From the NCBI GenBank assembly GCA_026417735.1, contig JAOACR010000009.1:139641-203640 (forward strand): a stretch of 64,000 nt of DNA, read 5' to 3'. Position numbers and translations under genes: made by a program. Shown here one piece after another: positions 1 through 64,000 of this stretch. How positions within the stretch are numbered: the first letter of the stretch is position 1; each line of letters opens with the position of its first letter. The DNA comes from Kiritimatiellia bacterium. GTDB lineage: Bacteria > Verrucomicrobiota > Kiritimatiellia > PWTM01. The notes beneath the pieces were generated by a model. The model had not been told where the DNA came from, ran no database searches, and saw only the letters and a list, made by a program, of their open reading frames with translations.

Positions 1-106
1 CGCGGGAAACCGTCGCGACGGTCACTCCAAGTTCGCGCGCAAGGTCCCGAAGCGTCACCCGTCTCTGCGCTCTCGTCCTCCCGCTCGCTGGCTTGTCCGT
101 TGGCAT
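1..106 (-). CDS. LacI/GalR-family transcriptional regulator, N-terminal HTH only (gene runs off the left edge)
   Basis: Minus-strand ATG at 104-106 opens MPTDKPASGRTRAQRRVTLRDLARELGVTVATVSR..., a textbook LacI-type helix-turn-helix. It has no stop in the window, so it is absent from the ORF track. Confidence 0.7.
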   Translation of the reverse strand, partial: MPTDKPASGRTRAQRRVTLRDLARELGVTVATVSR

Positions 107-122
107 GCGCAAACGTTTGTGC
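107..122. promoter_or_regulatory. LacI/PurR-type palindromic operator candidate
   Basis: GCGCAAAC|GTTTGTGC. The core CAAACGTTTG is a perfect palindrome and the 16-mer has one mismatch. It directly abuts the LacI-like start codon in the divergent intergenic region. Confidence 0.5.
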
Positions 123-580
123 GAACCATAGGCGATTCGGACCGTCAGGTCAACCCCGGCAGTGAAACGTGAGCGTTCGCCGCCGGTGCACTTGCGGCCG
201 CGCCGCAGCGTCCGCGAGCAGGGCCGGCCCAACCCACCTGACCGCGATGACCGATCCACATCAGCAAGACTGAGCACCTCCCGCGATCGCGCCGCACTCC
301 CGTGGCCCCAGTTGCGGACGCCCCCGCACATCGAGCGGCGTCAACGTCCAACCGTTGGAACGATCCGCGTCGCCGCGTTCCAAGCATTGGAGGCGCCCGC
401 CGCGCAGCCGCGCCGTCGCAACCTCCAGTGACCTCCCCACCACCGCGTCGCGGCCGTACAGTTCGGCGGATCTTTCAGCCGTCCACCCCACACCGCGTGC
501 CGGTCCCTTCAGCTAGGCACCCCACCCCTGCCCGAACGGATTTTCGAGTCGTCTGCTGCAAGCTATCATGTCAACATACG

Positions 581-3577
581 ATGTCGGAGATTTGGACCAG
601 ACCTGCCCGGCTCGTCGGCATTTGTGCGGCAGCGCTCAGTTCAGCCGCCGGCGTGATCCAGCCGCCAATCATCCCGTACGGCATGGGCGAAGGCGATTTC
701 GGCACCAACGGCGTCGGCCAGACCCGCGGCGTGGTGCCGAACCCGCTGGCCGGCGATTTCCGGTGGGGATGGCAAGACCCCTACCCGGGGGGCACCCCGG
801 CGGGCGGATGGTTCCCGGCACGGGGCCTGCCGGACGGGCGGGTGTTCCGCGATGAGTACAAGCGCTTCGTCTGGCGCGCGCTGGAGCGGGTCCCGGGTGT
901 CTACGATTTCAGTCTGATCGAGCAGCATCTTCAGCAGGCGGCAAACGCCGGACGGCGCTTCGCGTTCCGCGTGATGATCCTCAGCGAGTACGAGGGCGAC
1001 GTGGACAACGACGGACAGCCCGACGGTAAGCTCGGTGCGCCCAGCTACATCGAAAGCGCCGGCCTGGGACGGCGCATGCCCTCCACCAAGCCGGAGTGCG
1101 ACGGCATCTTTGTGCCCCACTGGAACGATCCCGCCTTCCTCGCCCACGTCGAAGCGCTCGTGCGGGCGCTCGGCACGCGGTTCGACGGTGACCCCCGCTT
1201 GGCGTATGTGGACATTGGCATCTACGGTCATTGGGGCGAGTGGCACATGAGCGGCCTCGGCTTCGCGACTCTTCCTGCCGCGCTCAATGCGACGCCGGAA
1301 ACGCGGGCCCGCCTTGTCGACATCTTCGCCGCGGCGTTTCCCACCACCCGCCTGCTCATGATCCCCGACACCGACGGCGATTTCCCCGATCGCAGCGGCA
1401 CCGGATTCGTCTACGCGATGGAGCGACACCCCCGCATCGGCGTGCGGAAAGACAACCTCGGCAACATCTGGTTCGAGCAGGAGGTCGGCGACTGGTTCGC
1501 GAACATTCGTGATGCGTTCCACGAACGCTGGACGACCGCGCCGCTCGTCACCGAGTTCTTCGGTGGCGAGGACGATGCCGCGCTCGCGCGCGCGGAGTCA
1601 CAGGTCATCCGCTACCACGTTTCGATGGTGGCCGCCAACCAATGGCTGGAGAGCACCCAACGCATCGAAATCGGAAAGGCCGCCGGTTTCCGATTCCAGC
1701 TGAACCGCGCGGAGTGGCCCGCGGTGGTGCCGGCCGGCCACCGTTTTCAAATCGTTTCGCGGTGGTCCAATGTCGGAGTCGCGCCGGCCTACGAGCGCTG
1801 GGCGCCGACCTGGGAACTCTACGACGCGAACAGCCAGCGGGTCTGGTCGGCGCGCTCGCGACTTGATCTTCGCCGTCTGCTGCCGACAACGATCGGCGCG
1901 GACGACGACGTCAACACCGAAGAGACGGAGGCGCAGGGCTCCAATGCGCCCGTCGTGGTCATTGACGAGCTCGCCGTTCCGTCAAACCTGCCGCCCGGCA
2001 CCTACACGCTCCGCCTGCACGTTCCGCTGATCGCCACGGACGGTCAGCCGCATCCCTACCTGCCGCCCCTGGCGCTTGCGACGCAGGGCCGCGATGCGCA
2101 AGGGCGCTATCCCCTCGGCTCGCTGACGGTCTCCGCACCTGCGGTGTCCGCGCCGACGGTGTCGCTCACGCCGCCCTCCGTTGCGCCGCGTGTTGGCGTC
2201 CAGAGCCAGCTGTCGGCCAGCACCGAGCCGGCCGCCGTCACCCGTGTCGAGTTGCTCGTCAACGGCGAGGTCGTCTCGACCGACACTCTTGCGCCCTATG
2301 TCTTCTCGTGGACGCCCGCGACCGCCGGCGGCGCGGTCCTGGTCGCCCGCGCGACGGACGCCAACGGCAGCGTCAGCGTCTCCCCGCCGCTCGCGCTGGA
2401 AGTCGGCCCTTCGCCGAACCGTCCGCCCACGGCCACGCTCTCCACCCTACCGCCCACGCCTCCCTCCGCGCCGGCCACACTCACCGTCGTCGCCAGCGAC
2501 CTCGCCGACCCCGACGGCGATGCGATTGTCCGCGTCGAGTTCTATCGCGGGCGGCAACGGCTGGGCCAGAGCACCGCCCCCCCACATCAACTCACCACGA
2601 CGCTCGGCGCCGGCACTCACACGCTGATCGCGAAGGTCTTCGACGAGCACGGCGCGGTCGGGTGGGCGTTTCGCACCGTGGAGGTGGTCAACCCACCGAA
2701 AGGGCCGTACGGCGGAACGGCTCGCCAGATTACCCAGCGCATCGAGCTGGAGGACTACGACCTGGGCGGCGAGGGCATCAGCTGGTGGGACTCAACACCA
2801 GCGAACGAGGGCGGCGCCTATCGCAACGACAGCGTGGACATTCAGCCGACAAACGACGAGGGAGGGGGATTCCACATCGCGTGGGTCAATGAGGGCGAAT
2901 GGCTGGAATTCACCGTGGACGTGCGCGAGAGCAACGAGTATCACCTCCGGCTGCGGCTGGCCTCACCCCCCAACGTGGCCAACCCAGTGGTCTCGGTTGC
3001 GGTGGACGGGCAGTCGGCGTGGCCCGCACAGGTGCTTCCGAAGACCGGCCGGTGGGACTGGGACTTTGAAAACTGGCAGACCTGGCAGAGTCCCCAGGCC
3101 GTCCGTCTGGCGAAGGGGCGTCATGTGCTGCGCATCACGTTTGGCGCAGGGATGGCGAACTACAACTGGATCAGCTTTATCGCCGCGCGGCCGCAAACCA
3201 GCGCGGAACGTTTCGCAGATTGGGCGTTCGACTTCGGCTTGCAGGACGAGCGCGCGCATCCCAGCGCGGATCCCGATCAGGACACTCTCCCCAACCTATT
3301 GGAGTACGCGTTCGGCACGCCGCCCAATCAAGCCGGTCCGTACCCGCCGCTGCGGTGTTCTGTCGCGGCCGACCGGTTGCGGCTTTCATTCACCCCCCAC
3401 GAAATCGAAGGATTGAAGTACTGGGTGGAAGCCTCTCACGACCTCCGCACGTGGCTGCCCGGCGTGGACATCTCCGCGCTGTTGGTCCGGGGCCAGCCCC
3501 ACACGTACGTAGACACCGCCGACCTGCGTGCTGTACCCCGCCGGTTCTTGCGTCTGCGGGTGGACATGTTGCCCTGA
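581..3577 (+). CDS. secreted multidomain glycoside-hydrolase-like protein (TIM-barrel GH-like N-half, Ig-like repeats, CBM6/35-like module, C-terminal DxDxD/NLLEYA module)
   Basis: Lies in ORF 302..3577. The ATG at 581 precedes a signal-like MSEIWTRPARLVGICAAALSSAAG. Two Ig-like repeats (VELLVNGEVVSTDTLAPYVFSWTP / VEFYRGRQRLGQSTAPPHQL). CBM-like block IELEDYDLGGEGISWWD...EWLEFTVDV...ANYNWISF. The upstream 93 codons are Arg/Pro-rich noise. Confidence 0.85.
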   Translation: MSEIWTRPARLVGICAAALSSAAGVIQPPIIPYGMGEGDFGTNGVGQTRGVVPNPLAGDFRWGWQDPYPGGTPAGGWFPARGLPDGRVFRDEYKRFVWRALERVPGVYDFSLIEQHLQQAANAGRRFAFRVMILSEYEGDVDNDGQPDGKLGAPSYIESAGLGRRMPSTKPECDGIFVPHWNDPAFLAHVEALVRALGTRFDGDPRLAYVDIGIYGHWGEWHMSGLGFATLPAALNATPETRARLVDIFAAAFPTTRLLMIPDTDGDFPDRSGTGFVYAMERHPRIGVRKDNLGNIWFEQEVGDWFANIRDAFHERWTTAPLVTEFFGGEDDAALARAESQVIRYHVSMVAANQWLESTQRIEIGKAAGFRFQLNRAEWPAVVPAGHRFQIVSRWSNVGVAPAYERWAPTWELYDANSQRVWSARSRLDLRRLLPTTIGADDDVNTEETEAQGSNAPVVVIDELAVPSNLPPGTYTLRLHVPLIATDGQPHPYLPPLALATQGRDAQGRYPLGSLTVSAPAVSAPTVSLTPPSVAPRVGVQSQLSASTEPAAVTRVELLVNGEVVSTDTLAPYVFSWTPATAGGAVLVARATDANGSVSVSPPLALEVGPSPNRPPTATLSTLPPTPPSAPATLTVVASDLADPDGDAIVRVEFYRGRQRLGQSTAPPHQLTTTLGAGTHTLIAKVFDEHGAVGWAFRTVEVVNPPKGPYGGTARQITQRIELEDYDLGGEGISWWDSTPANEGGAYRNDSVDIQPTNDEGGGFHIAWVNEGEWLEFTVDVRESNEYHLRLRLASPPNVANPVVSVAVDGQSAWPAQVLPKTGRWDWDFENWQTWQSPQAVRLAKGRHVLRITFGAGMANYNWISFIAARPQTSAERFADWAFDFGLQDERAHPSADPDQDTLPNLLEYAFGTPPNQAGPYPPLRCSVAADRLRLSFTPHEIEGLKYWVEASHDLRTWLPGVDISALLVRGQPHTYVDTADLRAVPRRFLRLRVDMLP

Positions 3578-3837
3578 AGGTCATCCGACTGCCGCCGCTG
3601 CGCCGTGTCCGCGGCTCCCGGTCTCCTCCTGCCCCGCGATGCGCAAGAAGCGGCCGCAAGACAGGCCGGCCGGGGACGGAGCATATCCGCGTGCGCGTCG
3701 TCCTCTTTCAACGACACTCCGTGGGCGGCCATGGCGGGATTCCGAAAGTGCCGGGCAGCTCGGATGGGCTCATCCGCCCCGGCGGCAGCCGGAGCGTCGG
3801 GCTTTTCATTCCGCAGCGCCCAGGTCATTATGGTTTC

Positions 3838-4704
3838 ATGAAAACTCCGGTTCGCCAAAGTCTGCTGCTGGCCGCCACACTCATCCTCGCCGCCCACGCC
3901 CAAGAGCGTTCGGTGGGCACTGGCCCATCGTTCAAGGGACCGATCGGCCTGCAGTTGTACAGTCTGCGGGACAGCTTCAAGCAGGACGTCGGCGCGACGT
4001 TGGATTTCGTGCGCGAACTCGGCTTCAAGTACGTCGAGCTCGCCGGCACGTACGGTCTTTCCGCGGAAGCGTTCCGGCAGATGCTCGACACGCGCGGGCT
4101 GGTCGCGGTCGCTGCGCATTACCCGATGGAGCGCTTTCTGAAAGACCCCGACAGTATTGCGCGCGAGGCGAAAGCGCTCGGGCTCACCTACGTGGGCGTC
4201 GCGTGGTACCCGCACAAGGCACCTCTCGATGAAGCGCAGGCGCGCAAAATGGCGGCCGACTTCAACGCCGCCGGCCGGGCGATGGCGGAACGCGGGCTCC
4301 GCTTCTTCTACCACAACCACGGCTACGAGTTTCATCCTTGGGGCAATCGCACTCTGATGGACCTCGTGATCGAGGAGACCGACCCGAAGCTCGTCACGTT
4401 TGAGATGGACGTGCTGTGGACCATCTTCCCGGGCCAGGATCCCGCCGCGTGGCTGCGACGCTACCCGGGGCGCTGGGAGCTGATGCACCTGAAGGATCTC
4501 AAAAAAGGCGTGCAAGGCGATCTCTCCGGAAAGACCGACGTGCGCAACGACGTCGCGCTCGGCACCGGACAGGTGGATTTCCCCGCGCTGCTGAAGGCCG
4601 CCGCCGAAACCGGTGTGAAGTGGTACTTCATCGAAGACGAGTCGCCGACGGTCCGCGAGCAGTTGCCGCAAAGCCTGCGATTCCTCGAAAACGTGAAGTG
4701 GTAG
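3838..4704 (+). CDS. xylose isomerase-like TIM-barrel protein (sugar phosphate isomerase/epimerase family) with signal peptide
   Basis: Lies in ORF 3220..4704. The ATG at 3838 gives MKTPVRQSLLLAATLILAAHAQE. The body (GFKYVELAG..., FYHNHGYEF, WYFIEDES) is typical of AP endonuclease 2/xylose-isomerase-like TIM barrels. Confidence 0.8.
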   Translation: MKTPVRQSLLLAATLILAAHAQERSVGTGPSFKGPIGLQLYSLRDSFKQDVGATLDFVRELGFKYVELAGTYGLSAEAFRQMLDTRGLVAVAAHYPMERFLKDPDSIAREAKALGLTYVGVAWYPHKAPLDEAQARKMAADFNAAGRAMAERGLRFFYHNHGYEFHPWGNRTLMDLVIEETDPKLVTFEMDVLWTIFPGQDPAAWLRRYPGRWELMHLKDLKKGVQGDLSGKTDVRNDVALGTGQVDFPALLKAAAETGVKWYFIEDESPTVREQLPQSLRFLENVKW

Positions 4705-4756
4705 GCGCGGTCTCCGGCCATCGCGGCTCGGCCGCGCGAGGCACGATCGGCGCGGC

Positions 4757-4833
4757 GGGCGGTTAGCTCAGTCGGCCAGAGCGTCTGGTTTACACCCAGA
4801 AGGCCGCAGGTTCGAGCCCTGCACCGCCCACCA
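4757..4833 (+). tRNA. tRNA-Val (anticodon TAC), CCA encoded
   Basis: Cloverleaf folded by hand: acceptor GGGCGGT/ACCGCCC, D stem GCTC/GAGC, anticodon stem TCTGG/CCAGA with loop TTTACAC, T arm GCAGG-TTCGAGC-CCTGC, then A-CCA. Confidence 0.95.
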
Positions 4834-4958
4834 GGGTGGAACGGCGCAACGGTCTCCGCGACGGCGGGCAGCAGGGTGGAAGGACGCCCCGTAGGCCGCG
4901 ACAGCGATCCCGACACCAATCGCGCGGGAGCACCGCCCTCTCCGCCCACGCGATCGCA

Positions 4959-6761
4959 TCAGCGGGTTCGGCGCACCCGGTAGACGCGATTTGACTCCGC
5001 AGCGGCTATGGTGGCCGAACCCACTGTGCCGGTGGGGACCGACAGCCCGACGGTCTCAAACACGCCCGCGGAGAGGCTGTCCGCCACCTGCACCTCGTAC
5101 ATCAGAAACGGCGCGGAGGTCCACTGCAGGCGGTCGGCACCGACTGCGGTGATGACCAGGCGCGAGAGCGCGTTCGTCGGATCGGTGCCGGCAAGAAACT
5201 CTTCGAGGTTGCTGAAGCCGTCCCCATCGCGGTCGTCCTGCGCGCGGGATTTGTCGCTGGCTCTCGGATCGGCGTGACCGAAAAATGCGATCATCCACGC
5301 GTTCGGCAGGCCGTCCGAAGTCCCCATCGCGTCACGGGCAAAGGAAATCACTCGCACCGACACCGGCGCGGAGGCGTTTTGCCCGTCATGCAGTCGCACC
5401 ACCGCCCGGTCGTAGTACGTGGCCCCGGCAGGATTGAGACGCGCGGCGTCGTACCAGCCGCCGGGCATGTAGCGCAGGATCCGACCGCTCAACGTGAATG
5501 TGCCGTTGATCGAGGTCGCCGCCACCAGCGCTGCACCCGGCACGTCTCCCTCGCGGTCAAGGCCGACCAGCTCCACCTCGTTGACGCCCGGCACCACCGG
5601 CGGCGACGGGAAGCCCGTGACGACGTCGAGAATCCGATCGAGCGTCCACGGCGGCGTGTCGTCGGGCGGATAGGCTTGGCGAATGTGCGCGACGTCGGTC
5701 GTGTAGAGCGACGCGCCGCGTCTGTCCGCGTGCGCACGATAGTACATCAGCGCTTCGCGAAGAGGCACCTCCGTCTCGTGGGGATTTTCGCTGGTGTGGC
5801 GCAGACCGAGCGCGTGGCCGATCTCGTGCGCGAGCACTTCTTCGAACGTGGCCGGGTCGCTCAGCGCCGCGTTGGTGTGCTGAAGCACAACGTAGCCGCG
5901 CACGATGAGGTCGAACTCCGCCCCCCGCACGCGACCGCCGAGGCCGCCGGTGGGAAACAACGTCGTGTCATAGCGGTAAGCGTAGCCGCCGATGCCGAGC
6001 GTCGTTCCGCCACCGATCCGGTTGTAGAGGTCATGCACCTGAATGCGAATGCGGCCATCGTCAACCACAATCTGGTCCGCCCCAACGCCGAACGAGACGA
6101 CACCCTCGTTGGTGAACAGCAGCGACGTGGCGCCCGCCCACGCATCGAGCGCACGGTGGACTGCCTCGATCACCTGGTTGCTGGTCAACGCGGCGGGGCG
6201 TGCATCCATGTCCACGAGCACGCCGATCGGCTGGCCACGGTCGCCCGCCGTGAAGCGGCCCGGAGCGCCGGTGACCGGGTTGGTCGTCATGCCGTTCAGC
6301 GCGGCGAGCGCATCGGCCTCCCACGCGGACCAGTCGGCGGGCACGGCCAGCGGAGGAACCCGGAAGCCGAATCCCGCGCGGGTTGCACCGTCGACGCGCT
6401 GCGCGCTCAGGAGCCTCGCACGGCGGCCCGTACCGCGCCGGGCCGCAAAGACCCACTCGGCACCGGCTTTCGGCTGCGGCATGCAACCAATCCACTCACC
6501 TTGCCCGTCCAGCCGCCCGCCCGCGGTTTCAACAAGGATCCATCGGCCAAGACGTCCGTGCAGTGCCTGCTCCACGCGAACGGCCATGAGCGTCCGGATC
6601 CGGCCCTCCGTATCCCGTTCACACCGCCATCCCACGACACGGCCCCGCCACACCGCCTCCGCAGCGCCCGCCAGAGCTTCTCCGGCCCTCGTACTGTGAG
6701 GGCACAAGCCAGCCACTACTGCCCCAGCGGTCAGCACGGCAGCGAGGGTGAAACGGCTCAT
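4959..6761 (-). CDS. secreted metzincin-type zinc metalloprotease with C-terminal DxDxDG/NLEEF module
   Basis: HEIGHALGLRH (HExxHxxGxxH) zinc motif. N-terminal signal MSRFTLAAVLTAGAVVAG. The ATG at 6761 is preferred; a GTG at 6767 is also possible. The C-terminus carries DDRDGDGFSNLEEFLAGTDPTNALS. Confidence 0.85.
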   Translation of the reverse strand: MSRFTLAAVLTAGAVVAGLCPHSTRAGEALAGAAEAVWRGRVVGWRCERDTEGRIRTLMAVRVEQALHGRLGRWILVETAGGRLDGQGEWIGCMPQPKAGAEWVFAARRGTGRRARLLSAQRVDGATRAGFGFRVPPLAVPADWSAWEADALAALNGMTTNPVTGAPGRFTAGDRGQPIGVLVDMDARPAALTSNQVIEAVHRALDAWAGATSLLFTNEGVVSFGVGADQIVVDDGRIRIQVHDLYNRIGGGTTLGIGGYAYRYDTTLFPTGGLGGRVRGAEFDLIVRGYVVLQHTNAALSDPATFEEVLAHEIGHALGLRHTSENPHETEVPLREALMYYRAHADRRGASLYTTDVAHIRQAYPPDDTPPWTLDRILDVVTGFPSPPVVPGVNEVELVGLDREGDVPGAALVAATSINGTFTLSGRILRYMPGGWYDAARLNPAGATYYDRAVVRLHDGQNASAPVSVRVISFARDAMGTSDGLPNAWMIAFFGHADPRASDKSRAQDDRDGDGFSNLEEFLAGTDPTNALSRLVITAVGADRLQWTSAPFLMYEVQVADSLSAGVFETVGLSVPTGTVGSATIAAAESNRVYRVRRTR

Positions 6762-7019
6762 GGCCACCGCTTCAGATTCGCCGGACCGCGGGGATTGTCA
6801 AGAGAAGGAGCGATTCGTGCGCCGAACCGCAGCCCCTCTCATCCTTCGGCGTGGTGCCCGGCATCGCCCCCTTTCGCCCCTTTCGCGTAAGGTCGTCCTC
6901 GAGTCAGCCAGAGTGGCTGCCTTCATCCTCCCTGCCAGAGTCCGGGGTCAGACACACCCCGCGAAGAGCTCGACCACTGCAGAGCACAGGCACTCGCCCA
7001 GACACATATGTCCGAAATG

Positions 7020-7048
7020 TTGACAAATACTTGCGCGCTTTGGACAAT
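7020..7048 (+). promoter_or_regulatory. sigma70-like promoter candidate for the ROK-like/salvage operon
   Basis: TTGACA (7020-7025), 17-nt spacer, GACAAT (7043-7048). It sits in a locally AT-richer patch about 20 nt upstream of the 7069 ATG. Confidence 0.45.
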
Positions 7049-7068
7049 CGCGCCATCGAACGCGGGAG

Positions 7069-8502
7069 ATGGAGCAGATGAAACGGCTGGACGTCGAGCT
7101 GCCGAAGATCCGGGCGGAGATTGAGTCGGACCTGAGACCGGCGGTGTTGTGGCACCGCGCGTACGAGCAGGCCGCCATTGCGGAGCGTGGTCCCGAGATT
7201 GAGATCGCGATCGAACGGCCGGACGGCACCTGTTTTCACCATCGCATGCGAATTCTTCCGCACCGCGAGGACACCGCCGCGCTGAACGAGAAGGCGGTGG
7301 AGCGAACGCTGAAGTTTCTGCTCTGGATGAAGGGCGGCTCCCGAATCTACTTGGCCGGTTGCAATCCGCTTGCCGGCCGGCTGGCAGCCATCTACTCCGC
7401 CAGCGGTGCGCGTGCGTTCGACAACGACCTGATCGGACGCCGCGCATTTCTGGAGGACCTGCGCGTCATTGCGGCGGCGCCGGCAGACCTGCCCCCACCC
7501 CGAGAGCCCGTGGTCGCGCTCGGACGGCACTTCGACGGCTGCCGGATCGGCTTTGACCTGGGCGGCAGCGACCGCAAGTGCGCGGCGGTGGTGGACGGGC
7601 ACGCGGTGCACACCGAAGAGGTGCCGTGGGATCCCTACTTTCAGAAGGATCCGAACTACCATCTGGAGGGCGTCCGGGATTCGCTGCGGCGGGCGGCGGC
7701 GCATCTGCCCCGGGTGGATGCGATCGGCGGCAGCGCGGCTGGCATCTACATCGGAAACGAGCCGCGAGTCGCGTCGCTGTTCCGCGGCGTCTCTCGCGAG
7801 GACTTCGACCGGGTGATCCGGCCGATGTTCCACACGTTGCGGCGCGAGTGGAACCACGTGCCGTTCGAGGTCGCGAACGATGGCGAAGTCACCGCGCTGG
7901 CCGGCTCGATTGCGCTGAACGACACCGCGGTGCTCGGCATCTCGCTGGGCACGAGCGTGGCGGCCGGCTGGTGCGATGAGGGCGGCCACATCACAACGTG
8001 GCTGAACGAGCTTGCGTTCGTACCGATTGACTACCGCGACGACGCGCCGGCGGATGAATGGAGCGGGGACGTCGGCTGCAGCGTGCAATACCTCTCGCAG
8101 CAGGGTGTCGCGCGGCTTGCCGCGCGCGCCGGCATCCAGTGGCCGCAACCCGATCTGAGCGCGGCGCAGAAGCTGGCGTTCGTTCAGGAGCGACTGGCCG
8201 CCGGTGATGGCCGAGCCGCGCGCGTCTTCGAGGCGGTCGGCGTCGCGTTCGGCTACGCACTGGCTCGATTCGCGGACTTCTACCCGGTGCGCAACGTGCT
8301 GGTGCTGGGCCGCGTCACGAGCGGTGCGGCCGGCTCGATCATCCTGGAGCAGGCGCAGCGCGTCCTCTCGGCGGAAGCACCGGCGCTCGCGGAGCGGCTC
8401 CGGCTCACCACGCCGGACGAGACGATGAAGCGGCACGGTCAGGCCGTCGTCGCGGCCAGCCTGCCGGCGCTGCGGCCCACCCACGCGCCCCCCCGCCGTT
8501 GA
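7069..8502 (+). CDS. ROK/ASKHA-fold sugar kinase-like protein with ~150-aa N-terminal extension
   Basis: GFDLGGSDRKCAAVVDG phosphate-1 motif, ANDGEVTALAG and GISLGTSVAAG motifs typical of ROK/glucokinase-like ATPases. The first ~150 aa are of unknown type. Confidence 0.7.
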   Translation: MEQMKRLDVELPKIRAEIESDLRPAVLWHRAYEQAAIAERGPEIEIAIERPDGTCFHHRMRILPHREDTAALNEKAVERTLKFLLWMKGGSRIYLAGCNPLAGRLAAIYSASGARAFDNDLIGRRAFLEDLRVIAAAPADLPPPREPVVALGRHFDGCRIGFDLGGSDRKCAAVVDGHAVHTEEVPWDPYFQKDPNYHLEGVRDSLRRAAAHLPRVDAIGGSAAGIYIGNEPRVASLFRGVSREDFDRVIRPMFHTLRREWNHVPFEVANDGEVTALAGSIALNDTAVLGISLGTSVAAGWCDEGGHITTWLNELAFVPIDYRDDAPADEWSGDVGCSVQYLSQQGVARLAARAGIQWPQPDLSAAQKLAFVQERLAAGDGRAARVFEAVGVAFGYALARFADFYPVRNVLVLGRVTSGAAGSIILEQAQRVLSAEAPALAERLRLTTPDETMKRHGQAVVAASLPALRPTHAPPRR

Positions 8503-8580
8503 ACCACGGCGGCCCAGGCGGCTTTTCCTCTGGGGGGATGTTTGCGTAGCTTACGCGCGGGACAACGCAGCGAGGAGTCT

Positions 8581-9510
8581 ATGAACAACAGCCCACACAT
8601 GTCGCTGGTGGTGCTCGCGGCGGGCGTCGGCAGCCGATACGGCGGGCTAAAGCAGCTGGACCCGGTAGGCCCCCACGGCGAGGTGATTTTGGACTATTCG
8701 GTGTTCGATGCGATTCGCGCCGGGTTCGACCGCGTCGTGTTCGTGATCCAGCACGCCTTCGAGGCCGCGTTTCGCGAGCGCGTTCTCTGCCGGTACGCGG
8801 GCCGCGTGCGGGCCGAGCTGGCGTTTCAGGAGCTGAACATGCTGCCGCCGGGGCTGACAATGCCACCCGACCGCCGCAAGCCGTGGGGGACCGCTCACGC
8901 GACACTCTGCGCGGAGACGGCGGTGGGCGGCGCGCCGTTCGCGGTGATCAATGCGGACGACTTCTACGGCCGGGGCGCATACCGGAAGCTCGCCGACTTC
9001 CTGCGCCTTGCGCCCCCGACCGACGGGTTGGAACGCTGTGCGCTGGTCGGTTACCGACTCCGCAACACGCTCTCTGAGCACGGCACCGTCGCCCGCGGCG
9101 TCTGCAGGGTCGCGCCCGATCTGAAGCTGATCGAGGCCGAAGAGCTGACCGCGATCGCGCCGCATCCCGACGGCGGGGCGCTGAACACCTTCCCTGACGG
9201 CTCCACGCGGCGGCTCACCGGCGACGAGTTCGTCTCGATGAACATGTGGGGCTTCCGCCCCTCGATTTTTGCGCACCTGCGCGCGGGCTTTGAGCGCTTC
9301 GTGCGGGAGCGCGGCGCGGATCCCAAAGCGGAATGGTACATTCCCACCGCGGTGACCGAGCTGATCCGCGCCGGCCTGGCGGAGTGCACCGTGCTGCCGA
9401 CCGATGAAACATGGTTCGGCGTCACCTACCGGGAGGACAAGCCGCGCGTCGAGGAAAACATCCGGCGGCGAATCGCCGCCGGAGAATATCCCTCGCCGCT
9501 GTGGGGCTGA
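8581..9510 (+). CDS. sugar-phosphate nucleotidyltransferase family protein
   Basis: The ATG at 8581 is preceded by AGGAG. N-terminal LVVLAAGVGSRYGGLKQL matches the GxGxR nucleotidyltransferase signature. KPWGTAHA and NADDFYG motifs. Confidence 0.8.
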   Translation: MNNSPHMSLVVLAAGVGSRYGGLKQLDPVGPHGEVILDYSVFDAIRAGFDRVVFVIQHAFEAAFRERVLCRYAGRVRAELAFQELNMLPPGLTMPPDRRKPWGTAHATLCAETAVGGAPFAVINADDFYGRGAYRKLADFLRLAPPTDGLERCALVGYRLRNTLSEHGTVARGVCRVAPDLKLIEAEELTAIAPHPDGGALNTFPDGSTRRLTGDEFVSMNMWGFRPSIFAHLRAGFERFVRERGADPKAEWYIPTAVTELIRAGLAECTVLPTDETWFGVTYREDKPRVEENIRRRIAAGEYPSPLWG

Positions 9511-9516
9511 ACTCGA

Positions 9517-10659
9517 ATGAGGCGCCGCCCCAGCGTTTCGCCGACCCGTCTGCGCGAGCTGGCCAGCGGCTTCCACATTTACGGCGACATCGTCTCGATC
9601 GAGCCCTATGGCAGCGGCCACATCAACGACACGTTCTGCGTGCGCGTTGATCAGGCTGGCACGCCGGTGCGCTACGTGCTGCAGCGGCTGAACACCGAGA
9701 TCTTCCGAAATCCCGCCGCGGTGATGGACAACATTACCCGTGTCACCGCCCATCTCGCGGCCCAGCTGCAGCAGGAGGGCGCGCCCGAGGCGAGCCGCCG
9801 CACGCTGACGCTGGTGCCCGCTCGGAGGGGGGGCGTGTGGTGCGATGAGGCGGACGGGGCATGGCGCTGCTACCTTTTCATCGAACGGGCGCGCACATGG
9901 GACGAAGTCCAATCGCCCGCGCAGGCGGCCGCCGCAGCGCGCGCGTTCGCGGAATTTCAGCGCCGCCTCGCCGGACTGCCGCCGCCCCCGCTGGCGGAGA
10001 CCATCCCCGGCTTTCACGACACGCCCCGCCGGTTCCGCGCGCTGCAGGCGGCGATCGCCGCCGACCCCCACAACCGCGCCGCGCGCGCCCGCGAGGAAAT
10101 CGCGTTCGCGCTCGCACACGAAGCGATCGTGGACCGGCTGGAGCGCGCACGGGCGGACGGCCGACTCCCCGTGCGCGTCACCCACAACGACACAAAGCTG
10201 AATAACGTGATGCTGGACGAGACCACCGGCGAGGGCATCTGTGTGATCGATCTGGACACCGTCATGCCCGGTGTGGTCCTTTACGACTTCGGGGACATGT
10301 GCCGAACCGCAACCCGGCCGACGGCGGAAGACGAACGCGAGCTCGCGCGCGTCCGGATGCGTCGGGATATGTACGAGGCACTTGTCCGCGGTTACCTCGA
10401 GGGCGGTGCCGCGTTCCTCACCGCCGCGGAGGTCGAGCTGCTCGCGTTTTCCGCGCAGCTCATCACCTTCGAAATCGGCACCCGATTCCTCACCGACTTT
10501 CTGGAGGGCGACGTGTACTTCAAGACCCGCCGCCCGGAGCACAACCTCGATCGCTGCCGTGTGCAGTTCGCGATGGTGCGGTCGTTCGAGGAGAACGCTG
10601 AATGGATGCAGCGCGCAACGCTCGACGCCTGGGCGCGCGCGCAGGAGGGCCGGCCGTGA
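9517..10659 (+). CDS. aminoglycoside-phosphotransferase-fold kinase, anomeric sugar 1-kinase-like (NahK/AmgK-like)
   Basis: G-rich loop IEPYGSGHINDTF. Catalytic loop THNDTKLNNVMLD and metal-binding VIDLDTV are typical of the APH/choline-kinase fold. It lies 6 nt downstream of the nucleotidyltransferase. Confidence 0.75.
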   Translation: MRRRPSVSPTRLRELASGFHIYGDIVSIEPYGSGHINDTFCVRVDQAGTPVRYVLQRLNTEIFRNPAAVMDNITRVTAHLAAQLQQEGAPEASRRTLTLVPARRGGVWCDEADGAWRCYLFIERARTWDEVQSPAQAAAAARAFAEFQRRLAGLPPPPLAETIPGFHDTPRRFRALQAAIAADPHNRAARAREEIAFALAHEAIVDRLERARADGRLPVRVTHNDTKLNNVMLDETTGEGICVIDLDTVMPGVVLYDFGDMCRTATRPTAEDERELARVRMRRDMYEALVRGYLEGGAAFLTAAEVELLAFSAQLITFEIGTRFLTDFLEGDVYFKTRRPEHNLDRCRVQFAMVRSFEENAEWMQRATLDAWARAQEGRP

Positions 10660-12641
10660 ACCTGTCTGCGCTGGACGTGGCGATCATCGTTGCGTTTTTG
10701 GTCTCGGTGGTGGTGATCGGTTCGTTGGCCGCGCGCCGAGCGGGCCGCAGCACGGCGGATTTCTTCCTTTCCGGCCGCTCGATGCCATGGTGGCTGCTGG
10801 GGGTCTCCATGGTCGCCTGCACGTTCTCCTGCGACACGCCGAACCTGGTCACCGACATCGTCCGCACCGGCGGCGTCGCGGGGAACTGGGCGTGGTGGGC
10901 GTTTCTGCTGACCGGCATGCTGACCGTGTTCGTGTACGCCAAGCTGTGGCGGCGGTCCGCGCTGGACACCGATCTGGGGTTTTACGAGATCCGCTACAGC
11001 GGACGGCCCGCGGCGGTGCTGCGCGGGTTTCGAGCGCTGTATCTGGGCGTCTTGTTCAACGTGCTGGTGATGGCGACGGTCTCGCTGGCGGCGATCAAGA
11101 TTGGCCAGGTGATGTTCGGACTGCGCCCGGCCGAGACGTTGTTCTGGGCGTCGGTCGGCGTCGCAATCTACGCGGTGCTCGGCGGTCTGACCGGTTCGAT
11201 CTGGGCGGACTTCTACCAGTACTCCGTCGCGATGTTCGGCGCGATCGCGGCGGCGGTCTATGCGGTGGCATCGCCGAAGTTCGGTGTCGGCAGCCTGCGT
11301 GCGCTCGTCTCGCGGCCGGAGCTGGTGGGCAAGCTCTCCTTCCTGCCACCGCCGCCGGAAGGCGGCGACCTCAGCGGCTGGGTGGGGTTGTTCGTGCTGC
11401 CGCTGGCGATTCAGTGGTGGAACGTCTGGTACCCCGGTGCGGAGCCCGGTGGCGGTGGCTATGTGGCGCAACGAATGCTCTCCGCAAAAAACGAGCGGCA
11501 CGCCGTCGGCGCGACGCTGCTGTTCAACGTGCTGCACTACGCGGTGCGACCCTGGCCCTGGATTCTGGTTGCGCTCGTCTCCCTGGTCGCGTTTGCACCG
11601 GACCCTCCCGAGGCCCGGGCGGCCGCGCGCCAGCGGCTGGCGTCGCCCGAACTGGCGACCGCGGTCGCCGCGATGGACGCCGGCCGCGCCACCGAGGTGC
11701 CCGACGCGGTGCGCGCGGAAATCCGACTGCTGCGCGCGCAGGCCGCGGGCGTCCGCCGGCTCGCGGAGGCGTTTCCGAACGTGCACGAACAGTTCCTGCG
11801 GCACGACATCGCCTACCCTGCGATGATCGCGCAGCTCCCCCCCGGCCTGCTCGGGCTGGTCGTCGCGTCGCTGATCGCCGCCTACATGTCCACGATCGCG
11901 ACGCACCTGAACTGGGGCTCGTCCTACGTGGTGCAGGACTTCTACCGGCGGTTCGTGCGCCCCTCCGCAACCGAGCGCGAGCTGGTCGCGGCAGGCCGCA
12001 TCGTGATGCTCGCGCTGCTGTTGCTGGCGGCGCGCGTTGCGCTCTGGATGACCAACGCAAAGGCGTCGTTCGACCTGTTGCTCGCGGTCGGCGCCGGCAC
12101 CGGCCTCATCTACATCCTGCGCTGGTTCTGGTGGCGGCTGAACGCGTGGAGCGAAATCAGCGCGATGGTGATCTCGTTCGCGATCGCCGCGTTTTTCGCC
12201 TTCGGGGCGCCGCATCTCGGCATCGAAGAGTGGATGCGTGAGGCGGGTTGGCTACGCTGGATGGGCTACAGCGACTGGAAACTGGTCTTCGGGATCGCCG
12301 GCACCACCGCCGGTTGGCTCACGGTCACCCTGCTCACCCCTCCGGTCGATCGCGCGACCCTTCGCGCGTTCTACCGCCGCGTCCGACCTGGTGGACCGGG
12401 CTGGCAACGCGTCGTGGAGGAGGCCCGGCGCGACGGCGAGGAACTGGTGGATCCCGCCACCTGGGATGTACCACGCGGCATCCTTTGCATGACGCTCGGC
12501 TGTGCATTCGTATGGGCGGCGCTGTTTGCAATCGGCAGTGCGCTCTACGGCCGCGCCCTTCAGGCGGCCGCGCTTGGCGCCGTCTCGGCCGCCGCGCTGC
12601 TGCTGCTGATGAGCGCCGCGCGTCGGCTGCGCTTCGATTGA
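10656..12641 (+). CDS. sodium:solute symporter (SSS) family transporter
   Basis: The GTG at 10656 overlaps the kinase stop (GTGA) and AGGAGGG lies 7 nt upstream. Many hydrophobic helices. GGGYVAQRMLSAK and IAAYMSTIATHLNWGSSY are SSS-like. The antisense 607-aa ORF is Arg/His-rich noise. Confidence 0.85.
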   Translation: MNLSALDVAIIVAFLVSVVVIGSLAARRAGRSTADFFLSGRSMPWWLLGVSMVACTFSCDTPNLVTDIVRTGGVAGNWAWWAFLLTGMLTVFVYAKLWRRSALDTDLGFYEIRYSGRPAAVLRGFRALYLGVLFNVLVMATVSLAAIKIGQVMFGLRPAETLFWASVGVAIYAVLGGLTGSIWADFYQYSVAMFGAIAAAVYAVASPKFGVGSLRALVSRPELVGKLSFLPPPPEGGDLSGWVGLFVLPLAIQWWNVWYPGAEPGGGGYVAQRMLSAKNERHAVGATLLFNVLHYAVRPWPWILVALVSLVAFAPDPPEARAAARQRLASPELATAVAAMDAGRATEVPDAVRAEIRLLRAQAAGVRRLAEAFPNVHEQFLRHDIAYPAMIAQLPPGLLGLVVASLIAAYMSTIATHLNWGSSYVVQDFYRRFVRPSATERELVAAGRIVMLALLLLAARVALWMTNAKASFDLLLAVGAGTGLIYILRWFWWRLNAWSEISAMVISFAIAAFFAFGAPHLGIEEWMREAGWLRWMGYSDWKLVFGIAGTTAGWLTVTLLTPPVDRATLRAFYRRVRPGGPGWQRVVEEARRDGEELVDPATWDVPRGILCMTLGCAFVWAALFAIGSALYGRALQAAALGAVSAAALLLLMSAARRLRFD

Positions 12642-12818
12642 GCTGCGCTGCCCTCCTTGTTTGGCACCTCAGCAACGTTCCGCATCGATGCCGCTGGCTC
12701 GGCGGCACGAAGCAGCGCGCACAATAACGTCGCGCTGGCGCGCGTCATTAGCATTGAGGGGCACGACCGCGGCCGACGTTCGGGGCTGCGGACACGCCCC
12801 GCGGAAAGGAGTCTGATC

Positions 12819-13604
12819 ATGAGTAGATCGAACGTTTGGCTGGCGACCGCGCTGGTGACGTTGCTGATCGGATCGCTGCCGACGGCCGCGCGCGAGCACG
12901 CCCGCGGGCCCGAGCGGCGGCGGGAACCCGATCGCCGTGAGCTGGCGGGGCGGCCCGCAATGCCGCCGTGGATGAACCCGGAGTGGCGGCGGCGCGCGAT
13001 GGAACGCCTGCGCGCGGCACCGCCGGAGCGGCGCCGCGAGATGATTCGGCGGTTTCTCCAAATGCGAGCGCGGCGATTCGGAGGTCCGATCCGTGGACCG
13101 GGCTACGGAATGCGGCCGGGCGGACCTCCGATGGGTGCCGGGATGTGGCGTCGTCCGTACTGGGGGCCACCCTCGGGGCAGGTGGGCGGCATCCGTGGAA
13201 ATGCGCCCCGGTGGCGCGGGCTCGGCGGCCGGCGATACGGGCCACAACCCGAGTGCCGAGGACCTTGTCCCCGTTGCCCGTGCCGCAGCGCACGCGACCA
13301 GGCCCGGGGCGAGCCTCCGCGTCGCCGACCCCAGCCACCCCCGCCGCCCGCCGCGGGGGCACCCCGGCCCGATCAGCCTCCGGCGCCGCCCGTCGCCGAG
13401 GAACTCGCGCGCCGGCAGCGTGAAATGGAACAGCGAATCGAGGCGCAGCGGCGCGAGTTGGAAAAAGCACGCGAGGAACTGCGCCGCCGCGAGCAGGAGC
13501 TGCGCGAACAAGCCGAGCGCTTGCATCGTGAACTTCGCGAGCGAGCGGGCGGTGAGCGGCGCGAGGCGGAACGCGGCCGCGAGGGACGGCGCCCGCAGGC
13601 TTGA
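12819..13604 (+). CDS. secreted Arg/Pro/Gly-rich low-complexity protein with C-terminal Glu/Arg coiled-coil-like tail
   Basis: AAAGGAG SD then ATG at 12819. Signal-like MSRSNVWLATALVTLLIGSLPTAA. C-terminus ELARRQREMEQRIEAQRRELEKAREELRRREQELREQAERLHRELRE. All six frames are open here, so the call is less secure. Confidence 0.5.
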   Translation: MSRSNVWLATALVTLLIGSLPTAAREHARGPERRREPDRRELAGRPAMPPWMNPEWRRRAMERLRAAPPERRREMIRRFLQMRARRFGGPIRGPGYGMRPGGPPMGAGMWRRPYWGPPSGQVGGIRGNAPRWRGLGGRRYGPQPECRGPCPRCPCRSARDQARGEPPRRRPQPPPPPAAGAPRPDQPPAPPVAEELARRQREMEQRIEAQRRELEKAREELRRREQELREQAERLHRELRERAGGERREAERGREGRRPQA

Positions 13605-13916
13605 GCGCACGCCGGCAGACACGCACACGTCGATAGAGGTGGCGGCATCCCCCACGGCGTTCTCAGGGAGCCGGGAGGTGATGTCGCCACCCCGTTTTGA
13701 CCGCCTCCATCGACCTCGCCGGTGCGGCGGCCGCGGCCAGGGCCCCCAGCCACCCATCGGGCCGGCGGAGGGGGAGCTCAGGCGGCCACAACAAGTTGCC
13801 CACGCCCGGGCCGTCCGATCGGGATGGAACGGCCGCCCGCGCTTCCCGTTGCATTCGATCCAGCGCACACTATGCTGAACGTCGGAGATCCAAAAACAGC
13901 CGGGAGAACTACTGCG

Positions 13917-14765
13917 ATGAAACGCCGTGATTTGCTGGCCCGTGCGGGTCTGGCCGCCGCCGCGCTCTCGTTCAGCCCTTCCGCCCAGAGCCAGGGCGTC
14001 GCCCCCCGAAAAGGACGCATCCGCCAGTGCGCCTGCCCGGGAGTCTTCGGCAAAACCACCTTCGAAGAAAAGTGCCGCCTCGCCAAACGCCTCGGTCTCT
14101 ACGGGATCGACCTCGTTCGCCCGGGGCCGGACTGGGACACGCTGAAGTCCTACGGCCTCATCTGCAGCATGGTGCCTAGCCACAGCCTCACCCGCGGCCT
14201 GAACGCGAAGGCCAACCATGAAGAATGTTTGGCGGCCATCCGGCAGTCGATCGAAGCGGCGGCTGCCGCGGGGTTTCCGAACGTGATCTGCTTCTCCGGC
14301 AACCGAAACGGCATCAGCGACGAGGAGGGCTGGGAAAACTGCACGGTGGCGCTCAAACAGGTCGTCGGACTTGCCGAACAAAAGGGCATTACGCTCTGCA
14401 TGGAGCTGTTGAACAGCAAACGCAATCACAAGGACTACCAGTGCGACCGCACCGCCTGGGGCGTGGAGCTCTGCAAACGCGTCGGGTCGCCGAACTTCAA
14501 GCTGCTCTACGACATCTACCACATGCAGATTATGGAGGGAGACATCATTGCGACGATCCGCGAGGCGCTGCCCTACATCGCCCACATCCACACCGCCGGC
14601 GTGCCGGGTCGGCACGAAATTGACGAAACGCAGGAGCTCTACTACCCCGCGATCATGCGCGCGATTGCGGAGGCCGGGTTCAAGGGCTTCGTCGCACACG
14701 AGTACACCCCCACTGGCGACCCGACCGCAGCGCTAGAGAAGGCGGTCCACATTTGCGACGTCTGA
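13917..14765 (+). CDS. hydroxypyruvate isomerase-like / xylose isomerase-like TIM-barrel protein with Tat-type signal
   Basis: The ATG at 13917 gives MKRRDLLARAGLAAAALSFSPSAQS (twin-Arg signal). The body MELLNSK..., AHIHTAGVPGRHEIDE and FVAHEY is typical of the Hyi/IolE-like TIM-barrel family. Confidence 0.8.
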   Translation: MKRRDLLARAGLAAAALSFSPSAQSQGVAPRKGRIRQCACPGVFGKTTFEEKCRLAKRLGLYGIDLVRPGPDWDTLKSYGLICSMVPSHSLTRGLNAKANHEECLAAIRQSIEAAAAAGFPNVICFSGNRNGISDEEGWENCTVALKQVVGLAEQKGITLCMELLNSKRNHKDYQCDRTAWGVELCKRVGSPNFKLLYDIYHMQIMEGDIIATIREALPYIAHIHTAGVPGRHEIDETQELYYPAIMRAIAEAGFKGFVAHEYTPTGDPTAALEKAVHICDV

Positions 14766-14939
14766 GATCGGTCGAAACCGAACGCCACTGGGCCCGCTCG
14801 GCGAGGTGTTCGCTCTGGCGCAACAAGTTCACCGAGAAGGGGTGCGACAGGCCGCGTTGAACTTTTTCGCCCCGTGGTGCGACGTCGCAAATGGGCTGGC
14901 TCCGTGGACGAGCCACGGAGTGCCCTGGGAGACCCCATC

Positions 14940-15425
14940 ATGAAGATCCGTATCGGTGTTCTGATCGCGGCTCTCGGCGTGGCGGCGTGTGATCATCGCG
15001 TGCCGCTCTCGGACCAACCGTCAGGTGAGGCCGACCGACTGGTAATCGGCGCATGGGTACGGAGCGACGGCGGAGGCTCCGAACGGATGGTCGTCCTGCC
15101 GATGGGACGCCGCGAATGGCTGGTGGTGTGGGGCGCCGGTAGCGCCGAACCGTTGTATGCACGGGCGTGGCCGGTGCGGCTCTCCGACGCGACACTTGCG
15201 CAACTGGAGTGGCTGGGCAGCGGCGCGGGCAAGCCGCTGGAGGGCGACCGCCCCTTCCAGCTCGCCAGCTGGACGCTGACCGGCCGCACGCTCACCGTGC
15301 GTCTCATCAAGGCCGAGGTCGGCCGCGACGCGGCAACCAGCGCCGAACTGGCCGCCGCGCTGGAGGAAGCGCGCCGTCGCGGCGCATGGACGCGCGAACC
15401 GATGGTGTTCACGCGCACGGAGTAG
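14940..15425 (+). CDS. hypothetical lipoprotein
   Basis: MKIRIGVLIAALGVAAC lipobox-like signal. It lies immediately upstream of the ECF sigma gene (7-nt gap). Confidence 0.6.
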   Translation: MKIRIGVLIAALGVAACDHRVPLSDQPSGEADRLVIGAWVRSDGGGSERMVVLPMGRREWLVVWGAGSAEPLYARAWPVRLSDATLAQLEWLGSGAGKPLEGDRPFQLASWTLTGRTLTVRLIKAEVGRDAATSAELAAALEEARRRGAWTREPMVFTRTE

Positions 15426-15432
15426 ACCGCAG

Positions 15433-15972
15433 ATGACGAACGCCGGCCCGCCGATCGAGCCGGACGGAGCCGCAGAGACGGTCGCCACCTTGTACCGGGA
15501 GTGCCGCGCCGAACTCGAGCTTTTTTTCCGGCGACGCCACGCAGATACGGCGGCAGAAGACCTGGTACAGGAGACTTTCGCGCGCCTCGTCCGCAGCGCC
15601 CGCGCGCTGCTCGCCGCCCGCTCACCGCGCGCGTTCGTGTTCGGCATTGCTCGGCACGTGAGTCTGGACGCCTGGCGGCGGGCGGCAGTGCGCTCGGTGG
15701 TGGCCTTTGAGCCGGAGCCGCGCGCAGAGGTCGCGGCACCCGCGCCGGATGTCCGGCGCGCCGCGGCGCTGCGCGACGCGATCTCCACTCTGCCTCCCAC
15801 CGACCAGGAGATCCTCGATCTGCGCTTTCAGCATGACCTCAGCTACGCTGAAATCGCCGAGGCGCTCCGCATTCCGCTCGGCACGGTGCGTTCCCGACTG
15901 CACCACGCGCTGCGGAGGTTGCGCGCAGTGTGGGACGAGCACACCGCCGCACCACCTGAAGGAAATGTGTAA
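15433..15972 (+). CDS. ECF-type RNA polymerase sigma-70 family factor
   Basis: Region 2 (AEDLVQETFARLV) and region 4 HTH (LSYAEIAEALRIPLGTVRSRLHHALRRLR). Confidence 0.9.
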   Translation: MTNAGPPIEPDGAAETVATLYRECRAELELFFRRRHADTAAEDLVQETFARLVRSARALLAARSPRAFVFGIARHVSLDAWRRAAVRSVVAFEPEPRAEVAAPAPDVRRAAALRDAISTLPPTDQEILDLRFQHDLSYAEIAEALRIPLGTVRSRLHHALRRLRAVWDEHTAAPPEGNV

Positions 15973-16358
15973 TGAAACCGGAATATCTGGACGCGCTGCT
16001 GATTGACCGGGCGCTCGGTGAGCTGCCCGCCGAGGTCGGGGAACTGCTGGAGGCGTATCTTGAGCACGAGCCCTCCGCGCGCGCGGCGGCCGACTCTTGG
16101 GAGCGCTTTGTCGCCGAGGCCGGCGCTGCGGTACGAGCCATCCCGCCGGCACCGGCTCGAACGGCGAGAGGAGCACGGCGGCTTGCTGCCTGCGCCGCGG
16201 CGGTGGCGCTCGCGATCGCGGCGCTTGCCGCCTGGGGACCATGGAAGCTCCGTGACAGGACTCCGGCCGTACGGGGCGCCGTGTGGGCCGCCTACGAAGT
16301 CTCCTATGATCCCGTCGCCGGTGGTTTCGCCATCGTTGAGCGGAGGAACGCGCCATGA
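15972..16358 (+). CDS. putative anti-sigma factor (single-pass membrane protein)
   Basis: TAATG overlap with the sigma gene. N-terminal helical region, a single TM (LAACAAAVALAIAALAAWG) and a short periplasmic tail. Confidence 0.6.
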   Translation: MKPEYLDALLIDRALGELPAEVGELLEAYLEHEPSARAAADSWERFVAEAGAAVRAIPPAPARTARGARRLAACAAAVALAIAALAAWGPWKLRDRTPAVRGAVWAAYEVSYDPVAGGFAIVERRNAP

Positions 16359-17737
16359 ACCGTCTCCTCCGAATCAGTTGCCTGGCGGCCGCCGCGCTGA
16401 TGTCGGGCTGCATGGTGGAGGAACGGCTCGCCTGGGCGCCGGATGGCCAACGCGCCGCGGTGTGGGGACACGCCGGCCTCTTTCTGGCCGATCCCGATGC
16501 GCGGCTACACGGACCGATCGCGACCGCCGTCACGGCGGCCGTCTGGTTACCCGGCGGACACGATCTGGTCGCGCACCGCGAACATCGAGTGCGCAAGTGG
16601 GCGGAGGCTGCGTCGTTGCTGCCGGAAGTAGAGCGCCGTCGGATCGAAGCGTTCGCACCGGTGGTCGCGGCGGTGCTGTCCGGCGCGCTCGAGGTGTCCA
16701 CCAACGGGCTAGACGGCCTCGACGAAGCGTTTGCGAAACCGCTCGGTCTCTCGGCCGATGCAACCGCGATCGCCCCCGCGCTGCTCTGCCTACGCGACCG
16801 CGACCCTGCGGGCTGGTCCAACCTCGTGCTGCGCGCCCGCAAGCCGGCAGAGCCGCCGCCCGACGACACGCTTGAGGTCATCGTCCACGAGCTTGCCCTG
16901 ATCCCAACCGATCCACCGGGACCACCTCAGGTGCTCTACCGCACCTATCGTCCCATCTCCGCTATCCGCGCCTCACCGGTCAGCCGCGCGGTGGCCTTCC
17001 GGGCCGGCCGTGTTCTGTACGTGCTGGCGGTCGGCGAGAGGGCGCAAGAGCCAACCATAGTGGCGGAACGCGTGTCCGGTCGGTTCGATTGGGCGCCGGA
17101 CGGCGCGTCGTTGACGTACGCGGTGCCGCTCGGCGAGGCGGACGAGGGCGGACTGCATCTTGCACACGTGCAGTCCACCACGCTGCAATCAGCAGAGGGG
17201 CGGCTGGTCGTCGGCGCGACCGTCGCGCATCTGCTGGCGGCGTTTCCGTTCCCTCCGCGGCTCCGCTACCTCGGCGATCGGCGATTGGTCTTTCCGGCGC
17301 TAGGGGCGGCGCTACCCCGCGCGGCGGGCGCCGGCGCAGAGGGTCAGCGTCCGGCGCTGTTCGTCGCACGCTGGGCGGAGGAGTCGCCCGACTCCCCACG
17401 GATCGAGCGGCTGGCCACCGATGGCCTGCCCGCCGATCTGCGCGATTTCGAGCCCTCCCCCGACGGGCGGCGGATCGCCGTGGTCGAAAGCGGTTCGGAC
17501 GCGGTCGCGCTGCTGGAGGTCGCAACCGGTCGCATCAGGGTCCTTCAGCCGGCCGGCGGCGGCAGGACCCGCGCGTTGCCCGCCTGGCGAACTCCGGAAG
17601 AACTCTACTTCGCTGCGCTCCCGGCGGCCGGTCCGCCACCGGAGTGGCGGCGCTGGACGAGCGAGACCGTCACCTCGTGGTCGGTGGGCTGGCCGACGGG
17701 GCTTGTCGAGCGGCTCGTCGAACGCGAGACCCGCTAA
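16355..17737 (+). CDS. hypothetical lipoprotein, TolB/WD40-like beta-propeller suspected
   Basis: ATGA overlap with the anti-sigma gene. MNRLLRISCLAAAALMSGC lipobox. Recurrent WAPDG / PSPDGRRIAVV motifs. Confidence 0.6.
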   Translation: MNRLLRISCLAAAALMSGCMVEERLAWAPDGQRAAVWGHAGLFLADPDARLHGPIATAVTAAVWLPGGHDLVAHREHRVRKWAEAASLLPEVERRRIEAFAPVVAAVLSGALEVSTNGLDGLDEAFAKPLGLSADATAIAPALLCLRDRDPAGWSNLVLRARKPAEPPPDDTLEVIVHELALIPTDPPGPPQVLYRTYRPISAIRASPVSRAVAFRAGRVLYVLAVGERAQEPTIVAERVSGRFDWAPDGASLTYAVPLGEADEGGLHLAHVQSTTLQSAEGRLVVGATVAHLLAAFPFPPRLRYLGDRRLVFPALGAALPRAAGAGAEGQRPALFVARWAEESPDSPRIERLATDGLPADLRDFEPSPDGRRIAVVESGSDAVALLEVATGRIRVLQPAGGGRTRALPAWRTPEELYFAALPAAGPPPEWRRWTSETVTSWSVGWPTGLVERLVERETR

Positions 17738-17850
17738 GCGCACGCAAGCGGGTGGCGGTTGCGCTTGCGGTTCCGACGGCGCATGCCTACAGTCCCCACC
17801 CCATGTGCGGCGCCGCGACCAATCATGACGGCCGGCAACCGTTCCCAGCG

Positions 17851-19125
17851 ATGCCGGATCCCATCGCCTGGCGAGACGGGGAGCTCTGGATCGAGGAGGT
17901 CCCTGCGGCCCGACTCGCGGCCGACCACGGCACGCCGCTTTATGTGTACAGCCGCCACTACATCGAGCAGCAGTACCGGCGGCTGCAGCAGGCGCTGGCC
18001 GAAGTCGAGCCACGGATTCACTTTGCGCTCAAGTCGAACGGAAATCTTGCGATCGTGCGAATTCTCGCGCGACTGGGCGCGGGGGCGGATATCGTCTCCG
18101 GCGGCGAGCTCGAACGGGCACGACGAGCCGGTGTGCCTCCCGCCGCAATTGTGTTTGCCGGCGTCGGCAAAACCGTCGCGGAAATCCGGGCCGCATTGTG
18201 CGCGGACATCGGCGGATTCACCGTCGAATCCGAGCCCGAACTGAAACGCATTTCCGACTGCGCCATCGCGCTCGGCCGCACCGCGCGCATCGCGATCCGG
18301 GTGAACCCGGACGTGGACCCCGATACACACGTCTACACCACCACCGGCCGGCGTGAAACAAAGTTCGGCGTAGACCTCGAACGCGCCGCCCGGGCGTTCG
18401 AGATCGCGGCCACGCTGCCGGGCCTAGAAATTGCCGGCCTCCACATGCACCTGGGCTCACCGCTCGCCGACGAGCGGCCCTATGCGGAAGCGCTGGACAA
18501 GGTCGCGCCGCTGTGCCGCCGGCTGGCCGCTCGCTTTTCCACTTTTCGCACGCTCGATCTCGGCGGGGGGTTTGGCATTCCTTACCGGCCTCGTCAGCCC
18601 GAGTTCCCGCTCGAAGCGTTCGCCGCGGCGATCGTTCCGAGGATCCGCTCGCTGGGGCTGAGTCTCGCGATTGAGCCGGGGAGGTTCCTCACCGGCAACG
18701 CGGGGGTGCTGCTCACGACGGTCCAGTACGTGAAAGACAATCCTCTGCGAAAATTCGTCATCGTGGACGCCGGCATGAACGACCTGATCCGCCCCCCACT
18801 CTACAGTGCCTGGCATGACATCCGGCCGGTGCGGCCGCGCGCCGGCCCCCGCATCCATGCGGACGTGGTGGGACCGGTGTGCGAATCGGGCGACTTCCTC
18901 GGCAAGGACCGCCACCTCCCCCCCATCGAAGAAGGCGATCTGCTCGCCGTGATGAGCGCGGGCGCCTACGGCATGACGATGGCGTCGAACTACAACGGCC
19001 GCGGACGCCCGGCCGAGGTGCTGGTGGATGGTGCGCGCACCGCGGTGATCCGCGAACGCGAAACGACAGAAGACCTTGTGCGCGGCGAGCGGATTCCGGA
19101 CTGGCTCGCCGGCCCGCCCGGCTGA
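17851..19125 (+). CDS. lysA: diaminopimelate decarboxylase
   Basis: Lies in ORF 17089..19125. The ATG at 17851 gives MPDPIAWRDGELWIEEVPAARLAADHGTPLYVYS.... FALKSN (PLP Lys), HMHLGS, DLGGGFGI and VGPVCESGD are typical LysA motifs. The upstream 254 codons overlap the previous gene. Confidence 0.92.
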   Translation: MPDPIAWRDGELWIEEVPAARLAADHGTPLYVYSRHYIEQQYRRLQQALAEVEPRIHFALKSNGNLAIVRILARLGAGADIVSGGELERARRAGVPPAAIVFAGVGKTVAEIRAALCADIGGFTVESEPELKRISDCAIALGRTARIAIRVNPDVDPDTHVYTTTGRRETKFGVDLERAARAFEIAATLPGLEIAGLHMHLGSPLADERPYAEALDKVAPLCRRLAARFSTFRTLDLGGGFGIPYRPRQPEFPLEAFAAAIVPRIRSLGLSLAIEPGRFLTGNAGVLLTTVQYVKDNPLRKFVIVDAGMNDLIRPPLYSAWHDIRPVRPRAGPRIHADVVGPVCESGDFLGKDRHLPPIEEGDLLAVMSAGAYGMTMASNYNGRGRPAEVLVDGARTAVIRERETTEDLVRGERIPDWLAGPPG

Positions 19126-19561
19126 AGTTCCACGCGACGCTCCGCACCACAATCGCCGATCAGGCCGCTCAATCCCTTCGCCGGACTCCCACGCGCGCCT
19201 CACCGTCTTGCCGCCCACGCCCAGCTGTCCGGTTGGCCGCACCAGCCCTCTCTGTGCGAGTTTCAAGATGACGACGCTTCTGTTCAGCGGGGAACGAGGC
19301 GGGCGAGGTCTGCGGTGGCCGGCCTGGCTGCGGACTATCGCCGAACGGCGTGATGGTTCGCCGTAGCGGCTCGAGGGAGTGGACGTCCGGCTCGTTGCAT
19401 CGCGGGGTGGAAGGGACCGCGCAACGCGGCCGCAGCCGTCAACGACCCAGCCGACACCGGTGAGTTACATGTCCCGCGCGCACCCTACCCACAGCGCCAT
19501 CACGGAGCGAGCCGCAACGTCCCGGGGTGTCTCCCACGCCGGGGACGGTCCGCCGGTGAGC

Positions 19562-21088
19562 TCAGGGGAGACCGATCGTTTCAATTGGCATCCTGCGAAT
19601 GATCGCCACCGCGGTACGTGCGCGCCGAGCAAGTTCGGGATAGTCGTCGCGGTAGGTGAAGGCAAAGCGCTCGAGCACGTCGGCGGCTTCTTCGTCACGT
19701 CCCTGCTGGTGCAGCGTCAGCCCCAGATTGTAAAGCGCGTGTAGCGCACTGACCTCCTCCAGCAGCGCGGCACGGTAGAGTTCCTCCGCCTCGCGGTACT
19801 GCCCCACGCGGTAGAGCGCGTTCGCCAGCAGCACCCGCACGGTGCCATTGGTCGACCGCGAGCGGGCAAGGAACTCGCGGTACAACGTGATCGCCTGCTG
19901 GTGGTCACCTGCAACGTAGCGTTCGCGCGCGAGGTTGAGCAGCGCCTCGCCAGTGGCGCCCGGCAGCGATGGCCGCCGTATCATATAGACGCCGCTGGCC
20001 ACAAGGATCCCCACGCCGGCCAACGATGCGGCGCCGGCCAGCCACAGCCTCCGAGCCGACGGCACCGCCGACCGTGCCGGCAGTTGATCGCGTAGCGACG
20101 CAGCCAGCACCGCCGCCACCGCGCCTGCGACCTCCGTTGCCGCCCACGGTGCGGCGGCCGCTGCCGCCGCGCGCTCCCGCCACTCCGGCCCGAGCATCAC
20201 CGTATGCTCGGTCAACGCCAGCCAGATCAACGCCTGCTGTCGGCACAGCACTGGAGGAGGCAACGGGTCCTCCGCCCACCGCTCCCAGGCCGGGAACGAG
20301 GCGGTGGCCGGATCCCACCAGCGGCCAAGCTCGTCCAACAGCCGCCGCCGCCGCGAGGAATCCAGCCGCGGACATAGCAGCGGCACAAACATTGAAAGAG
20401 TTCGACGCGCCACCGGTCGTCCCTCCGCCGACCGGTCGCGATATTCGCCGCTCTCCGGATCAATGTGGAGCTGATCGAGCCGCCGGGCGAGCTCTCTGGC
20501 CCGCGCGCCAAACCGCAGCCGCACCGCCCCGCCCGCATTCGAGCGCTCTGCCAGCGCCAGACACGCCTCAACCTCCGAGCGAAGCATCGCCGCCAGATCC
20601 ACCGGCCACACCGCTGGACTCCACGTCTCGGCCAGCCAAGCATCCGCCGCAGAGGGCCACTGCGGTGCGGCGCCCTTCTCCAGCCCGAAGTACCGCCACG
20701 CCCACTCGACGTGACGCTCCGCCGCCGGCAACACCACCGCGGCATAATCAGAAGGAGGAAACTCGCCCGCGGCCAGATCCGCGGCTCGAACAAACAGCGG
20801 CCATGCCGGTCTGGGATCAGAGGCGTGCCCATCTTCCCGCACACGCCTCGGAAACGAGCCGTCTGGATGCTGCACTGCAGCCGCAGAAAGCACCAGCTCG
20901 CGCGCGATCTCCGGCGAACGCAGACGCCAGGCCGCACAGAGCAGCAGAAGATCGCAAAGATCAAAAACTGCCTCTCCCTGACTTCCGGCCGCCACCGACG
21001 CACACCACCGGCCCGGAAACACGCCCGACGGCTGGCGGAGTACCGACTCCAGCCGCGCCCACGCAGCTGCCAGAGCCTCGTCACTCAT
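19562..21088 (-). CDS. hypothetical protein: helical N-domain (alpha/alpha-barrel-like?), one TM, C-terminal TPR repeats
   Basis: The ATG at 21088 (MSDEALAAAW...) is preferred over the longer ORF start. TM RLWLAGAASLAGVGILVASGVYMI. TPR-like AITLYREFLARS...ANALYRVGQYREAEELYRAA...YNLGLTLHQQGRDEEA. Confidence 0.65.
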   Translation of the reverse strand: MSDEALAAAWARLESVLRQPSGVFPGRWCASVAAGSQGEAVFDLCDLLLLCAAWRLRSPEIARELVLSAAAVQHPDGSFPRRVREDGHASDPRPAWPLFVRAADLAAGEFPPSDYAAVVLPAAERHVEWAWRYFGLEKGAAPQWPSAADAWLAETWSPAVWPVDLAAMLRSEVEACLALAERSNAGGAVRLRFGARARELARRLDQLHIDPESGEYRDRSAEGRPVARRTLSMFVPLLCPRLDSSRRRRLLDELGRWWDPATASFPAWERWAEDPLPPPVLCRQQALIWLALTEHTVMLGPEWRERAAAAAAAPWAATEVAGAVAAVLAASLRDQLPARSAVPSARRLWLAGAASLAGVGILVASGVYMIRRPSLPGATGEALLNLARERYVAGDHQQAITLYREFLARSRSTNGTVRVLLANALYRVGQYREAEELYRAALLEEVSALHALYNLGLTLHQQGRDEEAADVLERFAFTYRDDYPELARRARTAVAIIRRMPIETIGLP

Positions 21089-21587
21089 CACAATCGCTCG
21101 GTTCCGCGCACAGGGATTCAACGGAAGTATCACGCACGCCCCGCCCCGCTGACAAGAACGATCTCTCGCCACACAGCCACCGGTGCTCCGCCCCTCCCGC
21201 CGAGCCCCGCCTTGACCCCAGGTCGCTCCGCCTACCACCCCACGCCTCTGGATCACCAGGGAACGCTGACCGCAGGTCCCACACAATTCTCTCGCTCCGC
21301 ACCCGCCTCGCCCAAGCGCAGATCCGGCCGCCCCCCTCCTGATGTCGCCCCTCTTCTGGCCGCCGTCAGCCGCCCCCTCGCCCCCCCAGCGATCGCGCCG
21401 CGCCCCACTCTCCCTCCCAGAACGCTGGCCTCATGCCAGCCAATGTATCGCGCAAACTCGTTGCGTGTTACGAGCCAAACATGCCGCAGAATGTGACTAA
21501 TGAACACTTATTACGCCACGGCTGAGTCATAAAAGGCGCATGGCTTTCTGTTCAATGTTCGACTGTGAAGTTGTTGGGGGATCTCGG

Positions 21588-21615
21588 TTGACGTGAATCT
21601 TTCGTGCTTTACAAT
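21588..21615 (+). promoter_or_regulatory. sigma70-like promoter candidate for the hox operon
   Basis: TTGACG (21588-21593), 16-nt spacer, TACAAT (21610-21615). It sits in a conspicuously AT-richer patch about 65 nt upstream of the hoxF ATG. Confidence 0.55.
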
Positions 21616-21679
21616 GCGCCCTTGCGTCCGCTAGCGCACTGGGATTGGCTCGGTGGGCGGCGGCGGGGAAGGCATCGTG

Positions 21680-23497
21680 ATGACGGCGGAAATTGGGCAA
21701 ACGGTTCGGCAGATTTGCGCGGCGTACCACAATGACGCGTCGCGGCTGATGGATATCGTCGAAGCCGTTCAGAGCCGGTTCGGTTGCGTCTCCAGCGCTG
21801 CGACCGATCTGATCGCGCAAGCACTGGGCATTCCACGGGTGGAGGTGCAGAGCACGGTGTCTTTCTACTCGTTCTTGTCGGAGCGGCCAAAAGGACGAGT
21901 GGTGATCCGTCTGTGCAGCGACCCGATTGACGAAATGTTCGGCATGCTGCCGGTCGCCAGGTCGTTCGAGGAGGCGCTGGGCATCCGCGTGGGCGAGACG
22001 ACGCCGGATGGTGCAATCTCGCTGGAGTGGACACCGTGCATCGGGATGTCCGATCAGGCCCCCGCGGCTCTGATCAACGACGTGGTCGTCACGTATCTGT
22101 CCACCGACAAGGCGCGGGAGATTGTCGCGGAGCTCCGCCGCAGCGGCGATCCCCGCAAGCTCGTCCACCGGCTCGGCGACGGCCACAACGCACATCCGCT
22201 TGTGCGCTCGATGGTCCACAACAACATCCGTCGCAAAGGGCCGGTGGTGCTCGCAGACCTTCCACCCGGCGCGGCCCTGCGAAAGGCGCTGGCGATGAGC
22301 CCGGTGGAGGTCATTCGCGACATCAAGACCTCTCGTCTACGCGGGCGGGGCGGGGCGGGATTCCCCACCGGCATGAAGTGGGAGTTCACCCGCCAGGCCG
22401 AGGGCAACCGGAAGTTTGTGATCTGCAACGCCGACGAGGGCGAGCCGGGCACCTTCAAGGACCGCGTGATCCTCACCGAGTACGCGGACCTGATGTTTGA
22501 GGGAATGGCGATCGCCGGCTACGCGATCGGCGCCAAGGAGGGCATTCTGTATCTCCGCGGCGAGTATGCCTACCTCCGGCCGCTGCTGGAGCACATCCTG
22601 CAGGTGCGGCGCGACGCCGGTCTGCTCGGACGCGACATCTGCGGCAAACGCGGATTTGAGTTCGACATCCGCATCCAGCTCGGCGCCGGCGCCTACGTGT
22701 GTGGCGAGGAGACCTCGCTGCTCAGCTCCTGCGAAGGACGCCGTGGCGATCCGAAGAACCGCCCCCCCTTCCCCGCGCAGAAGGGTTATCTCGGCTGTCC
22801 GACCTCGGTGAACAACGTGGAAACGTTCTGCTGCGTCGCGCGAATACTCGACCGCGGCCCCGGCTGGTTCGCGGAGATCGGCTCGAAAGGCAGCCCGGGC
22901 ACGAAACTGTTCAGCGTCAGCGGCGATTGCGCGGCGCCGGGCGTGTACGAATATCCCTTTGGCATCACGCTGGCAGAGCTGCTGCGCGACGTCGGTGCGG
23001 AAGATGTCCAAGCGGTGCAGGTGGGAGGGCCGTCGGGCCATCTCGTCGGCCCCGACAGTTTCCACCGCCGCCTCGAGTACGATGATCTGGCGACCGGCGG
23101 CTCGATCATGATCTTCAATTCCTCCCGCGACCTGGTCCATATTGTCCGAAAGTTCCTCGAATTCTTCGCGGACGAAAGCTGCGGCTACTGCACCCCTTGC
23201 CGGGTCGGCAACGTGCTACTGCTGCGCAAGATCGAGGAAATCCTGCACGGCCGTGGCACGCCGGACGATCTGCGTTACCTCGAGGAACTCTCCACCACCG
23301 TGAAGTTCGCCAGCCGCTGCGGACTCGGTCAGACCTCGCCGAATCCGGTGCTCTCGCTGTTGCGTAACTTCGCCGAGCCGATTCGGCGGCGCGTCGCGCC
23401 GCCCGCCGGTGAGCTGCTGCCGACCTTCGACATCCGCGCCGCGCTCGCCGACACCGAGAAACTCGTCGGCCGAACGTCGGTGATCTATGCGCCCTGA
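21680..23497 (+). CDS. hoxF: NAD(P)-linked [NiFe] hydrogenase diaphorase large subunit (NuoE-like + NuoF-like fusion)
   Basis: GRGGAGFPTGMKWEF (FMN/NADH site). ESCGYCTPCRVG (4Fe-4S N3-type). The N-terminal NuoE-like thioredoxin fold appears to lack the full Cys set (RLCSDPID, TPCIGMSD). The ATG at 21680 has GGGGAAGG upstream. Confidence 0.9.
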   Translation: MTAEIGQTVRQICAAYHNDASRLMDIVEAVQSRFGCVSSAATDLIAQALGIPRVEVQSTVSFYSFLSERPKGRVVIRLCSDPIDEMFGMLPVARSFEEALGIRVGETTPDGAISLEWTPCIGMSDQAPAALINDVVVTYLSTDKAREIVAELRRSGDPRKLVHRLGDGHNAHPLVRSMVHNNIRRKGPVVLADLPPGAALRKALAMSPVEVIRDIKTSRLRGRGGAGFPTGMKWEFTRQAEGNRKFVICNADEGEPGTFKDRVILTEYADLMFEGMAIAGYAIGAKEGILYLRGEYAYLRPLLEHILQVRRDAGLLGRDICGKRGFEFDIRIQLGAGAYVCGEETSLLSSCEGRRGDPKNRPPFPAQKGYLGCPTSVNNVETFCCVARILDRGPGWFAEIGSKGSPGTKLFSVSGDCAAPGVYEYPFGITLAELLRDVGAEDVQAVQVGGPSGHLVGPDSFHRRLEYDDLATGGSIMIFNSSRDLVHIVRKFLEFFADESCGYCTPCRVGNVLLLRKIEEILHGRGTPDDLRYLEELSTTVKFASRCGLGQTSPNPVLSLLRNFAEPIRRRVAPPAGELLPTFDIRAALADTEKLVGRTSVIYAP

Positions 23498-23507
23498 GGA
23501 GTCCACC

Positions 23508-24227
23508 ATGAACCAGACGATCTCGTTCACGATCGACGGCCGCCCCCTCCGCGCGACGCCCGGCCAGACCATTCTGCAGGCCGCCGATGCGGCCGGCGTC
23601 TATATCCCGCGGCTGTGCGCACACCGGGACCTGCACCCGTTCGGCGCCTGCCGCGTCTGCACGGTGAAGGTGAACGGCCGGCCGCAGGCCGCCTGCACGA
23701 TGCCGGTCGCGGAGGGGATGGTCATCGAGAACAACACCGAGGAGCTCACCGAGCACCGCCGCCGGCTGATTGAAATGCTCTTCGTCGAGGGCAACCACTT
23801 CTGCATGTTCTGCGAGAAAAGTGGCAACTGCGAACTGCAGGCGCTCGCCTACCGCTTCGGCATCACCGCGCCGCGCTACCCCTACCTCTTCCCTCAGCGC
23901 GACGTGGACGCCTCGCACCCGGACGTGCTGCTGGACCGTAACCGCTGTGTGCTGTGTGCGCGCTGTGTCCGCGCGTCGCAGCAGCTCGACGGCAAGAACG
24001 TCTTCCAGTTCGTCGGCCGCGGCGCCAAAAAGACGCTCTGGGTGAACGCGGAACGCGAGCTCGCCGACACTGACCTCGACGCGAACGACCGCGCGGTGGA
24101 AGTCTGCCCGGTGGGTTGCATCCTCCGCAAACGCCAGGGCTACACCGTGCCGATCGGACGGCGGCTGTACGACCATGAACCGATCGGCTCCGACATCGAG
24201 CGCGCCGGCGCCGCCGCCCGGAGCTGA
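23508..24227 (+). CDS. hoxU: [NiFe] hydrogenase diaphorase small subunit, NuoG-N-terminal-like Fe-S protein
   Basis: GAGGAG SD then ATG at 23508. 2Fe-2S ferredoxin start (ISFTIDGRPL...CRVCTV). CMFCEKSGNCELQ and CVLCARCVRA 4Fe-4S motifs. Confidence 0.9.
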   Translation: MNQTISFTIDGRPLRATPGQTILQAADAAGVYIPRLCAHRDLHPFGACRVCTVKVNGRPQAACTMPVAEGMVIENNTEELTEHRRRLIEMLFVEGNHFCMFCEKSGNCELQALAYRFGITAPRYPYLFPQRDVDASHPDVLLDRNRCVLCARCVRASQQLDGKNVFQFVGRGAKKTLWVNAERELADTDLDANDRAVEVCPVGCILRKRQGYTVPIGRRLYDHEPIGSDIERAGAAARS

Positions 24228-24246
24228 GCCGGAAAGGAGATCGCCA

Positions 24247-24795
24247 ATGCCCGCCAAACCCCGCATCGCCACCTGCTCGTTGGCCGGATGCTTCGGCTGC
24301 CACATGTCCATCCTCGACATCGATGAACGCATCCTGCAGCTCATCGAGCTGGTCGAGTTTGACAGGTCGCCGATCGACGACCTGAAGGAGTTCACCGGTC
24401 GCTGCGCGATCGGCCTGGTCGAGGGCGGTTGCTGCAACGAGGAGAACGTGCGTGTGCTGCAGGAGTTCCGCCGTCACTGCGACGTGCTCGTCTCCGTTGG
24501 CGAGTGCGCGATCTGCGGCGGCATCCCCGCGATGCGCAACAACATCCCGCTCCGCGAATGCCTCGACGAGGCCTATCGCAACGGCCCCACCGTGCACAAC
24601 CCTTCCGGCGTGCTGCCGAACGATCCCGCACTGCCACTAGTACTCGACCGCGTCTACCCCTGCCACGAAGTCGTGAAGATTGACTACCACATCCAGGGCT
24701 GCCCGCCGCCGGCGGATGCGATCTGGCAGACGCTCGTCGCGCTGTTGAACCACCAGCCGGTCGAACTGCCCTACGAGGTGCTGAAGTACGACTGA
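24247..24795 (+). CDS. hoxY: [NiFe] hydrogenase small subunit (group 3, short form)
   Basis: MPAKPRIATCSLAGCFGCHMSILD with proximal-cluster Cys motifs. About 182 aa, as in HoxY. Confidence 0.9.
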   Translation: MPAKPRIATCSLAGCFGCHMSILDIDERILQLIELVEFDRSPIDDLKEFTGRCAIGLVEGGCCNEENVRVLQEFRRHCDVLVSVGECAICGGIPAMRNNIPLRECLDEAYRNGPTVHNPSGVLPNDPALPLVLDRVYPCHEVVKIDYHIQGCPPPADAIWQTLVALLNHQPVELPYEVLKYD

Positions 24796-24808
24796 TCCGG
24801 AGACCCGC

Positions 24809-26254
24809 ATGAGCACACCCGCCACGAAAACCATCGTGATCGAGCCGGTGACCCGCGTCGAAGGGCACGGCAAGGTAACCATCCAGCTCGACGAGCAGCG
24901 CCGCGTGCGCCAGGCCCGACTGCACATCGTCGAGTTCCGCGGCTTCGAACGATTCATCCAGGGCCGCCCCTTCTGGGAAATCCCGGTGCTGGTGCAGCGG
25001 CTGTGTGGCATCTGCCCGGTCAGCCACCACCTCGCCGCCGCGAAGGCGATGGACCTGATCGTCGGTGCCCGCAAGCTCACGCCGACCGCCGAAAAAATCC
25101 GCCGGCTGATGCACTACGGCCAGATGCTGCAGTCACACGCGCTGCACTTCTTCCACCTTTGTTCGCCGGACTTCCTCTTCGGCTTCGACGCAGACCCCGC
25201 GGTGCGCAATATCATCGGCGTCGCGAAAAAGTTCCCTGAGCTCGCCGTTCAGGGCGTGATGCTGCGCAAATACGGCCAGGAGGTGATCCGGGCGACCGCC
25301 GGCAAAAAAATCCACGGCACCGGCGCGATCCCCGGTGGTGTGAACAAGAACCTCTCCATCGCGGAGCGCGACGCGCTGCTGAGGGACCTCGACCAGGTGC
25401 TGGCCTGGTCCGAAAAGGCGGTGACGATCGCTCGCGACATTACGCTGAAACACCTCGAGGAGCTCGCCGCGTTCGGCTCGTTCGAGTCGAACCACCTCTC
25501 GCTCGTGCGCGCGGACGGCGCGATGGACTTCTACCACGGCAACCTTTGCGCGATCGACGCGAAAGGGCGTCCGATCTTCGACCAGGTGGACTATCAGCGC
25601 TATCTCGACTACATCGCCGAGGAGGTGCGCCCCTGGTCCTACATGAAGTTCCCCTTCATCCGCTCGCTCGGCCCCGAAGCCGGCTGGTACCGCGTCGGCC
25701 CGCTCGCACGCGTCAACCTCTGCCGATTCATCCCCACGCCGAAGGCGGAGACGGCTCGCCGGGAGTTCTTCGAGGCCACCGGTGGCCGGCCGAACAACAT
25801 GACGATGGCGTACCACTGGGCCCGGATGATCGAGCTGCTGCATGCCGCCGAAGTGATCCGCGACCTGCTGCACGATTCCGACCTCCAGGGCACGGACCTG
25901 ATCGTGCGCGGCGAGCGGCAGACCGAGGCGGTCGGGCTGATCGAGGCGCCCCGCGGCACGCTGTTCCATCACTACGTCGTCAACGAGCGCGATCAGGTCG
26001 TCCGCTGCAACCTGATCGTTTCGACCACCAACAACAACACCCCGATGAACCGCGCGGTCGAGCGCGTCGCGGAAACCTACCTCAATGGCGTCGAAATCAC
26101 CGAGGGGCTCTTGAACCGCATCGAGGTTGCGATCCGCGCGTACGACCCGTGCCTGTCTTGCGCGACCCATGCGCTCGGGCAGATGCCCCTGGTCGTGGAA
26201 GTCCTCGGGCCGGACGGCGCAGTGCTCGCGCGTCGGAGCCGGGCGGCGACCTGA
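24809..26254 (+). CDS. hoxH: [NiFe] hydrogenase large subunit
   Basis: RVEGHGKV. RLCGICPVSHH (L1 motif RxCGxCxxxH). C-terminal DPCLSCATH (L2) followed by a ~27-aa extension that would be removed by the maturation protease. Confidence 0.95.
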   Translation: MSTPATKTIVIEPVTRVEGHGKVTIQLDEQRRVRQARLHIVEFRGFERFIQGRPFWEIPVLVQRLCGICPVSHHLAAAKAMDLIVGARKLTPTAEKIRRLMHYGQMLQSHALHFFHLCSPDFLFGFDADPAVRNIIGVAKKFPELAVQGVMLRKYGQEVIRATAGKKIHGTGAIPGGVNKNLSIAERDALLRDLDQVLAWSEKAVTIARDITLKHLEELAAFGSFESNHLSLVRADGAMDFYHGNLCAIDAKGRPIFDQVDYQRYLDYIAEEVRPWSYMKFPFIRSLGPEAGWYRVGPLARVNLCRFIPTPKAETARREFFEATGGRPNNMTMAYHWARMIELLHAAEVIRDLLHDSDLQGTDLIVRGERQTEAVGLIEAPRGTLFHHYVVNERDQVVRCNLIVSTTNNNTPMNRAVERVAETYLNGVEITEGLLNRIEVAIRAYDPCLSCATHALGQMPLVVEVLGPDGAVLARRSRAAT

Positions 26255-26269
26255 GGTGTTGATCGACCC

Positions 26270-26773
26270 ATGCGCCGGCGGGTCCTGGTGATCGGTTACG
26301 GCAATCCCGGCCGCCTCGACGATGGTCTCGGGCCGGCTTGCGCGGAGGCGTTGCGCGCACGCGCAATCCCCGGCGTCACCGTCGAGAGCAACTACCAGCT
26401 CGTCGTGGAAGACGCCGCGGCCGCCGCCGGTCACGACGCTGTCGTCTTTGTCGACGCGACGGTCGACGGCCCGGAGCCGTTCGCCTGGCGGCCCACCTCT
26501 CCCCATGCCGCCACCGGCCTCGGCAGCCACACGTTGGATCCCGGCGCGGTGCTGGAGCTGACCCGCTCGGTCTTCCACGCACACCCCGAGGGCTGGATCC
26601 TCGCGATCCGCGGCTACGAGTTCGACCGGTTCGGTGAACGGCTCTCCCCCCGCGCCCGAGAGAACCTTGACGCCGCGATCGAGTTCCTCGACTCTTGGCT
26701 GCGCGCGGGCGCCGCCCCCGCGCCCGATAAGCCGCATTCGGAGGTCGTGACGGACGAGAAGGAGACGCGATGA
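26270..26773 (+). CDS. hoxW: hydrogenase maturation endopeptidase
   Basis: VLVIGYGNPGRLDDGLG N-terminus typical of HybD/HoxW proteases. It directly follows hoxH. Confidence 0.85.
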   Translation: MRRRVLVIGYGNPGRLDDGLGPACAEALRARAIPGVTVESNYQLVVEDAAAAAGHDAVVFVDATVDGPEPFAWRPTSPHAATGLGSHTLDPGAVLELTRSVFHAHPEGWILAIRGYEFDRFGERLSPRARENLDAAIEFLDSWLRAGAAPAPDKPHSEVVTDEKETR

Positions 26774-27156
26774 AAGACGGCAAGTTCGTGATCTTGTACG
26801 TGGACGATGACCAGGACTATCTCGACACGGTCCGCGCGATTCTCGAGTCCGCCGGCTATCTGATGGTCGAGGCCCACTCCGCGGAGGAGGGCATCAAGGT
26901 CTACAAGGCGCACCGGCCGGACCTGATTCTGTTAGACCTCATGATGGAAGAGGTCGACTCCGGCACCGGCATGATCAAGGAGCTGCGGCTGCTGAACAAC
27001 ACTGCGCCGGTGTATCTGCTCAGCTCCGCGGGCGACCAGCTCAACATGGTCACCAGCTACGCCGATCTCGGCCTTGCGGGCATCTTCCAGAAGCCGGTCG
27101 ACCCCAAGGTGCTGCTGCACACCATCGGCGAGCGTCTACGCCGCCCGTCGGGCTGA
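26770..27156 (+). CDS. single-domain response regulator (CheY-like receiver only)
   Basis: ATGA overlap with hoxW. VILYVDDDQDY...PDLILLDLMMEE...LSSAGD...FQKP receiver motifs. 128 aa with no output domain. Confidence 0.85.
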   Translation: MKDGKFVILYVDDDQDYLDTVRAILESAGYLMVEAHSAEEGIKVYKAHRPDLILLDLMMEEVDSGTGMIKELRLLNNTAPVYLLSSAGDQLNMVTSYADLGLAGIFQKPVDPKVLLHTIGERLRRPSG

Positions 27157-27172
27157 ACGGGAAGGCCGTTGG

Positions 27173-28192
27173 ATGGCCACGCCTCTGCGGGCAATGGTGA
27201 TCGCCGCGCTGGCGCTCGGCGGCTCACCCACGCCAGGAGGGGCGGACGACGCCCGCGAGGCGTTCCGCCGCGAGTTCCTCACGTGGCGGTTCGGGATGTT
27301 CATCCACTTCGACATCGCGACGTTCAATGAGCGCGAATGGTCGAACGGCTATGAGGATCCCACGAGCTTTGCGCCGACGAATCTCGACTGCGGGCAGTGG
27401 GCGGACGCGGCCCGGACGGCCGGCATGCGGTATGCGGTACTGACGGTGAAGCACACCGGCGGGTGGTGTCTCTGGCCGACCGCGCTCACGCGCAGTCACG
27501 GCGCAACGGCGCTCCGCAACTTTCGCGACGGCCGCGGCGACCTCGTCCGCGAGTTCGTAGAGGCGTTCCGAGCCCGTGGTTTGAAGGTCGGCTTCTACTA
27601 TTGTTTCCCCGGCAACTACACCGGTCGCTGCGGGAACCCCCCACTGGCGGCGGGCCAGAGGGATCTCTGCGGGCTGCCTCCCGAGGCCGCGGGCGACTTC
27701 CTAGGCTTCATCCGCGCTCAACTGACCGAGCTGCTCACCGGCTACGGCCCCGTGGATCTGCTGTGGATTGACCAGTACCGAAACCGCTACACCGGCGCGC
27801 AGTGGCCTGAGCTGTTGGCGCACATTCGCCGTTTGCAACCGGGGTGCGTGGTGGTGGCGAACAACGCGCGCAACTTCGCCGACAGCGACATCCACAGCTA
27901 CGAGTATCCCTGGGCCCGGCACGCGGATCCGGCGCACGCGCTTCCGCCGCCGACCAACACGGCCGCGGCGGAGGTGTCGGACAAGCTTGGCCCCGGCTGG
28001 TTCTGGAGTTCGCGGGAGACCGCGCAGACGATTCAGACGCCGGAGCAGGTGGTGGAGATGGTGCGCCTTTGCAATTCCCGCCGAGCGAACTACCTGCTGA
28101 ATGTTGCGCCCGATCGCACCGGTCGGATCCCGGAGTACTCCGTGCAGTGTTTGCGACGCATCGGAGAGCTGTTGCGGGATTCCCCGCGCTGA
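27173..28192 (+). CDS. alpha-L-fucosidase (GH29-like), secreted
   Basis: The ATG at 27173 gives the signal MATPLRAMVIAALALGG. FGMFIHFDIATFN and YAVLTVKHTGGWCLWPT resemble GH29 core motifs. Confidence 0.8.
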   Translation: MATPLRAMVIAALALGGSPTPGGADDAREAFRREFLTWRFGMFIHFDIATFNEREWSNGYEDPTSFAPTNLDCGQWADAARTAGMRYAVLTVKHTGGWCLWPTALTRSHGATALRNFRDGRGDLVREFVEAFRARGLKVGFYYCFPGNYTGRCGNPPLAAGQRDLCGLPPEAAGDFLGFIRAQLTELLTGYGPVDLLWIDQYRNRYTGAQWPELLAHIRRLQPGCVVVANNARNFADSDIHSYEYPWARHADPAHALPPPTNTAAAEVSDKLGPGWFWSSRETAQTIQTPEQVVEMVRLCNSRRANYLLNVAPDRTGRIPEYSVQCLRRIGELLRDSPR

Positions 28193-28299
28193 TTGGCGGC
28201 CTCGCACGCAGTTGACTTCCCCGGTTTGCTCTGCGAGATTGGACGCCTGTTCGGGCGGCGGGTGCGCGGTTGCGGCCCGTCGCCCGGGTGCGCCGGCGT

Positions 28300-28375
<76 letters not shown>

Positions 28376-28416
28376 CCGCCCACCCGCTCGACTAGCGTCC
28401 CCACAGGGAGGTCACT

Positions 28417-29289
28417 ATGGATCGGTTGCGAACCGCAGGCGCAATCCTTGCCGTTGTCCACCGGATCGCCGCGGGGGCGGGGGAGCCGTTGGTGGTGCAT
28501 CTGTGGCCTGACCGGCCACCGGGCATGACCGGCGCGCCACCGGTCGAAACGGAACAGCCGGCGAAACAGGACGGCATTCGCCGGATCACGAACATCTATC
28601 CGCCGCGCATCGAGATGTACCGGGCCGAGCACCCCACCGGCGCCGCTATTCTGGTCTGCCCGGGCGGCGGATACAATATCCTGGCCATCTCGCACGAGGG
28701 CACCGACGTGGCCCGGTGGTTGAACAGCCTTGGTATTACCGCCGCGCTGCTCTACTACCGCGTGCCGAACCAGCGCGACGGCGCGTTCCAGGACGCCCAG
28801 CGCGCCCTCAGCCTGCTGCGTGCCCGAGCAGTGGAATGGGGTCTGCAGACCAATCGCCTCGGGGTGCTCGGCTTCTCCGCCGGCGGACATCTCGCCGCAA
28901 AGCTGGCGAGCCACGCCGGGCCACGCACCTACGAGCGCGTGGACGATGCCGACGACCTCTCGTGCCGCCCCGACCTCGCCGTGTTGGTGTACCCGGCCTA
29001 TCTGCTGGCCACCAACACCGCCGGCACTGCGGAGCTCGCTTTGCCCGCCGGCGCACACTGCCCCCCGGCCTTTCTTGTCCACGCCGCGGACGATCACATT
29101 TCTGCGGAGAATAGCGTCGCCTGGTTCCTGGCGCTGCGCCGGGCCGGCGTGCCGGCCGAGCTGCACGTTTACGCGAAGGGCGGCCACGGCTTCGGCATGA
29201 AGCGCGACCCGCCCGCGCCGGTGCGTACCTGGCCGGACCGCTGCGCCGACTGGCTGCGCGAACAGGGTTGGGCGCGAGACGGCGAGTGA
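28417..29289 (+). CDS. alpha/beta hydrolase (esterase/lipase-like), secreted
   Basis: GFSAGGHLAA nucleophile elbow (GxSxG). HAADD and GGHGFG motifs. N-terminal signal-like segment. Confidence 0.8.
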   Translation: MDRLRTAGAILAVVHRIAAGAGEPLVVHLWPDRPPGMTGAPPVETEQPAKQDGIRRITNIYPPRIEMYRAEHPTGAAILVCPGGGYNILAISHEGTDVARWLNSLGITAALLYYRVPNQRDGAFQDAQRALSLLRARAVEWGLQTNRLGVLGFSAGGHLAAKLASHAGPRTYERVDDADDLSCRPDLAVLVYPAYLLATNTAGTAELALPAGAHCPPAFLVHAADDHISAENSVAWFLALRRAGVPAELHVYAKGGHGFGMKRDPPAPVRTWPDRCADWLREQGWARDGE

Positions 29290-29353
29290 TGATCTGGACG
29301 CCACATCTCCGGGCGGTGCGCCTCGGCGCTGGGCCGGAAGCGCCGTGTGCGCG

Positions 29354-30496
29354 ATGACACCCCGGCAACGGTTGCTGACCACGTTGCGCGGTGAACGTGC
29401 GGACCGCGTGCCGGTGTCCCCCTTCGTGCAGGAGGAGTATCTCTCGTGGTACTGGCCCGACCGTCCGACGGTGGACCGCGTCGTGGACGCAACCGAGCTG
29501 GCCGAAGAACTGGACTTCGATCTCATCGCGAAGCCGCGCGCGCTGGAGCCGCCGCATTTCCTCCGTCGAAGCCGGCCGGGCTGGGAGGTGGTGCAGACCG
29601 AATCGGTCGAGGGCGGCCTGCAGGTGCGCCGGCTCGAAATCCGCGCACCGGACCGCACGCTCTGCCGGGAGGACTCGCGCCCGCTTGCGGGCGCCGCGAC
29701 GGCCGGGCTGAGCTGGACGCCACAGCGCCCGCTGCTGGCCGACCGCGATGACATTGAATGGTTCGCCGACCACCGCCCGGCGCTCGATGAAAGCGACCGC
29801 GAGGAGATGCGGCAGGTGATCGCGCAGTGGCGGCGGGTGCTGGGCGAGCGCGGGGTGCTGGCGCCCTGGGGATTCGCGGGCGTGTTCAACGTCGCCGCAG
29901 AACTGATTGGCATGGACCGGCTCTACGTGTTGCCGTATGAAGATGAGTCGCTCTACCGGCGGTTGATGGAGTCGCTCAGCGCGGCCGAATGCGAGTACAA
30001 CGCCGCGCTCGCTGCGGCCGGCGCCGATGCGATCGGGCTGCAGGGTCACATCGCGGGCGGCGCGTCGGTAGGGCCGGAGTTTTTCCGCGATTTCGTTCTG
30101 CCGTACGAGCGGCGGGTGATCGAGGCGATCCACGCGGCCGGCGCGTTCACGGTGTATCACAACTGCGGCTTCGCGCGCTCGCTCTACGAGAACTACCTTG
30201 AGCTCGGGATGACCGTCTGGGAAACGGTGGCGCCGCCCCCCCGGGGTGACAACTCGCTCGCCGAGGCGAAGGCGCGGCTGGGCGAGCGAATCATACTGCT
30301 CGGCAATCTCGACCAGGTCGATTTTCTCAAACGCGCATCGCCGGCGGAGGTCGCCGCGCAGACGCGCGAGATTGTCCGCACCGGCAAACCCGGCGGCCGC
30401 TACATCTTCTCCACCTCCGACTTTCTCGAGCGCGGGACGCCGAGAGAGAACGTCGTCGCGATGATCGAGGCGGCGAAAGCGGAGGGGCGGTACTGA
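29354..30496 (+). CDS. uroporphyrinogen decarboxylase (URO-D) family protein, MtaA/CmuA-like paralog
   Basis: MTPRQRLLTTLRGERADRVPVSPF... and YHNCG..., GNLDQV motifs typical of the URO-D superfamily. It lacks the hemE PVWxMRQAGRY signature, which is present in the true hemE at 35176..36273. Confidence 0.75.
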   Translation: MTPRQRLLTTLRGERADRVPVSPFVQEEYLSWYWPDRPTVDRVVDATELAEELDFDLIAKPRALEPPHFLRRSRPGWEVVQTESVEGGLQVRRLEIRAPDRTLCREDSRPLAGAATAGLSWTPQRPLLADRDDIEWFADHRPALDESDREEMRQVIAQWRRVLGERGVLAPWGFAGVFNVAAELIGMDRLYVLPYEDESLYRRLMESLSAAECEYNAALAAAGADAIGLQGHIAGGASVGPEFFRDFVLPYERRVIEAIHAAGAFTVYHNCGFARSLYENYLELGMTVWETVAPPPRGDNSLAEAKARLGERIILLGNLDQVDFLKRASPAEVAAQTREIVRTGKPGGRYIFSTSDFLERGTPRENVVAMIEAAKAEGRY

Positions 30497-30508
30497 GCCG
30501 CGCGCGAC

Positions 30509-31429
30509 TTATTCGGGGCGCAGCTCCTCGGCCTCCACCGGTGCGGCGGGCCCGGCCGGCGCCGGTAGCGTCGCGGCGAGGTTCTGTAACCACACCACAA
30601 GATCCTGCCGGAGGTCGGGACGCCGGAGCGCAAACAGGATATTCGTGCGGAGGAAGTCCAACCGGTTGCCGATGTCGTAGCGGGCACCGTTGAACCGCAA
30701 CCCGTAGATCGGCTGTTCCTGTGCCATGCGCCGTAACGCGTCGGTGAGCTGAATCTCGTTGTTCTTCCCCGGCGGCGTCCGCTCCAGATGCACGAACACG
30801 TCCGGCGTCAGCACGTATCGGCCCGCAATCGCGAGGTTCGAGGGGGCGCGGTCCGGATCGGGTTTTTCAACCAGATCACCGATCCGAAACAGTCCCGGCT
30901 CGATTTCCTCGCCCGCAATCACCCCGTAGCGGTGGACCTTCGCAATCGGAACCTCTTCGAGCGCAACCACCGAGCGGCCGAACCGTTCGAACAGCCGGAG
31001 CATCTCGCCCATCACCGGCAACTCGGACTCGATGAGCGTGTCGCCGAGCAGCACCGCGAACGGTTCGTCCTCCACGTGGTCGCGCGCGTAGGTGATCGCG
31101 TCGCCCAGCCCCTTCAGCTCGCGTTGCCAGACGAAATGGAGCCGCGCGATGGTGGAGATGCGCCGGATCGCCTCCAGCTCCGCCTCGCGACCCCGCGCCG
31201 CCAGCGCTTCCTCCAGCTCAAAATTGCGGTCGAAGTGCTCCTCGATCGCCCGCTTCCCCTTGCCGATGATCATCAGCACATCGCGCAGACCGGCCGCGGC
31301 CGCCTCCTCGACGACGTACTGGATCACCGGCTTGTCCACGATCGGCAGCATCTCCTTGGGCTGCGACTTCGACGCGGGCAAGAAGCGCGTGCCGAGGCCG
31401 GCGGCGGGGATCACAGCTTTACGAACCAT
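30509..31429 (-). CDS. galU: UTP--glucose-1-phosphate uridylyltransferase
   Basis: MVRKAVIPAAGLGTRFLPASKSQPKEMLPIVDKPVIQYVVEEA is the canonical GalU N-terminus. Confidence 0.92.
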   Translation of the reverse strand: MVRKAVIPAAGLGTRFLPASKSQPKEMLPIVDKPVIQYVVEEAAAAGLRDVLMIIGKGKRAIEEHFDRNFELEEALAARGREAELEAIRRISTIARLHFVWQRELKGLGDAITYARDHVEDEPFAVLLGDTLIESELPVMGEMLRLFERFGRSVVALEEVPIAKVHRYGVIAGEEIEPGLFRIGDLVEKPDPDRAPSNLAIAGRYVLTPDVFVHLERTPPGKNNEIQLTDALRRMAQEQPIYGLRFNGARYDIGNRLDFLRTNILFALRRPDLRQDLVVWLQNLAATLPAPAGPAAPVEAEELRPE

Positions 31430-32465
31430 GCGAGGCCTCCGAGGGCTGGACGTAGCAGGGCCGGATCACACGGCAGCCCAGGCGGGCCAGCTCCTCCTCC
31501 AGCCGCAGGAACATCGCGTCGCCGTCGTACGTGCCGACGATCGCGCCGCCGGATCCGGTGAACTTCGCGCTCGCGCCGACGCTACGCGCGGCCTCGACCA
31601 TCCGGATGTTCCCTCGGCTGATCTTGTAGATCGAGCGGCGGAGGTCAAAGTTCGCGTTCAGCAGCGGGCCGATCTCCGCGCCCCGCCCGGCGAGCAACAG
31701 CTCCCGGACCCGCAGCGCGAGGTCCGCCCAGGTGCGCATCGCCGCATGCACCTGCGGGTCACCCGCCTCCCACCGCGCGCGGATGTTGTTGTGAAACACC
31801 TCGGTGCCTTCCGCGAGGTCGCGCCGGTACGCAATGTACAGCGGCGGCAGCAGCTTCAGGTCGAGCCGCTCGTAGTGGCCATAGCCCTGCCGCTCCATCA
31901 GCTGCCGGTCGAAATCCATGTACACCAGCCCGTCGTACACCTGCGCGACGCGGTCCTGCAGGCCGGCCGGAATGCCGAGTTCAGCGGTCTCGACCGACAG
32001 CACCAGGTTCGCGAACACCGGCAATGCAATCTGAACGCCGTAGAACGCGCACAGCGCGCGCATGCACGCGGTGATGATCGCGCTGGAGCCGGCCAGCCCC
32101 ACTTGCTGCGGGATGTCCGAATGGTACTCCACCGTAAAATTGCGCGGCGGCAGCTCGATCCCTTGCGCCGAGCAATGGTCGTAAAACCGCTTGATCGTTG
32201 CCTTCAGCAGCCGGACTCCGCCGTAGTAGCCATGTCGCCGCACGTCCTCGGCCAGCGCGGAAATCGAGTCGAAGATCGATAGGTCCCGGTCCGCCGGCAG
32301 AATCTGCAGCCGCGGCGACTCGTACAGTGTGACGGTCGCCCGAAAGTTCGAAAAGGTAAACGAAATCGTCCGGCCGAAATAGCCGTCCGAAGGGTTGCCA
32401 ATCAACCCGGCGCGCGGATAGGCATGGGCTTGAATCAACACGCGGTACGAGCTGCCAATGCGCAA
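31419..32465 (-). CDS. GHMP-family sugar kinase (glucuronokinase-like?)
   Basis: GLAGSSAIITA GHMP motif 2. N-terminal GLIGNPSDGYFG. The 3' end overlaps the galU start by 11 nt. The TTG start at 32465 is uncertain; a GTG a few codons in is possible. Confidence 0.75.
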   Translation of the reverse strand: MRIGSSYRVLIQAHAYPRAGLIGNPSDGYFGRTISFTFSNFRATVTLYESPRLQILPADRDLSIFDSISALAEDVRRHGYYGGVRLLKATIKRFYDHCSAQGIELPPRNFTVEYHSDIPQQVGLAGSSAIITACMRALCAFYGVQIALPVFANLVLSVETAELGIPAGLQDRVAQVYDGLVYMDFDRQLMERQGYGHYERLDLKLLPPLYIAYRRDLAEGTEVFHNNIRARWEAGDPQVHAAMRTWADLALRVRELLLAGRGAEIGPLLNANFDLRRSIYKISRGNIRMVEAARSVGASAKFTGSGGAIVGTYDGDAMFLRLEEELARLGCRVIRPCYVQPSEASHGS

Positions 32466-32571
32466 ATGCTACCACCCCGCGCCTCCCTCGCCAATGTCGG
32501 CCGTTCCGCCGCCCGCCCCGAGTACCGGTGCGACTTGCACGCGCCACAGGGCACCGCAAGATCATGCGGCG

Positions 32572-33315
32572 ATGAGCGCGATGCTGCCGCCATCGATCGA
32601 ACCGGAACTGATCGCCCGGTGCCCCACTTTTGCGAGCGGTTCGCTGCGGTGCGTCGTGGAGACCGCCGCACATCCGGGCGCGTTTGCAGACGAGCTGGCC
32701 GCCGCCGTCGCCGACGCGGCAGCGACGCCGCTGGAGGCGATCGCGCAGCACCCGATCATCTCCGCCACGCGGGAGCTCTACCGCCGTTGCGGCAAGGATC
32801 CGAGCCGCTATCGACCCGCCGCCGAGCAGCTCCGGCGCCGCGCAGTCCGCGGCGCGGGGCCACACCCCGTTCACCCGCTCGTGGACATCGTGAACTGGCT
32901 ATCGCTGCGGACCGGTTTTTCGATCAGCGGCGTGGACGCCGCGGCGCTGCGCGGCCAGCTCCGCTGGGGCATTGGTCGCGCCGGAGAACCCTACGAGGCG
33001 ATCGGCCGAGGCCCGCTCAACATTGCCGGGCTCCCGGTGCTGCGAGACGACCTCGGACCATTCGCGTCGCCGACGAGCGATTCGGTCCGCGCACGCATTC
33101 GCGAGGACACACGGGACGTTCTGATCGTTCTTTGCGCGCCCGCCGGCCGCGAGGGCCTTGCCGGAGCGCTCCAGATGGCCCGGGTGGCGCTGGTCACCGT
33201 GCTCGCCGCGCGGCAGATCGAACTACATATCGTCGAGGCGGCGACCGGCGGGTCCGCCACGACCGAGCGAAATTTGGAAAACCATTCCCGATCCGCAACA
33301 GAAAAACTTCAGTAG
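32572..33315 (+). CDS. B3/B4 tRNA-binding-domain-like protein (COG3382-like)
   Basis: ATG at 32572 within ORF 32458..33315. ATRELYRRCGKDPSRYRPAAEQLRRR...HPLVDIVNWLSLRTGFSISGVD resembles the PheT B3/B4-like family. Confidence 0.6.
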   Translation: MSAMLPPSIEPELIARCPTFASGSLRCVVETAAHPGAFADELAAAVADAAATPLEAIAQHPIISATRELYRRCGKDPSRYRPAAEQLRRRAVRGAGPHPVHPLVDIVNWLSLRTGFSISGVDAAALRGQLRWGIGRAGEPYEAIGRGPLNIAGLPVLRDDLGPFASPTSDSVRARIREDTRDVLIVLCAPAGREGLAGALQMARVALVTVLAARQIELHIVEAATGGSATTERNLENHSRSATEKLQ

Positions 33316-33689
33316 CAGCGCTCCCCGGGCAACAGCCGGCCGCCGGGACCCGCGCGCCGATCGCTGCCGACCGTCACGCTACGGGCAGTTGCGTCAAACA
33401 CGCGCGGCGACCATTTCAGCGGCGCGGCGTTCGAGCCTCCGCGGCGAGAGCGGCGGCCACTCGGCTGGCTGCAGGCTCGGATCGGTGCGCGCGCGGCGCG
33501 CCATCGAAGCGATCGCCTTGCCGGCGGCCGCCGACGCCGCACGCGGGTTGCGCGCCCGCCCCCGATTCGCCCGCAGACTCGGGGTGATCCCGTCGCCACA
33601 ACCCCGAAACTCACCTGCATGCGTCCGGCGCCCCAGCGCTCATTCGAACAACACCTCCCACGGCCCATCGCCGTTCCCATCCTCGACGG

Positions 33690-33833
33690 TCAAGCCAGCT
33701 TCGGAAATATTAGAGAGCACCAGCCGTCCAACATGAGGTCTTCGATCTCGCTTCGCAACGCCAAGTTACTGAACCCGATCCTCTGGCATGCTTCATCAAG
33801 GAGTGATTCAATCGCGTTCACATCCCCTTCCAT
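33690..33833 (-). CDS. small acidic hypothetical ORF (47 aa), possibly frameshifted
   Basis: My own translation; the ORF is below the track length cutoff. MEGDVNAIESLLDEACQRIGFSNLALRSEIEDLMLDGWCSLIFPKLA. It lies in the low-GC islet about 75 nt downstream of the preceding ORF. Confidence 0.25.
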   Translation of the reverse strand: MEGDVNAIESLLDEACQRIGFSNLALRSEIEDLMLDGWCSLIFPKLA

Positions 33834-33911
33834 CTCTGGCGTCACGTACTTGTTCGCGATGTCTTAGCTGGCGGCCATGAGGACACGCTTGCCAGTCGGC
33901 GCTGTGATTGT

Positions 33912-34358
33912 TTACCTGAACGTGCGCATGTTAGTTTCTCCCGAATATCCGGCCCTAGATACGGAGATTTTGGCAATGGTCCCGCTGTTCTTTTCCTTCG
34001 CCATAACCATTTTCATCTTCGGCGGGTTTCCGAACAGCTGGAGGTGGCGGGTAACGGCTTCGCGCCCCAGGTGGTCGCCACAGTACTCTTGATACCACTT
34101 GTCGCGGTAAGTCTTACCATAAAACGATCGAACCAACGGCTCACCACGCCTCCGACTGCAAACAAACAGCGGGTCCACGCCGCGCCGATACCACGCCGGA
34201 CCCTCAAAGTGCCGCCACTGGGCCTTTTCGTGGAATACCCGCTTTGGGGCTTTCAGCACGCGATTCATGCCTTCGACACCGTCAACCGCAGGAACATAGA
34301 GCGTGATCACGCGCGTTCTCGAATTATAGGTGTCGAGAGTTGCGCCTGATTTGCGCAT
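33912..34358 (-). CDS. hypothetical protein (148 aa, Trp/Tyr/Arg-rich), low-GC islet gene
   Basis: The ATG at 34358 lies 5 nt after the upstream stop (34364-34366). MRKSGATLDTYNSRTRVITLYVPAVDG...KTYRDKWYQEYCGDHLGREAVTRHLQLFGNPP.... This is the C-terminal part of track ORF 33912..34685. I recognise no family. Confidence 0.5.
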   Translation of the reverse strand: MRKSGATLDTYNSRTRVITLYVPAVDGVEGMNRVLKAPKRVFHEKAQWRHFEGPAWYRRGVDPLFVCSRRRGEPLVRSFYGKTYRDKWYQEYCGDHLGREAVTRHLQLFGNPPKMKMVMAKEKNSGTIAKISVSRAGYSGETNMRTFR

Positions 34359-34363
34359 CACTC

Positions 34364-35092
34364 TTACCGAAACTTTGTCGTCCTCATCTCGTTGAGCACG
34401 TCTTCGGGGAGCAAGGAGAGCATGTTGGTGACATAGCCGGCAACCGCCCGCGACGGATACGGACCGCGGGTGTACGGCGACCGGATCGACGCTCTCATTT
34501 GCGTGGCGGTACTTCCGTGATCCTTTCTGAGATCGCGAAGAACTCCGGCAATTTCCTTGCGCGTCCAGGCATTTCGCTTGTCCAATCCGCGCGCGGAGAT
34601 GGTCGCTTTCCAAGTGTCGCCGCCACCGAGGAGAGGGCGCGCCACCGGCGCGACCGGCGCTGTGATCGGGCCGCCGCCCAGCCATTCAAACGGGCTGCGG
34701 CTGTCATCGAGCTTGATGTCCTTTGCCGTTCGCTCGGACTGCGCCCAGACGGTCGCGCCGTAATGCTCGCGCAGGCTCGCCAGCGGCATCCTCAGGTCTG
34801 CCGGATGCCAACGGTAGGCCTTTGCCGGGTCATCGCCGCGCTCGGTCGCCCGCTCCGCCGGTGTCCGCACGTCCACTGGATGTCCGTCGCCCAGATCGAG
34901 GGTCCGGTTCCGCGGATCGGTCATGCACTGCTCGACCGCCGGCGTGGGCGTCCATCCGCGCGGATCGCCCGGTTTGTACCCTCGCGTCTCCTCGAACTCC
35001 TCCGGGGTGATTGGCACCAGCTGGCAGCGGCAGTTGTACTCCCAGGGCATATCGTGATCCTTCCAGAACGGATGGTCCGCCGGCAGGATCAA
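34364..35092 (-). CDS. hypothetical protein: phage Mu F/SPP1 gp7-like terminal stub (NCRC motif) plus ~200-aa unknown domain
   Basis: N-terminus (M)ILPADHPFWKDHDMPWEYNCRCQLVPIT. Start is TTG at 35092 or ATG at 35050, with an in-frame TGA 5 codons upstream of the TTG. hemE ends 83 nt upstream on the same strand. GC falls toward the 3' end. Confidence 0.55.
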   Translation of the reverse strand: MILPADHPFWKDHDMPWEYNCRCQLVPITPEEFEETRGYKPGDPRGWTPTPAVEQCMTDPRNRTLDLGDGHPVDVRTPAERATERGDDPAKAYRWHPADLRMPLASLREHYGATVWAQSERTAKDIKLDDSRSPFEWLGGGPITAPVAPVARPLLGGGDTWKATISARGLDKRNAWTRKEIAGVLRDLRKDHGSTATQMRASIRSPYTRGPYPSRAVAGYVTNMLSLLPEDVLNEMRTTKFR

Positions 35093-35175
35093 CCCGTTGG
35101 CGCGACCTCATCACTGACGGCGATATGGCAGCACGCGCGGAAATGCAGCCCTGATCTGCGCCTGAGCGGGCCGCC

Positions 35176-36273
35176 TTATGGGGGGAAGGAGGCGAGCTGG
35201 GCCGCCGGTCGGCGTGTTGCCAGGTGCACGAACTCGACGAGATCGCGGATTCGGGCGGGATCGGTTTCCTTTGGCACGCCATGGCCGAGGTTGAAGATGT
35301 GCCCCGGGCGGTTGCCTGCGCGCCGGAGAACCTCGCGGGCGGCGGCAAACATCGCACGGCGCGGGCCCAACAGCTGCCGTGGGTCCAGATTCCCCTGCAC
35401 TGCGAACCCGCCGCCGAGCTGCTGCCAGGCTTCGTCCAGGGGAATGTCCTCGCCCACCGAAATCACCTCCGCGCCGGCGCTCCGCATCGCGGAAAGCAGA
35501 TGAGATGAGCGGCCGGCGAAGAGAATGGCCGGCACCGTCGTTGGCCGGCAGGCGGCGCGCAGTGCGCGGGCAGCCGCGGGCAGCGCCCAGCGGCGGTACG
35601 CGCCGGGATCCAAGACAGCGGCCCAGGTGTCGAACAGTTGCACCGCCGAAGCGCCGGCGCGGATCTGCGCCGCGAGCAACCCTCCGGCGAGCTCTGCGAG
35701 CACACGGAGCCATCGCGCCCACGTGCGGGGATGCTCAGCGGCAAAGCGGAGCGCGGGCCCCGCGCCACGTGAACCACCGCCACCCAGCGCATACACCGCC
35801 AGCGTAAACGGTGCGCCCGCAAAACCGATCAGCGGCACCCTCCCCTTCAGCACACGGCGTAAGTTGCGCAGCGCCCCAAGGGTCGGCTCGATCGCGGCCA
35901 GCCCCTCGTCGAGCCGATCGGCGGCGCGCCGCACATCGGCCGGTTCGCAGATCGGCCGCTCGAATACCGGCCCACGCCCCTCAACAAACCGCAGACCCAG
36001 GCCGAGGCCGTCGAGCGGCAGCAGGATGTCTGAAAACACGATCGCGGCGTCCACGCCGAACGCCTCCAACGGCTGCAGCGTGATCGCGGCGGCCTGGTCG
36101 GGGTCCCGCAGCAGTTCGAGCATTGAGTGGCGGGCCCGCAGCCGGCGATACTCCGGCATGTACCGGCCAGCCTGGCGCATGAACCACACCGGTGTGCAAT
36201 CGGTCGGTTGACGCCGACACGCCGCCAGAAACCGCGGTTCCCGAACGGCCGCCGTCCGCAGGGTCGCCGTCAT
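35176..36273 (-). CDS. hemE: uroporphyrinogen decarboxylase
   Basis: The ATG at 36273 overlaps the hemL stop (ATGA). TPVWFMRQAGRYMPEYRRLR signature. Confidence 0.92.
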   Translation of the reverse strand: MTATLRTAAVREPRFLAACRRQPTDCTPVWFMRQAGRYMPEYRRLRARHSMLELLRDPDQAAAITLQPLEAFGVDAAIVFSDILLPLDGLGLGLRFVEGRGPVFERPICEPADVRRAADRLDEGLAAIEPTLGALRNLRRVLKGRVPLIGFAGAPFTLAVYALGGGGSRGAGPALRFAAEHPRTWARWLRVLAELAGGLLAAQIRAGASAVQLFDTWAAVLDPGAYRRWALPAAARALRAACRPTTVPAILFAGRSSHLLSAMRSAGAEVISVGEDIPLDEAWQQLGGGFAVQGNLDPRQLLGPRRAMFAAAREVLRRAGNRPGHIFNLGHGVPKETDPARIRDLVEFVHLATRRPAAQLASFPP

Positions 36274-37586
36274 CGCTTGGGCGCACGCTCGCCGCGCGGC
36301 TCGTCCACCGCGAGCATTTCCAGCGCCCGGCGCCATACCGGCAACGTGGATTCGAGCACCTCGTCGGTGTGCGCGGTGGAGAGAAACGCGACCTCAAACG
36401 CAGAAGGCGGAAGATACACCCCGCCGGCCAACAACGTGTGAAACAGCGGGCGGAACCGTTCTGCCTGTTCGGCGGGGATCTCTTCGAAACATCGCGGCGC
36501 GCGCTCACCAAAGAACATCGAAAAGAGGCTGCCGCGGACGACGAACTCGACGGCGGCACCTGCCGCGGCAGCCAGATCCCGCAGCTCCGCCACATAGGCG
36601 GCGGTGCGCCGTGCAAGGTCAGGCCATGGGCGCTCGGCCTTCAGACACCGCAGCGTCGCCAGCCCCGCCGCCACCGAGATCGGATTGCCGCTCAGCGTAC
36701 CGGCCTGATAGACAGGTCCGTCCGGTGCCAGCAGGTCCATCAGCGCCGCGCGGCCGCCCACCGCGCCGACGGGTAGTCCTCCGCCGATGATTTTCCCGAG
36801 GCAGATGAGGTCGGGCCGGATGGCGCCCGGCTCGAGCGTCTGCACGCTGCCCCAGCCGAACCGAAAACCCGTGATCACCTCGTCCCAGATCAAAAGCGCG
36901 CCCACCGCCGCGGCGCGGTCCGCGACTGCGCGAAGAAAGCCCGGCTCCGGCGGAATCAGACCGGCGTTCGCTGGTATCGGCTCCAGAACGATCGCGGCGA
37001 GTTCCCGGCCGTGCTCCGTGAGCACGCGGTCCACATCCTCGATGTGATTGAACCGCGCGATCAGCGTCTGCTGGGCCCAGGCGCGCGGGACGCCGGCGGA
37101 GGAGGCCTCTGCGAGTCCCGCGACGCCGCTGCCCGCGCGTACGAGCAGCCCGTCCGCATGGCCGTGGTAGGCACCGCTGAACTTCAGAATCCGGTCGCGG
37201 CCGGTCGCACCGCGCGCGATCCGCAACGCGGTCATGCACGCCTCGGTGCCGGAGTTGACAAGGCGAACGCGATCCACCGAGGGAATCGCCGAGACGATCT
37301 CCTCCGCCAGCTCCACTTCCGCCTCCGTGGTCACCGCGAAGCTGGTGCCGCGCGCGGCGGCCTCGGCAACCGCGGCAACAACCTCGGGCCGTGCGTGGCC
37401 GAGGATCAGTGGGCCGAACGACATGCAGAAATCCACCAGCCGGCGCCCGTCCACCGTGTGCAGATGCGCTCCCTCTGCACGGCGTGCGAAAATCGGCGTA
37501 CCGCCCACTGCGCGGAAGGCACGAACGGGGCTGTTCACGCCACCCGGCAGCACGGCCCGGGCGCGCTCGGCGAGCGGGGCGGTCAC
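36270..37586 (-). CDS. hemL: glutamate-1-semialdehyde 2,1-aminomutase
   Basis: The GTG at 37586 overlaps the hemB stop (GTGA). LPGGVNSPVRAFRAVGG, SGTEACMTALRIARG and ITGFR motifs. The rest of the 760-aa track ORF is read-through across hemB. Confidence 0.9.
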   Translation of the reverse strand: MTAPLAERARAVLPGGVNSPVRAFRAVGGTPIFARRAEGAHLHTVDGRRLVDFCMSFGPLILGHARPEVVAAVAEAAARGTSFAVTTEAEVELAEEIVSAIPSVDRVRLVNSGTEACMTALRIARGATGRDRILKFSGAYHGHADGLLVRAGSGVAGLAEASSAGVPRAWAQQTLIARFNHIEDVDRVLTEHGRELAAIVLEPIPANAGLIPPEPGFLRAVADRAAAVGALLIWDEVITGFRFGWGSVQTLEPGAIRPDLICLGKIIGGGLPVGAVGGRAALMDLLAPDGPVYQAGTLSGNPISVAAGLATLRCLKAERPWPDLARRTAAYVAELRDLAAAAGAAVEFVVRGSLFSMFFGERAPRCFEEIPAEQAERFRPLFHTLLAGGVYLPPSAFEVAFLSTAHTDEVLESTLPVWRRALEMLAVDEPRGERAPKR

Positions 37587-38641
37587 GGCTGCCTCCGGCG
37601 ACGCGCGGCGAGACGGCGCAGGCGTGTCGGCCGACGGCCCGGGGTGCCCTCTGTCCCCCGGGGAGGAGAGGAGCTCATCCACTCGATCAACGCCGGTGCC
37701 AGATAGCTGACCACCGCAGCGGCGCCGGCGCGGTGAAAGGCGGTGATCGTTTCCAGCGTCGCCGCGCGCAGGTCCATCGCGCCCGCCGCAGCCGCGTGCC
37801 AGAGCATCGCGAACTCTCCAGAGACCTGGTAGGCGAGCACCGGCACCGGCACGCTCTCGCGCACCTCCCGCACCAAGTCTAGACACGGCAGACCCGGTTT
37901 CACGATCAGCGCGTCGGCGCCCTCCTCCACGTCGCGCCGGGCCGCCCGCAACGCCAGACGCCGTGCGGCGGGCGGCAGCTGGTAGGCGCGCCGGTCGCCA
38001 AATGCGGGCGCCGAACGCGCGGCTTCGCGAAACGGCCCATAGAACACCGAGGCGAACTTCACCGCATAGCTCAGGATCGCGCAGGATGGCCGACCGGCCT
38101 CCCGCAGCGCGGCGCGGATCGCGGCGACCCGGTTGTCCATCATGTCCGAGGGCGCCACCACATGCGCGCCGGCAGCGGCGTAGGCGGCAGCGATGCGCGC
38201 GAGCCGGGCGATCGTCGCGTCGTTGTCCACGGTGCCGTCGGGGCGCAGCAACCCGCAATGGCCGTGGTCGGTCCATGCGCAGAGGCACACGTCGGCGATG
38301 AGCAGCAGTTCCGGATAGGCGGCCCGCAGGCTCGCCAACGCGCGCACCACCGGCGAGCGGTCCGAATCGGCGCGGGATCCGGTCGCGTCCTTGCCGTCCC
38401 GCGGGACGCCAAACAGCAGCACCGCCCGCAGGCCCGCGGCAACCGGCTTGTCCAACGCCTCGTGCAGCCGCCCGACGCCCCACCGAAACTGGCCGGGCAT
38501 CGCCTCGATGGGTTCCCGCGCGCCCGGCTTGTCGGTCACAAACAGCGGCCACACGAGCCGGTTCGGAGCCGGGCCACCATCCGCCTGCCAGACGCGCAGA
38601 ATCTCATGCGAATAGCCCGGATGCAGTTCCACTCGGCTCAT
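37583..38641 (-). CDS. hemB: porphobilinogen synthase (delta-aminolevulinate dehydratase), Cys-rich Zn-type site
   Basis: The ATG at 38641 overlaps the hemCD stop (ATGA). LVWPLFV, DVCLCAWTDHGHCG (Zn-type Cys triad) and DALIVKPGLPCLD motifs. Confidence 0.9.
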   Translation of the reverse strand: MSRVELHPGYSHEILRVWQADGGPAPNRLVWPLFVTDKPGAREPIEAMPGQFRWGVGRLHEALDKPVAAGLRAVLLFGVPRDGKDATGSRADSDRSPVVRALASLRAAYPELLLIADVCLCAWTDHGHCGLLRPDGTVDNDATIARLARIAAAYAAAGAHVVAPSDMMDNRVAAIRAALREAGRPSCAILSYAVKFASVFYGPFREAARSAPAFGDRRAYQLPPAARRLALRAARRDVEEGADALIVKPGLPCLDLVREVRESVPVPVLAYQVSGEFAMLWHAAAAGAMDLRAATLETITAFHRAGAAAVVSYLAPALIEWMSSSPPRGTEGTPGRRPTRLRRLAARRRRQP

Positions 38642-40005
38642 TCGATCATTTCTCCGTCCAGCCCGGCCTCGCGCAGCGCCCGCAGTGTCGTTGGCCCGAT
38701 CGCGAGCCGCCGGCGGCCCACCAGCCGCTCGCCGGGATAATACCGCACCCACGCCGCCACCGTGCTCGGACTCGTGAAGACGACGCCCGCGAACGGTCGC
38801 GACGGCAGCGGGCCGGGATAGTGGTCCCGCGTGTAATAGAACACCGCTGCGCGCAGCTCGATGCCACGCCCGGACATGGCTCGGCGGCGTTCGTCAATCG
38901 GAGAACGGTCGGAAGCCGGATAAAAGCAGCAACGCGCGGCCCCCTCAGGAATTTCTCGCAGCAGCGAGCCGACACCGCCAAAGTCGTGTGCGGTCGCATC
39001 CGGGGGGAACCCCAGCCGCTCCGCAGCGTCACCCGCGGCCGGTCCCACCGCATAGATGCGGGGGCGGCGAGTCTGGCGAACAGCGCCGGCCCAGTGCGTC
39101 CAGGCGTGCACGAACGCGCGCGCCGCAAAGGCGGACGCAAACACGAGCGCGTCGCAGCCGGCCCAGTGCCGCTCCAGCTCCGCAAGACGCTCTTCCAATG
39201 GCCGTGGCTCGAGCTGGATCATGGGCCAAGGGACCAGGGGTCCCAACCGGCTGAAGTGGTCCGGATGGGTACCGGTAAAGAGCAGGGCGTCGGCCGGCCA
39301 GTCCGCGGGGGCCGAGGGCAGCTCGGTCGGTGCATCGAAGAGATCGCGGCGGAAATCGAGCGGTCGGATCGCGGCAATGAGATCGGTCTCCTCCGAGCGG
39401 GCGACCACCGCCAGGTGTCCCTGCAGCGGCGCTGCATCGCCCGGCAGGTAACCGTGGATCCGGCCGGCCAGCCCCAGCCGGATCAGCGCGCAGGCGGCGA
39501 CCACGATTGCGTCGTAATCGCCGCGGTCCAGCGCGGCGAGTCGCTGCTCAATGTTGCCCCGAATCGGTCGTGTCTGCGCCGCCGGCAACAGAGCGCGGAC
39601 CGCCGCATCGCGCCGCGGCGTGCTGGAGCCGACCACCCGCACGCCGTGCGGCCACGCGACTCCATCGCGAAGCACCAGCGCGTCGCGGGGGTCGAGCCCC
39701 GGCAGCAACGCGGCGACGGTCAGTCCCTCTGGCGGCCGCCGCGGGAGGTCTTTCGCGGAGTGAACCGCCAGATCGGCGCCGTGTTCGAGGAGCAATTGGT
39801 CGAGGTCGCGCGTAAAAAAATCGTCCGGCAGCGACGGGTCGGACAACGGCGTCGTGCGGTCACGATCGCCCGGCGTCTCGGCGAACACCAGCTCAAACTC
39901 GGTGCCGGCCGGCAGGACGCGGCGCAGTGCGGCCACCGCTTCGTCCACCTGTGCGCGCGAAAGCGGGCTCGGTCGCGCGGCGATCCTCAGCGCGCGGCGG
40001 CCCAT
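38638..40005 (-). CDS. hemCD: fusion protein: hydroxymethylbilane synthase domains 1-2 + uroporphyrinogen-III synthase
   Basis: ATG at 40005. HemC-like LRIAARPSPLS..., PGDRD, DLAVHSAKDLP, GSSTPRR, IRGNIEQRLAALDRGDYDAIVVAACALIRLGL (~217 aa). HemD-like ALLFTGTHPD...PMIQLEP, DALVFASAFAARAF, VVFTSPSTVAAW. Confidence 0.8.
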   Translation of the reverse strand: MGRRALRIAARPSPLSRAQVDEAVAALRRVLPAGTEFELVFAETPGDRDRTTPLSDPSLPDDFFTRDLDQLLLEHGADLAVHSAKDLPRRPPEGLTVAALLPGLDPRDALVLRDGVAWPHGVRVVGSSTPRRDAAVRALLPAAQTRPIRGNIEQRLAALDRGDYDAIVVAACALIRLGLAGRIHGYLPGDAAPLQGHLAVVARSEETDLIAAIRPLDFRRDLFDAPTELPSAPADWPADALLFTGTHPDHFSRLGPLVPWPMIQLEPRPLEERLAELERHWAGCDALVFASAFAARAFVHAWTHWAGAVRQTRRPRIYAVGPAAGDAAERLGFPPDATAHDFGGVGSLLREIPEGAARCCFYPASDRSPIDERRRAMSGRGIELRAAVFYYTRDHYPGPLPSRPFAGVVFTSPSTVAAWVRYYPGERLVGRRRLAIGPTTLRALREAGLDGEMIE

Positions 40006-40949
40006 TCGCGCGCCCCCATCGCAATGACCCGAGCGGCAATCTCCGCGCGGCGCCGTCGCTCCTCCAGATTGGTCTGCGCCATCGCTTCGATCTCGCGCAA
40101 GGGCACCACCCTCACCTCTTCCAACCCGGCAACATCCGCGGCGCAGTCCGGCGGCGCACCCAGATCTACAATCAGCAGGGGCCGGCCGGCGCCGGCGAGA
40201 TGCCGGGCATACAGGACGGGGTGGGGCGCGGCGGTCGCGCAGACGATTCCACGCACGCCGTCTAGGAGCGAACTCAACGAGTCCAGTCCGCCCGCAAAGC
40301 CACCGCACTGCGCGGCGACCCGCAACGCGTTCTCCGGGCAGCGCCCCGCAACGCGGATCGCGACCGCCCCCTGCCGCGCCAGCCGCCGGGCAACCGAGGT
40401 CGCCAGCGACCCCGATCCGATCACGCCGATCGGTTCCGACACCGACACTTCGTCCAGCAGCCGGCGGACCGCGAGCGTCGCCAGCGAAGTCATGGACTCA
40501 TCAATCCGGCTCTCGCGCCGCGCGCGGCGGGCCAGAGCCAGCGCATCCTGGAAGATTCGATCAAGCTCCGTGGCATCCGCGCCGCCCTGTTCACGAAACC
40601 GGCGGTAGGCCTCTCGTACCTGCCCGAGGATTTCCAGCTCGCCGAGAAGGCGGCTTTCCAGGCCGGCCGCGATGCGGGCGAGCCGTTCGAACGCCTCCAC
40701 CCCCGCCCAACGGCGTCCGGGCACCGCCAGCTCCGCAGGTTCAGTGGCGCCATACCACTCGAGGCGCTGGCATGTGTTCAGCACCAGCGCCCTGCCCGCA
40801 AGCCGTTCCTCCAGCTCCGCCGCAATTACTGCACGCCGGCACGGCTCCGTAATGTCCACCGACCCGGCCTGCAGCACACAGCGGCGAGGCTCCCCGGCGG
40901 CTCGAATCGCCTTGCCGCCGTGAACGAGACCTGCCCGACTCGAAATCAC
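39987..40949 (-). CDS. hemA: glutamyl-tRNA reductase (short form, ~320 aa)
   Basis: LNTCQRLEWYG (catalytic Cys, TCNR-like). ESRLLGELEILGQVREAY. NADPH-binding GVIGSGSLATSVARRL. GTG start at 40949 with GAGGAG just upstream. The 3' end overlaps hemCD by 19 nt. Confidence 0.8.
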   Translation of the reverse strand: MISSRAGLVHGGKAIRAAGEPRRCVLQAGSVDITEPCRRAVIAAELEERLAGRALVLNTCQRLEWYGATEPAELAVPGRRWAGVEAFERLARIAAGLESRLLGELEILGQVREAYRRFREQGGADATELDRIFQDALALARRARRESRIDESMTSLATLAVRRLLDEVSVSEPIGVIGSGSLATSVARRLARQGAVAIRVAGRCPENALRVAAQCGGFAGGLDSLSSLLDGVRGIVCATAAPHPVLYARHLAGAGRPLLIVDLGAPPDCAADVAGLEEVRVVPLREIEAMAQTNLEERRRRAEIAARVIAMGAREWAAAR

Positions 40950-41449
40950 AACTCCTCAGCGTATGCGCGGGCCTCGAGGCTGACAAGCACCGGTCGCAAC
41001 ACCTCGCTGCCCCGCCTATTCCTTGGTCCTGTCAGTCCCGCAGCCCACGCCGCCCGCCCCGAGCCACAGTCCGACTCTGAAGGCGTAGCTTTCGACTACG
41101 CGACGAGGGTTCGCGAATTCTGTCGGGCGCACTGTCCTGCTGTCCAACCCTTGGGCCTTTGGGGCGCCCCTCTCTCCCATTCTTGGACGGAGCCAACCCG
41201 TTGGGATCCCAGCTCAGCACGTGCGGCCACCCCCCTTCGCACACGGCCAAAACCCTCGGCCTGCGCACCGGCTCGCCAGGGCTCACCCTTTGCACCTGCT
41301 CCGCAGTCGCACGCGTTGCGATCCCGCACGTCCACGGGCACGACAACCAGCAGTCTAGCCGCCGGAGGGCTTGGAGTGAGCGCCGCGGCGCATCCCGCAC
41401 ACGGCGCGCTAGCCGGCGCCACCTCACCCACTCCCGCAGCGCGCTCTCG

Positions 41450-41467
41450 TTCGGCCCCGGGGCCGAA
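41450..41467 (-). terminator. GC-rich hairpin downstream of the redoxin gene (possible terminator)
   Basis: TTCGGCC-CCGG-GGCCGAA perfect hairpin 13 nt after the stop at 41480. There is no clear U-tail. Confidence 0.35.
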
Positions 41468-41479
41468 GAAGGAGACGGC

Positions 41480-42082
41480 TCAGTACTTCACGCTGCAACC
41501 GTACGGCTTTGTCTGCGGCACCGAAACAGCCTTGCCGGCTTTCGCCTCCGCAATCGCCTGTTTGACGTAGTTGGTCGCCCCCGCTATGTCAGAGGGATCA
41601 GCGGAGGCCTTGCTGTCAATCGCGCCGGCGTAGATCACGTTGCCGTCCGGCCCGATCACGAACATGTGCGGTGTGGTTTTCGCACCGTACGCCCGGCCGA
41701 GCTCGCCGCTCTCGTCGATCACCCGGGCGGTCGCAGCACTTTTCTCTTCCGCGGCGCGCCGGTCCCATTCCGCGGCGGTCATGTGGCCCTGTTTGCCAGG
41801 CGCCGCGGAGTTGACGCTGATCCACACGACGCCTTCCGCCGTGAGCTCCCGCTGCAGTGCTTGCATCGCACCGCCGCTGTACCACTTCTTCACAAACGGG
41901 CACTGGGGATTGGTCCACTCGAGCACAACGTACTTGCCCTTGAAGTCCGCCAGCGAGTGGGTCTTGCCGGACGTGTCCTTCACTGTGAAGTCCGGTGCTT
42001 TCTGTCCGGGCACCGCCTCTGCGGCCGCCCCGAGCGCAAACGTAACGGTGAGTGCGATCACACCACGACTGACTGCCTTCAT
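41480..42082 (-). CDS. secreted redoxin / AhpC-TSA (thioredoxin-fold) family protein
   Basis: Signal MKAVSRGVIALTVTFALGAAAEA. FKGKYVVLEWTNPQCPFVKKWY (thioredoxin-fold active-site region). Confidence 0.8.
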   Translation of the reverse strand: MKAVSRGVIALTVTFALGAAAEAVPGQKAPDFTVKDTSGKTHSLADFKGKYVVLEWTNPQCPFVKKWYSGGAMQALQRELTAEGVVWISVNSAAPGKQGHMTAAEWDRRAAEEKSAATARVIDESGELGRAYGAKTTPHMFVIGPDGNVIYAGAIDSKASADPSDIAGATNYVKQAIAEAKAGKAVSVPQTKPYGCSVKY

Positions 42083-42095
42083 GTTGCGGTCCTCC

Positions 42096-42902
42096 TTACT
42101 TGTCCTTCACGGTATCCCGGCCGCCGCGGATTTCAAGCTCCAGCCCCCCACCTTCCTCCAGCAACAGCACCGCGGCCCAAACTGGGGGCACCGAAAAACC
42201 GGCCGCACGGGGCAGGTCTGCGAACCATTCACCGATTCCGCCGCGCACCCACCGCGGAGTTGCCGCAGCCGGCAGGAACGCCCCTTCGTAGGGGAGTACC
42301 AGAGCCGGCGTGCCGGCCCGCAAGCCGCGCAGATGCACCCGAATCTGGTCGCCGGTCGTCTCGAAGACTGCAGCGACATCTGGCCATCGGCGGGGTAAAC
42401 GCTCGCGAGCCTCCCGCAGCTCGGCCGCCCCGGCGGGCGCCTCTATCGCCGACGGCCCCGCGGGAATCTCTTGTTCTGCCTCTGCGGAGCCGGGGATGCA
42501 GACATCGCGGCACTGCAACCAGTGGACGCGCACCCGTAACCGAGCCACCCGCCCCGAGGGCCAGTCCGAGGGAGGCTGAATCCGTACCGGTATCCTCACC
42601 GTGCCTTCGTATCCGAACGATGCGAGCCCACCGTCCGTAAACCGTTTCGGCACCGGCCATTCGGGGGCCCCCGCCTGAAAGCCGGTGGGCAGCTCCCAGA
42701 CCAGCTCGGTTGCAAGACCCGAGTCGCCGGGGTTGCGCCAGTAGATATGCCAGCCTTCCGGAACCTCGAGGCGAACGGCCACATCGAACGGCCGCCCCGG
42801 CGCGAACCGCGAAACCGCCAGCACCAGGCTGACCCGGACGGTCGGTGCGGTCTCTTCCGCCGCCCCCACAGTCGCGGCCAGCGCCAGCGCCGCGAGCACC
42901 AT
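42096..42902 (-). CDS. DsbD N-terminal-domain-like (DsbC_N/ScsB-like) periplasmic protein
   Basis: WHIYWRNPGDSGLATELVWELPTGFQAGAPEWPVPKRF resembles the DsbD alpha-domain family. The ATG at 42902 gives the signal MVLAALALAATVGAAEE. The track start 42932 would overlap priA. Confidence 0.7.
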   Translation of the reverse strand: MVLAALALAATVGAAEETAPTVRVSLVLAVSRFAPGRPFDVAVRLEVPEGWHIYWRNPGDSGLATELVWELPTGFQAGAPEWPVPKRFTDGGLASFGYEGTVRIPVRIQPPSDWPSGRVARLRVRVHWLQCRDVCIPGSAEAEQEIPAGPSAIEAPAGAAELREARERLPRRWPDVAAVFETTGDQIRVHLRGLRAGTPALVLPYEGAFLPAAATPRWVRGGIGEWFADLPRAAGFSVPPVWAAVLLLEEGGGLELEIRGGRDTVKDK

Positions 42903-42906
42903 GCCG

Positions 42907-45126
42907 CTACAGAATCGACACCGCGTCCACATCGAACACGCCCTCCACGCCCGACGGCCACGGATGTTCCCGGATCCATCGTCGGAGCAGCTCGAGAACC
43001 TCCAGCACCTTCGTTGTCCGCATCAGAATCTGATACCGGTACCGGCCGCGGACCTTCGCGATCGGCGCGGGAGCCGGATCGGGCACTACCGCCCGCGCGC
43101 CGAGCTGCGCCCGCAATGAGGCCGCTGCGTCGGCCGCGGCGGCCGCCACCGCCACTTCCGACTCGCCCCGCAACAGCAGCAAAATCACGTGCGCAAACGG
43201 CGGGTAGCCGAGCTCCCGGCGAAAAGCCAGCTCCTGGTCGTAGAACGTTGCCCAGTCGAGGCGCCGGGCGGCCTGTACCGCCGCGTGAAACGGCGTGTAG
43301 GTCTGCACCACGACCTCCCCCGCCACATCGCCCCTCCCCGCCCGCCCGGCGACTTGGATCAGCAACTGGAAGGTTCGCTCGCCCGCGCGGAAATCCGGCA
43401 GATGCAGCGCAAGGTCGGCCTGAACGACGCCGACGAGCGTCACGTTCGGGAAGTCCAGCCCCTTGGCGATCATCTGGGTCCCGATCAGCACGTCGAGCCG
43501 ACCGAGCCGAAACTCACCCAGCACGCGCCGGTAATCGTCCTTGCGCGCCATCGTGTCAGAATCCATCCGCGCGACTCGTGCGCGCGGAAACAGACGCTTC
43601 AGGATTTCTTCGACCCGCTCGGTCCCTACGCCCGCGTGACGGATCGCCGGGTCCCCGCAGTCCTTCGCCGGGCAGCGCTCCGGCACCGGCCCGGCCGCAC
43701 CGCACAGGTGGCATACCAGCTGCGCGCGCACCTTGTGAAACACCATCGCGACGCTGCAGGCTTCACAACGGACCACATGGCCGCAGCGCGGACAGATCAG
43801 GCTCGACGCATAGCCTCGCCGGTTCAGAAACAGAATCGTTTGCTCGCCTTTCGCGAGGCGGTCTTCGATCCGCTCGATCAGTATCTTCGAAAACACCGCG
43901 GCCCGGCCGGTCCGCGCCGACTCCGCGCGCATGTCGACGATGCGGATTGCCGGCATCTGCCGGTGGTCCACCCGGTGTGGCATTTCAACGAGCGCGTACT
44001 TGCCGATCGCGGCGTTCCGCCAGGACTCCAGCGAGGGCGTTGCGGAGCCCAGCACCACCGCGCATCCCTCGAGATGGCCGCGCATGACCGCGACGTCCCG
44101 CGCGTGATACCGGGGCGTTTCGTCCTGCTTGTAGGTCGGCTCGTGCTCCTCGTCCACGACGATCAACCCCAGGTTGCGCACCGGCGCGAACAGCGCAGAA
44201 CGCGCGCCGACGACGATCCGAGCGCGCCCCTCGTAAACGCGATACCACTCATCGAATCGTTCGCCATCGGAGAGATGGCTGTGGAGCACTGCGATGGTGT
44301 CGCCGAAGCGGGCGCGGAATCGCTCCACCGTTTGCGGCGTGAGCGAGATTTCCGGCACCAGCACGATCGCGCCGCGGTCGTTTCGCAGCGCGTGGTCCAT
44401 CGCCTGCAGATACACCTCGGTCTTGCCGCTGCCCGTGACGCCGAACAGCAGCACCACGGGCGGCCGGCGGGTGTCGATCGCGCGCCGGATCGTCTCGAGC
44501 GCGGCGACCTGTTGCGGCATCAGCGGGAGCGGTGCGGTGCGCACGGTGCGGTCCTCGTGCGCCGGCGCGCGGCGGCGGGTAGCGGTCTCCACGCGCACCC
44601 AGCCGGCGGCCGCCAGCGCCCGCACCGCGGCGGCCGCGCCCTGTATTGCGCGCGCCAGGTTCGCGAGCCACTGCTCCCCGTGCGCGCTCCGCAGCGCGCT
44701 TAGCACCGCGAACTGCCGGGGCGCGCGCCGCTGCAGCCGCGCCTCCTGCTCGGGCGGCGGCCAGTGCTCCAGCACCACCCGGCGCCGCGCCAGCTCCCGC
44801 GCTCCACCGTGCCGCACCGGCGCCGGCAAAACGGTGTGAACCGCCGCCTCCAACGGCGCCAGGTAGTAATCGGCCATCCACCGCGCCAGCCGCATCACCG
44901 GTTCGCGGATCAGCGCCTGGCGGCCCGCAATCTGCAGAATGGGCTTCAGATCGGTCCGGTCCGAGTGATCCGTGATCTCGACGATGTAGCCAGGACGGCG
45001 CGAGCGGCCGAACGGCACCACCACCGGCGTGCCCGGCACCGCCAGCGGCGCCAGCTCGTCCGGAATCGTGTAGTCGAACACGCGGTTCAGCGGCAGTCGC
45101 ACCACAACTTTCGCGATCCGCGGCAT
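42907..45126 (-). CDS. priA: primosomal protein N' (replication restart helicase)
   Basis: The ATG at 45126 gives MPRIAKVVVRLPLNRVFDYTIP.... Walker A GVTGSGKTEVY. DEEH box. Cys-rich zinc region CPRCGHVVRCEACS...CHLCG. The upstream 330 codons of the track ORF are antisense to efp/marC. Confidence 0.92.
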   Translation of the reverse strand: MPRIAKVVVRLPLNRVFDYTIPDELAPLAVPGTPVVVPFGRSRRPGYIVEITDHSDRTDLKPILQIAGRQALIREPVMRLARWMADYYLAPLEAAVHTVLPAPVRHGGARELARRRVVLEHWPPPEQEARLQRRAPRQFAVLSALRSAHGEQWLANLARAIQGAAAAVRALAAAGWVRVETATRRRAPAHEDRTVRTAPLPLMPQQVAALETIRRAIDTRRPPVVLLFGVTGSGKTEVYLQAMDHALRNDRGAIVLVPEISLTPQTVERFRARFGDTIAVLHSHLSDGERFDEWYRVYEGRARIVVGARSALFAPVRNLGLIVVDEEHEPTYKQDETPRYHARDVAVMRGHLEGCAVVLGSATPSLESWRNAAIGKYALVEMPHRVDHRQMPAIRIVDMRAESARTGRAAVFSKILIERIEDRLAKGEQTILFLNRRGYASSLICPRCGHVVRCEACSVAMVFHKVRAQLVCHLCGAAGPVPERCPAKDCGDPAIRHAGVGTERVEEILKRLFPRARVARMDSDTMARKDDYRRVLGEFRLGRLDVLIGTQMIAKGLDFPNVTLVGVVQADLALHLPDFRAGERTFQLLIQVAGRAGRGDVAGEVVVQTYTPFHAAVQAARRLDWATFYDQELAFRRELGYPPFAHVILLLLRGESEVAVAAAAADAAASLRAQLGARAVVPDPAPAPIAKVRGRYRYQILMRTTKVLEVLELLRRWIREHPWPSGVEGVFDVDAVSIL

Positions 45127-45270
45127 GGGGCCATCATAGGCGCGCGCCTCCCCGAAGTGAATCGGCCGCCCCCCCCGGTCGGCGCGCTTGATCCCGACGC
45201 CGCTCACCGGCATACTGCAGCGCCGGTTCGCGCGGCGGCCGCGGTGCGCCGCCCGGCGGAGAGATCTCAG

Positions 45271-45840
45271 ATGTACACGGCGTCCGATCTGCGTAAAGGC
45301 CTCAAAATCGAGCTCGACGGCGTGCCGTACGAGGTCGTCGAGTTCAACTTTGTGAAGCCCGGCAAGGGCCAGGCGATGTACAAGTGTCGCATCAAAAACC
45401 TGATCACCCGGACCACCCAAGACCGCACCTTCCGCGAGGTGGACCAGATCGGCAAGCCGGACCTCGAGGAACGGGTGGTACAGTACTCGTACGAGGACGG
45501 GCACCACTACGTCTTCACCGACCCGCGCACTTACGAGGAGTTCCACCTGAGCGCGGACACCCTGGGTGACGCGCGCTACTTTTTGAGCGACAATGTCGAG
45601 GTGAGCCTGCTGCTGCACAACGGCCGGGTGATCGGCGTTGAGTTCGTGAAGCCGTTTGTGGAAAAAGAAATCGTGGAGACCGAGCCCGGTGTGCGCGGCG
45701 ACACCGCGACGAACGTGACAAAGCCGGCGAAGATCGACACCGGCTATGAGCTGCGCGTGCCGCTGTTCATTGATGTGGGCGACTGGGTCCGCATCGACAC
45801 GCGCACCGGCGAGTACGTCGAACGCGTGAGTCGGCGCTAA
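45271..45840 (+). CDS. efp: elongation factor P
   Basis: MYTASDLRKGLKIELDGVPYEVVEFNFVKPGKGQAMYKCRIKNL..., with the conserved KPGKG loop lysine. Confidence 0.95.
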   Translation: MYTASDLRKGLKIELDGVPYEVVEFNFVKPGKGQAMYKCRIKNLITRTTQDRTFREVDQIGKPDLEERVVQYSYEDGHHYVFTDPRTYEEFHLSADTLGDARYFLSDNVEVSLLLHNGRVIGVEFVKPFVEKEIVETEPGVRGDTATNVTKPAKIDTGYELRVPLFIDVGDWVRIDTRTGEYVERVSRR

Positions 45841-45856
45841 CGGCTGCCGCCGCGCA

Positions 45857-46459
45857 ATGACCGGCGCCGCCCACGGTTTCTGGCTCTGCTTTGTGCCTCT
45901 CTTCGCGGCGCTGAACCCGATCTCCGTGGTCCCGCTGTTCGCCGGCATGGTGGAGGGGCTGTCCGAGGAACGACGCCGGCGGATCGTTGTGCAGTCGCTG
46001 GCCACCGCCTCGGCGGTGTCGCTGGCATTTCTGTTCGGGGGCAAGGCGTTGTTCCGGTTGCTCGGCGTCACCGTCGCGGACTTCATGGTCGCAGGCGGGC
46101 TGCTGCTCTTCCTCATATCGTTGCGCGATCTGACCCAGCGCGAGACTCATCCCTCCGCCCGCGGTGACGAGGCGCTCGGCGCGGTGCCGATCGGAGTACC
46201 GCTCATCGTCGGCCCCGCGACGCTCACGACGCTGCTCCTGCTGAACGACCAGCACGGCCCCGTGGCGACCATTGCCGCGTTGCTGGTGAACCTCGCACTG
46301 GTCGGGCTCATCCTGCACTCGGCGGCGCGGATTCAGCGATGGCTAGGTAAGGCCGGCACACGCGCGCTCGCGAAGGTGTCCGCGCTGCTGCTGGCCGCAA
46401 TTGCGGTGAAGATCGCGCGCCGCGGCCTTCAGCAAATACTGGCCGCGCCAGACCTTTGA
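45857..46459 (+). CDS. MarC-family (UPF0056) integral membrane protein
   Basis: Six hydrophobic segments. NPISVVPLFAGM and GPATLTTLLLL motifs typical of MarC/UPF0056. Confidence 0.75.
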   Translation: MTGAAHGFWLCFVPLFAALNPISVVPLFAGMVEGLSEERRRRIVVQSLATASAVSLAFLFGGKALFRLLGVTVADFMVAGGLLLFLISLRDLTQRETHPSARGDEALGAVPIGVPLIVGPATLTTLLLLNDQHGPVATIAALLVNLALVGLILHSAARIQRWLGKAGTRALAKVSALLLAAIAVKIARRGLQQILAAPDL

Positions 46460-46466
46460 GGCCCGC

Positions 46467-47402
46467 ATGACTGCACCGCCCGCCGACCATCCGCTCGCGG
46501 TGCGTCATCGCGTGCTGCGCGCGTTGCGAACTTTTTTTGATGCGCGCGGCTTCACTGAGGTCCAGACGCCCGTCCGTATCCTGGCGCCGGCGCTGGAGCC
46601 GCACATCTACGCGGTCCCCTCCGGCGCCGCATGGCTGCGAACCTCACCGGAACTGCACATGAAACGCCTGCTGGCCGCCGGCTGGCCGGCGATCTACCAG
46701 ATCGGCCCGTGCTTCCGCGCGGGCGAACGGGGAACACTGCATCACCCCGAATTTACGATGCTGGAATGGTACCGAGCGGAGGCAGACGCGGAACGAATCC
46801 TCGCCGACGTCGGCGAGCTGCTGCCGCTCCTTGCCGGTCTGGCGACGCCCGCCGCGCGCCACCGCCGTCCCGACGCGATCGCCGCGCTTGACAAACCGGT
46901 CCGCCGCATCACGGTCGCGGAGGCCTTCCGGCAAACCGCCGGATGGGACCCGCTCCACGAAACGGACATGGACCGCTTCGACCGTGACTTGGTGGACCGC
47001 GTCGAGCCGTCGCTGCCACGCGACGCGCCGGTGGTACTGACCGGCTACCCCCCCGCCGCCGCCGGTTTCGCCAGGGTTCGGCCCGGCCCGCCCGCCGTCG
47101 CGGAGCGTTGGGAACTGTACGTGGGCGGGATCGAGCTGGTGAACGCGGCGACCGAGCTGACCGACCCGGTGGAGTACCGACGGCGGTATGACGTCCGGGC
47201 CGCGCTGCGTGCCGCCCGTGGTGAATCGGTCTATCCGCCGGACGAGGCATTCCTCGCCGCGGCCGGCGCGCTGCCACCCTGCGCGGGCGCGGCGATGGGC
47301 GTGGACCGGCTCGTGATGCTGCTGGCCGGCTGCGAAACGGTTTGGGAGACGCTGGCCACGCCCGAGGAAATTCGGGATCCGCCGTCCCTCCGCTGGGAGT
47401 GA
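46467..47402 (+). CDS. epmA: EF-P--(R)-beta-lysine ligase (class II LysRS paralog, GenX/PoxA)
   Basis: FFDARGFTEVQTPV, FRAGERGTLHHPEFTMLEWY and GAAMGVDRLVML class II aaRS core motifs with no anticodon-binding domain. About 311 aa. Confidence 0.85.
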   Translation: MTAPPADHPLAVRHRVLRALRTFFDARGFTEVQTPVRILAPALEPHIYAVPSGAAWLRTSPELHMKRLLAAGWPAIYQIGPCFRAGERGTLHHPEFTMLEWYRAEADAERILADVGELLPLLAGLATPAARHRRPDAIAALDKPVRRITVAEAFRQTAGWDPLHETDMDRFDRDLVDRVEPSLPRDAPVVLTGYPPAAAGFARVRPGPPAVAERWELYVGGIELVNAATELTDPVEYRRRYDVRAALRAARGESVYPPDEAFLAAAGALPPCAGAAMGVDRLVMLLAGCETVWETLATPEEIRDPPSLRWE

Positions 47403-47428
47403 GGGACGCTAGCGGGTCCAGACCGATC

Positions 47429-47451
47429 GGCCATGCTTGGAAATCATGGCC
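47429..47451 (+). terminator. hairpin after epmA (possible terminator)
   Basis: GGCCATG-cttggaaat-CATGGCC, a 7-bp perfect stem 27 nt after the epmA stop. No U-tail. Confidence 0.3.
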
Positions 47452-47471
47452 GCCAGCGCTAGATTGGGGAC

Positions 47472-48158
47472 GTGAAAGCAGCACTGCCTCCCTCGCCGAA
47501 GTTCGGATTCACGCTCGTCGAGCTGCTGGTGGTCAGCAGCATCATCGTGATCCTCGCCGCGCTGACAGTGCCGCTGGTCGGCCGCGGCCTGGCCAGTGCC
47601 CACCGAATGCGTTGCTCGTCCAATCTCAGCCAGCTGGTGCGCGGGGTGTTCCTCTACGCGGATCACAATCCCCGAAATCCGCGGCAGTTCTTCCCGCCGT
47701 TTCCGACCGTCGCCCAGGACAGTGACTGGGTGCGGGCGCTGACAAATTTTGTCGCGGACGCCAGCATGGGCGAGGTACTCACCTGCCCTGGGCGGAAACT
47801 GAATCGGGCATCGCTGTGCTACTCCGGCCATCCTCGCCTGCTCGGCACCAGCCGAGGGTATCGCGCCAGCGACGTTCCACGCACCTCATCGGTGCTGCTG
47901 ATCGGTGAAGGGCCTCAGGGCAGCGGCGGCGCGGACGCACCAAAACTCTACACCGCCTTCGATGCCGCCGCGGGCTCCGCAGAATCACAGGCCGAAACCC
48001 CGCTGCCGGCGCCCGGCGCCGACGGCGCCGGCGGCACGGTGGCCTGGCGGCACCGCGCGGAGGGACAGGCGGCCGCGAATTTCGCGTTCGTCGACACCCA
48101 CGTCGAAACGATCCCCACCAACACGTTGCGCTACAAGCACGTCGCAATCGGCTACTGA
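47472..48158 (+). CDS. prepilin-type N-terminal cleavage/methylation domain protein (DUF1559 / H-X9-DG-like)
   Basis: GTG start. PKFGFTLVELLVVSSIIVILAAL type IV pilin-like leader. C-terminal NFAFVDTHVETI resembles the H-X9-DG tail common in PVC bacteria. Confidence 0.8.
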   Translation: MKAALPPSPKFGFTLVELLVVSSIIVILAALTVPLVGRGLASAHRMRCSSNLSQLVRGVFLYADHNPRNPRQFFPPFPTVAQDSDWVRALTNFVADASMGEVLTCPGRKLNRASLCYSGHPRLLGTSRGYRASDVPRTSSVLLIGEGPQGSGGADAPKLYTAFDAAAGSAESQAETPLPAPGADGAGGTVAWRHRAEGQAAANFAFVDTHVETIPTNTLRYKHVAIGY

Positions 48159-48169
48159 CCGCGACCGCC

Positions 48170-51100
48170 TCAGACGGTGACGCCGCCGCCGAGCCCGCGC
48201 AGCCACCGGCGGACATCCTCGATGGCCAGCACAAGGCACGGCAACACCAGCAGCGAGACCGCCGTGGAGAACAAAATCCCGAAGCCCAGTGACAGCGCCA
48301 TCGGAATCATGAAGCGGGCCTGCAGCGATCGCTCGACGATCAGCGGCGCGAGCCCGAAGAACGTCGTCAGTGAGGTCAGCAACACCGGCCGCAACCGGCG
48401 GACCGGCGCCAACCGCATGGCCTCCTCCAAGGGGGCGCCCTCCGCGATGAAGCGGTTGGCGGCATCGCAGAGCAGAATCCCGTCGTTGATCACCACCCCC
48501 GACAGCGCCATCATCCCCATCACGCTAACGAAACTCAGCTGGTACCCCATCAGCAGGTGGCCGACAATCGCGCCGAGCAGCCCGAAGGGTATCGAGCACA
48601 TGATCACCACCGCCTGCCGGTAGCTGCGGAACGGCACCGCGAGCATGCCGAACAGCGCCAGCAGCACGATCGCAAAGCCCGGCAGCGCCGCGCCGAACGC
48701 CTCGCGCTGCTCCCGCTGTTCACCCTCGAACGAATACAGTAGCGTCGGGTGTTCCCGCTGAAGCTGCGCAAGCACGCCCTCTCGCAGCACCCGGAGCACC
48801 TGCTCGGCGTCGGTGACGTCGGTCAGAATGTCCGCGGTGACGTGCATCACGCGTCGCCCGTCCAGCCGCAGAATCCGCTCGTACGCACGCGAACGGGTGA
48901 CGGTGGCCGCCTCGCCCAGCGGAATTTCCGCGCCGGAGGGGGTGCGCAACATCAACGTTTCGATGGAGTGTTCACGGCGCCGCTCCTCCAGCGGCAGCCG
49001 AACATAGATGCGCAGCTCGTCGCGGCCGCGGGGTTGCCGCCGGGCCTCCGCGCCAAAAAAGGCGTGCCGCACCTGTCGCGCGAGCTCCGCCGCCGTGAGG
49101 CCGGCCGCGCGGCCGGCCGCCGTCAGCCGCAAATCCAGCTGCGGTTTGCCGCGTTCAATGCCGTCGTCAATCTCGACCACGCCGCGCAGCCGTCCGAGCT
49201 CCGCCGCAACGCGCCGGCACGCCTCCTCGATCACCTCCGGCTCCGAATGGCTGATCGCCACGTCCACCGGCCGGCTCTGCGCAGGCCCCAGCGTGAACCG
49301 AAACGTGAGCGACTCAACACCCGGCACCTCGCCGACCCGCCGTCGCCATCCCTCGGTGAACGCCTGCGCGCCGAACGGCCGCTCGTCGCCCGGCACCAGC
49401 GCAACGGTCACCGTCGCCTCGTGCCCCACCGACCCGCGCTGCGCCGGTATCGCCCCGCCGCGGCTTTCTCCACTGCCGCCAATCGCGGTGAGAATGCCCC
49501 GCAAGTACCGTGAACCGCCGCGCGCCTCGATTTCCTCCCGCGCCGCCGTCAACAGCCGGTCCGCGACCGCCCGCGTCGCCTCCACTGGCGACCCGTACGG
49601 CAGGACCACCCGCGCACTGACTATGTCGCCCTCCACCTTCGGGAAGAAGATGAACGGCATCCGTCCGCCGCCGACCCATCCGATCCCCAGCAGCAGCGCG
49701 GCGAGACTCACCGACAACACCAGATACCGGTGTCGCAAACAGCCAGCCACCAGCGCGGAAAAGCTCGTTTCCGCGAACCGTTCCAGCCGTCGTCCCACTT
49801 GCTCCTGCGGCCACTCAATCCAGCGCCAGATCCGCCCCCGACCCCCCGGCCGGCTGTGCGCCAGGTGCGCCGGCAGAATGAACAGCGACTCCGCCAACGA
49901 CACCAGAAACACCACCGTGACGATCACCGGGATGTTCCGCCACAGCTGGCCAAGATACCCGGGGATCATCCACAACGGCAGAAACGCGATGATGTTGGTC
50001 AGCACCGAAAACACCACCGGCGCCGCGACCAGCTTCGTGCCCTCGATCGCCGCCTCCAGCGGCGGACGGCCGCGCGAACGCTCGTAGTAGACCGACTCGC
50101 CGATCACCGTCGCGTCGTCGACGACGATTCCCAGCGTCATGATGAACGCGAAGAGCGAAATCATGTTGATCGAGATGTCCGTCGCCGGCAGCAACAGCAG
50201 GCAGCCCAGTAACGAGGTCGGAATGCCGAGCATCACCCAGAACGCCAGGCGCACCTCCAGAAAGAGACCGAGAGTCACCATCACCAGCACCAGCCCCTGC
50301 AGACCGTTTTGCAACAGCAGCCGGGTGCGGTCGCGGTACAGCTCGGACCGGTCGTTCCAGATCGCAACGCCGATGGTGGGCGGCAGCCGCTTCCGAAGTC
50401 CCTCGACGAATCGATAGACCGCCTTCGCCACCTCGGTGGGACTTTCGCGTCCGACGCTGTACACCGTCAGCCGAGCGGCGGGATGGCCATTGAACAGAAA
50501 CGATTCATCGGTTTCGGCGAACCCGTCGCGCACCTCCGCGATCTCCCCCAGCCGCACCGTGGAGCCGTCCGGCCGGCTGATCACGGGCACATCCAGAAGT
50601 TCCCGCCCCCAGTCTCGCCGCTCATTGGTCCGGAGCAGAATCTCGCCGGTGGGAGTCTTCACGCCCCCCCCACCGATCTCCACCACCGCCCGACTGATTT
50701 CGTCCGCAATCCGGCCCGGCGTCAGCCCCAACGCCCGCAGCCGGCTCTCCGGCACCTCGACGCTGATTTCCACCGGCCGGATCCCCGTCAGCGTCACCTG
50801 GGTGATGCCCGGGGTCGCTTCGATCTCCTCCTGCACTCGCCGAGCGACATCGCGCAGCACCGTCTCGTCCACGTCGCCATAGAGCAGAATCGAGATCACC
50901 TCACGACGGTTGATCAGCAAACTGACCACCGGCCGCTCCGCGTCCTCCGGAAACGTGACGATCCGGTCCACCGCGCTTTTCACGTCCGCGAGCACGCGGT
51001 CCGGGTTCGCGCCCAGCAGGATTTCCGCATCCACCGTGCCCACACCCTCCGCCGCAGTCGAGGTGACACGCCGAATGCCGTCCAGCCCGCGGATCGCCTG

Positions 51101-51334
51101 TTCCACCGCCAGCACGATCCCCTGCTCCACCTCCGCCGGCGACGCGCCGGGGTAGACCACCGAGACCCGGACCGTATCCAGCTCGATGAGCGGGAAGACC
51201 TCCTTGCGGATGCGGGGAAACATCAGCAGTCCCCCCACCATGAACAGCAACATCAGCAGGTTCGCGGCGACGGGGTTTCGCGCCATCCACGCGATCGCTC
51301 CCCGCGCAGAAGCCTCGCCAACCGGTTCGTTCAT
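48170..51334 (-). CDS. efflux RND transporter permease subunit (AcrB/CzcA superfamily)
   Basis: About 1054 aa. 12-TM architecture with two large periplasmic loops. N-terminus GAIAWMARNPVAANLLMLLFMVGG. Conserved TM4-like GIVVDDATVIGE. ATG at 51334. Confidence 0.9.
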   Translation of the reverse strand: MNEPVGEASARGAIAWMARNPVAANLLMLLFMVGGLLMFPRIRKEVFPLIELDTVRVSVVYPGASPAEVEQGIVLAVEQAIRGLDGIRRVTSTAAEGVGTVDAEILLGANPDRVLADVKSAVDRIVTFPEDAERPVVSLLINRREVISILLYGDVDETVLRDVARRVQEEIEATPGITQVTLTGIRPVEISVEVPESRLRALGLTPGRIADEISRAVVEIGGGGVKTPTGEILLRTNERRDWGRELLDVPVISRPDGSTVRLGEIAEVRDGFAETDESFLFNGHPAARLTVYSVGRESPTEVAKAVYRFVEGLRKRLPPTIGVAIWNDRSELYRDRTRLLLQNGLQGLVLVMVTLGLFLEVRLAFWVMLGIPTSLLGCLLLLPATDISINMISLFAFIMTLGIVVDDATVIGESVYYERSRGRPPLEAAIEGTKLVAAPVVFSVLTNIIAFLPLWMIPGYLGQLWRNIPVIVTVVFLVSLAESLFILPAHLAHSRPGGRGRIWRWIEWPQEQVGRRLERFAETSFSALVAGCLRHRYLVLSVSLAALLLGIGWVGGGRMPFIFFPKVEGDIVSARVVLPYGSPVEATRAVADRLLTAAREEIEARGGSRYLRGILTAIGGSGESRGGAIPAQRGSVGHEATVTVALVPGDERPFGAQAFTEGWRRRVGEVPGVESLTFRFTLGPAQSRPVDVAISHSEPEVIEEACRRVAAELGRLRGVVEIDDGIERGKPQLDLRLTAAGRAAGLTAAELARQVRHAFFGAEARRQPRGRDELRIYVRLPLEERRREHSIETLMLRTPSGAEIPLGEAATVTRSRAYERILRLDGRRVMHVTADILTDVTDAEQVLRVLREGVLAQLQREHPTLLYSFEGEQREQREAFGAALPGFAIVLLALFGMLAVPFRSYRQAVVIMCSIPFGLLGAIVGHLLMGYQLSFVSVMGMMALSGVVINDGILLCDAANRFIAEGAPLEEAMRLAPVRRLRPVLLTSLTTFFGLAPLIVERSLQARFMIPMALSLGFGILFSTAVSLLVLPCLVLAIEDVRRWLRGLGGGVTV

Positions 51335-51419
51335 CTGCGGCCGCGCGGGGCGGCGGACACTGGCAGGCGGTGTGTGATCACCTGGTTCGATCACCGGCGG
51401 CGGTCACTGCGCGCGGCAG

Positions 51420-51495
51420 TGGAGCCAACGGTCGGATTCGAACCGACGACCGGCGCATTACGAATGCGCTGCTCTGCCAGCTGAGCTACGTTGGC
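51420..51495 (-). tRNA. tRNA-Thr (anticodon CGT), CCA encoded
   Basis: The reverse complement folds as acceptor GCCAACG/CGTTGGC, D stem GCTC/GAGC, anticodon stem GCGCA/TGCGC with loop TTCGTAA, T arm GTCGG-TTCGAAT-CCGAC, then T-CCA. Confidence 0.95.
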
Positions 51496-51608
51496 GGGCC
51501 GCAGCTTGCACATCGTAGACCCCGCTCGTTCAAAGTCAAGAATTCAAGGTCCGACTCTCGTAGCTCGCCGCACACCGGTCAACAGCGGCGCGCGCTGATG
51601 GACAGCCC

Positions 51609-53060
51609 ATGGGTCGTATGGGTACAACGGTGTGGAGCCCGGGCAATCCCGGCCGCCTCCGCCGCATGAACGTGGACAACACGATCACGCCCCAGACGCT
51701 CCGGCCCCGGTGGGTGCGGTTCTGGGAGCGCTCCGCCCAGACGCTCCGTGCCCTTTCCGCCCGCTGGCGACCGGAGGACGGCGCGCCGGTGTTCACCGTC
51801 CGAGGCCGGTACACCACCCGCGGCTGGACGGACTGGACCCGCGGTTTTCAGCATGGCTCCGCGCTGATCCAATTCGACGCGACGGGCGAGCGCGAGTTTC
51901 TCGAACTGGGGCGCGCCGGCACCTGGCGGGACATGCCGCCGCATGTCGTGCACTTCGGCGTGCACGATCACGGCTTCAACTGCGTCAGCACGTACGGTCA
52001 CCTCTGGAGGCTGATGAACGCCGGTCGGATTCCGGAGGACCCCGCGGAGCGGCGCCACCTCGAGCTGGCGCTGAAGGTCTCCGGCTGTGTGCAGGCCCGC
52101 CGATGGACCGAGCTGGGCAACGGCGAAGGCTTCGTGTATTCGTTCAACGGTCCGCATTCGCTCTTCGCCGACACGATTCGCTCGATGCGTTCGCTCGCCC
52201 TCGCACATCGGCTGGGCGCGGACCTGATCGGCGAACAGGACCTGCACACGTCGCTGCTGCTGCGACTGGCCGCTCACCTGCGTGCCACCGCTCGCTATGC
52301 GGTCTTCTACGGCGAGGGGCGCGATATTTACGACACCGAACCTGGTCGCGTCGCGCACGAGAGCCTGTTCAACCCGCTGAACGGTTCCTACCGCTGCCCG
52401 GCCACCCAGCAGGGCTATTCGCCCTTCAGCACCTGGACGCGCGGTCTGGCGTGGGTGCTGCTCGGCTTCGCGGAACAGCTCGAATTTCTCAACTCCCTAT
52501 CGGCAGCCGATCGCGAGGCGATCGGCGCGACGGACCTCGCCGCTCGGTGTCTGCGCGCCGCCCGCGCAACCGCCGACTTCTACCTGCGCAACACCTCAGC
52601 GGACGGCATTCCCCCGTGGGACACCGGTGCGCCGCGGCTGGCGGAGCTGGGCGACTGGCGCGCACGGCCCGCGGACCCCTACAACGACCTGGAGCCGTTC
52701 GACAGCTCTGCGGCAGCGATCGCGGCGCAGGGGCTGCTGCGCCTGGCCCGGTGGCTGCGCCGTGCGGGCGAGTATGCGCCCGCACAACGCTACGAGGCCG
52801 CCGCCTGGACGGTGCTGCGCACGCTGCTCTCCCCGCCATGGCTGTCCGACGCTCCGGACCACGAAGGGCTGCTACTGCACGCGGTCTACCACCGCCCAAA
52901 CGGCTGGGACTGGATTCCTCCCGGCCGCCACATTCCCTGCGGCGAGGCCTGCCTCTGGGGTGACTACCACCTGCGGGAGGTGGTGCTGCTCGCGCAGCAC
53001 GTCGCGGACGGCCGACCTGCCTGGACGTTCTTCGGCGCGGAGGAGGCGCACGAATCATGA
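51609..53060 (+). CDS. GH88-like unsaturated glucuronyl hydrolase family protein
   Basis: WTDWTRGFQHGSALIQFDATGE and VHDHGFNCVSTYGHLW resemble the WTxGFW / HDxGF motifs of GH88 (alpha/alpha)6 hydrolases. The start is uncertain (51609 or the downstream ATG of MNVDNTI). Confidence 0.65.
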   Translation: MGRMGTTVWSPGNPGRLRRMNVDNTITPQTLRPRWVRFWERSAQTLRALSARWRPEDGAPVFTVRGRYTTRGWTDWTRGFQHGSALIQFDATGEREFLELGRAGTWRDMPPHVVHFGVHDHGFNCVSTYGHLWRLMNAGRIPEDPAERRHLELALKVSGCVQARRWTELGNGEGFVYSFNGPHSLFADTIRSMRSLALAHRLGADLIGEQDLHTSLLLRLAAHLRATARYAVFYGEGRDIYDTEPGRVAHESLFNPLNGSYRCPATQQGYSPFSTWTRGLAWVLLGFAEQLEFLNSLSAADREAIGATDLAARCLRAARATADFYLRNTSADGIPPWDTGAPRLAELGDWRARPADPYNDLEPFDSSAAAIAAQGLLRLARWLRRAGEYAPAQRYEAAAWTVLRTLLSPPWLSDAPDHEGLLLHAVYHRPNGWDWIPPGRHIPCGEACLWGDYHLREVVLLAQHVADGRPAWTFFGAEEAHES

Positions 53061-53512
53061 TCGTTGTCGACCTTCGGGAGATTGCCGGCCGCACATATCC
53101 GGCACGGCGGCGAACGCAAAATCTGGTTGGTGGTGCCTCACCGATTCAGTCCCCTCACTTCGCGATGGGCCACGTCACGCTGGAACCGAACGGCGGCCAG
53201 GTGCCCTGGCACAACCAGCCGCAGGAGGAAGTCTACTTCGTGATTGAAGGCCGGGGCGAGATGTGCCTGGGCCCGGAACGCCGGGAGCTGGTCAGCGGCC
53301 AGGCGGTGTGGATCCCGCCGGGCGTCTTTCACCAGATCACGAACATCGGCGACAGCCCACTGCGACTGATCTACGTCTATGCGCCCGGCGGCGATGTCGC
53401 CCACTGGCGCCAGGAGCTGGACGGCACGCTACCGCGCGCCGGCATCGAGGCGCCGCCACTGCCGGCCGGCGCTCGCCCGCAGTGGCCGTCCCGGGAGAGC
53501 GGCGGTTCATGA
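53057..53512 (+). CDS. cupin domain protein
   Basis: GGQVPWHNQPQEEVYFVIEGRGEM...VWIPPGVFHQITNIG is a classic two-motif cupin. It has 4-nt overlaps with both neighbours. Confidence 0.8.
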   Translation: MIVVDLREIAGRTYPARRRTQNLVGGASPIQSPHFAMGHVTLEPNGGQVPWHNQPQEEVYFVIEGRGEMCLGPERRELVSGQAVWIPPGVFHQITNIGDSPLRLIYVYAPGGDVAHWRQELDGTLPRAGIEAPPLPAGARPQWPSRESGGS

Positions 53513-54687
53513 ACAACCAGAACACCATCGAACTGGGTGTGATCGTCAACGGCGTGACCGGTCGGATGGGTACCCACCAGCATCTGCGCCGCTCACTGAT
53601 CGCAATTCAGCGCCAGGGGGGAGTACCCCTCCCCGACGGCCGGCGCGTGACCCTTCGCCTGTTGCTGGTGGGTCGCAGTCCGGAAAAGCTCGCGGCGCTC
53701 GCGACGGAAGCCGGCGAGGAAACCCAATGGACCACCGACCTCGACTCGGCGCTCGCGGATCGGCGCTATTCAGTGTACTTCGACGCGCAGACCACCGACC
53801 GCCGCGCGGCGGCGCTGCGGCGCGCCATTTCGGCCCACAAGCACGTGTACGCGGAAAAGCCGGTCGCGATGACCACGACGGAGGCGATCGAGCTGTGGCG
53901 GGCCGCGGAGACGGCCGGCCTGTGCAACGGCGTCGTGCAGGACAAACTGTGGTTGCCCGGGCTGCGCAAAATGCGCCGCCTCGTCGACAGCGGCTATTTC
54001 GGCCGATTGCTCTCCGTCCGCGGTGAGTTTGGCTACTGGGTGTTCGACGGCCATGACGTCCCCCCGCAGCGGCCCTCCTGGAACTACCGCCGCGAAGACG
54101 GGGGCGGCATCATCCTCGACATGTTTGCCCACTGGCGGTACGTGCTGGATCGCATTTTTGCGCCAGTCCGCGCGGTATGTTGTCTCGGCGCAACGCATCT
54201 GCCGGAGCGTTGGGACGAGCGCGGTCAGCGCTACGCGTGCACTGCGGAGGATGCGGCCTACGCGATGTTCGAGCTCGACGGAGGGGTGATCGCGACGATC
54301 AACGCCTCCTGGTGTGTGCGCGTCCGTCGCGACGATTTGCTCACACTGCAGGCGGACGGCACCGCCGGCAGCGCGGTCGCTGGGCTGCGGCGCTGCTGGA
54401 TTCAGCCCGCCGCCGGCACGCCCCGCCCGGTCTGGAACCCCGACGTCGATCAGCCCCTAAACTTTTTTGACTCGTGGCTGGAAGTGCCGGACCAGGAAAC
54501 CTACGACAACGCGTTCAAGGCGCAGTGGGAGGCATTTCTCGCCCACGTGGTGACCGGCTCACCATTTCCGTGGACGCTATTGGAAGGCGCGAAGGGCGTC
54601 CAGCTCGCCGAGCTCGCCCACCGTTCCTGGCGCGAGCGGCGATGGATCGACGTTCCGAAGCTCGGCGCTGAGGAGCCAGCACAATGA
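53509..54687 (+). CDS. Gfo/Idh/MocA-family oxidoreductase
   Basis: The ATG at 53509 overlaps the cupin stop (ATGA). GVIVNGVTGRMG Rossmann start and YAEKPVAMT motif. Confidence 0.8.
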   Translation: MNNQNTIELGVIVNGVTGRMGTHQHLRRSLIAIQRQGGVPLPDGRRVTLRLLLVGRSPEKLAALATEAGEETQWTTDLDSALADRRYSVYFDAQTTDRRAAALRRAISAHKHVYAEKPVAMTTTEAIELWRAAETAGLCNGVVQDKLWLPGLRKMRRLVDSGYFGRLLSVRGEFGYWVFDGHDVPPQRPSWNYRREDGGGIILDMFAHWRYVLDRIFAPVRAVCCLGATHLPERWDERGQRYACTAEDAAYAMFELDGGVIATINASWCVRVRRDDLLTLQADGTAGSAVAGLRRCWIQPAAGTPRPVWNPDVDQPLNFFDSWLEVPDQETYDNAFKAQWEAFLAHVVTGSPFPWTLLEGAKGVQLAELAHRSWRERRWIDVPKLGAEEPAQ

Positions 54688-55463
54688 ATGCCGATGCGGC
54701 GCGGCGGGTGGCGCTGGTCACCGGCGGCCGTCGCGGGATCGGACTGGGGATCGCCCGGGCGCTGGCGGCGGAGGGGTTCGACCTCGCCGTCTGCGGTGTG
54801 AGCGCCGATCCGGGTGAGGGCCTCGCCGCGTTGGCCGGTCCCGGCACCGAAGTCTTCTACGTTCGCTGCGACGTGGCGACGGCGGCTGACCGCGCACGGC
54901 TGCTCGACGCGGTTCGCGAACGGTTTGGCCGGCTGCATGTGCTGGTCAACAACGCCGGCATCGCCCCGGCGGTGCGCGCCGATCTGCTGGAGATGACCGA
55001 AAGCTCGTTCGAACACGTGCTGCGCACGAACCTCCAGGGACCGTTTTTCCTCACGCAGGCGGTTGCGCGCTGGATGCTGGCCCAGTGCGGGGAGGACCCG
55101 AGCTGGTGCGGCTGCATCGTGAACGTCACTTCGATCTCCGCCACCGCCGCCTCGGTACGCCGGGGGGAGTACTGTATCTCGAAGGCCGGTGCGGCGATGG
55201 CGTCGAAACTCTGGGCCGCGCGGCTGGCGGAACACGGAATCCCCGTCTACGAAGTGCGCCCCGGCATCATCCGAACCGATATGACCGCGCCGGTTCGCGA
55301 GCTCTACGACCGGCGCATTGCGGAGGGGCTGGTGCCGCAGCGGCGCTGGGGAGAGCCGGAGGACGTCGGACGGGCGGTCGCGATGTTGGCACGGGGTGAT
55401 CTCGGCTTTTCCACCGGTGCGGTGATCTACGTGGATGGCGGGTTTTCGATCGAGCGGCTCTGA
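54684..55463 (+). CDS. short-chain dehydrogenase/reductase (KduD/FabG-like)
   Basis: VALVTGGRRGIGLGIA (TGxxxGxG), NNAG and YCISKAG (YxxxK) motifs. ATGA overlap with the upstream gene. Confidence 0.85.
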   Translation: MNADAARRVALVTGGRRGIGLGIARALAAEGFDLAVCGVSADPGEGLAALAGPGTEVFYVRCDVATAADRARLLDAVRERFGRLHVLVNNAGIAPAVRADLLEMTESSFEHVLRTNLQGPFFLTQAVARWMLAQCGEDPSWCGCIVNVTSISATAASVRRGEYCISKAGAAMASKLWAARLAEHGIPVYEVRPGIIRTDMTAPVRELYDRRIAEGLVPQRRWGEPEDVGRAVAMLARGDLGFSTGAVIYVDGGFSIERL

Positions 55464-55481
55464 CGAGCGCGCACTCCGTCC

Positions 55482-58400
55482 TCAAGTGTGGGGTGCCTCT
55501 TGCCCCTCTGCAGCCGCACCACCGCGTCGCAGGCGTCGCACCGCCAGCATCAGTGCGCCGCCCGCCGCCAGCAGCGTCACGAGACCGGGCTCGGGCACGA
55601 GCGCGATCTGGTTCGCGCCACCGTAGTTGTAGTCCAACCACATGCCGGGCGGCATCTTCTTGATTTGCGAAAACTGCCCCACCAGATGGCCGTAGGTTGC
55701 CAACACGTACACCGGCGCCGTCAGAGGATACGTCGGTGCGAACGAGAACGTCGCGCCCGTGAGATCGAGTGTCTGCCCCACGTTCAGCAGATCGGCATCG
55801 GCATGCCGCAACTCGATCTCGAGCGTGCCGGCCAGCGTCACGTTGCCGTCCACCGTCAGCGTTCCAACCGAACGGCCCGGCGCCAGCACGCCGGCGGCCT
55901 GCACGTCCACATCGCCCCGGATCCGGCCTTCCCCGCTCAAAGTCGCGCTCAGACCGCCCAGCGGCTCCACCCGCACCCGCCCGAACGGCCCGGACTCCGT
56001 ATTGATACGCAGGGTACCCTGCTCAACGACCGTGTCGCCGAAGTAGTTCAGTTCGCCGGTCAGCGTCAGCCGTCCGACCCCGCCCTTCCGCAAACCACCC
56101 CCTCCGTTGATCCAGTTCGTCATCGTCACATCGTCGCTGCGGACAACCGCGAGGGTCCCTTCATTGATGATGCCGCCCGCATACGAGCCGGCCGTCCCGC
56201 CCATGCCCAGCTGGACCGTCCCCTCCTGAATGGTCAGCGTGCCTGGGTTATCCTGATCGGAGGTCAGAATCAGCGTTCCCTCGCCGACCTTCGACACCAC
56301 GCCGCTGCCGGTGAAGCGCCCGCCGAACATGCCCCCCCGCACCACCAACATACCGCTGCTGCCGGCCCCGATCTGCACTACGCCACCGAGCGGCCCGCCC
56401 CCGGTGAGCTGCCCGACGTATGCGGCGTTTTCGATCAGCAACCGTGCGCCGGTCGCATTCGCGAGCGCGACCGCTCCCCATTGGGGCAGCGACATCTGGT
56501 CCACCACCAGCGTGCCCCCCTGAATGGTCGTGCCTCCCGTGTACAGATTGTTCCCTCGCAGCGCCAGTTGTCCCGAGCCGCTCTTAACCACCGCGCCGCC
56601 ACCGGTGATGGCCCCCCCAAAGCTATCGAGCCCGTCGGTCGCGATCGTGAGGGTGCCATTGCCGAGCAACACGGCGCCCCCCGCCCCGTTCAACGATCCC
56701 ACCGTCACGGAATGGCCGTTCAGATCGAGCCTCGCGTCGGGAGGGTCCCCGAGCGTCACCGCGCCGCCGGCCGGCAACGCGGCGGCGGAGCCGAGCCGCA
56801 GCGTACCCTCCTGCACAATCGTTCCGCCGGCGTACGCGTTGTTGCCGGCGAGGGTCAACGTGCCGGGGCCGCTCTTCACGAGGCCGCCCGCCCCGGAGAT
56901 CGCGCCGGTGTAACTGCCGCTCTGCACCGTCAGCGTGCCCGCACGCAGCACAATGTTCCCTCCCGCCTGTCCCCCGCCGGTCAGTGAGCCAATCGTCAGC
57001 GACTGTCCGTTGAGATCAAGCGTGGTGCCGGCGCTGTTCGCAAGCGTCACCGCGCCGCCGGCCGGCAACGCGGCGGACGATGCAAGCTGCAGCGTGCCTC
57101 CCTGAATCGTCGTACCGCCTTCGTAGACATTATTCCCGCCCAGTACGAGCGTCCCCCCACCGCTCTTCACCACGGCGCCCGCGCCGGAAATCGCACCGGA
57201 GAAGCTGCCGCCCTGGACCGTCAGCGTGCCGGCGCCCAGCGTGATGTGGCCGCCAAGGGCCCCGCCGCCAGTGAGCCATCCAATCATCGCCGAGTGGCCG
57301 TTGAGATTGAGCGTGACACCCGGCACGTTCGCGATGCTCACGCTGCCGTTCGCCGGCAACGCGGAGGAGGAATCGACGTTCAGTGTGCCGCCGCTGATCG
57401 TCGTTCCGCCGGCGTAGGAATTGCTGCCGGAGAGAGTGAGCGCGCCGGACCCCGTCTTCGTAACCGAGCCGGCGCCCGAAATTGGGCCCGCAAACGAGCC
57501 GCTCTGAACCGTGAGCGCTCCGCTGCCGAGCGCAATACCGGCACTGGTCCCTCCGCCCGTGAGCGAACTCACCGTCGCGGTGTAACCGTTGAGATCCAGC
57601 AACGTGCCCGCCAGCGGCGACAGGGACACTGTCGCACCACTGGGCAGCGCGCCGTTCGCCCCGAGCCGTAGCGTGCCGGATCCGACAAACAGTGGCCCGG
57701 AAAACACGTTCGTGCCGCTCAGCACGACGGTGCCCATCCCCGTCACCGTCAGCGCACCTGCGCCGGACATCTGACCCGCAAACGTCACTACACCGCCCGC
57801 CGACCACAGCAGCGTTGGACGGTTGACCGTAACGGCACCGGAAAACGTGGAGCTGCCCGTCGCGTGGTTGGCGCCGAGCACGGCGATCGCGCCGTAGTTC
57901 TGCACGGTAATGCTTTTCGAGATCGTTACATTGTTCGCATCGGTCAGCAGAAGCATCCGTGCCTGCGCCGCGGTGCCCGTGTCGCCCAGCACGACCGGCG
58001 CGGGGCTGGCGCCGAGGCCGCCGCTGTGCGCGACCAGCAGTGTGCCCTGACGCACCCCGAAAGCGTCGGTCACATCACTGGCCGCATTTAGTCGCACGGC
58101 ACCAGTGTCGGGAGCAGTGGGATCGAAGCTGCTGATCACCGGCGCGTTCGACCCGGTCACCCCCCCAGCCAGCGCCAGCAGCGCGCCGGCGCCGGTGGCG
58201 ATCACTTGCCGGCCGTTGAGCAGGTTCACTGCCGGGTAGAGCGTGATCGTGCCGGCCCCACTCAACGCGCGCGCTTCAATGGCCAGAGACTGATAGTGCG
58301 AGATTGAATTGAACCTCAGCGGGTCCTGCACGTAGACGACCCAGCCGGCGTGGTTGAAGCGAAGCTGCCCCAGGCCGTTCACCATATTGGCATTTTGGAT

Positions 58401-58535
58401 CGGCATGCCGTTGGTGCTCGGATGATTGAAAATCGCCCGCTCGTCCGGATCGTCCGGCATGTAGGACGCACCGCCAACCCAGTTGGCCACTGAGTTCCAG
58501 TTGCCGTTGCCCTGAGCGGCGGGACGCACCCACAC
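55482..58535 (-). CDS. autotransporter-associated beta-strand repeat (PATR) protein with C-terminal PEP-CTERM sorting signal; 5' signal-peptide exon-like piece separated by in-frame TGA
   Basis: Gly/Thr-rich beta-helix-like repeats (GTLTLSGSNSYAGGTTISGGTL...). C-terminus VPEPGLVTLLAAGGALMLAVRRLRRGG (PEP + TM + basic). Upstream and in frame, ATG at 58610 encodes MSQWGGAWIGVVAGAVRLA, followed by TGA at 58551-58553. Confidence 0.85.
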   Translation of the reverse strand: MWVRPAAQGNGNWNSVANWVGGASYMPDDPDERAIFNHPSTNGMPIQNANMVNGLGQLRFNHAGWVVYVQDPLRFNSISHYQSLAIEARALSGAGTITLYPAVNLLNGRQVIATGAGALLALAGGVTGSNAPVISSFDPTAPDTGAVRLNAASDVTDAFGVRQGTLLVAHSGGLGASPAPVVLGDTGTAAQARMLLLTDANNVTISKSITVQNYGAIAVLGANHATGSSTFSGAVTVNRPTLLWSAGGVVTFAGQMSGAGALTVTGMGTVVLSGTNVFSGPLFVGSGTLRLGANGALPSGATVSLSPLAGTLLDLNGYTATVSSLTGGGTSAGIALGSGALTVQSGSFAGPISGAGSVTKTGSGALTLSGSNSYAGGTTISGGTLNVDSSSALPANGSVSIANVPGVTLNLNGHSAMIGWLTGGGALGGHITLGAGTLTVQGGSFSGAISGAGAVVKSGGGTLVLGGNNVYEGGTTIQGGTLQLASSAALPAGGAVTLANSAGTTLDLNGQSLTIGSLTGGGQAGGNIVLRAGTLTVQSGSYTGAISGAGGLVKSGPGTLTLAGNNAYAGGTIVQEGTLRLGSAAALPAGGAVTLGDPPDARLDLNGHSVTVGSLNGAGGAVLLGNGTLTIATDGLDSFGGAITGGGAVVKSGSGQLALRGNNLYTGGTTIQGGTLVVDQMSLPQWGAVALANATGARLLIENAAYVGQLTGGGPLGGVVQIGAGSSGMLVVRGGMFGGRFTGSGVVSKVGEGTLILTSDQDNPGTLTIQEGTVQLGMGGTAGSYAGGIINEGTLAVVRSDDVTMTNWINGGGGLRKGGVGRLTLTGELNYFGDTVVEQGTLRINTESGPFGRVRVEPLGGLSATLSGEGRIRGDVDVQAAGVLAPGRSVGTLTVDGNVTLAGTLEIELRHADADLLNVGQTLDLTGATFSFAPTYPLTAPVYVLATYGHLVGQFSQIKKMPPGMWLDYNYGGANQIALVPEPGLVTLLAAGGALMLAVRRLRRGGAAAEGQEAPHT
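56440..57600 (-). repeat. tandem ~288-291-nt (96-97-aa) coding repeats inside the PATR gene
   Basis: At least four consecutive units of the form LDLNG.....SLTGGG...G.GTLTVQ.GSF.G.ISGAG.V.K.G.G.L.L.G.N.Y.GGT.I.GGTL. The identical 25-mer GCGCCGCCGGCCGGCAACGCGGCGG occurs at 56761 and 57052. Confidence 0.7.
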
Positions 58536-58745
58536 AAAGTCGCCCTGCGCTCAGGCGAGGCGAACCGCTCCCGCCACCACGCCGATCCATGCCCCACCCC
58601 ACTGGCTCATCACCTTGACCTCCCACAACGATGATGAAGTGGCGACCTCAGCGGCCTGTTAGCAAAGGGGCGGCCGTCTGTCAACCTCGTTTGCTCAACC
58701 CAATCCTGAGATCGGCTTCGCGTCGACCGCCGCAAAACACCGCAA

Positions 58746-59453
58746 CTAGGGACCCACCCACGCCTGCACGGTGGCGATGCTGCCGTGATAGAAAAAACGA
58801 CCCCAGCCCACCGTCATCACCGTCAGGCCGTACAACGCGTGTTCAAGAGCCGAAGCCCACGCCGACCTGGTCGTCAGATAAGTGCGCGCAAACAACCAGC
58901 CCCCGAAGAAACTCAGCAGCGGTGCCCAGACATTGAGAAACACCAGGTGCATCAGCGCAAACGCGAACGCGGCGGCGAGCACGGCGAGTTCCGGCCGCCG
59001 GAACAGCAGCGCATAGCGGTGCAGGAAGAAAACGCGATAGACGAGGGTCTGCGGCACCACGGAGAGCCAGGGATAAAACCCCACCACCAGCGCCCAAACA
59101 AATGGCCGGTCTCGCGGCAGACGAAAGAGCAGCCGGGGCTCCACCACCGCCAGCATGCCGGTGAGCACCACGCTGGCCGCAAGCCACCTCAACAGTCGCC
59201 GTCGCCAACCACCGTCGCGGAGACGCCGAACCACCCAGACCGACCGGTCAAACGACGGATCGCGCCACAGCCCGAGACCCAACCCGATGGCGCCCAGCCA
59301 CAGCCACGGCAGCACCGCCCGGCCGGGACGCACCAACGCCAGTGCCAGCGGCGGCCCGATGCAAAACACCGCCATCTCCAGCGCTCGGAGCACTCTGCGT
59401 CCACCGTCTGCTTGCGCCAGTTCCTTCACCATGGGGGTCGCGTCAATCGGCAC
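58746..59453 (-). CDS. CPBP-family intramembrane glutamic endopeptidase (CAAX protease/Abi-like)
   Basis: Multi-TM protein. Late FAFALMHL and ALEHALYG His-containing motifs typical of the CPBP/Rce1-like fold. Confidence 0.7.
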   Translation of the reverse strand: MPIDATPMVKELAQADGGRRVLRALEMAVFCIGPPLALALVRPGRAVLPWLWLGAIGLGLGLWRDPSFDRSVWVVRRLRDGGWRRRLLRWLAASVVLTGMLAVVEPRLLFRLPRDRPFVWALVVGFYPWLSVVPQTLVYRVFFLHRYALLFRRPELAVLAAAFAFALMHLVFLNVWAPLLSFFGGWLFARTYLTTRSAWASALEHALYGLTVMTVGWGRFFYHGSIATVQAWVGP

Positions 59454-59649
59454 GCATTGTGAAAACTGTACCAGCGCTCGGACCGTGGTGCGACGGCCCG
59501 CTTCCGTTGCGCTGGGTGCGGCGCCGTCTTCGGAACGCGAGGAGCGTCCTGATCGCGGTGGTCACCACTGTCGGCCGCAACGAGATCGAGCCGCCGGCCC
59601 GGCATCCGGACCTGTTGCGCCGAAACCTCACGGCGCGGGTGTCCGTTCG

Positions 59650-60060
59650 AAATCAACGCCGGGCGGAAGAGATCAGCTCGCCGGAACTTTCGTGGTACGT
59701 GCATCCCCCTTATTTTTCGCGCGCCGGGCTGAGGGCGGAGTGGTCTTCCACGCGCCCGTCGGTGGCGCGACGACGCCACCGTCAGGCTACCCGCGCTGTG
59801 AGTTGCGCGAAGTGGACCGGCACAAACCGGCTTGCCGCATGGGACGCCCGGGGCACGCCGAGACGACAGCCCGAGGTCGTCGCCGCGGCGAGGCGATTGC
59901 CGCGTGTTCCTTTCCCTGCCGTCATGCGCACGTCCAGAACGCGGACGACGACGTGCCGATAATCCGGCTCGAAGTTGAGGGGCTGCTCATCGAACGAGAC
60001 GGCCAGCCGGCCGTCGCGCTCGATCGCGGCGACGCGCGCCGGGACCTCGCTGAGTATTGC
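59650..60060 (+). pseudogene. polysaccharide lyase family 7 (alginate lyase 2)-like remnant, apparently frameshifted
   Basis: One frame reads ...GGVVFHAPVGGATTPPSGYPRCELREV..., resembling the PL7 (F.AP..G.TT..S.YPRSELRE) block, and later DDDVPIIRLEVEGLLIERDGQPAVALD. The preceding SPELSWYVHPPYFSRAG is in another frame. No clean start or intact C-terminal half was found. Confidence 0.35.
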
Positions 60061-60331
60061 GCATGGAGGCTGGCGGGGTTCGCTCCACGTCGGGTACGAC
60101 GGCATGCTCCGACTCGACCGGCCCCTCGCTGCAACAGGCGCCTCGGCAGACCAACTCGGCCTGCGGCGACCGGCCGGACGAAATGGCAGAGGTCGTTCTG
60201 TGCCGGCTGGAGCTCCGTTCCTCCCGCCATTTCGATAACCGGCCTCTTTCGGTTGTGCGGTCCGCTCGACACCACAAGAGGCGTCCGCCACGCGTACACG
60301 GCTGGGGTTCCGCGCGGTCCGGAAGGGATGT

Positions 60332-62200
60332 TTAGGGCGCCGCGCGCCGTTCACCGGTCAGGTACTCGACCAGACGCGCGATGTACCCGTTGGCGCGTGC
60401 GGGCGCGTTCGGATCGGTAAGCGGCAGCGCGGCGATGCTCGCGCGCAATGGGCCGGTCACCGCCTCGCCACACGCGCTGAGCGCGTTCAACGCTTCGATG
60501 GCGGCGTACACGCCCGCCTGCCGCGGCGACATCAACTCCGCGAGCACCGCGATCGCGGCGGGTCGGTCCGATCCTTCGCCGAACCGTGCCAGCGCCTCCG
60601 CCGCAGCGATGCGGACGCTTGGCGACTCATCCGCCAGCGCCCCACGCAACGCATCGCGGCCCACCCGTACAGCCGCGCGGCCGCGAATGCAGAACCCGAC
60701 GGCCGCCCAGTACCGCACCCCGCTGTCCGCATCGGCGAGCAACTCCGCAAGGCGCGGCACCGAGCCCTCATCGCGGCAGGCCGCCAACTCGGCGGCGTCA
60801 AAGATGCGCTCCAGCGGGTACAGCACGGGATCGCGCGCGAAGTCGCCGATCGTCTTGCCGGAGGCCGCCGCGCGCCGGTGGACCTCCGCCTCGGGCAGGT
60901 AGCCGACGTCGCGCACCTCCATCACGTGACGCCGCAACGCGCCTCGCAGGGTCTGCAGCACGTGGCGGTGCGCGGCAGAGTCGGCGAGGTTCACCGTCTC
61001 GTGCGGGTCGACCTCTAGGTCATACAGCTCCTCGCAGGGCTTGGGTTCCCAGAAGCGGCGCTGCGCGGGCGATTCCAGCCGGCCGGCATCGTACAGCTGT
61101 TTCCAGATCCGCGTGGTCGGGGTTTGAAACATGTAATCAAGGTATTCGCCGTAGATGCGATGCGGGTGATAGTGGCGGAGGTAAACGTGGCGGGAAGTAC
61201 GGACGGCGCGCACCATGTCGATGCGCTCGTCCATCCGGCCGCGCAGTCCGAAGAGACACTCTGTTGGCTCGGCGGTGTGGGGCCCGAGAAACGCACGGCC
61301 CTGCATCCAGTCCGGCGGACGGACACCCGCGAGGCTGAGCACCGTCGGCGCCAGGTCTACAAAGCTCACCAGCCGCTTCACCTCGTCCCCCGGACGGTGA
61401 TTCGGTGGCGCCAGGTGCCAAAACTTCTCGGGGATGTAGACGACCAGTCCCACCCGTAGGCCGCTGTCGTAGGGCCAGCGTTTGCAGCGAGGCAGTCCGG
61501 GGCCGTGATCGCCGTAGACCATCACGATCGTCTCGTCCCCGAGCCCTTCCGCCTCCAGCTCGCGCAGATGCTCGCCGACCTTTGCGTCGAAGTCGGTGAT
61601 GTTATCGTAGTACTGCGCCCAGTCCTGCCGCACCTCGAGGGTGTTCGGGTGGTAGGGCGGCACCGGCGCGCGCTCCACGTCGTGACGCCACGTGTGCGGC
61701 CGCCGTCGCACCGCGCTCTCGTGGGTCATCGTATAGTTGAACACCGCGAAAAATGGCTGGCCGGCCGCACGGTTGCGATAGTGCGCCCGCGCGGAGGAGT
61801 CATCCCACACCCGGCCGGGCTTCGAGAGGTTATAGTCCTCCTTGCTGTTGTTGCTGCAGTAGTAGCCCGCCTCGCGCAGCAGTTGCGGGTACATGCGCAG
61901 CCAAGGGGGCGGTGCGACCTCGCTGCGCATGTGTTCGGCACCTAGCGCAGAAGGATACATGCCGGCGATGATGGCTGTGCGCGCCGGCGCGCAGACCGGC
62001 GCGGTCGCCCAAACCGTGCGGTAGCGCAGCCCGCGCGCGGCCAGCGCATCGATATTGGGGGTCCGCGCGTAGGCATCCCCGTAGCAGCCCCAGTGCGGCC
62101 CAATATCTTCCGCAGTGATCCAGAGCATGTTGGGCCGCGGCGTCGAGGCAACGGCCCATCCGGCCAGCAACACGAAGAACCCCAACCCGCATTTGCTCAT
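60332..62200 (-). CDS. formylglycine-dependent sulfatase fused to C-terminal HEAT/PBS-lyase-like repeats
   Basis: The ATG at 62200 gives the signal MSKCGLGFFVLLAGWAVAS. PNMLWITAEDIG and APVCAPARTAIIAG (CxPxR) motifs. C-terminal LLADADSGVRYWAAVGF...LADESPSVRIAAAEALARFGE HEAT-like repeats. The upstream 270 codons of the track ORF are noise. Confidence 0.88.
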   Translation of the reverse strand: MSKCGLGFFVLLAGWAVASTPRPNMLWITAEDIGPHWGCYGDAYARTPNIDALAARGLRYRTVWATAPVCAPARTAIIAGMYPSALGAEHMRSEVAPPPWLRMYPQLLREAGYYCSNNSKEDYNLSKPGRVWDDSSARAHYRNRAAGQPFFAVFNYTMTHESAVRRRPHTWRHDVERAPVPPYHPNTLEVRQDWAQYYDNITDFDAKVGEHLRELEAEGLGDETIVMVYGDHGPGLPRCKRWPYDSGLRVGLVVYIPEKFWHLAPPNHRPGDEVKRLVSFVDLAPTVLSLAGVRPPDWMQGRAFLGPHTAEPTECLFGLRGRMDERIDMVRAVRTSRHVYLRHYHPHRIYGEYLDYMFQTPTTRIWKQLYDAGRLESPAQRRFWEPKPCEELYDLEVDPHETVNLADSAAHRHVLQTLRGALRRHVMEVRDVGYLPEAEVHRRAAASGKTIGDFARDPVLYPLERIFDAAELAACRDEGSVPRLAELLADADSGVRYWAAVGFCIRGRAAVRVGRDALRGALADESPSVRIAAAEALARFGEGSDRPAAIAVLAELMSPRQAGVYAAIEALNALSACGEAVTGPLRASIAALPLTDPNAPARANGYIARLVEYLTGERRAAP

Positions 62201-62383
62201 CTCAGACCACCTATCCGACCGCGTCGGCCGCGGCGTCACAGTGCACCGCACAGTGTACTCGTGGTGCCCCCCACAAATACAGCCGTACGGCCCCCACCTC
62301 TTCGAGCTCCGGCGGTGTTGACCACCGTCTGTTGCCGAGACCGGGCTCCGGCGAACCTGCACACCCTGTGATACAGTTGCGAC

Positions 62384-63187
62384 ATGCGCGGTTCCCGGCG
62401 TTGGCCGATCGCGTTGACGATCGGCGGTACCGACAGCAGCGGCGGTGCGGGCGTGACGGCGGACGTCGGCGTGTTTGCGCTGGCGGGTCTGCACGGCGCG
62501 GTTGCGCTCACATGTGTGACCGCTCAGCGCCCCGGCAAAGTCACCGCGGTCCAGCCGCTTCCGGTCCGGCTCATCCGTGCGCAGCTCGACGCGGTCGCCG
62601 CGACGGGACCCGTCGCGGTCGTCAAAACCGGCATGCTGTTCGCGGAGCGCATCATCGAGGCCGTCGCGCTCGCGGTTCGGCAGCATCGCTGGCAGCGCCT
62701 CGTGGTGGACCCCGTGATGGTCGCCGCGGGAGGTGACCCGCTGCTGCAACCCCGCGCGGTGCGCGCCATGCGCGAACGGATCGTCCCGCTGGCGACGATC
62801 ATCACTCCAAACCTCTACGAGGCCGCGTTGCTTCTGGAGCGGCCGATCGGCCCGAACGACGACCTTGTGCTGGCCGCCCGAGAGCTCGCCCGCCGCTTTC
62901 GCACCGCTGTGCTGCTGAAGGGGGGACACCGGGGCGGTATGCAAATCGAAAACGCGTACGCGGACGGCCACACCGCCTGGCGGCTCATCACTCGCCGTGC
63001 ACATGGCGTCTCGGACCACGGCGCCGGATGTCTAGTGGCGGCGCTCGTCACCGCACATCTTGCGCACGGGCGGTCCCCCTCACAGGCCGCACGGGCAGCG
63101 ATTCGAGGGGCCGCCGCCGCGTTCAATGCCGCCCGCCGCGTGGGCCACTGGCGGCTGGCCGATCCCGCGCTCGCATGGCGTCGCTGA
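62384..63187 (+). CDS. thiD: hydroxymethylpyrimidine/phosphomethylpyrimidine kinase
   Basis: IALTIGGTDSSGGAGVTADV N-terminus, VKTGML, VVDPVM and LLKGGH motifs of ThiD/ribokinase-like PfkB kinases. Confidence 0.9.
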   Translation: MRGSRRWPIALTIGGTDSSGGAGVTADVGVFALAGLHGAVALTCVTAQRPGKVTAVQPLPVRLIRAQLDAVAATGPVAVVKTGMLFAERIIEAVALAVRQHRWQRLVVDPVMVAAGGDPLLQPRAVRAMRERIVPLATIITPNLYEAALLLERPIGPNDDLVLAARELARRFRTAVLLKGGHRGGMQIENAYADGHTAWRLITRRAHGVSDHGAGCLVAALVTAHLAHGRSPSQAARAAIRGAAAAFNAARRVGHWRLADPALAWRR

Positions 63188-64000
63188 CACCGTCTGCAGC
63201 ACCGGCCCCGCGACGTCCCCTCGTTGGCGTCGCGCTGATGTGGACCGCCGGTCTGGGTCTTGCACACCTCTGGCCGCAGATCCCGCCCCCCGCGGCGATG
63301 GTCACCGCCGGCATAGCGGCCCTGTTGGCAGCGGCGCTTGCCCGACGCGGGCGCGGCGCGGTGTGTCTCGTTCACGTGGCCGTGCTCAGCACCGCGATCT
63401 CGCACGGGCTGCTCGCCCGGCCGGAGCACCGGCCGGACACGCTTGCCGCGCGGCTGCTACGGCCGGCGCAATTCGTCGAGCTCACCCTGCGGTTGGACTC
63501 GCCGCCGGTTCGGCTGCCCGGCGAGGGATCCGGCCCGTCTCGCTGGCGGTGCTGGGGCATCGTCGAAGCCATCCGGTCCACCGAGTCGGGCTGGCAGTCT
63601 GCTTCCGGTCGCGTAGAGGTGTGGATGGCCACCGAGCCCACAGGCCCGCAACCCGCCTATGGCGATCGCTGGCGGGTGGGAGCGGTCGCGCGGCGGGGCG
63701 AGGACGGACGGCTGCGGCTTTCCGTGCGGGGGCCGGCAGATCTGCTGGCGCGAAACGCGGGCTCGCGATGGCGCGCCTGGTGCTACGCGCAGCGCGAACG
63801 CGCACGTGCCGCGCTGCGCCGTGGAATCGAAGATTGGACCGGGCCGGCCGAGATCATCCCCGCGATGGTGCTCGGCTATCGTGAAGAAGTGCTGCCCGAG
63901 CTGCGCGAGAGGTTTCTGCGCACCGGAACCGCCCACATTTTTGCGATCAGTGGGCTGCACGTGGGCATCTTCTCGGTGGTGCTCGCCGCCGCATTGCGAA
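63175..64000 (+). CDS. comEC: ComEC/Rec2-family DNA internalization membrane protein, N-terminal part (runs off right edge)
   Basis: Open frame from ATG 63175 to the window end; it is not in the track because it has no stop. MASLTPSAAPAPRRPLVGVALMWTAGLGLAHL.... It ends in the ComEC signature TGTAHIFAISGLHVGIFSVVLAA. It overlaps the thiD end by 13 nt. Confidence 0.7.
   Translation, partial: MASLTPSAAPAPRRPLVGVALMWTAGLGLAHLWPQIPPPAAMVTAGIAALLAAALARRGRGAVCLVHVAVLSTAISHGLLARPEHRPDTLAARLLRPAQFVELTLRLDSPPVRLPGEGSGPSRWRCWGIVEAIRSTESGWQSASGRVEVWMATEPTGPQPAYGDRWRVGAVARRGEDGRLRLSVRGPADLLARNAGSRWRAWCYAQRERARAALRRGIEDWTGPAEIIPAMVLGYREEVLPELRERFLRTGTAHIFAISGLHVGIFSVVLAAALR

Follow-up and report, generated by a model that had tools for sequence, protein, structure and literature searches.

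Two intact genes frame the locus described here, which lies in a window comprising the whole 64-kb stretch of DNA analysed. On the left flank is hemE (uroporphyrinogen decarboxylase; 35176..36336, minus strand; Pfam URO-D E 1.2e-107, positions 4-344 of 346), whose stop codon occupies 35176-35178. It is the last gene in the row hemA-hemC/D-hemB-hemL-hemE, all of which is on the minus strand, as previously described. The right flank is a B3/B4-domain gene (32458..33315, plus strand; Pfam B3_4 E 7.9e-13), convergent with hemE. Between them, the initial annotation had placed a foreign, low-G+C islet holding two or three ORFs without recognisable function, ending in a 375-nt high-GC non-coding gap and interpreted as a toxin/immunity, addiction or defence module. 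The ORFs are indeed on the minus strand, but they are fragments of three collinear phage genes.

The drop in G+C behind hemE is real, and the counts on which it had been based are exact (29/60 at 33901-33960 and 38/60 at 35221-35280). The G+C content of 33690-34660 is 0.573 (57%) versus a window mean of 0.681 (68%), the lowest of all 971-nt windows in the 64 kb (z = -4.5; minimum outside this region, 0.621), and the tetranucleotide distance reaches its window maximum at 33601 (z = 5.1). Codon adaptation (CAI) was calculated against the genes of the window itself. Native 150-codon pieces reach 0.670 +/- 0.068, whereas the value is 0.523 over the final 99 codons of ORF1, 0.496 in ORF2 and 0.456 in ORF3. 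The deviation covers less than had been claimed, being confined to about 33690-34660: the first 148 codons of ORF1 (34664-35107) show native-like usage (CAI 0.705, GC3 0.82-0.84). As for the 375 nt at 33316-33690, they are rich in G+C (0.739) as stated, but they contain a broken phage gene and belong to the same foreign segment.

Searched as called against Pfam, NCBIfam, PADLOC and PDB sequences, the ORFs gave nothing useful beyond weak matches to the MuF C-terminal motif. Among 5.8 billion proteins, a word-indexed search recovered nothing but the query for both ORF1 and ORF2, giving the misleading impression of orphan genes. By tblastn against GenBank phages, ORF2 had no match and ORF1 matched only over its first ~50 residues; scans of viral contigs found nothing with single ORFs, and succeeded when a family alignment served as query. 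Exhaustive profile searching (phmmer) of 1.84 billion proteins with ORF1, on the other hand, yielded 415 relatives, 194 of them at E <= 1e-10. That one approach finds hundreds of relatives where the other finds none is a methodological lesson, as the interpretation of the locus changed completely.

The relatives of ORF1 are nearly all 440-560 aa long, and ORF1 aligns to their residues ~150-300(-381), which identifies it as an internal fragment. The best match is P0003 (527 aa; E 1.9e-89, 55% identity, query 4-243 on target 142-381). Among the 194 closest relatives, PF04233 was present in all those examined, and three relatives (P0003, P0007 and P0009) pass Pfam Phage_Mu_F with 57-67 bits versus a cut-off of 29.6; 112 relatives are located on IMG/VR viral contigs of 20-40 kb. 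ORF1 itself consists of the last ~27 residues of the Phage_Mu_F domain (LILPADHPFWKDHDMPWEYNCRC) followed by the conserved middle region. Because so little of the domain remains, ORF1 falls below the Pfam and NCBIfam thresholds (no Pfam match at E <= 1; 15.2 bits versus a cut-off of 39.65 for TIGR01641, over profile positions 78-108 of 109 only); it does match phrog_220, "minor head protein and DNA pilot" (E 1.7e-7). The window therefore carries a fragment of a Phage_Mu_F family member and is not itself a member.

ORF1 and ORF2, annotated as separate genes, are two reading frames of a single truncated gene for a MuF-type minor head protein (phmmer, tblastn), jointly spanning P0003 residues 142-515. 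This relic occupies ~35150-33931 on the minus strand; its first ~117-141 codons are absent, two frameshifts and internal stops interrupt it, and its HExxH zinc motif has become HEKAQ, while the C-terminal signature of the MuF domain (...PADHPFW...PWEYNCRC) is kept. The outermost trace (35104..35149, minus strand; ~codons 118-135 of P0003) was recognised by DNA alignment with L241, the contig of the closest intact relative, and three-frame translation. AAFP and HIAVSDEV are read there in two different frames; after them ~19 nt have been deleted, and with these the invariant His138. The trace includes tandem stops (TGA TGA) at 35113-35108; the alignment of these outermost 45 nt is short and gapped, needs several indels, and is weaker than that of the other parts. 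ORF1 forms segment A (34364..35107, minus strand; P0003 residues 142-380 by phmmer and tblastn, the tblastn match of P0003 running over 35098-34382), in which the invariant Pro158 is replaced by Met. Frameshift 1, which splits the gene into ORF1 and ORF2, lies at 34367..34382, as P0003 residues up to 380 match the ORF1 frame and those from 383 the ORF2 frame. The main part of ORF2 is segment B (33969..34370, minus strand), which corresponds to the C-terminal zincin-like domain (P0003 residues 383-515; 46% identity by tblastn). Here the family motif H139-E140-x-x-H143, invariant in 23 sequences, reads FHEKAQW (34235-34215), the second His being now Gln (34220-34218). A single-sequence AlphaFold model of ORF2 was unusable (pLDDT 33). 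Frameshift 2, near 33970, brings the end of the gene into a third frame (33931..33969, minus strand; three-frame translation against the P0003 end), where NLRI, stop, GRIFGRN, stop stands against P0003 ENLRIFGRIFRGG, stop; the in-frame TAG is at 33957-33955 and the original stop at 33933-33931.

Directly behind follows the relic of a small gene of ~96 codons (33640..33929, minus strand), detected by tblastn with its 97-aa counterpart in L241 (small97). Residues 1-71 of small97 match 33929-33720 with 51% identity (E 6.7e-18 on the whole window; 68.9 bits versus a maximum of 28.9 in 40 shuffles). From its ATG at 33929, the reading frame is broken by in-frame TAA codons at 33914-33912 and 33866-33864 and by a frameshift near 33708, beyond which the tail ISEAGLTVEDGNGDGPWEVLFE, stop, aligns in another frame with IKESGCVAENWNDGGSWTVLTE, stop, of L241; the original stop lies at 33642-33640. 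The third ORF of the initial annotation (33845-33690) is thus no gene of its own: it is what follows the two in-frame stops, in the middle of this relic.

The supposedly non-coding gap is occupied by the relic of a Mu G-like virion morphogenesis gene (33348..33620, minus strand), of the PF05069 family in relatives. It was found by tblastn with the L241 G protein (E 2.6e-10 against PF05069), of which residues 10-67 match 33594-33421 (71% identity) and residues 79-106 match 33431-33348 (64%), with a joint E of 2.8e-15 on the whole window. The gene starts at an ATG at 33620 (MQVSFGVV), has frameshifts near 33597 and 33425, and breaks off after codon ~106 of its 156, which leaves ~30 nt to the B3/B4 stop. 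Its pieces alone stay below significance against Pfam and PHROG profiles, and it was recognised through pairwise and translated matches to phage homologues; in tblastx, the region matches ~15 viral contigs just downstream of their MuF genes.

In L241, the genes follow each other as MuF, small ORF, G and head protease. The first three are collinear with the window (MuF E 1e-108, together with the small97 and G matches above) and are the sole matches in the 64 kb; L242 and L245 have the same order of MuF, small ORF and G. The relic and L241 share 46-55% protein identity, and synonymous sites are saturated. Intact relatives lie in a Mu-like context, with transposase (phrog_310/151), a MuB-like transposition protein (phrog_296) and Mu Gam, and with head genes for MuF, small ORF, PF05069 G, Mu-like protease, gpT and Gp36; both a DDE transposase (MuA-like) and a MuB-like ATPase are present in L242 and L245. 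MuF is preceded by small HTH genes, not by a portal gene, in the relatives examined. As no other phage gene or relic, transposase included, was found in the 64-kb window, we infer the Mu-like, transposable nature of the donor from these relatives, which are only 31-55% identical in protein sequence.

Intact relatives also explain the composition of the islet. In L241, G+C is 0.68 over MuF residues 1-290, 0.55-0.57 over residues 291-527, 0.56 in the small ORF and 0.74 in G, and the relic pattern agrees; the stretch that encodes the C-terminal domain is lower in G+C than the N-terminal part in 12 of 13 intact relatives. As L241 dips likewise over the zincin domain and the small ORF, the trough was inherited and does not mark insertion borders, contrary to its use as an outline of the insertion; it belongs to the interior of a gene that was already mosaic in the donor phage. 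More generally, a foreign insert need not coincide with a G+C trough: about half of the foreign DNA here is host-like in G+C or higher.

The borders of the islet accordingly have to be redrawn, gap included. The foreign segment extends from ~33348 to ~35150 (1.8 kb), and both edges are ~30 nt from the flanking stop codons. That foreign DNA lies directly behind hemE and on the same strand, as first proposed, is supported. We likewise found no integrase, tRNA or repeat at the edges (and no tRNA nearby), no islet repeats elsewhere in the 64-kb window, and no convincing terminator (3 hairpins versus 2.7 expected from shuffles); the combined terminator and promoter scan gave nothing beyond chance. 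The closest hemE relatives in GTDB genomes and JGI metagenomes are only 51-53% identical, and neither the B3/B4 gene nor a homologue of ORF1 or ORF2 was near hemE in any of 160 loci (0/160), so these loci define no empty site. Exact-sequence look-ups of the window's own proteins yielded no record elsewhere.

The islet is thus very probably what a Mu-like (transposable) tailed phage has left behind, a relic without function: a 1.8-kb internal piece of the head-morphogenesis region lodged between hemE and the B3/B4 gene. As read from the sequence, it retains, in phage order, the 3' three-quarters of MuF, the ~96-codon small gene and the 5' two-thirds of G. All three are pseudogenes and both outer ones are truncated; together they carry five or more frameshifts and three to five premature stops, and the lesions have been located base by base. 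Homology, collinearity, lesions and the trough common to intact relatives were all observed directly. Most likely, a whole Mu-like prophage would have inserted in the short spacer between the convergent hemE and B3/B4 genes, deletions would then have proceeded from both sides until they would have damaged either gene, and the remaining phage DNA would have gathered point mutations and indels. Stepwise deletion up to essential neighbours is a common fate of prophages. If the donor was indeed transposable, the missing integrase or tRNA site is no puzzle. The relic may be passively transcribed as the 3' tail of the heme operon, without consequence.

The route of arrival could have been different: illegitimate recombination, or end-joining at a break, may have placed a 1.8-kb piece of phage DNA straight between hemE and B3/B4, where it has decayed since, without a whole prophage ever having been there. 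Such a piece could stem, for instance, from an infection that was aborted, from degraded phage DNA or from transduction. Both relic ends lie inside phage genes, ~30 nt from host stop codons, phage ends, transposase and further phage genes are absent from the 64 kb, and one event is simpler than an insertion plus at least two precisely limited deletions. We nevertheless consider direct capture rather unlikely, given that prophages commonly decay by stepwise deletion bounded by essential neighbours and that the relatives are transposable phages, for which insertion is possible anywhere. The sequence does not separate decay in situ from direct capture, and the nature of the relic would be the same in both cases. 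Its lesions could also be questioned, since long-read assemblies do contain indel errors and the genome might in truth have intact F, small-ORF and G genes. This is hardly credible: at least five frameshifts are concentrated in 1.8 kb, while the hem genes alongside are intact, as are many of the window's ORFs of 900-1100 codons, and the intactness of the neighbouring housekeeping genes indicates that the frameshifts are local and not due to a general sequencing problem. Moreover, errors cannot explain the three lesions that are substitutions to stop codons, the 19-nt deletion, or the physical truncation of the outer genes by host DNA.

Whether anything at the locus still works is a separate question. 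ORF1 (228-247 aa) might have been domesticated as a MuF derivative that is truncated at its N-terminus, has a new host function and owes its expression to read-through from hemE. It is predicted by a gene caller (P0001), is open over 247 codons with a GC3 of 0.78, lies on the same strand as hemE with no terminator detected between them, and the clean, native-like coding signature of its first 148 codons (GC3 0.82) could also be read as residual selection. The intact phage gene, however, has the same native-like codon usage, which therefore does not point to selection in the host. Of the MuF domain, about three-quarters is missing (profile positions 78-108 of 109 are left), and the invariant Pro158 is lost. 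The frame stops in the middle of the C-terminal domain because of the frameshift, no truncated counterpart exists among 1.84 billion representatives, and the neighbouring relic genes are all broken too, making a working ORF1 very improbable. Still less probable is the active foreign cassette of two or three genes behind an essential operon, which the low G+C, the small ORFs and the essential-operon neighbour had suggested, and for which one might also invoke the layout of the intact-phage counterpart, that of MuF polymorphic toxins with a downstream small ORF (PMC5576092). A PADLOC search with the three ORFs matched no family at E <= 1. None of the reading frames is intact: a single frameshifted gene, with HEKAQ for HExxH, accounts for ORF1 and ORF2, and the small ORF has two stops and a frameshift. 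In addition, the MuF delivery domain is truncated and no particle genes are left in the window for delivery. Truncations, frameshifts, stops and a destroyed catalytic motif together mean that no working phage part, toxin or immunity protein is encoded. The evidence thus supports a foreign origin, but not a toxin/immunity or defence role in this genome. As far as this genome is concerned, the finding amounts to housekeeping: the two "hypothetical proteins", singletons among billions of sequences, should be re-annotated as pseudogene fragments of a phage relic, and the heme operon is not followed by any addiction or defence module.

Compared with known systems, the locus is an ordinary prophage remnant. 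Like other cryptic or defective prophage remnants, it is a short stretch of broken structural genes of odd composition, flanked by intact housekeeping genes and lacking an integrase or attachment site; unlike them, it is unusually small (1.8 kb, three fragments), comes from the middle of the phage instead of its end, and is compositionally normal over half its length. It differs from a Mu-like transposable prophage in having no transposase or MuB-like ATPase in the 64-kb window. As to the Mu F (gp30) / SPP1 gp7 family (PF04233, TIGR01641), the relatives have Mu's order of F, G, protease and major head genes, ORF1 is homologous to P0003 (E 1.9e-89), whose residues 142-515 are covered by ORF1 and ORF2 together, and the relic comes from a row of head-morphogenesis genes; the gene in the window, however, is dead and below curated thresholds.

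Intact relatives also resemble MuF polymorphic toxins (Jamet et al. 2017, PMC5576092) and MuF polyvalent proteins (Iyer et al. 2017, PMC5512222), with a constant MuF N-terminus, a variable C-terminal domain and a small ORF directly downstream. [quoted passage not shown] The C-terminal domain is a zincin-like metallopeptidase here, and an ADP-ribosyltransferase, a kinase or others elsewhere among MuF relatives. A point of difference is that the zincin-like domain lacks a Pfam model: SprT-like is matched by only 4 of 23 members of the domain family (best E 4e-7). An AF2 model of the domain from relatives (pLDDT 87.7) gave weak PDB fold matches, all to zincins (anthrax lethal factor, E 0.018, then selecase and Wss1), and its best BFVD match (7.7e-7) is to phage metalloprotease and head-morphogenesis proteins. 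The cassette in the window is inactivated, having lost the N-terminal delivery domain and intact catalytic residues and retaining the small downstream ORF as a relic.

Where MuF genes are short and lack a C-terminal domain, G comes directly next (gap of -9 to +108 nt), whereas the long ones are followed by a gap of at least 155 nt holding the small ORF. The latter is intact in relatives (86-98 aa) and belongs to a common weak family in 10 of 13 loci with a zincin-like C-terminal domain. Zincin-type C-terminal domains are consistently paired with the small ORF, and both are lower in G+C than the remainder of the phage. By analogy with MuF toxins, the C-terminal domain and small ORF may be an effector-partner cassette in intact phages. 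We tentatively raise the possibility, itself somewhat doubtful, that the ~240-aa zincin-like (HExxH...E) MuF C-terminus and the ~90-aa protein form an undescribed pair in Mu-like phages of environmental bacteria, that is a putative virion-delivered metallopeptidase and its cognate immunity protein or inhibitor, neither with a Pfam model, and that the two are exchanged together, as one unit, in the interval from the MuF core to gene G. This pairing may be of interest to the field of phage-delivered effectors.

The low-GC islet on the minus strand between hemE (35176-36336, minus strand) and a B3/B4-domain gene (32458-33315, plus strand) is very probably a dead relic of the head module of a Mu-like phage. 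Three minus-strand open reading frames can be called in it: ORF1 (35107/35092-34364), ORF2 (34355-33912) and ORF3 (33845-33690). Pfam, PADLOC and PDB searches with these ORFs returned no match, and a word-indexed search of 5.8 billion proteins gave nothing but the ORFs themselves. The public gene calls P0001 (34364-35050, 228 aa) and P0002 (33912-34310, 132 aa) stand as singletons in a clustering of 5.8 billion proteins because they are pseudogene fragments. However, profiles of phage minor head proteins align with their end to ORF1 residues 3-46 (LPADHPFWKDHDMPWEYNCRC...), namely phrog_220 'minor head protein and DNA pilot' (E 1.7e-7) and TIGR01641 SPP1 gp7 (profile positions 78-108 of 109); weak tblastn matches to several phages' Mu F-type genes are in agreement. 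Searching 1.84 billion representatives exhaustively with phmmer yielded 415 relatives of ORF1 (194 at E <= 1e-10). The relatives score above threshold for Pfam Phage_Mu_F, and 112 are encoded on 20-40-kb viral contigs of IMG/VR. As nearly all are 440-560 aa long and ORF1 covers their residues ~150-300 (to 381 in the best), ORF1 is an internal fragment. The best relative, P0003 (527 aa, 55% identity, E 1.9e-89), which the word-indexed search had missed, runs through two frames: the ORF1 frame covers its residues 142-380 (35098-34382) and the ORF2 frame its residues 383-515 (34370-33969). A frameshift has thus split one MuF gene into ORF1 and ORF2, which are not separate ORFs as first annotated.

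The viral contig carrying P0003 (L241) shows the gene order HTH gene, MuF, 97-aa ORF, G and head maturation protease. MuF (E 1e-108), the 97-aa ORF and G are collinear on the window, and these are its sole matches in the 64 kb. Residues 1-71 of the 97-aa ORF align to 33929-33720 with 51% identity (E 6.7e-18); the score is 68.9 bits, whereas shuffled queries reach no more than 28.9. When 33200-33975 was compared in translation with viral contigs, matches also appeared within the high-GC gap, to the gene that comes right after MuF in those phages and encodes a Mu G-like virion morphogenesis protein (PF05069). L241 G residues 10-67 align to 33594-33421 (71% identity) and residues 79-106 to 33431-33348 (64% identity), with a joint E of 2.8e-15, so that the gap is not non-coding as had been thought. 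The foreign segment spans about 33348 to about 35150, almost reaching both flanking stop codons, and the borders initially placed at 33620-35175 were wrong.

We placed lesions (all on the minus strand) by three-frame translation and DNA alignment. The MuF relic is without its first ~117-141 codons, except for a faint trace of codons ~118-135 at 35149-35104, spread over two frames, in which a ~19-nt deletion removes the invariant His138. It also carries tandem TGA TGA stops (35113-35108), frameshifts near 34372 and near 33970 and an in-frame TAG (33957-33955), while the invariant Pro158 is changed to Met and the invariant HExxH to HEKAQ (34232-34218). At 33933-33927, the junction with the next gene is preserved and identical to that of L241, the original MuF stop being separated by one base from the following ATG. 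The small gene relic contains TAA stops at 33914-33912 and 33866-33864 and a frameshift near 33708, its original stop being at 33642-33640. The G relic, with its ATG at 33620, has frameshifts near 33597 and near 33425 and reaches only codon ~106 of 156, which leaves ~30 nt to the B3/B4 stop.

These lesions contradict the readings in which the islet would still be at work. That the truncated ORF1 remains functional is highly improbable, and an active toxin/immunity or defence module even more so: the initial annotation had proposed a toxin/immunity, addiction or defence module, but PADLOC finds none and the genes are broken. We give equally little credence to assembly error as the source of the frameshifts and stops, which the lesions described also contradict; as the flanking hem genes and many 900-1100-codon ORFs elsewhere in the window are intact, the lesions reflect local decay, not a sequencing artefact.

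G+C content averages 0.681 in the window (sd 0.031, 500-nt windows), with a minimum of 0.548 at 33701-34200. At 33690-34660 it is 0.573 (z = -4.5 against all same-size windows; lowest elsewhere 0.621), the strongest compositional anomaly in the window. The drop noticed behind hemE is therefore genuine, both hand counts being exact, and the further checks suggested then agree with it: tetranucleotide distance peaks at the trough (z = 5.1), and codon adaptation falls to 0.523 in the last 99 codons of ORF1, 0.496 in ORF2 and 0.456 in ORF3 (native mean 0.67). The deviation starts within ORF1, after its first 148 codons (GC3 0.82-0.84, codon adaptation 0.705), and codon-position G+C is coding-like in all three ORF frames. 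In L241 and the relic, respectively, G+C is 0.68 and 0.68 for the MuF N-terminal part (L241 residues 1-290), 0.55-0.57 and 0.59 for the C-terminal part (residues 291-527), 0.56 and 0.53 for the small ORF, and 0.74 and 0.75 for G. The C-terminal part is lower than the N-terminal part in 12 of the 13 intact relatives with a P0003-type domain (mean gap 0.063, largest 0.125). Since intact L241 shows the same profile and its relatives the same trend, the trough was inherited from the donor phage and outlines a mosaic cassette inside that phage, not the edges of an insertion into the host. The window's next-lowest G+C (~0.62 in 1-kb windows) is at about 21400-22400, covering the region immediately upstream of the ORF 21635-23497 and part of that ORF itself.

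The flanks are as first described: upstream of the islet, the minus strand carries hemA, hemC/D, hemB, hemL and hemE, and the B3/B4-domain gene is convergent from the other side. One ORF of the heme operon (38638-40308, minus strand) is a hemC-hemD fusion, with porphobilinogen deaminase and uroporphyrinogen-III synthase domains. A second, divergent URO-D-like ORF (29201-30496, plus strand, 431 aa) lies 5 kb from hemE, adjoining an alpha/beta-hydrolase gene (28396-29289); its match to PF01208 (positions 141-344, E 2.6e-30) is confined to the ~200 C-terminal residues. The relic begins within ~30 nt of the stop codon of hemE with no terminator in evidence (terminator-like hairpins are no commoner than in shuffled sequence), so it may be transcribed passively along with the heme operon, though this would carry no functional meaning.

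Intact relatives (L242-L244 and L245) display a full Mu-like layout, with a transposase (phrog_310/151), a MuB-like transposition ATPase (phrog_296, AAA_22), Mu Gam, MuF, a small ORF, G (PF05069), a Mu-like protease, a Mu-like gpT major head protein and Mu Gp36. Three also carry, a few hundred bases upstream of MuF, a bAvd gene (PF22296; L242 7910-8341, L243 544-975, L244 65-496), an accessory protein of diversity-generating retroelements. Transposable phages insert almost anywhere and need no integrase, tRNA or attachment site. With such a donor, the missing integrase and tRNA (none was found near the islet, as first reported) are no longer puzzling. We favour insertion of a whole prophage that then decayed in place, deletions being halted by the need for hemE and B3/B4, as the likelier route; direct capture of a phage DNA fragment would be a less probable one. 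Neither other pieces of a Mu-like phage nor further copies of the islet were found in the 64-kb window. Related loci were compared, at a distance where the closest hemE matches are only 51-53% identical, and none of 160 hemE loci has a B3/B4 gene or MuF homologue nearby; look-ups of the window's own proteins by exact sequence gave no record elsewhere. The idea of a foreign cassette behind hemE holds for the foreign DNA, but not for a module or its borders, and the 'gap' belongs to the relic: the islet is an ordinary prophage remnant.

The intact phages offer a modest lead, namely a zincin-type MuF C-terminal domain with a partner ORF. Among 80 viral loci (L161-L240) in which MuF-G spacing was compared, G lies at -9 to +108 nt from short MuF genes (<= ~350 codons), whereas long ones (>= 435 codons) are followed by a gap of at least 155 nt with a small ORF inside; presence of this ORF depends on the MuF C-terminal extension. 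With P0003-type domains, the ORFs are mostly of 86-98 aa and form one weakly conserved family, whereas those accompanying other C-terminal domains are unrelated. Many such domains occur on this MuF core (P0012, P0162, P0166, P0167, P0194, P0196, P0202, P0004), including ADP-ribosyltransferase (PF03496), HipA-like kinase, PI3/PI4-kinase (PF00454), PF15644 and PF18810; the 'HNHPSG' motif of P0004 looks JAB/RadC-like by eye. An alignment of 23 P0003-type C-terminal domains (A2) shows invariant H139, E140, H143, W144, R164, Y188, E196 and P208; Pfam SprT-like is hit by four of them (E 4e-7 at best), DUF6782 or Tox-MPTase3 by others. Supplied with this alignment, AlphaFold gave a confident model (pLDDT 87.7). 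Searched against the PDB, this model found nothing at E <= 0.001, and its weak matches are nearly all zincins, including anthrax lethal factor (E 0.018, probability 0.96), selecase and Wss1. The predicted viral structures that resemble it (best E 7.7e-7) are those of phage metalloproteases, 'head morphogenesis domain' proteins and polyvalent proteins. Domain and small ORF may be a toxin and immunity pair, or a protease with its inhibitor or substrate. Their arrangement in intact relatives fits the layout described for MuF polymorphic toxins (PMC5576092), and is also consistent with MuF-linked effectors, for which packaging in the head and injection along with the DNA have been suggested (PMC5512222).
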